From: Narcine bancroftii
Taxonomy: Eukaryota
Direction: 5' to 3'
Length of the DNA: 64,000 bases
NCBI RefSeq assembly: GCF_036971445.1
Contig: NC_091473.1
Coordinates: 57,598,001 to 57,662,000 of the forward strand
Positions within the stretch are counted from its first letter, which is position 1. The number at the start of each line of letters is the position of its first letter. The position numbers and the translations under genes were made by a program. Shown in pieces: positions 1 through 64,000 of this stretch. A model generated the notes under the pieces. That model saw only the letters and a program-made list of their open reading frames with translations, was not told the origin of the DNA and ran no database searches.

Positions 1-949
1 GTGCAATACACAAAAGTGAATCTTCTCCGGCCCTGAATTTGTTTAGGGTGTTAAACACCGTAATGAGCTAGCTGCCTTAGATTTTTATTTTTGAGCTATT
101 TGTTCTCCAGACAGCTTTTGCATTCCATTGATTTTAATGTTAAGAGTGAAGTAATGGAATCGTACACTACTGAAAGAGATAGTTCAGTCCACCAAGTCCA
201 TGCCAATTATCCATCAACATTGTTGGCCACTGTGGAACTGAGGTTCAGCTTTGATCAGGCTTGATTTTAAATGGTGGAGAAGGCTTGAGCGGCCAACTCA
301 GTGTATGTATCTTATCCTTTCCAACAGAAACTGTATGCTATTGAGGCTAATTCCATTTAAAGTGATGTGATGTATTTAGCAAAAGAAATTAACATTTGAA
401 AGACATGAAAATTCCCTCTGCTTCAAAATGGATCATTGTTCAAAGGGACTTCCCACCCAGTTAAGGAAGGTAGGTTGCAATGGAGAGAGTGATGAGTAGA
501 AATTTTAGGAGATGAAAATTAATTTGAAATTATTGATTATTCTTGTGATCCAATCATTGAAACAGTGGGAGAGGTTTATGCATGGTTTTCAAGTGCATGA
601 TCACATGGAAACCAAAGATAGACATTTTAATTGGTGTTGAATAGCAGGGGTGGTATTTGGGGCGCATTCATTGTTAGTGCAAAGTAGGTGGTTTCTGTGC
701 ATTAAGTCCTAAAAGCTCCAAGCAGTCCAGTCTGTCCTATTTCTCCCGATCTCTCTGTATAACTGGCAAGGTTTTATTTCCTTTTAATCACTTCTCCATT
801 TCTCTATTGAAATTATATTGCGTAAATTGACGAAGTGCTTTCCCATGAAGCTGAAAATGCTGTTAATGCTCAGCAGAAATGGAATCAACCTTTTCAGGTC
901 ATTCAAGCTTCAATTTATGATCATAATAATAAAACAGTGTCTTATCCCA

Positions 950-1640
950 TGAAATTTCTTTTCACCTGCTGCAGACTGATTCGCCACCAGCAGGAGTTGC
1001 CTTACAGTCAGAGAGAGAGAGAGAAACAAAAGATATTCCCCCCCCCCCCCAGAGTCACTGAGTGTCCGTAGATTCACCTCCAGCACTTCTGCAGCCCCCA
1101 CAGAGTCCAGACCAAACCATTGGCAACCTAAGTTTCAAATCAAAACCTATGACACAATCAGGAACCCTTTAGCACCCTCAGCACATCCTCGCATCCCGGT
1201 TCCGATACTTACTTCCCTTCCAGCCAGTCTCCAGCAGTCCGCAGCCCAGTGCGTCTCCAGCAGCCCATAGGTTCCTCGCCTCGAGTCGCCAGCAGCCCAC
1301 CGCATGCACTGGTCCCTCAGCTGCGGAGCCCCCCTCACTGGTCCACTGCCTTGGTTACCGTTCCTGCGGGTCATTTCCTCCACTTCTTCTTCAGATGGGG
1401 TTGGGGGTGATCTTCCTGTCCTCTGGTGCCCTGCTCCAGTCCTCTGCTTCCCTGGAGTCTGCAGCCCCTCATGGCTGCTGGTAATTAATAGGCGCCGCTA
1501 TCTTGGGCGCAGACCCGTGGTCACAGATTTCAACTAAAACCACCGTCAGCTCCTTCGGGCCATTCAAAGTCCATGCAAAACCGACAGCTGTTGACTGGCT
1601 GGCTTGCTGGACCTCGCTCCCCACAGTGGCATCGCTGTTT
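950..1640 (-). mobile_element. Non-autonomous interspersed repeat (unclassified SINE-like or LINE-tail-bearing family), copy 1
   Basis: Clear similarity to 62725-63410 (shared 'ccattggcaacc.aag.t.ca.atc.aaacct.tga.ac.atcaggaa'). No coding similarity. Strand is inferred from the sister copy's Rex1-like tail on the - strand. Boundaries approximate. Confidence 0.5.
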
Positions 1641-1799
1641 ATAACCAGAATTATTAGCTCTTTTTCAATTCCAGCACTAAGTCGAGCTGCATCTGATAAA
1701 TTTGAGCTCTTTTTTACTTTGGATTTTTGATATCTGCAGATTTTTTAAAAAATCATCATTCTTGGAATGTGCCTTACCTGGTTGTTAAAGGGTCGGTTG

Positions 1800-2536
1800 T
1801 GTGGTGAAACCACTATTGTATATATTTGCCATATGTAAATATATGTAAATACTCGAGATGGCAGAGGCCGACAGCATCAAATCCACACTGCTGAAGATCC
1901 AACTGCGCTGGGTAGGTCACTCCTCCAGAATGGAGGACCATCGCCTTCCCAAGATCGTGTTATATGGCGAGCTCTCCACTGGCCACCGTGACAGAGGTGC
2001 ACCAAAGAAGAGGTACAAGGACTGCCTAAAGAAATCTCTTGGTGTCTGCCACATTGACCACCGCCAGTGGGCTGATCTCGCCTCAAACCGTGCATCTTGG
2101 CGCCTCACAGTTCGGCGGGCAGCAACCTCCTTTGAAGAAGACCGCAGAGCCCACCTCACTGACAAAAGACAAAGGAGGAAAAATCCAACACCCAACCCCA
2201 ACCCACCAATTTTCCCTTGCAACCGTGTCTGCCTGTCCCACATCGGACTTGTCAGCCACAAACGAGCCTGCAGCTGACGTGGACATTACCCCTCCATAAA
2301 TCTTCGTCCGCGAAGCCAAGCCAAAGAAAGAAAATATATCATGACCTTTCCTGGTGTCCCTGCTTTCACTGGCTGGTTCGTGACTCCTCTCCTTTCTTTC
2401 CCATAAAGCCACAAGCCTGCCCCCAGTTCGAGTCCAGGTCAGTGTGAGCGACCAACACAGGGAGGCCGACCACCTCTTGTAAATAAAAGTCTTGAGCCTC
2501 GGCAACTTCAGTCTTTATGTAAATGATCATGCTTCA
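1800..2536 (+). mobile_element. Solo LTR of a Gypsy family related to the 23177-27631 element, interrupted by an RTE insertion
   Basis: Starts TGTGGTGA (1800) and ends ...gcttCA (2536). Shares, in order, actggctgg, tgactcctc, ccataaag, aataaa and cagtcttt with the LTR at 27405-27631 read on the - strand. Flanks ggttg/agctg may be a decayed 5-bp TSD. Confidence 0.55.
1850..2334 (+). mobile_element. RTE (BovB-like) LINE, 5'-truncated 3' fragment, copy 1
   Basis: ORF 1858-2277 (QLRWVGH..RMEDHRLPKIVLYGEL...RGAPKKRYKD) is the RTE C-terminus. 3' end cgaagccaagccaaagaaagaaaa. Possible TSD aaatatat (1837-1844 and 2332-2339). Confidence 0.95.
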
Positions 2537-2739
2537 AGCTGCCAAGCACATTAAATCCTTTTGAATAGCTCTGATCATTCAACCACATAAAATCCAGTGG
2601 AAAATTCTCTATTACTTTATATAAATATCAGAGAGTAGCCGAAACGTGGCTGCATTTAGGCCAAAGCTAAGAACTGCCAAAAGCTTGGGACTTGACAGAG
2701 ATTACAAACATGGCACATGTTGATAACTGCTGGAAATTT

Positions 2740-2945
2740 GGGCAGCTCAGTTAGCATTGCAGTTAACGTAATGATATTACAGTGCCAGCAACTTGGGTTC
2801 GAATCTGCCACTGACTGTATGGAATTTGTACATTCTCCCCGTGTTTTGTATGGGTTTCCTCCCACCCTTCAAAAATGTACAGGAATTGTAGTTTTATTGG
2901 CGGAATGGTGCTCATGGGCTGGAAGGGCCTGTTACCCTGCCATTT
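2740..2945 (+). mobile_element. tRNA-derived V-domain SINE (HE1-like) with CR1-type tail
   Basis: B-box GGTTCGAATC at 2796-2805; V-core-like 'gaatttgtacattctccccgtg...tgggtttcctccca'; tail 'atgggctggaagggcctgttacc'. Confidence 0.75.
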
Positions 2946-4294
2946 GTCTACTGAGGGGAGAAGTGGGGTGGGTGCTGGCGAGCTTTTCCCACAGATATTT
3001 TTGATTTTGTTTTCGTGGGAAAACATTTTTGAGAAATTTCAGGGTTTTATTTGTCAAATTTAATTTTTTTTTATTGCAGTTATAATATTTTTCTTCTCTG
3101 GAGACCACCCATGAATACTCGATGACTCCATGGATATTCAGTGACCCTGAAGGAATTTTCTTTTACTCCATCTGTGACTGCAAGGGGCACCAGGCAATTT
3201 CTGATGATGGTGAATCTTTACAACACACAAAATGCAATTTTGTGTAATATTACGTTTTTTTTAAATTGCATGACAGTAAAAAGAATTTTGAATCTTAAAT
3301 TAAAAAATTGATTGGTATGGATTTCCAAATAATTTCTGCCTTTTTGGAAAGTTTGCAGTTGCATTAGATTTACAGATACCTTTCAGGTTTTGTCTGACTT
3401 TTGTTTCTTATTCTTACACAATTCACATTCCAAAAGTATCAAAGTATTTTTTTTTCTCTTGGCACCCCCAACATTTGACAAATCTCCTGCATCCACTGAA
3501 GAGACCTTTCTGACATGCAAACAGCATGACATTGCTGCCAAAAGGTTGTTTTTAATTTTGTGCTTGACAGTGGAGATAAACCAGGCATACTTCTACATTT
3601 GGGAGGTTCAGCAGATGTGACCAACACCAGCAGTTCCTTGTAAAAGAGAGTTGTGCACTCGCTGCATGAAGTTATCCTGTGTCTTTCAGATGCAAGACAG
3701 ATTAATTTGTCTCATGAAACATCCAAGCTCACATTTTTAAAAGCCAAGTGTGTGACGGGGCACGTCTTGTGCATCATTTTGTGTCTACCCCAATTATGAG
3801 TTGCAGCTAACCATCAATTTCAAACTTTTCTGCAGTCAACTCTTACACCCTCCCTTTACCTTCCTTTCACCCTGGAACCTAAGCCATATCCAAAGTTCAG
3901 TGTGTAGTGTGGGATGCATGTCTTTAATCAAAACTATTTGCCTTTACTATCCTTGCTACATCTGCACTTTTTTGCCTGTTATTTTCCAAGCATCACCTGT
4001 ATTGAAATGTTTCCCATCATTTGCAGTCATGCTTCTAATAGCCTTGGCATTTGTACCATAGTTACGCAACAGATGAATAGGAAGTGACCTCCAGGAATAG
4101 ATGCAAAAAATAGAAGATCAAAAATCATAGTCATTTTCAAGCCCTCTCACAGTTATTGGTACTTGTACAAGCGTGTTTCTTCTTCACTCCGGCAATGGTG
4201 AACACGGGAGGATGCTTTTCCTGGAGGGCTGTTTGTTAAAGTTTTGGAACAAGTTTAATGAATGCATTCTGACAATTTCCTGGACCACAGTGTA

Positions 4295-6620
4295 ATAAAA
4301 CCATAAAACATTAGAACAGAAACAAGTTATTCAACCCATCAAGTTTGCCCCACCATTTAATCATGAGCTAATTAATTTTCTCACAGCCCCACTGCCCGGA
4401 TGTCCTGGAAACCTATTAATCTCTCCCTTAAATATCTGAAGTTGTGCCCTCTTGTCCTAGACTTTTCTACCATGGGGAGAAAACCTTTCTATATTTACTC
4501 TGTCCATGCTTTTCAACTTTTGAAAAGTGTCAATGAGATCTTCCACCCCCCCCCCCCAATTCTCCTCTGTTGATAACCCTTTTGTTTACAAAATCATCCT
4601 TGTAAACCTCCTCTGAACCCTCTCCAATGTCAGCACATCCTTTCCTAAATGAAGAGCCCAAAACGGCTCACAATACTCCAAGTGAGGTCTCATCATTGCC
4701 TTGCAAAGCCTCAACATCACATTTGTGCTCCTGTATTCTATTCCTCTTGAAATGAATGTTAGCATTGCATTTGCCTCCTTCACATTTACATTCAGGCTAT
4801 CCCGCATGAGAACTTCCAGGTCCCTTTGCATCTGGGTATTTTCAATGCTCTCTCCAGTAAGAAAAGAACAGTCTGCCTATTTAATTTTTTCTATCAAAAG
4901 TGCATGACCGTACACTTTCTGACATTGTATTTCATTTGTCACTTTTCTGCCCATTCTCCTAGTCCTTCTGCAGCGTCCTTGTTTCCTCAACACTGCCTTT
5001 GATTCATCCACAAACCTGGCCACAAAGCCATAATATAAATAGTTAACATGCAACATTAAAAGAAGTGGCCTCAACACTGACCCCTGTGGAGCACGACTAG
5101 CAACTGCCATCCAACCAGAATATGATTCCTGTATTCTGACTCTCTGCTTCCTGCCAATCAGTTAATGCTCTACCCCCTGCTAGTATGTTTCCTTTTATAC
5201 CATGGACACTTATGATGTTAAGATGTTAAGTAGTCTCATGTGCAGCACCTTATCAAAGGCCTTCTGAAAATCCAAATACACAATATCCACTCCATCTCCT
5301 TCATCAAGCCTGCTTCTCACTTCTTCAACAAATTCCAATAGATTTGTCAAGCAAGATTTTCCCTTAAGGAAACCCTGGTGGCCTCTAAGTTCTCTGTAAC
5401 CTCATTCTTGACAATCAACTCCAACATCTTCCCAACCACTGATGTCAGGTTAACTTGTCTGTACTGACCTTGCTGTTGATTTCCACCTTCTTGAATAGTG
5501 CGGTGACGTTTGTGATTTTCCATTCCTTTGGGACCATACCAATATTTATTGATTCCTGAAAAGTCATTACCACTAGCTCCACAATCTCTACCATGACTTC
5601 TTTCAGAAACTGAGGGTGCAATGCATCTGGTCCAGGAGCACCTTCTCCCTTGAAATAATAACTGCATTCTCTTCCCTTCCCTGATACCCTTTGACATCTG
5701 CCACACTGCTAATGTGAAGACTGATGCAAAGTACTCAAAGTACTCATTTAGTTCTCTGCCATCTCCTTGTTGCCCATTATTATTTCTCCAGCATCATTTT
5801 CTAATAGTCCTATATCTATTCTCACCTCTCTTTTAATCTTTATATAACTTGAAGAAGCTTTTTCTATCTTTTTTAATATTATTTATTAGCCTACTTACAT
5901 ACTTCATCTTTTTTCTTGTTTTTTTTTTCAGTTCTGCAAGTTTTTTAAAAAAAAACTTTCCAATCCTCTGTCTTCCCACTAATTTTTGTTTCTTTGTTTG
6001 CCCTCTATTTTACTTTATGTTGGCTTTGACTTCCCTTGTCAGCCACAGTAGTGACATTTTTCCATTTGAATATTTCCTCTTTTTTTGGTACGTATTTATT
6101 CTGCACCTTCCTCATTTCTTGCATCAACTCCATCCTTTGCTGCTCTGTCTTCATCTGCACTACAGCTTCCTTCCAATCTTCTCAGGTCAGTTCCTCTCTC
6201 ATGCCACTGTCATTCCCTTTATCCACTGGAATACAAATACCTCTGACTTTAGTTCCTTCTTGTTAAATCTCCAATTGAACTCTTCCATATTGTGATCACT
6301 CTCCCCTCATGGTTCCTTTACTCTAAACTCTCTAATCTCCTCTGGTACATTGCACACCTAATCCTGTACTTCCAATCCCTTGGTGGGCTTAACAACCATT
6401 TTATCTAAAAATCCACCTTATAGGCTTTCTACCAATTTTCCCTCTTGCAATCCCCTCCGAATCTGTATTTTTTCCAATTTACATGCATGTTAAAATCCCT
6501 ATGATGCTTTCTAATAACGTAATGTTGTTCATTACAAAAGAGCCAAACCACCCACTCTGCTTACCTGCCTATCCTTTCGATACACTGAGTATCCTTGGAC
6601 ATTAAGGTCCCAGTACTCTG
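4295..6620 (-). mobile_element. CR1 LINE, decayed, ~2.3 kb
   Basis: - strand ORFs carry CR1 ORF2 motifs: YRQVNLTSVVGKMLE (5347-5706), PQGSVLRPLL...RFVDES (4877-5110), RPHLEYC..FW..HLGKDVLTLERVQRRFTRMI (4586-4831). Many frameshifts. Confidence 0.9.
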
Positions 6621-6823
6621 TGTTGTGAAAAGACTACTTTAGGCCACATGTAATTAATCACAGTCAATTAGTAATTTCCCATTAAGGTATCTGTATCTGG
6701 ATGAAGGTTGCAAATAAGTGAACAGGGAGATGGGTCACAATATCAGGTATTCACATTGGGAAGAATCAAATGATTTGTGATAAACGTGTAAATCTGGTAG
6801 AATCATGATGTGCTGGTTTTGTT

Positions 6824-7210
6824 AAAAAAAAACTATTACAAATTTAATCCCATATCGGGCTCCAAACTTTAACAAAAAAGGATAATTATCACGTAAATTG
6901 TTCATTATTTTTTCCAGTGGAATACAAGACCTCATTTCCTAATGCCACCGTTGAATACTCAAATCAGTCTAATTTTTCCAAGTAATTGCCAAACATTTTT
7001 TAGCCACAGCTAATGCCAATCTCAAAAAGGCAATATGGGACTTTTCTAATTTTAATACCAAACTCAATTTCTTAATATAACCCAATGAAAAAACCATAGG
7101 ATCAAGCAAAATTTTAAATTTAAATAAAACTTCTAAAATTTCCTTAATTCTATTCCAAAAAGTTTTCACTATTTCACATAACCAAGTAGAGTGCAAGAAA
7201 GGGCAGTGAG
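6824..7210 (-). mobile_element. L1-clade LINE ORF2 C-terminal fragment (inverted duplicate of 8183-8539)
   Basis: ORF 6969-7196 FLHSTWLCEIVKTFW...AKKCLAITWK matches the HxxWxC/C-terminal region of fish L1 ORF2. It is the reverse complement of 8183-8539. Confidence 0.85.
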
Positions 7211-7297
7211 GAGAAACATTGAAAAGTAAAAAAAAAATTACAGGAATTTTGGGGGAAAATGTGAAAACAGAAACTGGTGAAGATTTTGGTTGAGCAA

Positions 7298-7990
7298 ACC
7301 TTCAAGTTTATTATCATCTGACTGTACACATGTAACCAGATGAAGTAGCATTTCTCCAGACCACGATGCACACATACTGTACATAATATATTTCTCACGC
7401 AGCACAGAATAATCACATACATTAAAATATAATATGTACAAATACTCCAGAATAATTTACCGCACATTACTTTGCAAGAGACTCAAGGTTATAGGACTCC
7501 GCTCATCAGTCTCCTAATCTGTGGGAAGAAACTATTTCCCAGCCTGGCAGTCCTGATTTTGATACTCCTGTACCTCCTTCATGATGGTAGTGGATTAAAG
7601 ACATTGTCTGAAGGATGGCAGGGACCTTCAGTTCTTTAAACCCTATTTAAGTAATGTTCCCAGTGAACATCATCAGTAGAGGAAAAGGAGATCCCTGTGA
7701 TCTTCTTTGCTGTTATAAATGATCCTCTGCATTGGCTTCCAGTCTGATGCTTAGCAACAACAGAATGATGCAGCCAGAAAAGTCACTCTCAATTATGCTC
7801 CTGTAAAAGGTTGTCAAGATGGGGGCCACTAGCCTTGCCCTCCTCAACCTCCTCTGGAAATTTATGCGCTATTGCTCCTTCCTGACTTATGAAGTACTGT
7901 TTTGGTCCAGGATAGGTCATCGATATAGGACCACCATGGAACTTTTCAACTCTGTCCACGACAGAGCCATCGACTTGCAATGAAGAATGG
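7298..7990 (-). mobile_element. Rex1/Babar LINE 3' remnant
   Basis: ORF 7789-7980 (VDGSVVDRVEKF...) and a 3' tail with aataaa on the - strand near 7300. Homologous to the other Rex1 copies. Confidence 0.7.
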
Positions 7991-8182
7991 ATGTCAAGAG
8001 TCTTGACGACTAGTTTCTCTTTCTATGGATGTTGCTTGATCCTCCAGGGTTTTTCCCCCAAATTTTCTAATCTTATTATAGCAAGATTTGGAATTTTCCA
8101 ATTTCATGTCAATGAAAACCAATACACAGGCTCCTTCATAATTGCTGGTTGTCCCCTTCCTGTCACCCTCCATTGAAAAGAG

Positions 8183-8725
8183 CTCACTGCCCTTTCTTGC
8201 ACTCTACTTGGTTATGTGAAATAGTGAAAACTTTTTGGAATAGAATTAAGGAAAGTTTAGAAGTTTTATTTAAATTTAAAATTTTGCTTGATCCTATGGT
8301 TTTTTCATTGGATTATATTGAGTTTGGCATTAAAATTAGAGAAGTCTCAAATTGCCTTTTTGAGATTGGCATTAGCTGTGGCTAAAAATTAGACTGATTT
8401 GAGTATTCGATGGTGGCATTCGGAAATGAGGTCTTGTATTCCATTGGAAAAAAATAATGTACAATTTACGTGATAATTATCCTTTTTTGTTAAAGTTTGG
8501 AGCCCGTATATGGGATTGAATTTGTAATAGTTTTTTTTTCCCACGGTTGTTGGGGGTTGCACTAAACCATGGCAATAGTTGAAGGTTGATCTCTTCTATT
8601 CTCTTTTTCTTTCTTTTGGAGTAGTTTAGAGGGGGGTGTGGGGGTTATATGGGATAAAATATTATGTATTTGCTTGTGGTTTTATTGTATGACTTGATTT
8701 AATAAATAAAATTTACAAAGAAAGT
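8183..8725 (+). mobile_element. L1-clade LINE 3' end (ORF2 C-terminus, 3' UTR, polyA signal)
   Basis: ORF 8149-8385 FLHSTWLCEIVKTFW; G-rich 3' UTR; aataaataaa at 8701 followed by an A-rich tail. Confidence 0.85.
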
Positions 8726-8904
8726 GTTGCCGCTCACTAGTAAATTAATGTTGCCTCTGCTGTGGTCTGACAAATCTCTTTCCAATGCTGCTTTTTCAAT
8801 CTACTTTTACTGCTGTATTTCAGAGCAGACTTGATGGACCAAATGACCTACTTCTTCTCCTATATCTTATAGTCCTTTATCTTGTGCTATATCAGTTGAT
8901 GAGC

Positions 8905-10105
8905 TTGCAAAATGAACTTTCTCATGATATGTAAAAATAAATAAGTAATTGTTTCGTGAATATGAGAGGCTTGGATGGTTAGTGTGAGTAATTCCTTTGG
9001 TTATTCAGCATTCCCACTGCCCGTAGGGAAAAAAACTGTTCCTCAGCTGGTGGTGTTGGCTTTGATATGCCCGTATCTCTTTCCAGAAAGCAGGCAGGTA
9101 CTGTGTGCAGGGTGGAAGGGGTCCTCAATGATTTTGTACGCCCTCTAAAAACAACAATCCTGGTAGCTCACATCAATGGGGGAGGGAGACTCCAGTGATC
9201 CTTCTGCCACCCTTATGGTGTGCCGTCTTCAGATGACAATCCTGATAGATCAAGTCGATGAGGGGAGGGGAGGAAAGGGAAGAGAGAGAGAGAGAGAGAG
9301 AGAGAGGATCTTCAGTGATCCTATCTGCCATTTTTATGGCCTTTTGGATTGACCTCTGATCCATTTCTCTGCAGCCACAGATCCACACTGTGATGCAGCC
9401 GGCCAGGGCTCTCTCAATAGAGCTCCTGTGGAAGGTTAATGTGAATGTGGCCTGTAGCCTTTCCCACTTCAACTCCTCAGGATGTGCAGTTGCTATTGCG
9501 CCTTCCTGATAAGGGAGGAGATGTATGTTCACGATGGGTCACTAGGTAAGTGGGCACTAAGGAACCTGGTGCTCTCTACTCTCTCCTCTACAGAGTTATT
9601 GATGTGCATTGGAGCATGGTCATTCATGGTCCTCCTAAAGTCCATGATCATCTCCTTTGTCATAACAACGTTAGGACTCGGATTGTTACTCTCGCACCAT
9701 ATCACAAGATTTTCCACCTCTTCTCTGTCATACGATTTGTTGTTGCTGATGAGGCCAACTGTATTATTTGATGACACTATTGGAGCTGGGTCTGGCAATG
9801 CAATCGTGGGACAGAAGCATGAAGAGGTGTGGGCTGAGCATAAAGCCCTGTGGTGCACCAGTGCTCAGCGTGACATTGCTTAATATTCTGTAACTAACCC
9901 CAAATAGGCTGTGGTCTTTCCATTACCAGTTTCTGAGGTGGGTGCTGAGTCCTAATGAGGATAGCTTCTCCACCAGCCATGAGGGAATAATCATATTAAA
10001 CACCGAGCTGGAGCTGAAGACGATGAACAGCAGCCTGGCATATGAGGCATTGTTCTCTGGGTGGGTCAGGACAGAGTAAAGTGACAAGGCTATAGCATCT
10101 GGATC
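8905..10105 (-). mobile_element. Rex1/Babar LINE, 5'-truncated, decayed
   Basis: ORF 9529-9858 (TVGLISNN..YDREEVENLVIWCESNN..NV..TKEMIMDFRR...VERVESTRFL) and ORF 9173-9532 (IERALAGCITVW). Contains a (GA)n expansion at 9280-9306. Confidence 0.85.
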
Positions 10106-11117
10106 ATTGTAGTCCCTGAAATATTGTTGGTGCCTGTTGGAAAGAACCTCTCTCCTTCTTTTAGAGCCATTCTTAGATGTATTAATTGATCTATTCGCTT
10201 GTATCAGTCTGAAAGCATCACGAGTGATGATCCAAAATGTATTAGCTCAATTCCAGTCACCTGCTATCACTGCATTAGAGCTCTGCTCTTCTATCCATCC
10301 CAGACACCTGGCTCAACCATTGTGTTGCTCCATCCTGTTGACTTTTGTTTTATTGTTGTACTTACAGATAGCATATACGTAATTATACCAGTTGGGCAGA
10401 GCCAGTGTCTCTGGGGTTACCTTCTCAACCTGTCGTATCTCCAGTTAAATACATTTAGCATCACAGCCCTTGTTTAAAACAAAAAAAAAGTTCAATTCCT
10501 TTGAGAATTGTGTGACGTTATTGCTGGTAGCCAGATGTTAATTATGGAGAAGTTAAAAAGAATAGAGGAAATCCTTAATAGGTTTAAGACGGAGACTGCA
10601 GAATATTACATTTGTGCCAAATGAGTATTCTGGAAAAGTATGTGTTGTAAATAGAAACTGAGACGAGAACTCATCTTCCAGTTAAATATGAAGCAGGAAT
10701 TTTTACCAGATCTTTCCTTTGCTGGGGAAGCTTTTAGACCTCTTCATTTCAGCCCAAAATATTATCTACCCTTTGCCTGTCTCTTGCTTGTCTCTTGTTA
10801 TCTGGCATGTTCAGTCTCTCTTGTCCATCTTTAGAAGATGGCATTGTTCATGTGGGGATTTGCATTGCTTTGATTTCCTCAATGTGTCTGTCTCTGAAGC
10901 AGATTTGAGTGCCCTTTCACCCATTACCCTTTACGTATTCAACTCAATTTTTCAACAGTTGGGCATGGAATGGGAATGTTATTTTTGGTCTGACCCAAGT
11001 GTTTTCTAAATTAAACTTTCTGTCCTGAACTTTATTATTCACTCCTTTAAGTCCTAGTGAAAAAATTTTAAGGGTACAAAATGTTCCCTCTCTCAGTCTT
11101 TTGATGCCTGAGATGAG

Positions 11118-11120
<3 letters not shown>

Positions 11121-11148
<28 letters not shown>
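11121..11148. repeat. (GA)n microsatellite
   Basis: Direct observation. Confidence 0.95.
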
Positions 11149-11152
<4 letters not shown>

Positions 11153-11819
11153 TGTCTGAAATTAATTTAACTTGAGAATTACTCTAGATCTGTGATGACA
11201 ATGTTGGAAATTACTTGGGAATTTTCAATGCATGCATGGATGATTTCAGAATTGGTAATACCAATTAGAGGGAGAAATTAAACTGGTGCATTTTGGTTGC
11301 TAGAGATTCCATCTGTGACTGGCCTAGGAGCTCCACATGGATGCTCGAATATTCCTGATTTAGTGGGGCTCGCTAGCATAGTCAAACAGTTGTTCCTTGG
11401 GATTTCTTGCCCACCACTTTCTTCATGTATTGTTTTGTGCCGTTTGTTCAAATGGGTAAGTAGGTGCATTTGCTTTAACATTACTTTTTTTTTGTTGTTT
11501 CCTAAGATAGCATTGGATGCTATAATTGGAAGCATTGACTTCTTCATTCTTCTTCTTAGGCATGTTGAAGCAGTTTCCTGCTTTCTTCCCAACTCTCCAT
11601 TTCAGTCTTCTTGTTTGAACTGCCTTAAAAGAGCATTCATTGATTAATGGAACCATTTATGGATTGTTAAATTCTCCCTAAAGAACCATTTTAAAAAGTC
11701 TCTCATGTGCTTTTTGTGTTGTTGTTGTTGACTTCTGTTGATTAACTCTTCATTTGTTCTGTGAAGAAAGAGATGACACCAGACATGGAATGCTCATCCT
11801 TGTCACATTGTAAACAATA

Positions 11820-12290
11820 GGCTATGACGAGCATGAATGATGGAGAACAAGAAAGTGATGGAACTCAATTGGTCAGGCAGCATCCATGTCAAAGTTTTGG
11901 GTTGGGATCCTCTAGAACTAAAGAAGGAAGGGGAGGTAACAAGCATAAGAAGGAGGATGGGGAGGAAACCACTCTGGTGGGAGGGGAGGGTTGAGGAAAA
12001 GTTAGAACAGAAGCATGTATAGGACAGGTGGAAACAGTGGATTGGGGTGGGGATTACATAAATTCAGAAAACCCAATATTTATGCTGTTAGGTTCCAGGC
12101 ATCCAGGGAGGAAATTGTGTTTTTCCACGTTCACTTTTGGCCTCACTCTGACAATGGAAGAGGCCAAGCATGTCTGCATGGGAACAGTGAAGGAAATTAA
12201 AATAGCTGGTAACAGGGGTTTCCAGCAAGGGACAAAGAGTTGAGGCTCAATGACGCAGTCAGCTGCTCTGCATAAATGTCTGTTATCAGA
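11820..12290 (-). mobile_element. Penelope-like element 3' remnant (GIY-YIG C-terminus plus terminal region), heavily decayed
   Basis: ORF 12054-12338 ends ...EKHNFLPGCLEPNSINIGFSEF, homologous to ...EEQKLIFHLSTLQPDGINVNFS at 31943-32206. A purine-rich tract and 'gaactcaattggtcaggcagcatc' terminus follow on the element strand. Confidence 0.65.
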
Positions 12291-12533
12291 TGAATCTACA
12301 TATGAAAGAACAGGTGCTTCAAATCTGATGTGTCTCAATTGCTTTACATTGTCGGGTCTGAAGACTCTTGGGTTTCATTTTTAAATGGCTGGAAAGGGAA
12401 GTCAGTTTGCCAAAAATTCACTTGTTACCAGAAGTATTTGAAGGCTGTTATTGCCTTCAAATGAGATTTTCATATCAAAGTATTGGGCAGATGAGAAGAT
12501 GAATGAGCTGCCAGAGTTTGTTGCCTTTTGTCT

Positions 12534-13776
12534 AACAAGGTCGGGTCAGATAGAGCAATGAGCTCTCTGAACCCTTCTCCCTTAACAATGGCGTGAAGCA
12601 AGGCTGTTTTCTCGCACCAACCCTCTTTTCAATCTTCTTCAGCATGATGCTGAACCAAGCCATGAAAGACCCCAACAATGAAGACGCTGTTTACATCCGG
12701 TACCGCACGGATGGCAGTCTCTTCAACCTGAGGCGCCTGCAAGCTCACACCAAGACACAAGAGCAACTTGTCCGTGAACTACTCTTTGCAGACGATGCCG
12801 CTTTAGTTGCCCAGTCAGAGCCAGCTCTTCAGCGCTTGACGTCCTGCTTTGCGGAAACTGCCAAAATGTTTGGCCTGGAAGTCAGCCTGAAGAAAACTGA
12901 GGTCCTCCATCAGCCAGCTCCCCACCATGACTACCAGCCCCCCCACATCTCCATCGGGCACACAAAACTCAAAACGGTCAACCAGTTTACCTATCTCGGC
13001 TGCACCATTTCATCAGATGCAAGGATCGACAATGAGATAGACAACAGACTCGCCAAGGCAAATAGCGCCTTTGGAAGACTACACAAAAGAGTCTGGAAAA
13101 ACAACCAACTGAAAAACCTCACAAAGATAAGCGTATACAGAGCCGTTGTCATACCCACACTCCTGTTCGGCTCCGAATCATGGGTCCTCTACCGGCACCA
13201 CCTACGCCTCCTAGAACGCTTCCACCAGCGTTGTCTCCGCTCCATCCTCAACATCCATTGGAGCGCTTTCATCCCTAACGTCGAAGTACTCGAGATGGCA
13301 GAGGTCGACAGCATCGAGTCCACGCTGCTGAAGATCCAGCTGCGCTGGATGGGTCACGTCTCCAGAATGGAGGACCATCGCCTTCCCAAGATCGTGTTAT
13401 ATGGTGAGCTCTCCACTGGCCACCGTGACAGAGGTGCACCAAAGAAAAGGTACAAGGACTGCCTAAAGAAATCTCTTGGTGCCTGCCACATTGACCACCG
13501 GCAGTGGGCTGATAACGCCTCAAACCGTGCATCTTGGCGCCTCACAGTTTGGCGGGCAGCAACCTCCTTTGAAGAAGACCGCAGAGCCCACCTCACTGAC
13601 AAAAGGCAAAGGAGGAAAAACCCAACACCCAACCCCAACCAACCAATTTTCCCCTGCAACCGCTGCAACCGTGTCTGCCTGTCCCGCATCGGACTTGTCA
13701 GCCACAAACGAGCCTGCAGCTGACGTGGACTTTTTACCCCCTCCATAAATCTTCGTCCGCGAAGCCAAGCCAAAGA
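12534..13776 (+). mobile_element. RTE (BovB-like) LINE, 5'-truncated, copy 2
   Basis: Contains the uninterrupted 376-codon ORF 12593-13723 and the family 3' end cgaagccaagccaaag. Confidence 0.97.
12593..13723 (+). pseudogene. RTE reverse transcriptase, C-terminal half (open but 5'-truncated)
   Basis: GVKQGC.LAPTLF, LLFADDAAL, FTYLG, and a terminal CxxC-x12-H-x3-C zinc-finger-like motif. Confidence 0.93.
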
Positions 13777-15704
13777 TATGCCATAGATGGCTTTTCTGGA
13801 AACACCATTTCTCAAACCTGCTGATTAGGTGTCAAGCATTATAACAATCCCAATCTTTATATTGTTGCACCAAATCAATTGGGAATTTTGATCTGCCCAC
13901 TATTTGCACTCTGACAGCTGGCTGCCAAGCAGCTGAGCATGTGGAAGATGTAGGGTAGTGTCCAAAGGAGAACTGTATGCTGAACTCTTGGGGCTGTTTA
14001 ATTCTGTCCTGATGTGTTTCATTTCTGGGTTTCTTTAAAAAAAACAAACCAGTAAATGAAAAGTGATGAATTTCTATCTTGCGTAGCTCAGTCTCATCTG
14101 TTTTCAAGGATAAGACCTTTGCAGATTTTCCAAATTCACTTTGAGTTATTTAGTACCTTAGCTGAGTTGCACCCTGGCAGATTATAAACTAATTTTATTT
14201 ATGAGAAAGTTTTGTAGATGTTAATTTTCTTCTGATTTACCAACAGTCCTTACTGTTCCTTCCTTTGATTATTCATAGCTGATGTCTAGAATGCAATCAG
14301 GGTGGGCCTTTAACTTAAAATATTCAGCTATGTTTGAACCACTACAGCACAGTACAATGTACAGTTGAGATGTCATGACATTGTTTTTTGTATATAGTTT
14401 GACTCTTCATAAAGTGGTCGTAAATTAAGTTCTTCAAGGAGGTCCTATTCAAAGGTCTTTCCATTCAATGTTGAGCATATACTTTAGGCATATGCCACGC
14501 ACCACCAGTCTCTTCTAGATTTTAGTATTCATAGTTAAGTAATTGATCTATATCTTCACAACAGGAATTAAAGAATTTGGATTCTTACATTGATGGAAAA
14601 GATAGCACATCCACAAAAATAAGAATGGTTAATGAAAAATGTGTGTACTTTCTACATATGACATTGGTGTTACTTTAATTATATCCAGAAACATTGAGAA
14701 AGTGAACATCAGTGGGGCTTTTACAAGAAAGGCAGACATGCAAACCTGGAATTCCATGCATGAAATACTTTGCACATGTTGGAAGTTTGTGGTTTCAAAT
14801 GAAATTACTCATTAAAAACTGTTCCTTGCCACTATCTGAAGTGTGTTTGGTTCTTCAACTGAAAATATTTACTTCAGGATTGCTTTTGACACAAGGGAGT
14901 GTTGGATAAACAAGTTATTGTCATAAACAGGAGGTGGAAATGGAAAAACATGCACTAGTCTGTACACTATTTATTCAGGACAGTGTGAATTTGCTTTCTT
15001 CCTTTTACTCCTTCAAATAAACATCGTTTTTTCTCAGTTTTTTTCTTTGAAAATGTGGCTTGGGAGAGAAATGGAAAATGTAATTTAGAGTGTTTGGAAT
15101 AAAAATCATGTTTATTATGAGTATGGGGAAAATAATACTGTAAACCAGAAAGCATTGATTCAATATGTGCCTTCTTTCAAAGAAGAACAAGCTCTCAAAT
15201 CCTTTTGTAAAATAAAAGGTAGCTTCTTTTGAAAGATGGTTCAGTTTGTGCTGCTCCATCTCTAGATGGTGACCCATCCCAAATAGAATGAGCTATTTTT
15301 AATTTTGGATTATTAAAAAGGCTGAAAATGTTTTCTAATTTGCATATCTACCAGTTAATTTCCCAAAAGACATAGCTATATTTACTACATTGAGATAAAA
15401 ATGTAATTTGAGTAGAGAAATAGTATTTTTATGCCTAGATCTGGTGTTCATTCCCTATACCTGATTAATTTTTTGATGATTGCTTGCTTGGATACCTCTG
15501 GAGTGGTTGCAATGAATCCTATTAGTGTCCTAAAAAAATTGGACTAGGTTTCCTTCCCTGCAGGACATTGATTCTTAAATGCAATAGTATATTTCCTTTT
15601 GATTTTTAATTCTTAGACGACTGGGTTCAATTACTTTTCTCTATACTGTCATACTTTCCATTTCTTTGGGATAAAGTGGCAGTCAATTTGCATGAGGTGA
15701 CATT

Positions 15705-16753
15705 TACCCCTTTCACATTTGCATCCCACTAAATTAGCCATTCACTATCCTGGGATAGGGAATGTGGGTTTGGCTTTTCACACTTAACCACTCCTAACTG
15801 GTACACTGAACGCTTTGCAAGGAGCTATCCCCGGGTTCAGGACTATTCTACCTTCTATTGGTGATGTCATGACGCATCGAGTAATGGTGGACCTGCCCTA
15901 AATCCTGATCAATGTATTATGATTTATATTTGAACAAAATTAATCATGCCTAATTATAACATAATTAAGCTTTATGTACAGCACAGTATGAGCCCTTCAG
16001 CTCCTGTTGTTGTTGTGCCGACCTATTTAAACCTTTATAAAGGACTGTGGGAAAGTACTAGCAATAACGGACAATTTTTAAACAGCATTGGAAAGTTGTT
16101 AGTGCTGTAGCACTCAATTTATATAGTCTGGGAAGGTTGGTAGCACTGTCATGTACAATTTATACAGCCTGGGAAATTTGGAGGCACTATTGCATACAAT
16201 TTATAAATCCCGCGGGGGGATAAAGTGATGGCAGATCTGCCCACCATGCCAGAGAAAGGGCTGTATGCACGGAGCATTCATGGAGGGATTTCTCTGCCAC
16301 ACAGTATTGTGGGAAGTCAGGTCTGCCATTGCTTTTCCCCATGGTCTTTATAAATTGTGCACTATAGCGCTACTAACTTTCACATGCTGTTTAAAAATTG
16401 TCTGTTATTGTTATTATTCTCCCTCTCCCTCTCCCCACCTCCCCCCCCCCCCGCTCAGAATTTTGCACAGCCAAGTTTATAACCTTCATTTTAATATTTT
16501 CTTCCTTCAAGTTCCTGCACTCACACAGGGTCATTACCATCCCACAATGCAATTACCCCTTTCACACTTGCCTGATTACAACGCCTGTATCTGCAGATGC
16601 CGGGGATTGTACTCGGGGTCGAGGCTGTCAATCCCCAGCATGAGGTGACATCTTCTGATGCCGGCGTTTAGCTGATTTTGCTTTCACATTAGACACTTTA
16701 AAGGCCGATTGACCGTTAATTCCTGGGATCACTTGCAAGTGTAAAAAGGGCCA
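15705..16753. mobile_element. Non-autonomous DNA transposon, probably PIF/Harbinger-like, with an internal palindromic tandem array
   Basis: Imperfect TIRs cccctttcacatttgca (15707) and tgcaagtgtaaaaaggg (16734-16750), 14/17 match. Internal TIR-like copy at 16557. Superfamily is inferred from the TIR sequence only. Confidence 0.6.
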
Positions 16754-18618
16754 TCTTTCTTTGGCTTGGCTTCGCGGATGAAGATTTATGGAGGGGTAAA
16801 TGTCCATGTCAGCTGCAGGCTCGTTTGTGGCTGACAAGTCCGATGCGGGACAGGCAGACACGGTTGCAGGGGAAAATTTGTTGGTTGGGGTTGGGTGTTG
16901 GGTTTTTCCTCCTTTGCCTTTTGTCAGTGAGGTGGGCTCTGCGGTCTTCTTCAAAGGAGGTTGCTGCCCACCGAACTGTGAGGCGCCAAGATGCACGGTT
17001 CGAGGCGATATCAGCTCACTGGCGGTGGTCAATGTGGCAGATACCAAGAGATTTCTTTAGGCAGTCTTGTACCTCTTCTTTGGTGCACCTCTGTCACGGT
17101 AGCCAGTGGAGAACTCGTCATATAACACGATCTTGGGAAGGCGATGGTCCTCCATTCTGGAGACGTGACCTACCCAGCGCAGTTGGATCTTCAACAGCGT
17201 GGATTCGATGCTGTCGGCCTCTGCCATCTCGAGTACTTCGATGTTAGGGATGAAGTCGCACCAATGAATGTTGAGGATGGAGCGGAGACAACGCTGGTGG
17301 AAGTGTTCTAGGAGCCGTAGATGATGCCGGTAGAGGACCCATGATTCGGAGCCGAACAGGAGTGTGGGTATGACAATGGCTCTGTATACACTTATCTTTG
17401 TGAGGTTTTTCAGTTGGTTGTTTTTCCAGACTCTTTTGTGTAGTCTTCCAAAGGTGCTATTTGCCTTGGTGAGTCTGTTGTCTATCTCGTTGTCGATCCT
17501 TGCATCTGATGAAATGGTGCAGCCGAGATAGATAAACTGGTTGACCGTTTTGAGTTTTGTGTGCCCGATGGAGATATGGGGGGGCTGGTAGTCATGGTGG
17601 GGAGCTGGCTGATGGAGGACCTCAGTCTTCTTCAGGCTGACTTCCAGGCCAAACATTTTGGCAGTTTCCGCAAAACAGGACGTCAAGCGCTGAAGAGCTG
17701 GCTCTGAATGGGCAACTAAAGCGGCATCGACTGCAAAGAGTAGTTCACGGACAAGTTGCTCTTGTGTCTTGGTGTGAGCTTGCAGGCGCCTCAGACTGAA
17801 GAGAATGCTATCCGTGCAGTACCGGATGTAAACAGTGTCTTCATTGTTGAGGTCTTTCATGGCTTGGTTCAGCATCATGCTGAAGAAGATTGAAAAGAGG
17901 GTTGGTGCGAGAACGCAGCCTTGCTTCACGCCATTGTTAATGGAGAAGGGTTCAGAGAGCTCATTGCTGTATCTGACCCGACCTTGTTGGTTTTCGTGCA
18001 GTTGGATAACCATGTTGAGGAACTTTGGGGGGCATCCGAGGCACTCTAGTATTTGCCAAAGCCCTTTCCTGCTCACAGTGTCGAAGGCTTTGGTGAGGTC
18101 AACAAAGGTGATGTAGAGTCCTTTGTTTTGTTCTCTGCACTTTTCTTGGAGCTGTCTGAGGGCAAAAGACCATGTCAGTAGTTCCTCTGTTTGCGCGAAA
18201 GCCGCACTGTGATTCTGGGAGAATATTCTCGGCGACACTAGGTATTATTCTATTTAGGAGAATCCTAGCGAAGATTTTGCCTGCAATGGAGAGCAGCGTG
18301 ATTCCCCTGTAGTTTGAGCAGTCTGATTTCTCGCCTTTGTTTTTGTACAGGGTGATGATGATGGCATCACGAAGGTCCTGAGGCAGTTTTCCTTGGTCCC
18401 AGCAAAGCTTGAAAAACTCATGCAGTTTGGCATGCAGAGTTTTGCCGCCAGCCTTCCAGACCTCTGGGGGGATTCCATCCATACCTGCTGCTTTGCCACT
18501 TTTCAGTTGTTCAATTGCCTTTTATGTCTCTTCCTGGGTGAGGACCTCATCCAGCTCTAGCCTTAGGGGCTGTTGAGGGAGCTGGAGCAGGGCGGAATCT
18601 TGGACTGAGCGGTTGGCA
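16754..18618 (-). mobile_element. RTE (BovB-like) LINE, 5'-truncated, copy 3 (longest, 1.87 kb)
   Basis: ORFs 18099-18482 (GMDGIPPEVWK...NYRGITLLSIAGKIFARI...PESQCGFR) and 17057-18238 cover the RT domain with frameshifts. Catalytic FADD is mutated to FAVD. 3' tail at 16754. Confidence 0.97.
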
Positions 18619-19084
18619 TAATATACAAATGCACTGAAAAACAAACTTGCAGCAGCTACTCTTACACGTAATAAATATCTACAATGTAGCATGAGTTAAA
18701 AAAAAAATAAAAAGTATATAGATAAATATTTACAGCTCTAGATGGGGCAAAAATATGTCATTATTTTTTAATAGTGCAGGCAGATCTTTGGTGGACCTGG
18801 AGTAATCTGCTAGATGTCCGCTCTTGCTGCACTTTGAAATAAAAAAAAACTTGGACATTTTAGATTAATCAGTGAGCTAATTCATTTAATGCTATCACAT
18901 ATTCTTTCAATTCATCATGCTGTGACCTTTCCAATAATTTAAGCCTTGTACCGTCTGGATTGTTGATGCCGAAATGATGGATGATTTCTGCGGTTTCATA
19001 GGTTACTTTAACATATACTTTGGAACATGAAAATGCCATCAAAGAATACAAAGCTTAACTCCTGCTGTGAGGAGAGAGTGAAAC

Positions 19085-19275
19085 ACAAAAGATTGCAGAG
19101 GCTGTAATTGTAGCAAAAAGACACAGAAACACTGGAGGAATTCAGCAGGTCTCGCAGTCTCGAGAGTAGGTAAAGATATATAACTGACGTTTGGGCCTGA
19201 GCCCTGAAGAACCCATGGATGTTGTGATTCTGAGACCTGAGTTCCTCCAGCATATTTTTTTTACTATAACTCCTG
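19085..19275. mobile_element. Short inverted-repeat element built from Penelope-like terminal sequence
   Basis: ctggaggaattcagcaggtctc (19132) is inverted relative to gagacctgagttcctccag (19232). The same terminal sequence ends the Penelope remnant at 49190. Confidence 0.6.
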
Positions 19276-21691
19276 CTGTAGCTTGTCCTCATGAAGCAAT
19301 AGGAAAAGTTACATTTCTGATGCCAAACCCATTGCTTTGAGCCGTAGCTCCACTGCTCGTTTTGGTTTGACGGTAAATCATACTTTATTTCCTAAAGCTC
19401 TATTTGAGCCTTGAGTACACAATATGAACTAATGCTTCCATGCCCCTTTGCAAGAGGATATCCTAATGAGGTCCATACTGTTCTTTAGAGCACAGCAGAT
19501 TGCAGATTACTATATCCTCACAGGTTGTCCCTGCTCTTTTGATTTGTATTCTTTACCATTTTCCCTTTTTTTAATATAAAATTAATTCTTTTGCAGTCTA
19601 TCGTGTACTTGTACATCTCAGTCCTTCACTGGTTGTAGAGATCTTTAGGCTTCAAGTTCTGTTGTATGCTAATAGAAAGCAATTGTTTAAAAGGATTCGC
19701 TTCATCTTGTCAACAACCTTATTTTCTCTTGTTGAATTGCACACTTCATCACTTGAACACTTCAGACTCTGTGCCTGCCCACCATATTTTACTGACACAT
19801 TATTTTTGTTCTTTTAAATCTTGGTTCAACCTGCCTACTGCACTATTTTAGTCTTTAATTGCCTTCAGAACAGACTAGACTCTGTGACGCTGTGCCAAGA
19901 GCAACACAGACAGTGGGGAATTTTGATTTTAAGGCAACGGTATGTCACATTGACTTGTTCTCTGCTCTTCACGGTCCATTCCATTTGTTTAGGTGGATTT
20001 AAGCACATAAGTAAAAGCAGCTCACTTGGCTTGGGCAGTTCTCTGTTGATGTTTATTGTTCTTGGGTCACTGAGCTGTTGTTTCAAATTAATTAACTGGC
20101 ATTACAGTCAACAGAAAGATAAAGGTTTAATGTCAGCAAAATGAACAACATTGAGATTTTCTTCATTGTTCTATAATTTTCTTGCTGCAGTTGAGCTTTC
20201 TGAGTTTCGTGTTCCAAGAGAACTGCTGGAGGTACCAATTTAATTGGTGACTGCTTCCCAGCGGATTGTGTACATAATCAAAATCTGCTTCATTTTAATT
20301 GTCTGTCATTCCAAGTTATTTTCAAGTTGAATTTTCTTCTTGTATGTTCTTATCCCTGCAAGAGTCCAGTGTTCTGCATTTTATATATATTTTTTTTTTT
20401 GCAGTATCTTCTGCTATTCAAAAAAAAGTAAGCCTTTGGATAATCCTGGGTGGGAATGTGTGAGGGGGAAAAAACATCAAATGTGCAGAGTTCAGCAATA
20501 GGGCAAGGGGCCTGGAGGGAATTTTGACAAGGGGAAGTGGTGGGTCTGGTGGGGAGTTGGGGGGGAGTTGGTTAGTTAAGAGGATACAAGCTGGAAACCT
20601 CAATCTTTGAAGACTGCTGTATGTTGGTAACAGCATATTAATGTCAGTTTTGTTCCATTCACAGCAGATTATTATCAAATTGCTTTCAGTAAAGAAGATT
20701 AAACTTCATTGTAGACATGACAATCAGAAATGTAATCAATTACTTTAAATAATGGAAGCTAAATTTTTTAAAGTTGAAGATTAAAGACCAAATGTGGTTT
20801 ATCTGTAGCCAAAGTGGTTTTTATGCAGACCTTCAGGTTTGTGATATTGTGACTAATCTCCTGTTTGTCGAGTTTTGGATAATTTTGACCAACTCAACGG
20901 TGTAACTCAATGCTGGAAATAAAAGGTGCTGAGCTGGACCACATTAATGCTGGTCAGAAATGTTCTGCTTGGCCTAATAATGCTTTGGCTGTACTCTGTT
21001 TGAACTCCGATCCTCATGAGATGGTCTCCTAAATCCTGGTTGAAATAGAAGTTCTGCAATATTAAAGGCAGCCAGTTGTGTCAGAGAGGTGTAAAATCAA
21101 AATGATGCCTGTGTTAAAGACATAAACATCGGGCAAGAAAATTGTTTTCGTGCAAAGAAACTCACGTGAAAGCAAAACAAAAGACATTTTAAAAGATGAT
21201 TGTTTTCCACCATTCTGGGAGCTGTCTCTCTGTTGCATTGCTTAGAACTGATGTGAGGCTGAACTGAAATAAAGACAGAATGGAGAGCCTATTGCTTATT
21301 GCAGAAATGAGTAGATTGTACTGTCACACTGAATCATGTCTTGTCGTAATTGTAGGGAACTAATCATTACTGTTTTTATCCTGGAGGGATGACTTATTTT
21401 GGAGATCTTTCATCTATAATATTTGCTGCCTTAATGAGCAAATTAAAGTTGCATTTAGCCTGAGCTTGAGTTATAATTATGACTTTAATTATGGTTTGGC
21501 AAAATTCTTTTATTGGTATTTTATTGGTAATTGCCATGTTGGTGAAATTGTATGGCCATGTTTACTAAGCAGCAGTTTAATATAATGGAATATGAAATTA
21601 TCAGTTGTGAACTGTTTCATATTTTTATTGGATTGTTTTTTTCATTTAAGCCTGATTTGTTGAATCATTATTTCAGAAGCTTTTGGATCAC

Positions 21692-21960
21692 TGTTCATTT
21701 TAGATGAATAAAAACACACTGAACTGCAGGAAGAACACAGCTGATCTTTCATGTACCTTTATTTGTTGCTTTAATACCATACTCACAGTTTTAAAAAAAA
21801 CGAGACAGCATGCTCAGTGACCAAAGTGTTACATAAACAACTTACAGGGCTACAACACAGCAAGGTACAACAGCACTATAACCAAGAGGCCGCTGCGAGT
21901 GACAGTCACGCCACCATCTTGAAAACACGACCGGTACTATATCCTCACAGGAATTGAACA
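21692..21960 (-). mobile_element. Candidate solo LTR (269 bp), family unknown
   Basis: Terminal inverted repeat tgttcattt / aattgaaca (8/9 match); flanks tcac/tcat as a near-perfect 4-bp TSD; AATAAA on the - strand at 21758-21763; locally CpG-rich. Confidence 0.5.
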
Positions 21961-22056
21961 TCATAATTTAAACTAGTTCTCTTCCACTTACAAACTACAA
22001 TTGCACAAACTCATTAGAATATATATGTGTGTGTATATATGTGTGTGTATATATAT

Positions 22057-23073
22057 CTACTCTTTGCAGACGATGCCACTTTAGTTGCCCATTCAGAGCC
22101 AACTCTTCAGTGCTTGACGTCCTGTTTTGCGGAAACTGCCAAAATGTTTGGCCTGGAAGTCAGCCTGAAGAAAACTGAGGTCCTCCATCAGCCAGCTCCC
22201 CACCATGACTACCAGTCCTCCCACATCTCCATCGGGCACACAAAACTCAAGACGGTCAACCAGTTTACCTATATCGGCTGCACCATTTCATCGGATGCAA
22301 GGATCGACAATGAGATAGACAACAGACTCGCCAAGGCAAATAGCGCCTTTGGAAGACTACACAAAAGAGTCTGGAAAAACAACCAACTGAAAAACCTCAC
22401 AAAGATTAGTGTATACAGAGCTGTTGTCATACCCACACTCCTGTTTGGCTCCGAATCATCGGTCCTCTACCGGCATCACCTACGGCTCCTAGAACGCTTC
22501 CACCAGCGTTGTCTCCGCTCCATCCTCAACATTCATTGGAGTGACTTCATCTCCAACATTGAAGTACTCGAGATGGCAGAGGCTGACAGCATCGAATCCA
22601 CGCTGCTGAAGATCCAACTGCGCTGGGTAGGTCACGTCTCCAGAATGGAGGACCATCGCCTTCCCAAGATCGTGTTATATGGTGAGCTCTCCACTGGCCA
22701 CCTTGACAGAGGTGCACCAAAGAAGAGGTACAAGGACTGCCTAAAGAAATCTCTTGGTGCCTGCCACATTGACCACCGCCAGTGGGCTGATATCGCCTCA
22801 AACCATGCATCTTGGCGCCTCACAGTTCGGCGGGCAGCAACCTCCTTTGAAGAAGACCGCAGAGCCCACCTCACTTACAAAAGACAAAGGAGGAAACACA
22901 CAACACCCAACCCCAACCAACCAATATTCCCTTGCAATCGCTGCAACTGTGTCTGCCTGTCCTGCATCGGACTTGTCAGCCACAAACGAGCCTGCAGCTG
23001 ACGTGGACATTACCCCTCCATAAATCTTCGTCCGCGAAGCCAAGTCAAAGAAGAAAAGAAAGAAAAAGAAGAA

Positions 23074-23074
<1 letters not shown>
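22057..23074 (+). mobile_element. RTE (BovB-like) LINE, 5'-truncated, copy 4, inserted in a TA/TG microsatellite
   Basis: ORF 22027-23001 from LLFADD onward; (GAA/GAAA)n tail; flanked by (TA/TG)n at 22019-22056 and (TA)n at 23078-23107. Confidence 0.97.
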
Positions 23075-23115
<41 letters not shown>

Positions 23116-23176
23116 TTTTATAAACTGTGTTCTAATACATTAATAGTCAGAGACTAGGCAGAGGGCAGGTTGCGAT

Positions 23177-23379
23177 TGTTGGGTGCTATCAGTTGCCCCA
23201 ATAATTACGGAGACAAGGACTGAGAGGAACAATAGGCTTTATTATATAAGAGACTGCTGGCCTGGGTCCAAGGCTAGGGAAAATGAGGAGAGGGAGAGGG
23301 GGCTCAACCTTAATGGCCTGGGTCACATAGTGGAGACCAGGGAAGAGCCAAGGACAGTACACACAGCCATATCACCACA
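23177..23379 (-). repeat. 3' LTR of Gypsy element
   Basis: About 90-93% identical by eye to 27405-27631, with a ~27-bp internal deletion. Confidence 0.93.
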
Positions 23380-23497
23380 TTCACCTCCTCTTTTTAAAAT
23401 AGAACACACCGGGAACACAGAGAACCGGGGGTAGCAAACAACAATAATGATAACATAATAACAATAAAGGTTCTCGGAAAACGGACGATCCCTTCGA

Positions 23498-26330
23498 CTA
23501 GAGGTTTAGTCGCACGGGTGACCTCCTCCTTCTGTCGGACAACCGAGGGGACAGCGTGTCCATGCAGTGCTCCTCTGGAGAGGGGGCAGTCGGGGGAGAG
23601 CCCACAGCAGAAACTGTCAGGGTCGGGGGACTCCTGGGGTGATGGGGTGGTCCACTGCCTTGTGGGGGGTAGATTCCGGTGGCGAGGTAGGTGACTCGGA
23701 CTCCAAGGTCAAGCTCTGGTGCAGCATGATCGGATCTGCGGTGTGGTCGGTGGCCGGCAAGGCAGTTTCGGGGACTCTGGCCCTCACCAGGTCTCATATT
23801 GGCACAGTGTCCTCGTGCCCATCCGGGTACCTCACAATGAGTATTGTGGGTTGGCAAGTATGAGGTGCACCGCTTCAACCATTGGGTCCGTCTTGCGGCC
23901 CCTGACATGCTTCCGAAGCAGAACTGGCCCTGGGCTTGCCAGCAGGGAGGTATGGATGAATCATTCACCGATCTCCAAGGGAAACCAAAGAGGCGTTCAT
24001 ACATGTTGGTGTTAGTAACGGTGCATAGCAAGGACCGGATGGCGTGGAGACCCTCGAGCAGAACATCCTGCCAGCGGAACACTGGTATGTTTTTGGACCT
24101 TAGGGCTAGGAGCACCGCCTTCCAGATGGTGGTGTTCTCCATTTTGACTTGGTCATTATCCCTGGGGTTATAGCTGGTGGTCCTGCTGGTGGCTATGCCT
24201 CTGGCCAGGAAGTACTGTTGCAGCTCCTCACTCATGAACTAGGCCCCCCGGTCACTATGAATATAGGTGGGGCACCGGAACAGGGTGAAGATGCTGCACA
24301 GTGCCTTGATAACCATTGCAAAATCATATCTGTCAGGGGGTAGCAAAGGGGAACCTGGAGAGTTCGTCCACCACTGTCAGGAAGTAGGCGTTTCTATTTG
24401 AGATTGGGAGGGGGCCCTTGAAATCAACACTGAATCGTTCAGGGGTATGTGACCTTAATGAGGTGTGCCTTTTCTGGTCGGTAGAACTGTAGCTTACACT
24501 CAGCGCAGATCTGGCATCGTCTGGTCGTGGACCGGACGTCCTCTGTGGAGTACGGGAGGTTCCAAGTCTTAGCAAATTGGTACAACCTCGTGACTCCGGG
24601 ATGGCACAGATTATCATGCAGGGTCTGGAGACGGTCAAGATGCGCGCTGGCGCACATCCCTCAGAATACGGCATCTGGGGGGGTCATTGTGTTTACCCGA
24701 CCGATACAAGATATCATAATTATAGGTGGACAACTCAATCCTCCACCTGAAAATCTTGTCATTTTTGATCTTACCCCACTGTTTAGCACTGAACATGAAG
24801 GCCACTGCCCTCTGGTATGTCAGCAGGGTAAACCTCTTACCAGCCAGGTAGTGCCACCAGTGGTGCACCACCTCAATGATTGTTTGTGCCTCTTCTCAAT
24901 AGAGGAGTGCCAAAGTTTGGAACCATGCGGGGAAAAAAATGCTACCGGCCTGCCTGCCTGGTTTAATGTGGTGGCCAGTGTGAAGTCGGAGGCATCGCTC
25001 CCCACCTGGAAGGGGATGGATTCATCCATGGCATGCATTGTGGGCTTACGCTGATAATGAGAAGATTGTGGACTTAATCAGGGGGTGGGCTTTATCGGCG
25101 TAATTGGGCACCCATTGTGTGTAGTAGGAAAACAGCCCCAGGCACGTCTTCAGCACCTTCAGGGTGTTTGGGACTGGGAGCTCCATAAGTGGTCACATGC
25201 GGTCAGGGTCCAGGGCAATGATACCATGTGCCATGACGCATTTGAGAAGAGCCAGGCAATGCATTTTGAACACACACTTGTCCTTATTGTACATCAAGTT
25301 GAGGGACTTGGCCGTACGCAAGAACTTGGAGAGATTAGCGTCGTGGTCCTGCTGGTCGTGGCCGCAGATGGTGACATTGTCAAAATATGGGAACATTGCC
25401 ATCAGCTTGTGCTCCTACACCATCCAGTCCATAACCCTCTGAAAAGCAGAGACAGCATTAATAACACCAAACGGCACCCGCAGGAAGTGGAATAGTTTTC
25501 CGTCAGCCTCGAATCCAGTGTAGATTCGATCACTCGGACAGAGGGGAAATTGATGGTAAGCCAACTTAAGGTCAATGGTCATAAAAACTCTGTATTACAT
25601 GACCTTATTGACCAAGTCGGCAATCCGAGGTAGCGGGTACACTTCCAACTGGGTGAAGCGGTTGATGGTTTGACTGTAGTCGATTACCATCTGGGGCTTG
25701 CCCGCCTCTCTGACCACAAGGACCTGCGCCCTCCAGGGACTGGTACTGGTGGCTATGATCCCCTCTGCCAGGAGTCGCTGAACCTCAGCCCGGATGAACT
25801 GCATATCCTCCATGCTATAGAGCCTACTCTTGGTGGTGATCGGTTTGCAGTTCGGAGTGAGGTTCGCAAATAGTGACGGAGGGGCCACCCATAAAGTGGT
25901 GAGACCACAGGGTGATTCTGGAGACCAGGTGCTTGGTTGGGGGTGGGAATCTGAGAGCTGGGGGTTATGGATGGTCAACGGCGGTTGGGGGCCTTCAAAC
26001 GCCATTGTCACACTCCTGAGCTGACTCTGAATGTCGAAGCCTAGGAGGATCGGCACACAGAGCTGGGGCATAATCAACAGTACAAAGTCATTGTAACATT
26101 CCCCCCCACCGACAGAGACTCCACACAATACCCCCGGATGCACGTCTGTTGGTCCTTTGCTGCCATCGATACCAAACCAGACATCGGCCTGACAGGAAGG
26201 GAGAGTCTGCCGACCTCGTCGGGGTGAACAAAATTTTCAGTACTACTGCTATCGAAAAGGCACTTTGTCTTATGCCCATTCACCTCGATCTGCATCATGG
26301 AGTTTGAGATCGGGTGAGGGCTGGCTTGGT
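23498..26330 (-). pseudogene. pol: Gypsy pol (protease, RT, RNase H, integrase), frameshifted
   Basis: CLFDSSSTENF (protease); STSPWRAQVLVV...VIDYSQTINRFTQLEVYPLPRI and PYFDNVTICG (RT); SDASDFTLA (RNase H); HDNLCHPG...CQIC, SVDFKGP, TTSYNPR (integrase). Confidence 0.92.
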
Positions 26331-26589
26331 TCAGCATTACCGATGCCAGGACAGGCATTTCTCCGTCGTCATCGTCTGTGGGGAGACCCGCCCAAGATGG
26401 CAACCTCTATGTTGACCATGCAGCACTCATTGGAGAAGGAGGAAGTGGAGTCGTGGTGGGCGGAAGTGACGTCATTGGCGCGGTAGGCCATGGTGTAGAG
26501 GTTTTGAGTGGTAGCCGATAAGATGGGGCCCCCCTCACCACACACGCAGTCTGCACCGGAAACTCCTCCGGCACACAGGCTGCACTACT

Positions 26590-27371
26590 CCTGGACAAAG
26601 GTCAGAACCTGCAGACCTTTTGGTAATGGCCCTTCTTCCCGCAGCCCGAGCATGTGGCTCTTCTCATGGGGAAGAGATGTCTCGCGTGCCTAGCCTGCCC
26701 GCAGAAGTTGCATCTCGATGATGCAGACTGCATTATCGCAGCCGCAGTCTGGTCAGTAACCCCCGTCGCTGGTCCCAGGACGACGGCCCTTGTGGCAGAA
26801 CGTACATGGGAGGTCCACTTCTGCCTGCGATCGACACTGCATAGTGCTGGGCCGAGTCTAAAGTCCTGATCAGATTGATTGTCTTTTTAAATGGGAGTTG
26901 GTCCTCCCCGAGGAGTCGTTTTCAGATATAATCCGACCTCAATCCTGACACGCAAGCGTCTCGGATCAGATCTTCAACGCACTGGGTCAATGATATTGTG
27001 GCCATGGGGTTCCCCAGACAGTCTTTTTCCAGTGTGACCAAGGATCGGAAAAAGTCTTCAGCAGACTCACCAGGCTGTTGTTTTCGGGATGCCAGCAGAT
27101 AACAGAAGTAGACCTCGTTCACTTTCGGCTTGTACAACGCCCGCAGCTCAGTCATCGCCTCATTGTGGGTCGCACTGCTTTGGATGGCCAGGAAGGCCCT
27201 CTGGCCGACTCGTGCCTGTAGGATCTTCATCTTCTTTTCATCGGAGTTGACCACCTCAGCAGCGGCGTCGAGGAAATTATTAAAACTGTTCACCCACTGT
27301 TCGAAGAGTACCAATGCACCCAGGACTTGGGGGTCTTCCTCTAGCCGTTCAGGATGCAGCAACTTCTCCAT
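26590..27371 (-). pseudogene. gag: Gypsy gag, frameshifted
   Basis: ORF 26922-27371 starts 34 nt after the 5' LTR (MEKLLHPERLEEDP...RKQQPGESAEDF). Tandem zinc knuckles CNFCGQARH and CSGCGKKGHYQKVC at ~26605-26712. Confidence 0.88.
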
Positions 27372-27404
27372 TACCGGAGACCTTCAAATTCTTGTGTAAT
27401 AAAT

Positions 27405-27631
27405 TGTTGGGCGCTATCAGTTGCCTCAATAATTACGGAGACAAAGACTGAGGGAAACAATAGGCTTTATTATATAAGAGACTGCTGACCCGGGTCCAAG
27501 GCTAGGTAAAATGAGGAGAGGGAGAGGGGGCTCGACCTTTATGGCCTGGGTCACATGAGACCAGGGAGGAGTCAAGAACAGGATGTCACCAGGAGGGCAG
27601 GCCAGCCAGTACACACAACCATATCACCACA
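27405..27631 (-). repeat. 5' LTR of Gypsy element (227 bp)
   Basis: TGTGGTGA...CCAACA on the - strand, with TATA-like cataaa and AATAAA. Confidence 0.93.
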
Positions 27632-28016
27632 GCAATATCAATTAGACTTCAAGATCTTAAAATGTCCTCTCGCTCTGACTGTAGTTAACAATCACCCCGG
27701 TCCAAAGTGCCTCACTGCCACCTAAGGCCAGGATTCCTGGCATCTACTGGACCTCAGATGTTAAGAAGAGTCCTCCAGCTTGCAGTGAAACCGCCACCTA
27801 ATTCACAGTCTCTTCATAGTCCTTAAGCCTTCAGCACCATCTGCCCCCATGCCCCTCAATCCAGACTGATGCTTCCATCATGGATCCCTGAACCAGAACA
27901 CAGCCTGCCACTTTGGATGCCTCGGAATACCTCCTCCAAAGTGTTAGAGGAGTCAAAGACATATTGCCAATGTTTTGGGCCTGAGTCCTTCTTCAAGGAA
28001 TTATTACTTGCTTTAA

Positions 28017-29445
28017 CCAGTAGCCATGGATGACTGCAGTCCTGTGTGTGTGCTGCTCAGGAACCATGATGCTGCCTTCAGAACGGATGACAAGATAGCC
28101 CTAGCTATTGCAAGAGCCAAGCTGTCTAAGGCCATCGGGGAAGCAAAGTGTGCACATAGCACATTCCTGGACAGCAAGGACACATGATGCATTGGAAGGG
28201 CATCCAAGATATCACCAACCACAAGACTACACCAACTGCTTGGGCTGGTGATGCCTCCCTCCCAGATGCACTGAACAAATTCTACATGCGTTTTAAGGCG
28301 AAAAGCGACGTTTCAGTGAAGAAGGCCACCCTTCCTCCAAATGATTAGGTACAGTATCTTCCAGAGACTAATGTGAAGAGCGAGTTAGGCAAGGTCAACC
28401 CACAGAAAGCTGCTGGACCAGATAACTTTCCTGGCAGAGTGCTCAGGGGATATGCGGCTCAGCTAGAGGATGTTTTCACTGACATCTTTCATTTCTCCTG
28501 GGAAGCCCCGTGGTCCCAACATGATTCAAAGCCACCACCATTGTCCCCATGCCGAACAATTCGCCTGTGTCCTGCCACAATGATTACCACCCTGTTGCCC
28601 TCGTGTCCATTGTCATGAAGTGCTTCGAGAAGCTCATCATGGAGCATATCAAGCTCCTGCTTCCCCCATCATTGGAGCCCCTGCAGTTCACATATAGATC
28701 CAACCACTTTATGGATGATACCATCGCCACTGCCCTCCATTTCATCTTCACCCACCTGGAAAATAAAGACTCTTACGCTCAACTGCTGTTTATCGACCAG
28801 TTCGGCATTCAAACATACCTCAGTACCTGATAAGGACGTTGAGCCTGCTGAGTCTAAACACCTCCCTCTGCAATTGGATTCTTGACTTCCTGTTGTTGAG
28901 ACCTCAAGTGGTTCAGATCGGTAACAGCACTTCCAAGACCACCACACTGAGCATGGGGCCCCTTAGGGTTGTGGGCTTAGTCCACTGCTGTTCACTCTGC
29001 TGGCTCATAACTGCAGGAAAACACAGCTCGAACCACATCACCCAGTTCACTGATGACATGACCATGGTAAGCTTTATTAGTAAGAGTGAGATGTCATCAT
29101 ACAGAGATAAGGTGTAGTTGCCAACAGACTGGTGCAGAGTTAATAACTTGTATCTGAATGTTATAAAAAAGACAAAAGAGATGGTTGTCAATTTTAGGAG
29201 GGCCCGGGAAACCATGCTCCACTGACCATCGACGGCTCGACTTTTGAGGTTGTGAAGAATGTCAAGTTCCTAGGAGTGCACTTGGTGAAGAATCTTACTT
29301 GGTCCCTTAACACAGCCAAGAAAGCCCAGCAGTGCCTCTACTTTCTGCAAAGGCTGAGGAAAGTTCATCTCCCACCCCCATCCTCACTCTATTCTACAGA
29401 GAGCATCCTGTGCAACTGCATCACTGCCTGGTTTGGAAGTTGCAT
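28017..29445 (+). mobile_element. Rex1/Babar LINE RT region, decayed, truncated at both ends
   Basis: [69 protein letters not shown]. Confidence 0.93.
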
Positions 29446-29580
29446 GAGACCATGGACAGACGTGTCAGCAAGGAAATGGGATGAGAGAATTAAAATGGGT
29501 GGCCACTGAGAGATCCGCTCTATTATGGCAGACGGAGCCAAGGTACTCAACAAAGCAATCTTCCAGTCTCTTCGATGGAG
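29446..29580 (-). mobile_element. Penelope-like GIY-YIG fragment abutting the Rex1 copy
   Basis: ORF 29465-29647 RLEDCFVEYLGSVC...DLSVATHFNS is homologous to RLGDRFAEHLHSVC...DLPVANHFNS. Confidence 0.75.
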
Positions 29581-30784
29581 AAGAGACTGCTCCTTGACTG
29601 GTTTGTGGTGTCTGATTTTGCTCCCCACCCTTGTCATGTCTGAACATTTCCAGTGTGGTGCCATAGTTAATGCTCCATTTTGAATTTTAAAAAAAAATCA
29701 ATCATCCACTATTTTATTGACCAATAAACAAAGACTACTCCTTCCTCCTGTCTCTGATCTTTGCCTCAATACATGTCCTTCTCTTGGTTTACTTTTAAAA
29801 TCCTTCATGGTATCATTCAGTATTTGGCCCACATCTTGTTGGGGGTGGGGAAATAATTTAGTTTGGATATTTTCAGCCTCTGATCTTTGGAAGCCATTTT
29901 AACATTGTCATCTGTTCTGAGGGAGCTGATAACAATGGATTTGATCGCCTAAAAGAACCGCAAGATTTCTTTCCCCACACCCTACCCTCCCTGTGTGGAA
30001 AATGTGAATGAAAGTGAAATAGTCAAACCACATGATACAATGAAACAGTACAATTTTCATTTTGCCATTCTCCACGTATCCAGTGGTTTCAGTTTGTGTT
30101 GGACCATCTCTAAAGGTTGCAATTTCTTTTTTTTCCTAAGAGGTCTTCTTGACTGAATAAATTTCAATAAAAGGAGAAATTCTGGTCAAAGCCAAATCTG
30201 AAGCTAATCTAATGCAATCCACAGAGGAGTAATTCTGTAGCCGCAAGGACCATGTTATTCAATGCACATAATCCAATTGTCAATAAATTATCACCTAAGG
30301 CATAACCATAATATACCAAGAGATTTATCCACACCATTCGAAACTGATTTTCTTTTATTTACACAAACTGAAACAGTCCATATGTTTATCTAACCTTTAT
30401 TTATTTTCCCTTTTTCTGTCTCGTGGCATATCATGGTCATTTGTACCCTTGTGTGTGGCTACATCTGTACATTGAACTTGCATGTATTTCAAAAAACCCT
30501 ACCATCTTGTCATATTATTCTGGGTGCTAGCTTGTACCTTGTAAAACATACTATCACTCATTCTCTTTCCCCACCCATGCCAGAGGGCTCTTTGCATTAT
30601 GGAGACTTTGCAACCCAAGAAGATCTGCTGAAGAGCCTGTACATGCAAAGTTTAGGGCTAAATATCTAAGAATGCTTCTGGCCTCTTAAGACCTGTAATA
30701 ATCTTCTTCCCTAAAGTTGTTTAATATAGATACTGTAAGATTCCAGTGTATGAGCCAACCATTTGTGCAATCAAGATTGATACT

Positions 30785-31005
30785 ATTTTTTCTTTACCTT
30801 TTTTTTAACTCTTTATATAATTCTTTTATATAATTATATATTGTCACAATTATCTTTATAGTAGTTGGGAATAAGAGGGTGGGGAGGGTGGGTAAGGGGG
30901 AGAGGTTAATACAAAGTAATCACTCTAATTTTCAAACTTCATTAAGTATTGGTTTTGTATCATTATAATTACATGAATGAAAACTTCAAATAAAATATTT
31001 TTTTT
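30785..31005 (+). mobile_element. L1-like 3' UTR remnant
   Basis: T-rich tract, G-rich tract, then aataaaatatttt; same layout as 8560-8720 and 42550-42760. Confidence 0.45.
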
Positions 31006-31939
31006 TAATCAGCTGTTAAGTAATTAATGCAAGTTAGATAAAAGATTCCTTGTGTATAAACTTGCTGCCTCCTTGCAGCACCTTGCATTGTGATATCGAG
31101 TTAGAATCAGAGCACCCTGTGTGGTTGTATAGCAATGTGACCTCTCACCTAGTCTTGTTGTCTTGCATGGAGGTACATCACCTGCCAGGTGAAGTACTAT
31201 ATCCGTGTTCTGAGTAAACTGTCCAGAAAATAATCCTCTGTAGCCAACGCTAATCTTTTCAACCTTTTGTGGAATTCCTTTGAATTCTTCAAAATGTCCT
31301 ATAAATGCTTATTCTTTATAAAAAATCAAATTGTGGCCATACAACTAGGGAACATGGTCATTTTGTTTTAAGATACCTGTAACAAGCTTCTGGTGACCAG
31401 TGGAACTCAAATAAACCATAATCTCAGAGCTATATGTGATGTCATTTATGTATTCTGACATCTGAAATCTTCTGAAGTATCTTAGTGAATCAGGGAGCTT
31501 GTATGGAGCTGATAAAGGATCATGTTCAAAATGTAGAACATTTCTATTGACGGATAGTATCCTACCTCATGCATACTTCCACCAATTCTTTCTTCATTCT
31601 CTGGATCTGGACCTCATCCCAATGAGGGGTCTTGACCAGAAATATTGGCTGTCCATTTTCCACCACAGAGGTGTGGTGTCTGAGCTGCTGAGTTTATCCA
31701 GCAGCACTTTGCTCCAGATTCCATCTTCTGCAGCCTCATGTCTCAATTGAATGTTTTTATCAGTTAAAACTTTGAATGATCAGTATCCTCTTCCAATCGT
31801 TCTCTCTCCTCTATACACATTCAAGCCAATCCATACCAACATGATGCAATTAGCCAAATGGTAGCAGCAACAGTTTTGCCAGATATCAATGGGCAAGAAC
31901 AGTTAATGTGACAGCAACAACAATGACTCTTAAAATGCA

Positions 31940-32470
31940 GCTTTGATTCTGTACATTGGAGAGACTTGGCGCAGATTGGGAGATCGCTTTGCTGAGCACC
32001 TTCACTCTGTCTGCATCAGTGATGGAGATCTCCCAGTGGCCAACCATTTCAATTCTGTGACCTGCTCCCGCCCTGACATGTCTGCCTATGGCCTTATGTT
32101 CTGTCAAACCAAGATCACCTGCAAATTGGAGGAGCAAAAGCTAATTTTTCATCTCAGCACACTCCAGCCAGATGGCATTAACGTCAACTTCTCTGGTTGC
32201 TGCTAGCCTACTCCCTGTTCTTCCTTTTTTCTCCATCCCTCTGTCTTCCTTCCTCACTGTTCACAGAGCCATCACCCTCATTTGTTGGTGTGTCCTCCCT
32301 CCAATATCCACCTGAGGGGCTCCTCCTCATCCTGCCCTGCGCCTCGCCATTTTGTTCGGGTGCCTGCCCACATTTTGTCCATACCATGATGGGAAGGCTC
32401 AAGCCCGAAAAAGTTGCTCTATAAGGTACATTGTTTGTACTGCTGAGTTTATCCTGCATTTTATTTTATC
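31940..32470 (+). mobile_element. Penelope-like element 3' end (GIY-YIG endonuclease C-terminus, pyrimidine tract, terminal motif)
   Basis: ORF 31943-32206 LYIGETWRRLGDRFAEHL...PVANHFNS...EEQKLIFHL.TLQPDGIN is the PLE GIY-YIG signature. Confidence 0.9.
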
Positions 32471-33188
32471 ACCACTTGAAGATGATAGGGAGTAATTGAG
32501 GTCTTTCTCATCCTTTGCCCCACCCTTGCACATTAGTTGGACCCTATGCATTGAACATGTTATCTCTTCAGTATCTATCTTGAAACCAAAGTAGAATACA
32601 GATTTGAGACAGCAGGTACATTTCCCTTTGCTCAACTATTCTAGGAGTGGTTGAAATACACTTCCAGACTCTTAGTCCTCCTCGTGTCATTCCCGGGAAG
32701 CAAATGCCCAGAACTGATGCCATCCCAAATAGAAATTGTTCTAATTGGAGTTGTCAAAATGGGTATTCGTCTTATGAATCTTGCATCTGAAACACCCAAC
32801 ATTAGATGATCAAGAGTTAAAAAGATCCAAAATCCTCCTCTGCGCTGAAGGAATTGGTGCAAATGACTTTATGAAAATACATTTGCTTGAAATCTGAAAT
32901 TTTAAAACAGGAAATATTCAACAAGTTGGGAGCAGCTGGGCAGAGTTGATACTCATGTTGTAGACTTCGTGTCAGACTAGTTCCTGTGTGCAATAAGGCG
33001 CAGGTCATGTTTTGAAGCATCACAGTGTGGCATTCAAGTGAATCGTTCCTTTTGTACAAGCGTTTTCAAGTTCAACTGACATTTGGCCTTGATCTCTACT
33101 CTTTTAAATGTTCATTTGGCAGGTTCAAACGATGAAGTTTGATCCTTGACTGAGAATAATCCAAGGAAGGTACTGGGCTCTGAATTTG

Positions 33189-33428
33189 ATTTAGATATAC
33201 AGCACGGTAACAGGCCATTTTGGCCCACAGGTCTGTGCTGCCCAATTTACACCCATCTAACCCGGTACGTTTGGAATGGTGAAAGGAAACTGGAGCCCCC
33301 GGGGAAAAACCACGCAGGCACTGGGAGAACATACAAACTCCTTACAGACACCATGGGAATCAAACCCCAGTTCCGATCACTGGTGCTGTAAAGGTGTTGC
33401 ACTTACCACTACGCCAACCATGCCGCCC
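33189..33428 (-). mobile_element. tRNA-derived V-domain SINE
   Basis: Reverse complement gives a ggcggcatggttggcgtagtgg (A-box) ... ggtttgattcc (B-box) head, the V core gagtttgtatgttctcccagtgcctgcgtgg and a CR1-type tail. Confidence 0.8.
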
Positions 33429-34004
33429 TTGACCAACAACTGTTGCTGTTGCTCTTGACTGGTGATGAAGTTAACAGGACACTTGGGCCTTTATTGGCCT
33501 TAATTCAAGCAAAGCTTTTGAAGTTCTATTGTCCTCTTCTGTAAATCAGTTTTGTCTCCTTTGTTTATCAGAATCATTATCAGCTGTTGGTAAATGCTGA
33601 GTTAATATAATCACCTGTATTGAGGTAAAGGAATTCTTATGTGATGCAGCAGAAGGATGGTCAAGTGAGACTAATTGACTAGCTTTCTCACAAGCTGCTA
33701 GTACAGGAGGATGATGCCCACCATAAAACTTACTTTGGTGTTCACTTTCAACCTTTTACATGTTTAGCAAAACTATCTGTGGTTTTTAACTGGGAAATAT
33801 CATTGTATTTTAATAATAATAAATGGAGTGAAAGGCAGCGAATTATTTCCTGGATGAAGTCTGGGTGAAGCAGCATCTAATGACGTGGAGAGGAGGAAGG
33901 AGTTGATGTCTTGGGATGAAACCTTTCAAGACTGGAATTGTTGAAAGGAGTTCAGATTTTCTGGCCCTCCTTGCCCCAGCAGTTCTATATGAAGGGGTGT
34001 TGCT

Positions 34005-34350
34005 TTCAAAGTTCAGATTTATTGCCTGAGTACGTGCATGATATCACAGAGAAACTGGAGATTCTTTTTCCTGCAGGCCAGGCAGAATTTATTCTGATAG
34101 ATAACTGTACTCGAGAAAAATATACATATACAAAAGGGAAATGTAAGCAAAGAAATGTAAACAAACTGTGAAATACTGGAAAAAAATTCAGTTATAAATA
34201 ATGTGCAAAGTAAGTCCTGATACCAGTGTTGAATTTGATGTTTAGAAGTCTGACTCTTCCTGAGCCTGGTGGTGGGAGTCTTGTAGCACCTATACCTCTT
34301 TCCTAATGGCAACAGCGAGAACAGACCATGTCCTGGGTGGTGTGCCTTCT
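34005..34350 (-). mobile_element. Rex1/Babar LINE 3' end
   Basis: LPLGKRYRCYKTPTTRLR (ORF 34019-34312) and a tail homologous to 50023-50330. Confidence 0.75.
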
Positions 34351-35119
34351 TTTGTGGGCACCAACTTTCTTTGCACCTCTACTGAATTTTTATTTACAAG
34401 GAAATAAGTCTTATTTACTATGGATACACAACCTCCAGCACTATTATGCGGGTCCAATTAGCTTTCTCTGGGATTTTTGCATTGGGGCATTCTATTATTT
34501 GCACCTTCCTTGTGTTATAACTATAAACTGAGAATGAGCGGACAGTATAAACAAAACTTAACTGCCTCCTGGAATTGAAGGGGATTTGTGAAAGACAGGA
34601 GCTATAAAGAGCTCGGTTTCGCTCGCATAAATGGCAAATAAATGAGGAATATTTCAGGGCTTGACTGCCATTGCACAAATTGGCACATCAATGTTACAGA
34701 TACACCACGCGCTGCATTAAGCTCTTGCTGAGCAATTTTACAACTGAATCTCAAGGCAGTATTGAAGGCCAACAATCTATGATGCTCCTTTAGAGGGCAT
34801 GCAAGGTGATTTCTGCCGAGCACTGATAATATCATTGTTCCACAAAAGAGTGGTGGACTTAATCATTTTGGCACTGGATGTGTATAAATGAATATCTTCC
34901 CTTATAACTTTCCCTTTGTATCTTCCTGACAACTGTTAATTTCCTTGCTTGAGAATGGTTCCATGAATTAGTTCGCCCATTAGTTGAATTGCTTTATTGA
35001 GTGAATTTGCGCAAATTGCCACATCAGTGTGACATGTGCCCTGCATTGGCCTCAAATCTGATGCAAGATTTTGCAGTTTGGCCAGGTTTCTTTCCTCAGT
35101 GAAGTGAAAAATGAAAGTA

Positions 35120-35230
35120 TGTAGACACTGTAATTGTAGTAAAAACACAGAAATGCTGGAGGTCTCACAGCATCCATAGGAGATTAAGATACATGACCGA
35201 TCTTCTGGGCCTGAGCCCTTCCTCAAGATA
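35120..35230 (-). mobile_element. Penelope-like terminal fragment with decayed hammerhead core
   Basis: The - strand reads cttgaggaagggctcaggcccagaag ... ctccagcatttctgtgttt. Confidence 0.6.
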
Positions 35231-36410
35231 TTCTTTGCTCAGTAATTTGTCAGAGAATCCCTCCTTTAAAGACTGCATTTTTTTTTGCTCTTCCTCTCCC
35301 TCTTAGGATTGCTTGGTCTTTTTGTTGCAGGAACTTCAAAGGTTTCATTAATTTCAGTTACTTTTATGTTGTGTGCTGATGAAGTTGAAGGTGCATTCCA
35401 TTCTCTGCTTGGCATGTTCAGGTGCCTCACCACATTTTCTGGTTTGGTTTTCGGTGGTTGAAATGAGTTCATTGAACAGGGAAACGTCGATAGGTTTGTG
35501 TAGGGTAGGCATGGAGCCATTAATGGCATTTTGCTTATAGTGGAAAGAGTTTCTTGTGAAGTCTTGCACAAATTCACACAGTCTGGATAACAATGTTGCC
35601 CTGGAAGTTGTTTTGGAGGAGATTGAGGATCAGTGTAGTATGGGTTCATGCCGGTGATGGTAATGACCTGATGGGCATTAGTTAGGTCATTAGAAGCTCT
35701 TTTTTGGCAGAATTGGGTTATAAAGTGCTGTCTAAGGTATTCCATTCACATATCTGTGAAGAATAGTAAGCTATATCCCATTATTGATTGGATTGATGGT
35801 TACCCTGGACCAAAGTGCTGACAAGTTGTGGAGACCTTCCCTTTTCCATCCCCATTCTTAACAGCCATCATCAGTATGAATGCAAAAGTGCAAAAATATA
35901 GATATTCAACCTTGTGCTTGGATAGTTTATTAAGGACTTGTACATTTTGTTAATGCAATAATGGCCTCTTTCATTGCATGGAGTGTAATTGGAGTATATA
36001 TAACATAGGTAATATTTTCATAGGAATACATGAGTGCATCTAGAAACCATTTATCACAAAGACCATTGAGTTTGGATGTGGCTGATATAAAGTAGTTAGA
36101 TACTTGTCCTTTCTGCCCGAGGGTGCCAGATGATAATTTCAGTTCATCAAAAAGCAGGTGACTTCCAGACTGTGGCTGAGCATAGGGACATCCAAATGCT
36201 TCCTAAAATTCTATGTAGGACATGTAAGCTTCTTCTCCAGTTTTGATGTGATACGGGCACTTTGAACCACTTTCAGTAAGGTGCAGCCAGTAGAAGGGCT
36301 TCACCAGAGCTCCTCAAGGAGTAGTATGTTTCTCATAAGTAAAAGCCATGATGGCTGGTTCGTCTTTTTATACTCATGCAGGAGATGCAATTATATAACT
36401 TTAATCGTTA

Positions 36411-36495
36411 AGATGGTGTATACATGTAGGTGGTATGGTGTAGATGGTGTATGCATGGAGGTGGCATGGTGTAGATGGTGTATGCATATAGGTGA
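36411..36495. repeat. 31-bp tandem repeat, ~2.7 copies
   Basis: agatggtgtatRcatgKaggtggYatggtgt starting at 36411, 36442 and 36473. Confidence 0.85.
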
Positions 36496-36744
36496 TATAA
36501 GAATAATCCAAGAAAAATCTGAAATGCAAAAGGCAAACTATTGGGAGTGCAGAATGATTCTATATTGAAATGGAGAAAATATTATTATAAGTCTACTGTA
36601 GATATTCTGTCTAGCTCTGTCATTGAACCATTCTTGCCAGCTGTCCACACAATCCACACTTCTGTCCAATGCAATATGATCTACTATTTTAATATAGTTA
36701 TATCAAAATATTGTACCCCTCAAAATTGTGCTTTTTATGGGTGT

Positions 36745-37295
36745 TATTCTGGCTGGAAGCTTTGACTAGTGATGCTCTGAAGGATCAGTATTGGGACCCC
36801 AGTGTTAGTGATGTATTTAAATTAGAGATGAAAAAGGTGACACAAAATTTGGAGTTGTGGACAGTGTAATTCAGTTACGAATATGGACAGAGAAATTGCA
36901 GATTGATTTCAATCCAGACAATTGAGAAGTGCAGCACTTTGTGAGATAAAATGTAAGGGGAATGTATACAGTTAATGGAAGGGCTCTCAAAAGTACTGAT
37001 GTGCAGAGGGGTCTGAGATTCAGGTCCATAACTCCTTGAGACGGACCACGCAAGTATATTGGGTGGTAAGAAAGAGTATGGTATGATTGCTTTCATTGGA
37101 AGGGGCATTGAGTTTAAACATAAGCAAGTCATGTTACAGGTAAACAAAATTTTGGTCAGGCTGCACTAGAAATAATGTGTGCAGTTTTGGTCACCTCATG
37201 ACAGGAAAGAAATAGAAACTTTGGAAAAGGTACAGAAGAGATTTACGAAGATGTTGCCTGGATTAGAAGTTATGAACTATGGAGAGAGGTTGGAC
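36745..37295 (+). mobile_element. CR1 LINE RT fragment, decayed, cut by an LTR-like insertion
   Basis: ggatcagtattgggaccc (GSVLGP); tgtgtgcagttttggtcacct (CVQFWSP); gtacagaagagatttacgaagatgttgcctgga (VQKRFTKMLPG). Ends abruptly at YGERLD. Confidence 0.85.
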
Positions 37296-37628
37296 TGTGA
37301 TGGATTATGTTATTGTATATAGATATATGTTTTAAAAGAAGATAAATTGAGGCAGGATTTTTAGTGTAGGTCACATTCAAACACTTCAAAACAGATCTCA
37401 TTTAAAATGCCAGAGCTCTGCTCAAGCCAGTCAGTCCAGTCTTTGGGTGCCTTTGCAAAAACTTTGAAGAATGCCTATAAGGACTTCACAGATAGGTGTT
37501 AATTGGACATGTTACGGAGTAATGGATTATTGTTTTGGAAAGAAATAGATGAATGAACTCAGAAGATTGGGTCCGGTGCCACAGTCTGAGTGCAGTTTGC
37601 TGTTCTAAAAGGGTCATGTGGTTTTCTC

Positions 37629-37674
<46 letters not shown>

Positions 37675-38305
37675 GTTCTACAGTTCAGCAGCAGCAGCTG
37701 GGACTGGAACAGGACAAGCTGGCAAACTTGTGGAAAGACCCTATTTTTAAGACCGGTTGTGAGTTCTTAGTTCAGCCTAGTCAAAGCTCTTGTGGTCCAT
37801 ATAAGAGGAGATGGCTGGCTGCATAATGTTACACTTGAAATAAGGGAAACAAAAAGGAATTCTGTGGTGACCTGAAAGAAAGAGGTTATCATCTGGAAAA
37901 CCCTAATGGGGCAAGTTTCTTTGGCAAGACACTGATGTGGCTGATCGAAAGGGATCAGTTGTGAGTGTCCAACGAGGAACAAATCTCTCCCTTTGAAAAC
38001 CGACAAGAACCTTCTTGAGCGGTAACCATTTACCTTTCAAGCACCAAAGCCTGATGAAATTCTAAATGTTAAATTCTGTACACAGTATAAGAAATGTCTG
38101 ACACAGTGAACTTGGAGGAGTGAGAAGTGAGATTTGACTGTAAATCAAAGAACTTTTCTGAACTTGTATACACATTACATACACGTGCACTTAGAATTAG
38201 AAGGGGGTTAAAGTTAATAGTAATAAGTTAAAGTTTGATCCTATTTTCATGTTTAAAGATAATTAAAAGTAACCATTTGTCTTGGTAAATTTCTATTGTT
38301 TTCTT
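37296..38305 (+). mobile_element. Long LTR-like repeat (~1 kb), 3' end missing
   Basis: Begins TGTGATGG exactly where CR1 homology stops; non-coding; internal (GA)n at 37635-37668; attaaa near 38262. No terminal CA or TSD found. The LTR call and strand are inference. Confidence 0.5.
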
Positions 38306-38324
38306 GGTGTGTCAGGGTATACAA

Positions 38325-38460
38325 TTTGTTCCTTGATGAAGGGCTCAAGCCTGAAATGTTGGTTATGTATTTTTACATTTATATATAAAGGACACTGTTT
38401 GACTTGTGTTTCTCCAGAATTGTGTGTTTTTACTTCATCTGCAGAGTCTTCAGATGTTCG
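38325..38460 (+). mobile_element. Penelope-like terminal fragment with hammerhead-like core
   Basis: ttgatga-a-gggc-tcaa-gcct-gaaa-tgtt at 38333-38360, followed by the ttctccag..ttgtgtgttttt terminus. Confidence 0.6.
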
Positions 38461-38789
38461 TTTATTGACATGAGTACAATGGGAACATTCCTTTTTCATG
38501 CAAACTAGCTAGTCAACTGGCGCATAGCTGGCATTAAAAACACAGAACAAAAGTGCAGAATTTGAAGATTATTTAGAACAAAACAAAGGCAACGTTATTC
38601 TACAGGTGAAGTTTAAGGCCCTGATCAAGCCATACTCTGATATTCAATTGTGATTTCACTCATAGTTTTTGGAATCCTCACAGAACCTGGGGATTATAGC
38701 TATTGGGAAGAGAACATGGGAGGTGACCTGAAATCTTTTCAAATTTTGGGAATGGTCATGATTGTGAAGATGTTGGTATGTTTTTAAGA

Positions 38790-40287
38790 TGACAGCAATG
38801 TTCCCATACCTTGATAATGTCACCATCTGCAGGACCACGACGTGAACCTCACAAAGTTCTTACGTACGGCCAAGTCTCTCAACTTGACATACAATAAGGA
38901 CAAGTGCGAGTTCAACACGGACCGCCTGGCCCTTCTTGGATGCATTGTGGCACATGGTGTCATTGCCCCGGACCTCTTATGGAGCTCCCAGTCCCAAACA
39001 CCCTAAAAGTGCTGAGGAGGTGCCTGGGGCTGTTTTCCTATTATGCACAATGGGTGCCCAATTACACTGATAAGGCCCACCCCCTGATTATGTTCACAAA
39101 CTTTCCATTATCGGCGGAAGCCCAAGTTGCATTATATCAGATCCGAGGGGACATCGCAAAGGCCACGATGCATGTCGTGGACGAGTCCCTCCCCTTTCAG
39201 GTGGAGAGCGATGCCTCTGACTTCGCACTGGCCGCCACACTTAACCAGGCAGGCAGGCCAGTAGCATTTTTCTCCTGCACCCTGCACGGGCCCGAGGTAC
39301 GGCACTCCTCAGTCAAGAAGGAGACATAAGTAATTATTGAGCCAATGCACCACTGGCGATATTACCTGGCCGGTAAACGGATTACCCTGCTGACAGACCA
39401 GAGGGTCATAGCCTTCATGTTTAACACTAAACAGCGGGGTAGAATCAAAAATGACAAGATTTTTAGGTGGAGTATTGTGCTCTCCACCTATAATTATGAC
39501 ATTTTGTACCAACCAGATAAACTCAATGAACCCACAGATGCCCTACCCTGGAGAACGTGTGCCAGTGCACATCTCGATCGCCTCCAGGCCATTCATGACA
39601 GTCTGTGCCATCCCAGAGTCATAAGGTTGTACCACTTTATCAAGACTCGGAACCTTCCGTACTCCGTTGAGGATTTCAGATCTGCACTGAATGTAAGCCA
39701 CAGTTCTACCAACCCATCAAGGCACATCCTATTAAGGCCACACACCCTTTTGAACAGCATAGTGTTGATTTCAAGGGCCCCCTACCCACCGCAAATAGGA
39801 ATCCCTATTTCCTGATGGTGATGGACAAGTTCTTCAGGTTCCCCTTTGCTATTCCATGTTCCGGATATGACCTCAGCGACAGTAATCAAGGCGCTGCGCA
39901 GCATCTTCACCCTGTTTGGGTACCCCGATTATATCCACAGTGATTGGGGGTCCTCCTTCATGAGTGAAGAACTGTGACAGTATTCCCTGACCAAAAGGCA
40001 TAGCCACCAGCAGGACCACCAGCAATAATTCCAGGGGTAATGGCCAGAGGAAAAGGGAGAACACCACCGTCTAGAAGGCGGTGCTCCTGGCCATTAGGTC
40101 CAAAAACATGCCAATGTCCCGCTGGCAGGAAGTTTTGCCCAAAGCGCTCCACGCCATCCGATCACTCCTGTGCACCACAACTAACACTACCCCGCAAGAA
40201 TGCTTGTTTGCTTTCCCTAGGTGGTCAATGAATGGTTCCTCCATTCCTCCTTGGTTGGCAACTGCAGGGCCAGTCCTGCCACAGAAG
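38790..40287 (+). mobile_element. pol: Gypsy pol fragment (RT C-terminus, RNase H, integrase), same lineage as 23177-27631, no LTRs
   Basis: FPYLDNVTIC at 38801-38830; ORFs 38904-39329 (ESDASDFALAATLNQAGRPVAFFS), 39345-39815 and 40081-40308 are collinear with the - strand element. Confidence 0.93.
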
Positions 40288-41304
40288 CATAGAAACATAG
40301 AAACATAGAAGATAGGAGCAGGAGTAGGTCATACGACCCTTCGAGCCTGCTCCGCCATTCAACGAGATCATGGCTGATCTTAAAGTTCAATACCCCATCC
40401 CCGCCTTCTCTCCGTAACCTTTAATACCCTTATACTGAAGAAATATATCTAATTCCCTCTTAAATATATTTAATGAACCTGCCTCTACTGCCTTCTGTGG
40501 CAATGAATTCCACAGATTCACCACCCTCTGGGTAAAGAAATTCCTCCTCATCTCGGTCCTAAATGGTTTGCCTATTATCCTCAAACCATGGCCCCGGGTT
40601 CTGGATTTTCCCATCCTTGGAAACATCCCATCTGCATTCATTCTGTCCAGTCCTGCCAGAAGTTTATATGTCTCTATGAGATCCCCTCTCAATCTTCTAA
40701 ACTCCAGTGAGTACAATCCCAATTTGCGCAATCTTTCCTCATAAGTCATTCCTGCCATTCCAGGTATCAGCCTGGTGAATCGCCTCTGCACTCCCTCCAT
40801 TGCAAGAACATCCTTCCTTAGATAAGGTGACCAAAACTGCACACAATACTCCAGGTGGGGTCTCACCAAGGCCCTGTACAGCTGCAGTAAGGTATCCTTG
40901 TTCCTATACTCAAACCCTCTTGATATGAAGGCCAACATACCATTTGCCTTTTTAACCACCTGCTGTACCTGCATACTCGCCTTCAGAGACTGGTGTACAA
41001 GTATCTCTAGGTCTCTCTGCACTTCCCCATCTCTTAATCTATTGCCATTCAAATAGTAATCTGCCCTCCGGTTTGTATTACCAAAGTGGATAACCTCACA
41101 TTTATCCACATTGTAGTGCATTTGCCATGTATCTGCCCAGTCCCTCAATTTATCCAAATCACACTGGAGCTTCCTGACCCCCCTCTTCCGTGCACACAAC
41201 CCCTCCTAGCTTAGTGTCATCTGCAAATTTGGAGATATTACATCCAATCCCCTCATCCAGATCATTAATGTAAATTGTGAACAGCTGGGGTCCCAGTACA
41301 GATC
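40288..41304 (-). mobile_element. CR1 LINE, young, 5'-truncated
   Basis: 270-codon open ORF 40387-41199 (RALVRPHLEYCVQFWSPYLRKD...FFTQRVVNLWNSLP); KFADDT at ~41213-41230; (TTCTATGT)n tail at 40288-40310. Confidence 0.97.
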
Positions 41305-42289
41305 AATAATGCTAGATAATTAGTCACTACTGTATTCAGGAATTTTTTATTCTGCAGATATCTTAAAAAAAATGCATGTATGGTAAATTATATTTGGTAG
41401 AAAGTTGTTCAAAAGACATCAAACCACCATCAGCGAAAAAATCTACCAAAGAGATAATGAGAGATGTAATGCTGAATGTAATCATATGCAGAAGGTGTCT
41501 GATTTCTATTAATCCATCCTGAAGCTACCAAAATAAATGATTTTCCCAGAATTGTCCGCCTTCTCTAATTCCAACCTGATTACAACAGAGGATAGGTGGT
41601 CAGAACCTTTCCTCTCCAATAGGGCCAACAAAATAAAGGCCAATAGTTCAAGGTGTGAGAAGTAAATTGTGGGGGATTTGAATGGCAAGTTTATCAGTGG
41701 TGGATGTTGGAAAAACTCTGCCAAAGGGAATCTAATGCAGCCAATGAATGTTGAAATACATTTAAACATTGACTTTTAAATAGGTCATGTAGCGATGGAT
41801 ACTGCCTTAATGCCAACAGAAGCAATTAGTATCAATAGGCAAAAGAAGTCAGCATGCACATGGTTGGCCATGTGTTACATGCTGTGCCACTCTGACACCA
41901 TTTCCTTGAATCTTTATTAGTTTTAAAGTGAGCAAGATTTGAAGTTATTGGTGGGAGTTGAGAGAAGAATTTAATATGGCCCTTACAGGCATGTGGTGAC
42001 ATCTCCAGAATCTGTCTGATTAGAAATTGGAAATCCTGGGTTTACTTTGAATTACAATAGCCAATTACTATTGCCATTTTTAATACCAACTCTCACAACC
42101 TCTGTTTGCAGAGCATCAGGAGGAGAATTCATAAGCTGAAATGTATAATGTGCCATCCCCAAAAATGACAGTGCAAAATATGAAGCTGGACACAAGACAA
42201 ATGCAGTGCAATTACTTCAACAATTTGTACTAAACTTGGGTGGTAGTAAAGTGATTAGTTTTAAATTAAAATTAACTATGTATCAAATT

Positions 42290-42770
42290 GAAATTTTATG
42301 ATTAGCTTTAGCAGTTTCTAGAAAGTGCATAGCCATTACTTGGAAATCAAATACAGATTTAGGAATGGAGAGATGGCACACAGAATTGTGGTTTTGTATT
42401 CCACTTGAAAAGATAACATAATTTATGTAATAAATATCCTTTTTTTAAAATATGAAGCCCATACTTACAATGTGTTGGTTTGAAAATTTGAAGGACTCTG
42501 AAAACTTGCCACACTGGTAACCCTTAGCTCCAGTATTATGTGTAATCAGATATGTTGTTTTTCTCCTTTTTTTGGCATTCTCCTTACTTTCTTCTTTCTT
42601 TTTTTTCTTATGTAAGGGTGGGTAGGAGGGAAGAATTAGGGCACATCTTTATCTATTTATTTATATACATACATACCACATATGTATTGTGCTTTCAATT
42701 TATTTATTTAATAATTGTAGATGTGGTTTTAAAATACTTAAATAAAATATTTAAAAAAGCAATTTGTATT
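42290..42770 (+). mobile_element. L1-clade LINE 3' end, decayed
   Basis: Translates to ALAVSRKCIAITWKS...WHTEL..CIPLEKIT, homologous to the L1 at 8183-8725; ends aataaaatatttaaaaaa. Confidence 0.75.
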
Positions 42771-43718
42771 TAACATATTCACCACCAAAACACGTACTAT
42801 GATTGGAACTCCAAAAATTCAGGAGTGATGCTCAGAATGTTATCAGCTGAGCTTTAAGAAATACATTTGTGATCCATATTAATGGGAAAAAAATACAATA
42901 TTAGAACACTGACCTACATTGAAGGTGAAAAGGAAAGTTCTGTGTATGCTTACCTATAACCCGGAGATCAGTGATTTGCTCCTTAATTTTAACTTCAGCA
43001 CAGACCAGAAGGGCTGAATGGCCTGTTTTCTGTGTTGTAGTGTTTGATGGTTTTATTTCATTTACAATATGAATTTTGTTCCAATTTGGTGTTCAGTACA
43101 AAACTGTAATAGACAAGTTCTTCCCAAAATGTGAGTCTCTCCTCCTGCTGAGTTGTTTCATTGTTATGGTGTGGCATCTTTGGTTGTCGATACAGTGAAT
43201 GGGAAAATTGGGTTGCATGGCAATGGGTTGTTGTGTGGATGCAACTCTTTTGTACGTATGGTGATAGCATATGCAATGCTTTTGTTAGGTTATTTAAATA
43301 TATTTAGCATTGTCAAAAAATGAAGTGTTTTTAATGCATATTTTAACATTAAAATCATGAATTGTTGCATTGTTTGTGAGTGAGTAATGTTTTTAAAATA
43401 TTACAATTGGCCAGTTTGAAAACATTGATTGCTTGCGTAATTAAAGATCTCACTTCCAAATTCAAAATTTCATTTATTATTTTTCCCAATCTTGGTTTTG
43501 AGATTCTGAAGGCCGTCTCCTTTTGGATTGCTTGGTGAGTTAAGAGATTGAAGAAAAAAAGTTGTGGGTTTAATGAGAAAATTTTCCTTTGAAGAATGTT
43601 GTGATGTACAATTATAAAAGCTAATCTTAGGTTGATTACTAAAACTCCTTGCAGTTTATTCTGCAGCATAGTTCTGTCTGATTATCAAAAGTATTGTAAG
43701 AATTTAATTCAAGGAAAG

Positions 43719-44164
43719 TCTTCTTCTTTGGCTTGGCTTCGCGGACAAAGATTAATGGAGGGGTAATGTCCATGTCAGCTGCAGGCTCGTTTGTGGCTGA
43801 CAAATCCGATGCGGGACAGGCAGGCACGGTTGCAGTGGTTGCAAGGGAAAATTGGTTGGTTGGGGTTGGGTGTTGGGTTTTTCCTCCTTTGTCTTTTGTC
43901 AGTGAGGTGGGCTCTGCGGTCTTCTTCAAAGGAGGTTGCTGCCCGCCGAACTGTGAGGCGCCAAGATGCACGGTTTGAGGCGATATCAGCCCACTGGTGG
44001 TGGTCAATGTGGCAGGCACCAAGAGATTTTTTTAGGCAGTCCTTGTACCTCTTCTTTGGTGCACCTCTGTCTCGGTGGCCAGTGGAGAGCTCGCCATATA
44101 ACACGATCTTGGGAAGGCAATGGTCCTCCATTCTGGAGACATGACCTACCCAGCGCATTGGATC
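43719..44164 (-). mobile_element. RTE (BovB-like) LINE 3' fragment, copy 5
   Basis: ORF 43775-44158 RWVGHVSRMEDH...HKRACS; (GAA)n tail at 43719. Confidence 0.96.
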
Positions 44165-45547
44165 ATAGGATGATACTACTTAGCCAATGTGGTTACTCTT
44201 CAGTTACACCAACGCTTGACTTTGAAGTGCTCTCAGTTAGAGAATCTCTTTGCATTCCCAAAGCCAGGCATCCAATCTATTATTAATATACCACGGAAAC
44301 TAATGAAAGTTTACTTGGAACTCATAAATTTATGAACACATCAATGGGTAGGAAATGTCCACTGGGTTCATTGGAGCTGGTTTGTGCAATAATAGTCTGA
44401 GCTCCATAATGACATGGGTCTTTTTGTTTCCACCACACTATATGGTATATAATTTATCTAGAAGGCAATCAACCTTGGTTAGTGGGGAAGTGTGATTTTT
44501 GACCTTGAGTAATGGAAACCAGTTTAGAAACTCCATTAGTCTGAGTGACATCTGTGAGTCTTCAATCCTTTCCTGCTTGGAAAGTAGTGTGCCAGAATAT
44601 CAAGAGAGATTTTTTTTTGGCTTTAAAAGTATATGTATTCAAAATGTAGAGTTTAATATGATTTCAATCCTGGTTGACTTGACTAAGCCTTTAGGAATTT
44701 CATGCAAAAGCCAAAATACTGCTGGTAGTTACTATTTCATGGACCATCTGGTAAACAGACTGCTAATAACCTGAAATCCTCTCTACTCTGCTGGCTGTGT
44801 CGATGATAAATGACCTAGATAATGGCTCGTTGGTTCCGATATATTGGTTTGGCACCAACTACAAAATACAAAAATCTGTTGCATTATTTGATGTCTTTCA
44901 AATATTATAGGCATTTGCCATAAAGGCCAATAACCCATTCTAAAATGATCTACTTCTCAATATGTAAAATTAGATTTTGCCTTTATCTGAGTTGAGAAGG
45001 GGATCTCTATTGAGATGCAAATTCAAAATTAAACCTGTTAAAAGGAATGTAGATTTATTGCTTTCAAATAGATTTAAACTATTTTTCTCTTCCTTTTTGA
45101 CAAGTAGATTTTTAACTCCATCTGCAAACCACAAGGTTGGCCACTTCAGATCAAATTCCCTTTTTCTTCTCCCTTCACCCTCATCCCCCTACCCACGTGC
45201 CCCCCACTCTTCCAGGCTGGTCTGGATAGATAGTGTCTTCAGCCTTGCAACCAATTCCTCGCTGAATTGCACTCTGTGTGACCATCACTGAAAGTTTAGG
45301 AATAACTCTCCCTGTTCTTCCTGGGATGTTGTGTTATCGTCATCCATACCCCACTAATCCTTATTCCTGTTTTCCTTGACCTTGTGCTTGAAATAATACA
45401 TTGTTCTGATTTGGGTTGTGCTGACCAAATGCTGTGACCTTGACACCAAGTCATCAGTCTCATAAAATATGACACCTATTTCTCTTTTAGATCCCACCAC
45501 CACTTCCCTAATTGTTGAGCTCTAAAACGTAACTGTTTTGTGTGCAT

Positions 45548-47475
45548 ACAACTCTACTTCCTCAGGTGTTTGCAGAGGTTTGGTGTGTTGTTGGAAAACT
45601 TGGCAAATTTCTACAAGTGTGTCGTGTGCTTACCAGCTGCATCAGGGTGTCAGGCCCTGATGTAGTGCATGGAAGGGTTCTGAAAATCTGTGCCATCGAA
45701 CTAGCTGGAGTGTTCAGATATATCTCTGCTCCAGTCAGAGGTTTCCACCTGCTTCAAAAGGGTATCAATCACACAGAGCCCAAGAAGAGCAGAGTGAGCT
45801 GTCTCAATGAATGTTTGCCCAGTAGCACTCACATCTATTTTGATGAAATGCTTTGAGAGGTTGGTCAAGGCCAGAATTAATTCATACCTACTGTAAGTAA
45901 ATATCTGGACCCACTGCAATTGCCCTACCTTCACAAACCTCCACAGCAGATGCAATATCACTGGGTCTCCACTTAGCTCTGGATCATCTTGACAACAGCA
46001 TATATCTGGCTACTCTTCATCATCTCAGCCTTCAACACCATCAATCATTCCCTCAGACCTGGTCAACAAGCTCTTTGACTTCCATATCGGAAGACCACAG
46101 TCAGTACAAATCGGAAACAACCTCTCCTCCTCACTGATAATCAACGCAGGCGCACCTTAAGGTGTGATTAGCCCACTGATCTACTAACTCTACTCTCAAA
46201 ACTGTGTGACCAGGCACAATTCAAATGCCATCTACAAATTTCCTGATGACACCACGGTCGTCAGCAGAATCACAGATGGCAATGAGGAAGGATACAGAAG
46301 GATACAGAAGGCAGTTGTATCAGCTAGTTGAGTGGTGTCACAACAAGCACTCAATGTTAACACAACCAAAGACCTGATTGTGGACTTCATGAGGAAATTG
46401 GGAGAACACAAGCCAGTCATCATCGAGGGGTCACTGGTAGAGAGGATCAAGAACTTCAATTTCCTGGGTGTCAATATCTCTGAAGATCTCTCCTGGGGCC
46501 TCCCAAAGAAGGCATCCTTGAGATGTTTGAGGAGATTTTGTATGTTACCATTATCACTTGAAAATTTCTACGTGTATCATGAGAGCATTCTGTCTGGTTG
46601 CATCACTATCTGGTATGGAGATGCTAATGTACAGGACAGGAAAAAACTACAAAGAGTTGTGAACAGTGCCATTACTGGTATCAATCTTCACTCCATCGAG
46701 GACATCTACAAGAGGCAGTTTAAGAAAGCATCCTCTATCCTCAAGGACTCCTACCACCCAGGCCATGCCCTCGTCCTACTGCTACCATTGGGAAGAAGGT
46801 ACAGGAGCCTAACGATCAGCACCCAGTAGCACAAGGACAGCTTCTTCCCCTCTGTCATCAGATTTCTGAAAGGACAATGCATCGCAGCTGCTCCTCACAT
46901 TCTCTTATTTTCCTGCACTCTTTATATATATTTTTGAAATGTCATTTATAGCAATAACTGCACGGTAATGCTGCCACAACACAATGACAATAAATGTTCA
47001 CGACAATAAAGTCTGATTCTGATTTCGGGACACCCATACCTCTAAACAGAAAGCCCTGCAAGAGGTAATGGACGCAGCCAAGTTCATCACAGACAGAACT
47101 TTACCTACCATTGAGGCCACCCCAGAACAGCATCTGCAGCAGCAGAAGTCATTAAAGCAAGGATCAATGTAACCCAGGTCATGTTCTGTTCTCACTGCTG
47201 CCATCAGGAAAGACATAGAGGCGCAAAAAGACTCCTACCTCCAGGTTCCGGAATGCTACCCCTCAAACATCAGACTCCTAAACAACAGACTCATTCAGAG
47301 ACCTATTTGAAGTCTCTTACTTGATTCATCATTCATTGATTTGCACAACAGTTTTACTTTTTTGTACTTTTTTTCTTGAGTACTGTTTAAATACTAGTAA
47401 TTAGAAATTCTGCATGACCTACAGGAACAACAATCTCAGGGCTGCATGTCATATATCTACTCTGACAATAAATTT
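45548..47475 (+). mobile_element. Rex1/Babar 3' fragment (host), split into 45548-45642 and 47026-47475 by a second Rex1 copy
   Basis: Both pieces are collinear with the - strand copy near 50030-50600 (ctctacttcctcagg.gtttgcagaggtttgg ... gggacacc.atacc). Confidence 0.65.
45643..47025 (+). mobile_element. Rex1/Babar LINE, nested insert
   Basis: SGPDVV.GRVLKICA.ELAGVF; YKFPDDTTV; ORF 46332-46829 (TKDLIVDF...FNFLGVNISEDLSW...ESILSGCITIWYG...HPGH); tail aataaagtctgattctgatt. Confidence 0.9.
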
Positions 47476-48125
47476 CAATTGTGAACAAAGCCAGAATTGC
47501 AGTTACACACACTCGTTTGTCATAGTTGTGTGGTACTAAAATATGTTGCAGCAGATTCTCAATTATCTATCCATGCTCATTCCATGTATCTCCGCTTAAA
47601 ATGCAACTGCCTTTGTCTTGGCAACAAAAGTGCTGTTAAATGGGGTCAGATACTTTTGAAATGTTGAGGGTGCTTTCTTCTACCATACACTTGGCAATCC
47701 CTCACTCAGAGGGTGGTTGGAGTCTGGAACAAAACCCCCTCCTCACTGAAGTCCACATGTTCTACATCAACTACTTGCGGTACTTGTGCACATGGGATTT
47801 AAAATTAAATTGAACATTGTTGTTTCAAATAGAACCTATGTGCCCGTTAATGCTTTGTCCAAAGTACCCTTCTAGGCTTATGTTTTTAAAATGTGTTCTC
47901 CTTGGACTGGAAAAAGTGATTTGCTTCTGTTTTTATCAGTCCAATCTATGTAGACTGTTCAGTGGTTGCTTTCAAATATTTTCCTACTGCTGGCACTTTT
48001 GCTATGCATGTGTTTCTTTTCCAAGTGAATGGCATCTACTCCTGAATGAGGAAGAGGACTTCTTGATTGTTTTCACAATTTCTTCTGGATCATCATTGAC
48101 ACAGAACATTGAGATTGAATGAAAG

Positions 48126-48965
48126 CATTAATCTTCAGTCTGATGCTCATTAATCTTCAGTCTGATGCTCATTAATCTTCAGTCTGATGCTCATTAATCT
48201 TCAGTCTGATGCTCATTAATCTTCAGTCTGATGCTCATTAATCTTCAGTCTGATGCTCATTAATCTTCAGTCTGATGCTCATTAATCTTCAGTCTGATGC
48301 TCATTAATCTTCAGTCTGATGCTCATTAATCTTCAGTCTGATGCTCATTAATCTTCAGTCTGATGCTCATTAATCTTTAGTCTGATGCTCACCAATCTTC
48401 AGTCTGATGCTCACCAATCTTCAGTCTGATGCTCATTAATCTTCAGTCTGATGCTCAATAATCTTCAGTCTGATGCTCATTAATCTTCAGTCTGATGCTC
48501 ATTAATCTTCAGTCTGATGCTCATTAATCTTCAGTCTGATGCTGATTAATCTTCAGTCTGATGCTCATTAATCTTCAGTCTGATGCTCATTAATCTTCAG
48601 TCTGATGCTCATTAATCTTCAGTCTGATGCTCATTAATCTTCGGTCTGATGCTCACCAATCTTCGGTCTGATGCTCACCAATCTTCGGTCTGATGCTCAT
48701 TAATCTTCGGTCTGATGCTCAATAATCTTCGGTCTGATGCTCACTAATCTTCGGTCTGATGCTCACTAATCTTCAGTCTGATGCTCATTAATCTTCAGTC
48801 TGATGCTCACCAATCTTCAGTCTGATGCTCATTAATCTTCAGTCTGATGCTCATTAATCTTCAGTCTGATGCTCATTAATCTTCAGTCTGATGTTCATTA
48901 ATCTTCAGTCTGATGCTCATTAATCTTCAGTCTGATGCTCATTAACCTTCAGTTTGATGCTCATT
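48126..48965. repeat. Minisatellite: 38 full copies of 22-bp CATTAATCTTCAGTCTGATGCT
   Basis: Units start at 48126+22n with no indels. No spacers, so not a CRISPR array. No ORF of 60 aa or more. Confidence 0.98.
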
Positions 48966-49184
48966 TGTCTTTGGATTACTAAGTGCTGGAAGACGAGCAC
49001 ATTTCACTGTGATCTATAGATGTATTGGGAGGGAAATTGGCAAGGTTGCTTTAGTTGAAATTTGAAGATGTTTCATGACCAGAGCCTATACACTATGAAA
49101 TGTGTCATTAAAAAGAAAAGGCAGAACTTTATCTGGCATCTTTTGTAAATTCCAAAGAAATTTGCAATCAACAAAACTAGGTTA

Positions 49185-49740
49185 CCAACACAGAAAATTG
49201 CTGGAGGAACTCAGCAGGTCGCAATAGAAAGCAATAGGTAGTCGATGGTTCGAGCCTCAGCCTGTCAGGGATGCCAATGCCTAAATAAGAAGGTGGGGCT
49301 GGAGGAAAGGAAGGAGCACAGGCTGGGTGATGGGTGAATGCTGGTGGGAGGGTGAAGAAAGAAGCTGAAGTGATAGGTGCAGGGGGCAGAGGACTGACAA
49401 AGATTCTCTTTGATGGGAGGGAAGAAGGTGGGAGGTGGAGGAAAGAAGAGGAAGGGCAGGGGAAAGAGAAGGAAAGGAGTCAAAGGGATGAAGGATAATG
49501 AGAGAGGAAAGGAAAATAAGAGAACAGGGTTATTGGAAATGGGAGGTCAATATTGATGCCATCTGGTTGGAGAGTACCAAGATGGGAATAGGAGGTGTTG
49601 TTCCTCCAATTTACAGGTCACCTCAGCGAGCTAGTGCACAAGGTCATGGCCAGGCATGTCAGCATAGGGATGAGATGTAAAATGGAAGTGACTTGCCACT
49701 CAGAGAGCTTTGTTGCAGTGGACTGAGCGAAAGGTGTTAA
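49185..49740 (-). mobile_element. Penelope-like element 3' end, decayed
   Basis: Reverse-complement homolog of 31940-32470: 'tgtaaattggaggaacaacacc...caaccagatggcatcaatattgac', a pyrimidine tract, then the terminal 'gacctgctgagttcctccagc'. Confidence 0.8.
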
Positions 49741-50022
49741 CATGCTGTTCTTAGGAAGAAGCATGCTGTGCTTTCAAAGCTTCCACTTGAATAGAAACAT
49801 TTCCTTGTGGTTCCAGTCGCCAAAAGCTCTGTGCAGACTTTCCTTGGTTTCATGCAATCATTCATGATGAATTTTCTGTTTGATGTTTCCTCCACAAGAC
49901 TCGGTGCATCCAATGATCCAGTACTCAGGAAGGAAGGAACCATAGAAATACCATAGATAATGCACCTAAGCCTCAGGGTGTATATTTTGAATTTGTTACT
50001 GGGTCACGTGTCATCTTTGTTG

Positions 50023-51560
50023 AAAGATTCAGATTTATTGTCAGAAAATTTACATGAGATCACATACAACCCTGAGACTCCTTTTTCGTGCGGGCACGGC
50101 AGAATTACCACTAATTGGGAGTGCAAAAAATAAACTGTACACAATGTACAGATAAAGAATGTAAACAAACTGCGCAATATGGAGAAAATAAAATGCTCAA
50201 AGTGCACAAGTAAGACTCCTTAAATGAGTCCCTGATTGAGTTTGTTGTTGAGGTCCAATAGTGGAAGGGTAGCAGCTGTTCCTGAACCTGGTGGTGCGTG
50301 TTGTGGCACCTATGTATTTTTCCCGATGGCACCAGAGAGAACAGAGCATATGTGCATGGTGTGGATCCTTCATGATTGCTGCTGCTCTTTTACAGCAGTG
50401 TTCACCCTGTAGATGTTCTTGATAGCTTTGAGGGTTTTGCCTGTGATGACCTGGGCTGTGTCCCTTACCTTTTGGAGGGCTTTATACTCATGGGTATTGG
50501 TGTCCCCATTCCGGGCACATTTTCCACAACACATCTGAAGAAATGTGCCACTGTTTCTGGTGTCATACCAAACCTCTGCAAACCCCTGAGGAAGTAGAGG
50601 TGCCAATATGCTTTCTTCATGATGCCATTAATGTGTTGGGTCCAGGAAAGATCCTGCAGGATAGTGCCTTCCAAGAAGTTAAATTTGCTCACCCTTTCCA
50701 CCTCTGATTTTCCCCAATGATCACTGGATTGTATACCTCTGGTTTTCCCTTCCTGAAGTCAATAATCAGCTCCTTAGTTTTGATGACATTGAGTGCAAGG
50801 TTGTTGTCGGTGCACCATTCAGCCAAGTTTTCGATTTCCCTCCTACATGCTGACTCATCCCCTTCCTTTCTACAACCCACTATCATGGTAACACCGGCAA
50901 ACTTGTAGATGGTGTTATTGTTGTACTGAACGACACAATCATAGGTGCAAAGTGAGTAGAGCAGGGGGCTAAGAATGCAGGCCTGTGGTGGTCCAGTACT
51001 GATAAGATTGTGGAGGAGAAGTTCTTGCCTATCCTCTCTGATTGTCATCTAGAGATGAGGTATTTCATGATCCAATTACACAGTGGGGTGTTGAGTCCCA
51101 GGCCTTGGAGTTTGCTCATCAGTTTTGAGGGAGGATGATGATAAATATCAATCTGTAGTCAATAGAATATCCTGATGTATACATCTTTGCTGTCCAAGTG
51201 TTCCAGGCTTTGTGTCGAGCTAGTGAGATGGCATCTGTTGTAGACCTGTTGGTACAATAGGCGAACTGAAACGTTTCCATATCTCTGCTTAGACAATAGC
51301 TGATATGCTTCAAAGTACTTCATTACTGTTCAATAGTCATTAAAGCCTCATCTCGGGCACCGGCATGATTGATGCCTGTTTGAAGCAGATGGGTACCACG
51401 CCCTGCCAGAGTGAGATCTTGAAGATATCCATGAATACATTAGTAAGTTGGTCAGCACAGATTTTTAATACTCGGCCGGGTACTCCAATTGGTCTGAATG
51501 CTTCCCTCTGATTCACTCTCCTGAAGGCAGTATGCACATCATCCTCGGATACACTAGCCT
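50023..51560 (-). mobile_element. Rex1/Babar LINE, 5'-truncated, decayed
   Basis: GVPGRVLKICADQL (51340-51537), FQFAYCTNRSTTDAI, GPPQACILSPLLYSLCTYDC...YKFAG...TKELIIDFRK (50689-51048); tail at 50023. Confidence 0.93.
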
Positions 51561-52984
51561 AACAGTTAAGGTGAGGGTAAGGGAAGCAGTTTTATTTCTT
51601 CTTGTGAATGATGTATGATGCATTTAGTATGAAGTAAAAATTGTAGGGTGCAGGAAGGGTGTCTGTCAACTTACGACATCCTTCTGCACTCATCTCGGTA
51701 TTTCCTAATGCAGTCCACGAAACTCAGCAGGTCATGCAACATCCATAGGATAGGGAGTAAAAGGCCGCAACGTTCCTAGCCTGAACCCTTTGGGTTTAGT
51801 ACCAGGTACCTCCCCAAGATGCTTGTTGCTCTGCGAGCTTTGGATGGAGATTTTCCAGAGAACATTCCTGAGCATGTGCTAAACCTTCATCTTTGTGAAA
51901 CTGTCCTTGTTATTTGACTTTGTCCAATCAAGTTTGCTGCACAATGGTTACCTGGTCCCTCTGTGGAAAGTTGTGCAATTTTTAAGCCACTGGAATGGCA
52001 TCTATTAGTATGGATTTTTTTTAATCTAGTTTCATTGTTGAATACATCTGTGTGTGGTTCATGCAGGGTTATTCCAGCAGCAGTTTGTTCATAAGTTTTT
52101 TTTTAAAAAGACCTACTCAAAGTTTATTGTAGATTTTTGCGAGCTCCTTGGGACTTTGAGTGTCTGCACACCATGTGCTGAATGCATTAGGGGCAGCACA
52201 TGAACAGGAAGTTCCTTGGCTGGAGCAGCCCTTCGTGATAGAGCAGAAGGCAAAAATGTTCCAGCTGGCAAATGGTGGTAATGTGTCCACTGGAGTGCAA
52301 AAGGAGGATGACTAAACTGGTGTGTCTGAGAACAACTCTCTGCCAGTGTGATTTATCTGATGTGTGGTTTCTTTTCAATCACAATAGGAAATGCACTTCA
52401 GTAACCTTTCTGTACTTTTCTTAAGCCATGAAAATTTATCAATGTTAAATTGTATTGGGACAAAGAGTCTAAAGGTTTAAGTTCAGTGTGAAATTAATAC
52501 AACAGAATCGCTTTAGTGCCTGGAGCAAACTTTGTGCACACTTTGTGACTGTAACTGCCTTTTGGGAAATGTCTACAAACCTTCTGCTGCTCTTTAAGCA
52601 TTTTCTTTTCCAAATAGGGTAATAAAATGCTGGATATTAACATTGTCTAGTTTTCATTTCTTTGAAGAAATAAAACAGCAAATAGGGTCATTTGCTTTCT
52701 CCCTCTATTTTGACTTGTTTTAATCGATTGTCCTGCCTCGATTAAAGTTGATGCTTTCCACTTGGCCATCCATGTTTATAAAGTGAAGCCATCCTGACAG
52801 CTGTGTGAATGATATGTGGTTTCACCCGTGCTGCAGTGTTTGCACTGTAAATATTGATCAAATTTAAGGGGTGACATTGTTTCAGTCCCTCACTCCACGG
52901 AAAAGCAAGAACCTCCCAACTTTCAAAACACTTTGTTTGGGTTTAGTTTCCTCAAGTTAAATTTAGTGCAGTTTTCATGGAATT

Positions 52985-53285
52985 ATACAAACTAGTTCAT
53001 TCAGCTCTTCGCGTCTGTGCCAGCATACAATACAATCATGGCTGATCATGTCACCTCAGTACCCTAATCCTTTCTCTCCATACCCCTTGAGCTATTAAAC
53101 TCATTTGAATAAATCAAATTTACTATTCTCTACTTTTAATGAAGGGAGTTTCACAATTTTGAAAAAGTTTCTCCTCTCCTCAGTCCTAAATAGCTTTTTT
53201 AATCCTTAGACTATGACCCCGCCTTACACTGGATTTCCTAACATCAGGAGCACTCTTCCTGCATCTCTAGTCCTGTCAGACCCGT
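52985..53285 (-). mobile_element. CR1 3' remnant
   Basis: Homologous to 40330-40660 (tcatggctgatc, ctcctc.tc..gtcctaaat, ctggattt, agtcctg.caga). Confidence 0.6.
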
Positions 53286-53918
53286 CGTGTTTTAATTTTG
53301 TGAAACGTTTTCTTGTCATTTTTATCAAGCACCATCTTTTTCATTTTTTATAAATTGTCTGCAATGAAGAGCCTTGTACGTCAGCAATTATAGCTGATTT
53401 TTAAACAAAACATCAGCCAGAATATCATTAATATAACAAGAAAACACTGCAGATGTCGGAAATGCAAAATAAAAATAAGCCAAAAAGCTGGAAACACTCT
53501 GCATCTGTGGAGAGAAGAACAATTTTAATGTTTTAAGCCAGTGGCACACCAGAGTCATTGGCCTGGAAACTTTTTTGTAATCTTTCCACAAGTGCTAGCT
53601 GATGACAGCTTTCTTTTCCTTCTAATAATAAACACCTTGTAGTTAAGGGCCCTGCAAGCACATCTTTATGGTCCTTCGAGGTATTGCATTCAGATCACTA
53701 ATTCCCATCACTTTGTGAGAGAATGGCATTACTGAGACTTTCTGTTGAATATTTAGCTTCATGTTGGTCTGCTGGACCCAATCACTTCTGTGTACAATTT
53801 GAAGACTAAGGTCATTTGACATTTTTTCCTTGACCAAATTTGAATGGCCAGCTTTGACACAACGAAGAGGGATCCCCTCTGACTGGCAAAGGACACAGAC
53901 ACCAAGCTCTAGCTACAG

Positions 53919-54277
53919 CAATGGATCTCAACCTTTTTCTTTCCACTCACATACCACTTTAAGTATTCACTATGGCATGGGTGCTCTATGATTAGTAAAG
54001 GATTGCTTAAGGTGGTGTGTGGGTGGAAAGAAAAAGTTTGAAAACCACTGTTGACTTGTTATGTGCACGGTTTCATAACTCCAAAGGAAATTGGCCAATG
54101 ACCATTTTTCTCAAGCGAAATATTTCAGTAACAATTGGGTCTAGAGCAGTGATTCTCAACCTTCCCTTCCTGCTCACATGCCACCTTAAGCAATCCCTTG
54201 CTAATCACAGAGCTACGATGACATAGAGATGAGTTAAAGTGGTACGTGAGTGGAAAGAAATAGGTTGAGAACCACTG
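53919..54277. mobile_element. Compound hAT (Charlie-type) non-autonomous element: two ~131-bp MITEs in inverted orientation around a 96-bp spacer
   Basis: Unit A 53919-54050 and unit B 54147-54277 each have CAGTGGTTCTCAA-type TIRs. B is the reverse complement of A and is preceded by gtctagag (Charlie NTCTAGAN target). Confidence 0.85.
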
Positions 54278-55430
54278 ATCTATATTGAATAACATCATCC
54301 TAGCAAGACAGAGAATCTTTGGGTTCAGGAACTCAGCAAAATTACAAATGCACTGATCTAAAAAAAACACTTTTTATGTGGAATTCTTTTGGATTTTTCA
54401 CTTTTCCCTTAAATTTGTAGTACTATTGTGAGATTTTAGCTTTTGAACTTCAGGCACTCATTTTTTTTGAACTTCATTCAAGATTTGCTTCTTGGCTTGA
54501 GGATTATTTGGATGTCTCAAATAGAGCTATAGCCACAAAGAAGTGTTTGTGTCAAATCAAATATGAAGTCGTTTTTTGGCGCTGCAGAGTTGTTTTCTCC
54601 CCCCCCCCCCCCCCACCCCCCCTCAAAGCAGGAGTCACACAGTCTGTGTGGGAGCATGATGCAGATTGAACTAGCTCAGCAGTTCACTTCCGTCAATTGT
54701 TTCTGAACATCTCCCAGTTAAGATCGGAAAAGGAATTTCATCCTTTCTGGAACTTCACTGAGTGCCATAATCAAGGAATTAGCATTGTCGAGCAGGCTTT
54801 ATGCTTTGGTTGACTTTGAGATTCCAGGGACAGTTTGGTTTAAACGAGCAGACCAGGCGATCTGGTGGATCCTGGCTGTGTCTGTAAGATGACTTGCACA
54901 AACTCATCTAGACTGGCTTTTCACAATGGTTTGTAAGGCAAATGAAAAATATGTTTCAAAAAAATGGCTTATTTTCCTATGTTGGTGAGTATATCTTAAT
55001 GGAGATGTATAAAGGATAATTTAATTCTAACCAGATGTTTATTTAAAAATTATTGAAATGAGCAATGCATATTAAAAATGTTGATTTTCATAATCAGTGC
55101 CATCATTTTGCATTTTCTTGACATTTGTGCATTTTCCTTTTAATCATGGCATATGGTATTCTCTTTAGAAATGTTTTAATTTGGTCTAGGATTTATTTAT
55201 AATGCTAAAAAGGATGTAGTAATGAAGGTGTTGGTGAAGCTTTGTTAGTTAACATATGTGACTTCAGAAGCAAAGTGAAGTAAAAAGCATCAAAACTGGA
55301 TTCAGATCGGGTCACGGTTCTGACTTGTTGGTCATTGGGTGTTGGTACCGAGGTGAAATTGCTCCTAGCAGCATTGCAAAATCGAAATGCAAACATGGTC
55401 AATGAAGTGCAAGTTTTTAATATATGGTAT

Positions 55431-55644
55431 TGTTGCGAGAGGTGCAGTGAATAAAGGACAACAGAAGTTGTCTGTGAGCTGAACCAACAGAACCGTTTAA
55501 TGGAATCTTCGCAGGAGTTTAAATATTTACATTTGGCGCACTATCACAATCACCCGACCTCTGAAGTCACGCGACCACCAGGAACTCCTGATCTGCGGGA
55601 GTCCACAACTACGGACACCGGTTTGAGTGGTGCGATTCACCACA
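55431..55644 (-). repeat. 3' LTR of CsRn1-like element
   Basis: Direct repeat of 58693-58947 with substitutions and deletions. Confidence 0.85.
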
Positions 55645-56341
55645 TAACACCCCTACCCTCCCCAAGAACTGGAGTTCAGAGGTGACACTTCAGTCTCACC
55701 TATATGGCTAGAATGGGCCAGCGGATACCTCCTGTGCCAAGACATGCCACCTGTACTGACCGGCTGATCTAGGTCCACATGTGTTGGATTAAGGTGTTCT
55801 TCCAAAACAGTTTCTTACCTGCCGCCAATGTCTATAATAAGCGTGGAGCCTTCATTCCGTACCACCTTGAAAGGACCTTCATATGACTATTGCTATGGGG
55901 TCCTGTGCGCATCCCTATGCAGGAATACATAAAGTCAGTCCTTGAGTTCAGGCAGAATATATGAAGTCGTAGACCCATGCGTGGGTTGCCGGGCTAGGCA
56001 TCAGTGTACCCACTTTCTCCTTTAAGTGTCTGAGTTCTGAGCTGTGAAATTCTTGGAGAGAAATCCCCTGAGACCGTTAGGGGTCTCTATAAACCAATTC
56101 TGCGGAGGACGTAGCTAGATCTTCCTTTGATGCAGTACGGGTACCTAAAAGTACCCAAAGCAGTTCATCTAACCAATCTGGTCCCTTAAGATGTGCCATG
56201 AGAGCCATTTTTATTTGACGGTGAAAACATTCCACTAAGCTGTTAGACTAGAGATGATAGGCCACCAACCAATGCAGCTGCGTGCCCAGCAACTGCAATT
56301 GTGGACCATAATATGGACGTAAACTGAGCTCCTCTGTCAGA

Positions 56342-56586
56342 TGTATATTTTTGATTTTTTTTTTTCCCCCTGAACCCATGCTCTCTGTCTTCATTCGCAG
56401 ACCCTAAATTCTACAGGAAGGAGTTAATGGAGTGAACTGGGATTCACTGGTAGGGTATTATAACCCTGGTTTCCCGCTAAACCCAGAACCCTTCTGAAGA
56501 CGACTGTGAGACCCTACCCTTAATTATAAGCTAATAAAAGTGTTTGTTCTCCCTCCTGTCATGAGAACTTTTATTCGCCCTTCACA
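56342..56586 (+). mobile_element. Foreign LTR-like segment (245 bp) embedded in the CsRn1-like pol
   Basis: TG...CA limits, tattataa at ~56456 and AATAAA at 56533; unrelated to the host LTRs; no TSD. Confidence 0.5.
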
Positions 56587-58679
56587 TTGATGAGCTGCTC
56601 CAGGATCCCACCTACCACAGTGCCTGAAGCATCCACCGTCAGAACTGTACAGTAGCTATTGCAAGCGCTCTTTTTGCAGGTTCAAATGCGGCCGCGCCCT
56701 CGTCATCCCATGTCAGTTCTTTGGGATGTCCAGTTAAGACTTTGAAAAGAGGATGCATAACTTTGGCTGAAGCTGGAACCAAACGATGGTAAAGGTTAAT
56801 CTTGTCAACAAACTCTTGCAGGCTTTTAATGATGGAGGGTCTTGGAAATTTGAAAATAGCCTCGACCTTGGAACTGCTCCATGCTGACTAATGCGATCCC
56901 AAGGAAATCGATTGATGTGAGGCCAAACTGGTATTTGGCCAGATTGATCACTAACCCATGGTCATCTAGCCGCTGACATAGTTGACGGAGATGGGCCCAG
57001 TGTTGCTGCGAGTGGCTGGTGACAAGGATGTCATCCAAATAAACGAATACAAAATCCAGGCCCAGGGAAGATGGAGCAAGATCAGGCGTTGAAATGTCTG
57101 GGCCACGCTTTTTAAACCAAAGGGTATATGGAGGAATTCAAATAGCCTAAACGGGGTATTCAAGGCAGTCTTAGGAATGTCATCCGAGTGAACTGGGTTG
57201 TGATGGTATCCGCGCACCAGGTCAATTTTGGAGAAAATCTTAGCGCCATGAAGAATTGCAAAGAAATCCTGTATATGGGGAACTGGGTAGCGATCTGCCA
57301 CAGTGATGTCGTTCAGATGCCAATAGTCCCCACAAGGTCTCCACTCTCCAGACAACTTAGGTACCACATGCAGCAGTGATGTCCAAGGGCTGTCAGAGCA
57401 GCGAACAATCCCCATTTCCTCCATGTGTCGGAATTAGTCTTTAACCAATTGCAATTTATCCAGAGACAGCCTGTGCACTCGAACATGCGGGGGACGTCCA
57501 TGAGATGCTGTACTCCAAGTTTTGGTTGGGCTGTCGAGAACTGCGGAGTAATAACGCTGGGCAATTCCACTAGGATTCTGGCATATTCATTGTCTGAGAG
57601 CATCACCGAGTTCAGGCGAGATGCAGGCAATTCTGCAGGGTTCAAGGCGAGGGACTCGAAAGCCTTTGCATTAACTAGGCAGTGACCTTTGAGATCTACT
57701 AGAAAGGTGTGTGCTCACAAAAAATCAGCTCTTAGGAGTGGCTGTGATACATCAGTAATGGTGAAGGACAAACTGAAATTGAGTGGAATTGTTCGTGACC
57801 CGTATGCCCGGATGCTGCTGTTGTTGGTGGTCATGAGGGAAGGGTGCTTCTTTCTTAAATGTTTGTCTGGCTGGAGGAGGGAAACACACTAACCTCCACT
57901 CCAGTGTCGACCAAGAACCAGTGGTCTGAGTGTTGATCCCAGAGGAAAAGGAGGTTGTTCTTGTGGCTGGCCATCGCGGTCACTACCAATGGCCAGCCTT
58001 AGCGTTTCCCGGATGCGTGCAAGAGGGACAGCAGCAGCGGTTTGCAGCTCCCCATCTCTGATGGTAATAGCACTATTGTTCTGTCTGTGCTGTGTCTGGT
58101 CGAGTCTGATGCCACCCTGCTATTGGGAGTGGCAGAGTTCGTGCCCTTTGCCGAGGTACCCCTACGCGCCTAACTGAAAGTCTACTATGCTGCTTAGCAC
58201 GCCACAACTCATCAGCACGGGCTGCTAAGCGACAGGGGTCGTTAAAGTATTTATCTGCAAGCAGCAGACTGATGTCTTCTGGCATTTGCTTGAGGAAAAG
58301 TTGCTCAAAAAGCATGGGCACCAGCATTTTGTTCAATAGTTCAGAAGGAGTGTAGTTTCCTAGGCCATCCATAGGGAGACATCGTGCTGCATTTTTGTGT
58401 CGGGAAAGGCAAAAAATATATGAGCGGGACTTTGCTGACTTCATACCTGTTGTTAGCTGGAGGCTGGCGTAAGAAATCGACAATATGTCCTGCGGTGTCT
58501 TGGTCCAGTGATGCATGACATAGTAGTATTTAATTGCGTCAGCGGTAATCTGGTGCGGATAGAACTGGGCCTTGGTCTGCTCGAATCAGACCTGTGGTTG
58601 TGAGGTCCAAAGTACCGGAAGTTTGAGCACAATGATGTTCTGCATGTCCATGGTGAGGTCCAAAATGTCATTTGGACCA

Positions 58680-58691
58680 TCGGGGTCACCA
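58680..58691 (-). promoter_or_regulatory. Primer-binding site complementary to the tRNA-Trp 3' end
   Basis: TGGTGACCCCGA lies 1 nt downstream of the 5' LTR; vertebrate tRNA-Trp ends ...UCGGGGUCACCA. Confidence 0.88.
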
Positions 58692-58692
58692 A

Positions 58693-58947
58693 TGTAGCAA
58701 GTGGTGCATGGAATAAAGTACAGCAGAAGTTGTCTGTGAGCTGAACCAACAGAACTGATTAATGCAATCTTCACAGGAGTTTAAATAATTACAGTTGGCT
58801 GTAATTACACTGTCACAATCACCCAACCTCTGAAGCCACGCACTCCCCAGAGTTCTTTGTGCCCCCCGACCACCAGGAACTCTTGATCCTGTGGGGGCCC
58901 GCGACTAAGGACGCCGGTTTGATAATGGAGTGGCGTGGTTCGCCACA
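58693..58947 (-). repeat. 5' LTR of CsRn1-like element
   Basis: TGTGGCG...CTACA on the - strand, immediately followed by the PBS. Confidence 0.85.
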
Positions 58948-59140
58948 GCATCTCCTTTTGTGGGATGTTATGAACTTGCATTAAGGTGTTTAATGACTTG
59001 AAGGAAGTCTAAGTTGATGAGATGCGCTGTTCTCCCAGGAGAACTCTTGAGATTTGATGGAAGTTATTACCAATAGAGGATTCACTCCACTGCACAATTT
59101 GTACTGGTACATCTTTGAAGCTGCTTTAAGCATTTTATTT

Positions 59141-59244
59141 TGGCCTCTCTTACACTGGCTTCAGGAATGCAGAACGGGAGTCACTCACGAGTGCCACACT
59201 TAATGTCACCGCTTCCCTAGAGCTAGAAGTGTGTAAAGGGGTCA
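59141..59244. mobile_element. Possible short Harbinger-like MITE
   Basis: tggcctctcttacact / tgtgtaaaggggtca imperfect TIRs resembling those of 15705-16753; ttt on both flanks. Confidence 0.35.
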
Positions 59245-59809
59245 TTTCATAGCTATCTTGTCGGCAGGAAATCACTGCAACCTCCAAATCAAAATATTCA
59301 ACAGCAATTTGAATTCACTATGTGAACCTGTCACCAACCTGCCACTGATTCATATGAGCACATTGCCAACAGTGCAATAATGTGCCTGAAGCACATCTCA
59401 TGGTAAATTAGTTGCAAGAGCGCAGCCCTGGTTTCTGACTGAGAACACGTGTCCTTGAGTTTAGGATCTGAAATTTTATTTAAAAATGACTCCTAGCCTC
59501 ATAACTTGTAGCTTGAATACTTAAGGTCTCATTACTTTTTTCTTTATTTTCTGCTCTATGTACTAAACAAATTCTCCAGTCCCTGATATTTCAGGAGATT
59601 GTTGTGTAAATCTATATTGGGATTGTATTTATGCAGATTTCTTGCCCCTTCTGGCAATATAAATGATAATTCATTGTGTGGAAATGGATGCACAAAAGTT
59701 GACAGCATAAACACATTTGAGAAAAACCAGTTATGGGAGATCTTGGAAAAATGGAACATAACCTTTAAGAATAATTAACTTTCGGCTCACGCACCTTCCT
59801 CACGCAAGG

Positions 59810-60228
59810 TTGACAGGACTGCAGGTTATCTCTTTGGAGCAACAATAGTTAAGGGGTGACTTGATATGGAGGTATATATGATCATGAGGAGCTTCGATAG
59901 GGTGGACAAACAGTTCCTTTTTACTGTGGCCACAATAGCAAATACCAGACGACATCTGTTTAAAGTGAGTTGAGGAAAATTTAAGGGAAATGACAGAGGT
60001 AAGTTTTTTTTACACAAAGAGTGGTGGGTACCCGAACTGCATTGCCAGGGGTATGGTGGAGGCTGCTACAGTAGGGACATTCAGAAGACTCTAGATAGGC
60101 ACATGCATGCAAGAGAAGTAGAGGGTTATGGGTGTGAGGAAGGGAAGAATGACATAGTTGTGGAATAGTTTACATAGGTGAGCGCAATGTCATGGGCTGA
60201 AGGGCCTACATTGTTCTGTAATGATCTA
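59810..60228 (+). mobile_element. CR1 LINE 3' end, decayed
   Basis: GLSLWS...LRGDL..VY.IMR..DRVD and FFTQRVVG-like coding remnants; tail atgggctgaagggcctacattgttctgtaatgatctatg. Confidence 0.85.
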
Positions 60229-60522
60229 TGAATGAGATTACTATTTTTGGGTCCTCTTGTGTAGGTGGAGTCTGAACTGACTGTGGCATTGTAGGCTTGT
60301 GACTTGTTGGTGGGAGCTGGTGACTGATCAATTTCTCTCCCTCCCCATCCTGAAAAGGTTTAAAAACCAACAAGTTTAGAGTTTGTTGTTTCAGCAAGTG
60401 ATGTAGTGTAATGTTAATCACCAGTAGGATATTTCTGACAGCTTCATTGTGTGCCTGAACCTCTTGAGTAAATAAATGGCACTGATCCAATTTGCAGCAT
60501 AATTTTAAAAAAATTTTATTAA

Positions 60523-60725
60523 CTTTAGAGGTACACCATGGTAACAGGCCCTTGTAGCCCAAGAGCCTCTGCTATCTATGTAAATGCATGCGACCAATTA
60601 GCATGCTAACCCCATAGGTCTTGGGAGGAAACTGGAGGAAACCCATGCAGTCATTGGAAGAATGTAAAAGCTTCTCACAGACAGTGGTGAATTCCAACCC
60701 ATCACTGGTGTTGTATTAGCATTTC
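60523..60725 (-). mobile_element. V-domain SINE, decayed
   Basis: Homologous to 33189-33428 (ggtaacaggcc...ggaggaaactggag..aaacccatgcag...acagaca). Confidence 0.65.
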
Positions 60726-62724
60726 CCTATCTTAAAATTCTTTAATCAGTGGGGAATCAATCTATGTATTGGAGCTTCAGTTCATTCAGGCTAATCTATA
60801 GCAAGAATATGTTTCCATGAATGGTCGTAGTTTGTGTGTGTGACAGCAGAGTTATGAAAAACCTGATAATATGCCATGCTTGATCTTGCTCCATCTTCCC
60901 TGGCAGCAGTCTCCTTTTGTATCCCAATGATATTTTGAATGCGCTGTCATACTAATGCCCATATCTGCCATGGCTGGTAAAAGACTAAGGGGTCAGGCGC
61001 AAGATCTATCCAGCTGCTTGACACAGCATGACTTGTGCTCCACTTAGGATTCTAGTTGAATCAATTGGTGGATTACAAGGACAAGTGCACTCATGCACAT
61101 GTGACCTGTGGGTCACAAGGTACTAAAGTGAAAATCAAGATCATCTTGATATGAACACTGTGGTTGGTCAACAGTTCTCTCCAGAATTGCTTGTTTGGTA
61201 AGCAACTCTATCTAAGTCAACACTTGGCCAGTTCTAATTTTGGATCTCACCCTATTCTAATGGTGCTGGGTTTGGAGTACTTGGTCAGTCTGTTTTGTGG
61301 TGAAAGCTTTATGGAGTTGATACGGGCATAGATTTTGAGATCATCAATGGGAATTCTCCAATGATTGAGCAACCTCAGTGGCAAGTCAGATGTGATTTTT
61401 CTGGAGTCATCTATTCCAGTTACTTGGAATCTCAGAATAAAATCATGAACAGAAAAATTCTGACACAAAAGTGGGGATTACAAGTCTTTGCCTTTTGTAG
61501 GAATTGAAGCATGGAATAACAAACATTTCATATACATTTTTTGGAAGATGAATTAAGATCTTAAATGTAGACCTTACATTTGGCCCCGCTATTATGACAA
61601 TCAAATGAGCTTTCAAAGGAACCAGATGAGTGATTGTGGCCTGGAGCATCTTTTACCATGCAACTCCTTCATTCAAAGAGGCATAATGTTGCATTAAAAA
61701 AATTAAATCCACTTCAGAACATTGTCTACATGTGAAGACCTTAATAGAACCAGATCTAGATTCTATGTCACGCTGAATGTTTGCATTTTGCGTGTGCTCA
61801 CTCCAGAGGTTGTAGTCTGTTCATTATTAGAACACAAAATAATCTCATTATTACAACACATAATTATCTTTTTGCTTTGGGTTTTTTTCCCCCCCAACAA
61901 GACATCCACCAGGTTACTAAATTGAATAGGCTAAGGAGGCCTGAACTTCTGTCTCTATTCTCCATTGCTTACTTCCTACAAGGACAATAGGATTAAATTC
62001 TGACCTTCACAGCAGGAAGAACTTTGTCTTTAGTATCCCAGATCAGAAAAGGTAAATGTTATTTGGACTTTTATCGTTACTGATGTTTGCTAAATTTTAT
62101 GCGTAAATGTGGAATGGGTTGTTGTATCTGGTTGAAGATCGCATTGAAACACCTGCGAAATTCAAAAAATCTCAAGCCATTGGGTGCTCAGCTGCAAAGT
62201 TTAACCCCACCAGGAATTGATTTTTTTTAAGGGGACAGAATGAGAAATTGTCAAGAATCTCACACTATTTCTGGGCTATTTCCATTAAGAGCATTCACTG
62301 AGTAGGCACAACATCACACAAATTATTGGCAATTAAATTCTTGATACAAACCAATGAAATCCTGCACCCCTCTGCACATTATCATGTTTGTTTTCTCTTC
62401 TCAGCATGTTTGTTTCTCTATCAATTGCTCTCATGTTTTGAACAAGTTTAGCAGTTTATGCCACCAGGATTTTCTTGTTAAATGTGAAATGGAGAGGTGA
62501 CTGAACACTGAGGTGAAATGAAAGTCTTGAGAGAGTGATGGCAGGATCTCTTACAGTTAAACGTGTTAATAGCTTAAGATACAAAATTGCAAATGTACCA
62601 GTGAATCACCATTGCTGAGGGACTAAACGTTGGTTACACTTCACTTGTAAATGCAACATGACCTGCTAAGTTTCTCCAGCACTTTTGTGTATTGCACTAC
62701 AATCAGTGTCTGCAGGACCAAGGT

Positions 62725-63410
62725 TCCTTTTATTGTCATGTAATGATACATAAAAATATTTTATATATATGTATTATGTACTTTAACTTTTGTCTGCTGT
62801 AAGGCAAAAGAGTGGCATTGAGCATTGTCCAGCACCACTAATAGGAGAAAGAGAAGCAAAAAAAGAGTCCCTTCAGAGGTGCTGACTCTCTCTGGATTCA
62901 TCTCCACTCCTGCAACCTGTCCAAGCCATTGGCAACCCAAGCTCCAGATCCAAACCTCTGATACGATCAGGAAGCCTTCAGAGCCTGAAGTCCCTTGGGA
63001 GCCATTCTTGCCCTCAGCAACTGTTGAATCCTGGTTCTGATACCCGGTACCCATAAGCCATTCTCCACCAGCCCACAGCCTGCTGGTCCGCTGCCGAGGG
63101 CACTTTCCCTGAAGGTTCATCTCAGTTGGGGGGGGGGGGGGGGTGTCAGTGTTTCCACCTTTTCTGATGCCCTCTACTGGTCTGCAACCCATTCTGCTAT
63201 GCTGCACAGTATAAGAGCCATTAATTTGAGCACAGACCTCCTTGGTTGCAGGAATCTTTTAAAAAATCAGCTCCTTTAATAGGCGATTTAAAGCTTGTAT
63301 GGAGCCATCAGTATAACAAGCAGACAGGAGGACCATACAGAAGAGTGCTGTGTCTCCGCTCCTTGCTCTTCTGGGTCCACACCAGCTCTGGCGTCGCTGC
63401 CATTTTTTTT
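62725..63410 (-). mobile_element. Non-autonomous interspersed repeat, copy 2 (same family as 950-1640)
   Basis: Shared core with 1050-1260. The - strand starts aaaatggcagcg and ends atgacaataaa, like the Rex1 tails. Confidence 0.5.
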
Positions 63411-64000
63411 CCATTACCATTGCTTCCAGTCTCTATCCCCAACTTGCTTCTGCTTTCACTTTAATTTTCCTCCCATATTTTTTATTCTTGTTGATTCATA
63501 TTGCTTTACATCAGAGTGTTGTGGGAATTCTTTCAATTTATGCAGTCAAGCCAAAGATAAAAGTATGGGCTGTTTTATCACCTGTCCCTGACAGTACAGT
63601 ATTGCATTACAATGCATGTCCTAAGTCTTTTGTTTTTGTGTGCTGTGACTGGTAATAGGATTACAAAAGATCAATACTAATTATATTTACTGGCTCATAT
63701 TAATCCACTATTGGGTGTTGTTTGGCTGTGGATCATTGAGCATCACGTGCCTACAGTTCAAGGCCAGCTATCCATGGCTAGATGTTGTTCTCTCTTTAGA
63801 CTGCAAGTGGAGCTCTTCACGTGCAATGAAAAATTTTCAGTGGAGAAATTGGTCATAACAATAAAATTTGATGCAAGTCGAGCTTGGTTGTTGCTTCAAT
63901 CTTTCAAGCGATTGGAATCATAGCTATATTTTTCCTTTTCATACTTGCCTTTAGAGCTAAATCTGCAGATGCCTAAGTCTTATTCGGTACACAAAAATGC

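Follow-up and report, generated by a model that had tools for sequence, protein, structure and literature searches.

The YxDD motif serves to call reverse transcriptases (RTs) active or dead, and the accessible text of PMC2148107 states in its Introduction that all RTs have three aspartates. Two decayed Gypsy copies in the 64,000-nt stretch of Narcine bancroftii DNA analysed here (the window) carry asparagine in place of the last aspartate of this motif, which raises the question of whether Asn is damage acquired by dead copies or was already present in the masters that transposed.

Copy 1 reads tat ttt gac aat at 25387-25376 on the minus strand, that is YFDN inside FPYFDNVTICG, and copy 2 reads tac ctt gat aat at 38807-38818 on the plus strand, that is YLDN inside FPYLDNVTIC, so that the two independent Asn copies reported in a preliminary description of this DNA are both found as described. 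Using the stop-free RT stretch of a related genomic copy (L007) as query, we found that YLDN aligns column for column with the YLDD of the Ty3 RT (PDB 4OL8, E 2.5e-27), and the Asn therefore sits at the second Asp of YxDD in RT motif C. The Phe is private to copy 1 (TTT in 1/61 genomic copies) and the family motif is therefore YLDN; of the lineage motif Y(L/F)DN proposed earlier, the Asn stands and the Phe does not.

Copy 1 is a whole LTR retrotransposon of 4,455 bp (23177..27631, minus strand), delimited by TG...CA LTRs at both ends and by a 5-bp target-site duplication, ATTGC upstream (27632..27636) and ATCGC downstream (23172..23176), with one mismatch. The 5′ LTR (27405..27631) measures 227 bp and the 3′ LTR (23177..23379) 203 bp, the latter having two internal deletions relative to the former; the pair diverges by 7.3% over ~180 aligned nt. 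Between them, three-frame translation and Pfam RVT_1 matches on two fragments delineate a single gag-pol frame (23498..27371) encoding gag, CCHC, protease, RT, RNase H and integrase, followed by a polypurine tract (23384..23395), then TGAA and the 3′ LTR, a geometry found in other copies as well. Many stops and frameshifts interrupt this frame, the intact homologues of which are single ORFs of 1,150-1,450 aa. Copy 2 (38789..40255, plus strand, ends approximate) is a decayed, 5′-truncated pol fragment that begins a few codons ahead of the motif, retains the C-terminal half of RT, RNase H and integrase, and shows about 79-87% identity to copy 1 in matched blocks. Both copies are dead and neither can be active. 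The element has the TG...CA LTRs, short target duplication, polypurine tract and protease-RT-RNase H-integrase order of Ty3/Gypsy elements, with an RT closest to Ty3, and departs from them in the catalytic motif, which is YxDN in 6,083/6,145 genomic motifs; it is thus a Ty3/Gypsy member except for that motif. Its nearest named homologues, among the best 120 matches listed, are from rays and sharks.

The window holds further repeats. A putative CsRn1-like Gypsy remnant (55431-58799, minus strand) with a 107-bp terminal repeat pair, 88% identical, has the normal YLDD previously attributed to it, at 57041-57030 (minus strand). A young LINE family, which we take to be RTE-like, is present in five copies with 93-97% identity (~1850-2330, 12530-13780, 16760-18240, 22060-23060 and 43720-44160), one of them abutting the 3′ LTR of copy 1. 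Non-LTR retrotransposon fragments, presumably CR1/L2-like, lie at 40387-41205 (minus strand) and 46332-46829 (plus strand), and a 22-bp tandem array at ~47970-49100 comprises at least 39 overlapping registers with up to 98% identity. The segment 6908-8453 may be a DNA transposon or a foldback element; its inverted arms of ~280 bp, complementary at 94-98% over three blocks, enclose a core of 970 bp.

We searched the 3.33 Gb genome for the motif with its flanks fixed and the codon left free, and found an Asn codon (AAY) in 1,613 of 1,705 matches and an Asp codon (GAY) in 16; reversed-pattern controls returned 0. A looser pattern returned 6,083 YxDN and 62 YxDD motifs, with the reservation that these patterns demand Thr two residues after the site and would miss an Asp family that is more distant and differently flanked. 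This tabulation had been proposed in the preliminary description, with a YLDD consensus as the outcome that would speak against its claim, and it gave the opposite. The equivalent test on the first Asp of the motif, which to our knowledge no RT can lose, found it kept in 1,613/1,960 cases (82.3%), a retention lowered by CpG decay, against 94.6% for Asn, and Asn is therefore held at least as well as the first Asp.

The comparison of copies leads in the same direction. In a set of 61 (the first 60 Asn matches of the fixed-flank pattern plus copy 1), differences between copies at codon positions 1, 2 and 3 amount to 0.27, 0.20 and 0.45 (542 of 1,830 pairs, indel-free). The Tyr, Leu, Asp and Asn codons of the motif all vary silently, with Asn written as AAT in 54/61 copies and as AAC in 7/61; Asn has been kept through synonymous divergence between subfamilies. 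As judged from this codon pattern, the masters of the YLDN family were under selection, and RT residues are under purifying selection in Asn lineages. A separate origin of Asn in each dead copy, through G-to-A mutation after insertion, would take a single transition from GAY to AAY, of the kind that strikes the first Asp in its CpG context. We nevertheless give this explanation practically no weight, as the site is not CpG after GAT, yet Asn follows GAC and GAT alike, and as Asn is found in 94.6-99% of copies, the youngest included.

An LTR pair could be located in 32 of the 61 copies, with a median divergence of 10.2%, partial pairs included. We then took 20 more Asn copies so as to cover other subfamilies; three young YLDN insertions among them (L126-L128) differ by 1-2 mismatches between their 240-bp LTRs and are flanked by distinct 5-bp target duplications, and in one of the three the 1,433-codon frame is unbroken and all 12 checked motifs are present. 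Furthermore, four RefSeq loci of the coral Pocillopora encode intact 1,181-aa YIDN proteins that are 99.2-99.5% identical. We regard the Gypsy lineage with this YxDN RT as successful and recently mobile.

A passenger family could in principle spread with a crippled RT if it were copied in trans by the Asp-bearing RT of another element. D-to-N blocks transposition of Ty1 (PMC2148107, accessible part), a CsRn1-like YLDD element lies in the same window, and Asp families occur within the wider clade in other animals, all of which would suit such an arrangement. Asp, however, makes up 1% of the family motifs in this genome and is unclustered: on a DNA tree built without the motif codon, in which 44 of the 62 Asp copies were combined with 81 Asn copies, 33 changes are needed, compared with a shuffled mean of 36.4 (49/500 shuffles as low), and the Asp copies are spread inside many different Asn subfamilies. 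They are therefore one-off A-to-G mutants and not a helper subfamily. The sole Asp cluster among them consists of four broken YLDD copies (L140-L143, on G000 C29 and C89), nearly identical and lacking an LTR pair. Purifying selection on RT in Asn lineages would be unexpected for a passenger RT, and the elasmobranch-clade rows of the protein tree are Asn in 15/15 cases, so that we regard copying in trans as very improbable. As for the Asp cluster itself, three of the four copies lie within 1 Mb, and it is probably a segmental duplication or an assembly duplicate.

Our main reading, to which we assign a probability of roughly 80%, is that both copies in the window are dead representatives of a large YLDN family, the masters of which likely transposed with their own RT of two aspartates plus asparagine. 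The preponderance of Asn, the unclustered Asp copies and the young YLDN insertions bear out the earlier proposal that Asn was present in active masters, and activity of the Asn RT is probable in view of the selection and the young insertions taken together.

Homologues extend this picture well beyond rays. Two protein searches listed 269 matches, among which those with at least 35% identity comprise 150 DN, 64 DD and 5 other motifs (n = 219), and those below 35% are DD in 50/50 cases. Removal of short or unclear rows left 244 rows for a tree, in which a clade of 196 rows is set off with support 100 from 48 unnamed Gypsy rows. Its members span cnidarians, molluscs, tunicates, elasmobranchs, insects and nematodes, and 134/195 have Asn and 61 Asp, the early branches being mostly Asp. 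Named Asn members come from Hypanus, Mobula, Narcine, Scyliorhinus, Oculina, Xenia, Actinostola, Porites, Acropora, Pocillopora, Mytilus and Styela, and named Asp members from Cyamophila, Trichuris, Trichinella and Apostichopus. Two clade members are labelled as proteins of bacterial metagenome-assembled genomes (P0011 and P0040), probably through host contamination of metagenome bins.

The best 244-row tree requires at least 20 Asp/Asn changes (shuffled mean 52), of which strong branches force 9. In a maximum-likelihood tree of 60 rows, hand-picked to include Asp/Asn neighbours, 13 of the 14 changes required are forced, and Asn was monophyletic in 0/200 bootstraps. A single origin of Asn, which we considered, is ruled out by both trees. 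Among the Asn families, three nested clusters carry Asp uniformly (9/9, 8/8 and 5/5 members with the motif found), and reversions to Asp have therefore founded families; some of the single Asp rows may represent isolated mutants and not families. Within the clade, the residue has alternated repeatedly between Asp and Asn and is almost never anything else. Where the preliminary description pictured one lineage that had lost the Asp, we thus find toggling at this position across an animal-wide clade.

The remainder of the enzyme is retained. Conservation of the remaining RT aspartates and of the four acids of RNase H is 98-100% in Asn and Asp members, all catalytic-motif checks are passed by 39 of 50 full-length Asn proteins, and structure prediction gives an ordinary RT fold for an Asn-bearing homologue (pLDDT 90.2; Ty3 RT match E 8.8e-28). 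The clade as a whole differs from the outgroup at several positions: in the fingers motif WRAQ, Gln replaces Pro (100%, compared with Pro in 93% of the outgroup), in DYSxTIN, Arg gives way to Ser plus one inserted residue, Thr and Gly follow the catalytic motif, and RNase H has TDQ instead of TDH (98-100%, compared with His in 100% of the outgroup). These residues, chosen by their contrast with the outgroup, are a candidate permissive background. Our data do not show the compensation in RNase H that had been suggested for Asn; the four catalytic acids are intact and the change from TDH to TDQ is common to Asp and Asn members alike.

Among the sites listed, none switched with Asn in 9 independent pairs (median sign-test p 0.375-1). 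Thr at +2, tried as a co-switching residue on its raw counts (126/134 Asn and 38/61 Asp members), failed this independent-pairs test, and other candidates did likewise. Lys/Arg two residues before the first catalytic Asp occurs in 19/61 Asp and 0/132 Asn members; this is not significant on independent pairs and is kept as a lead.

The nearest laboratory counterpart is the D211N mutant of Ty1, for which the accessible text of PMC2148107 reports an RT that polymerises with a 223-fold lower kpol and prefers Mn2+, that has lost pyrophosphorolysis, that interacts genetically with RNase H, and that supports no transposition unless RNase H suppressors restore it to 5-10%; the facts on D211N given earlier for this locus agree with this source. 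The confinement of the site to Asp and Asn suggests that a single oxygen of the side chain is still required, with most of the metal binding done by the other two aspartates. In the mechanism that we propose, the two invariant aspartates would hold the metals, and the amide oxygen of Asn would take over from the third carboxylate, either binding the primer-activating metal more weakly or helping to position it, as in Ty1 D211N. The rebuilt clade-wide background (WRAQ, DYSxTIN, Thr at +2 and RNase H TDQ) would then render Asp and Asn nearly interchangeable.

Priming of the minus strand also appears unusual in this family. No TGG follows any of the CA-finishing LTR ends in the copies scanned, and no tRNA gene was found in the 64,000-nt window. 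Instead, the bases that follow the 5′ LTR are the reverse complement of an LTR segment that ends in AATAAA, 44-62 nt upstream. In copy 1 the predicted self-primer arm (27466..27479, minus strand; AATAAA at 27471-27466, preceded by an initiator-like CAGT) pairs at 12/14 positions with the primer-binding position (27403-27390, minus strand), which is likewise devoid of a TGG tRNA site. We scored the 22 of 61 copies in which our filter located both arms; pairs 1-14 are each present in 17-22 of them and pairs 15-16 in 7-8. At helix positions 7-14, which were not subject to selection by the filter, copies form 6.9/8 Watson-Crick pairs with their own LTR compared with 4.2 for shuffled partners (0/10,000; 22 copies), a significance inflated by the relatedness of copies within a subfamily. 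Both sides of the helix change between subfamilies (covariation), and a similar result was obtained in 25 copies. Young copies show perfect pairing over 14-16 nt from the second base after the LTR, within a long hairpin that has an inner R-U5 stem. Folding of the leader of copy 1 itself gave the predicted helix with a weak z of -1.13, as expected for a decayed copy. In contigs of two runs guessed to be RNA, the element was covered mostly at <95% likeness.

On the evidence of pairing, position and covariation, the family probably primes in the manner of Tf1, on its own RNA and without a tRNA. A piece of ~14-17 nt from the 5′ end of the element RNA, freed by RNase H, would prime the minus strand, with its 3′ end at the second base downstream of the LTR. 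The same helix may, alternatively or additionally, mask the 5′ polyadenylation signal. That it does so exclusively, with priming left to something else, is an unlikely possibility to which the helix lends some credit in covering AATAAA exactly and in being formable only at the 5′ LTR; pairing, however, begins at the second base past the LTR end in 22/22 scored copies, where the 3′ end of a primer must sit, CA-finishing LTR ends are never followed by TGG, and an initiator-like AGT or CAGT precedes the arm in many subfamilies. Masking and self-priming can moreover coexist.

Self-priming may bear on what Asn might be for. It is possible, although we lean against it, that Asn is selected, a slower or less excision-prone polymerase suiting the element through, for example, its balance with the RNase H cleavage that releases the self-primer, or less harm to the host. 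Asn prevails throughout the elasmobranch subclade and in most of the wider clade, Ty1 D211N lacks pyrophosphorolysis and shows genetic interaction with RNase H (PMC2148107, accessible part), and the clade combines RNase H TDQ with probable self-priming. Repeated, family-founding returns to Asp fit near-neutral toggling equally well, however, no residue among the sites listed changed in step with Asn in the independent pairs, and the priming mode was scored in the Asn families of the Narcine bancroftii genome only. A still more tentative idea, which we consider somewhat less likely again, is that this clade, an ancient one of animals, rebuilt its RT, that this made the third carboxylate optional, and that the rebuilding is tied to self-priming, with a re-tuned RNase H (TDQ) that must cut the primer balanced against a polymerase rate set by Asp or Asn. 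If so, and this we hold to be equally doubtful, the clade would be a natural version of the pair formed by Ty1 D211N and its RNase H suppressor.

Among described elements, the closest by markers is the Cigr-1 clade of Ty3/Gypsy, the founder of which comes from Ciona intestinalis and which also includes elements of molluscs and annelids (PMC2774666, PMC6238403 and PMC8556966, in their accessible parts); the accessible part of PMC3601003 adds nothing on the clade. Our elements resemble Cigr-1 as described in the accessible text of PMC2774666 in having two CCHC knuckles, an ILG protease motif and an integrase after RNase H, in lacking GPY/F, chromodomain and env, and in their distribution among marine invertebrates including a tunicate. 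Two CCHC arrays are present in the Gag of 56/69 full-length proteins, GP[YF] in the last 250 aa is found in 0/69, and no chromodomain or env Pfam domain is found in the best 120 matches listed; at 4.4-4.9 kb the elements leave no room for env. The protease motif is ILG in 57, LLG in 11, other in 11 and not found in 15 of 94 proteins. The protease flap differs, being MAS/MAT/LAS here (MATS in 16, MAST in 13 and MASS in 12 of 94, with TANG absent among the 25 listed variants) as opposed to TANG, of the GANG class, for Cigr-1 (PMC2774666, same portion), a marker defined by the one founder sequence. The marker set is also common to some Osvaldo-clade elements. No Cigr-1 sequence was found among the best 120 matches of our protein searches or in the text supplements of the Cigr-1 papers that were accessible, and the comparison is one of markers rather than of sequence; membership in Cigr-1 is accordingly unproven, the markers matching except for the flap and not being unique. 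Neither YxDN nor self-priming is mentioned for Cigr-1 in the accessible text of PMC2774666, PMC6238403 and PMC8556966.

With Tf1/Tf2, Tj1 and the Tf1/Sushi group, our family shares the absence of a tRNA site, a primer position complementary to its own LTR and an R-U5 stem (PMC4600332 and PMC6317226, accessible parts). It differs from the Tf1/Sushi chromoviruses in being devoid of a chromodomain and in belonging to a different, long-branched RT clade, and from Tf1 and Tj1 in its predicted arm of ~14 nt that includes AATAAA, cleavage and priming being predicted here. Probable self-priming outside the chromoviruses would add another origin of tRNA-free priming in animals.

With regard to the catalytic site, we found no description of a YxDN retrotransposon RT in the largely non-subscription literature searched; repeat libraries such as Repbase, Dfam and GyDB may contain YxDN elements unremarked. 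Because YxDN families have thousands of copies, some of them very young, it is probably a mistake to annotate YxDN enzymes of this clade as inactive. Elsewhere, working polymerases with a natural Asn at the second acidic position of palm motif C are known, with GDN in the mononegaviral L protein and ADN in birnavirus VP1; these are RNA-dependent RNA polymerases and not RTs, and they are fixed for Asn rather than toggling. Ty1 D211N has the same substitution at the same position, and polymerase activity survives it; the mutant does not transpose without suppressors (PMC2148107, accessible part, which also cites Ty3 carboxylate mutants as a further laboratory comparison), in contrast to the families described here, in which Asn is natural and copies number in the thousands. 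The role of the second Asp has so far been argued from such crippled laboratory mutants, and the natural Asp/Asn sister pairs of this clade provide matched enzymes, tested by evolution, on which that role can be studied.
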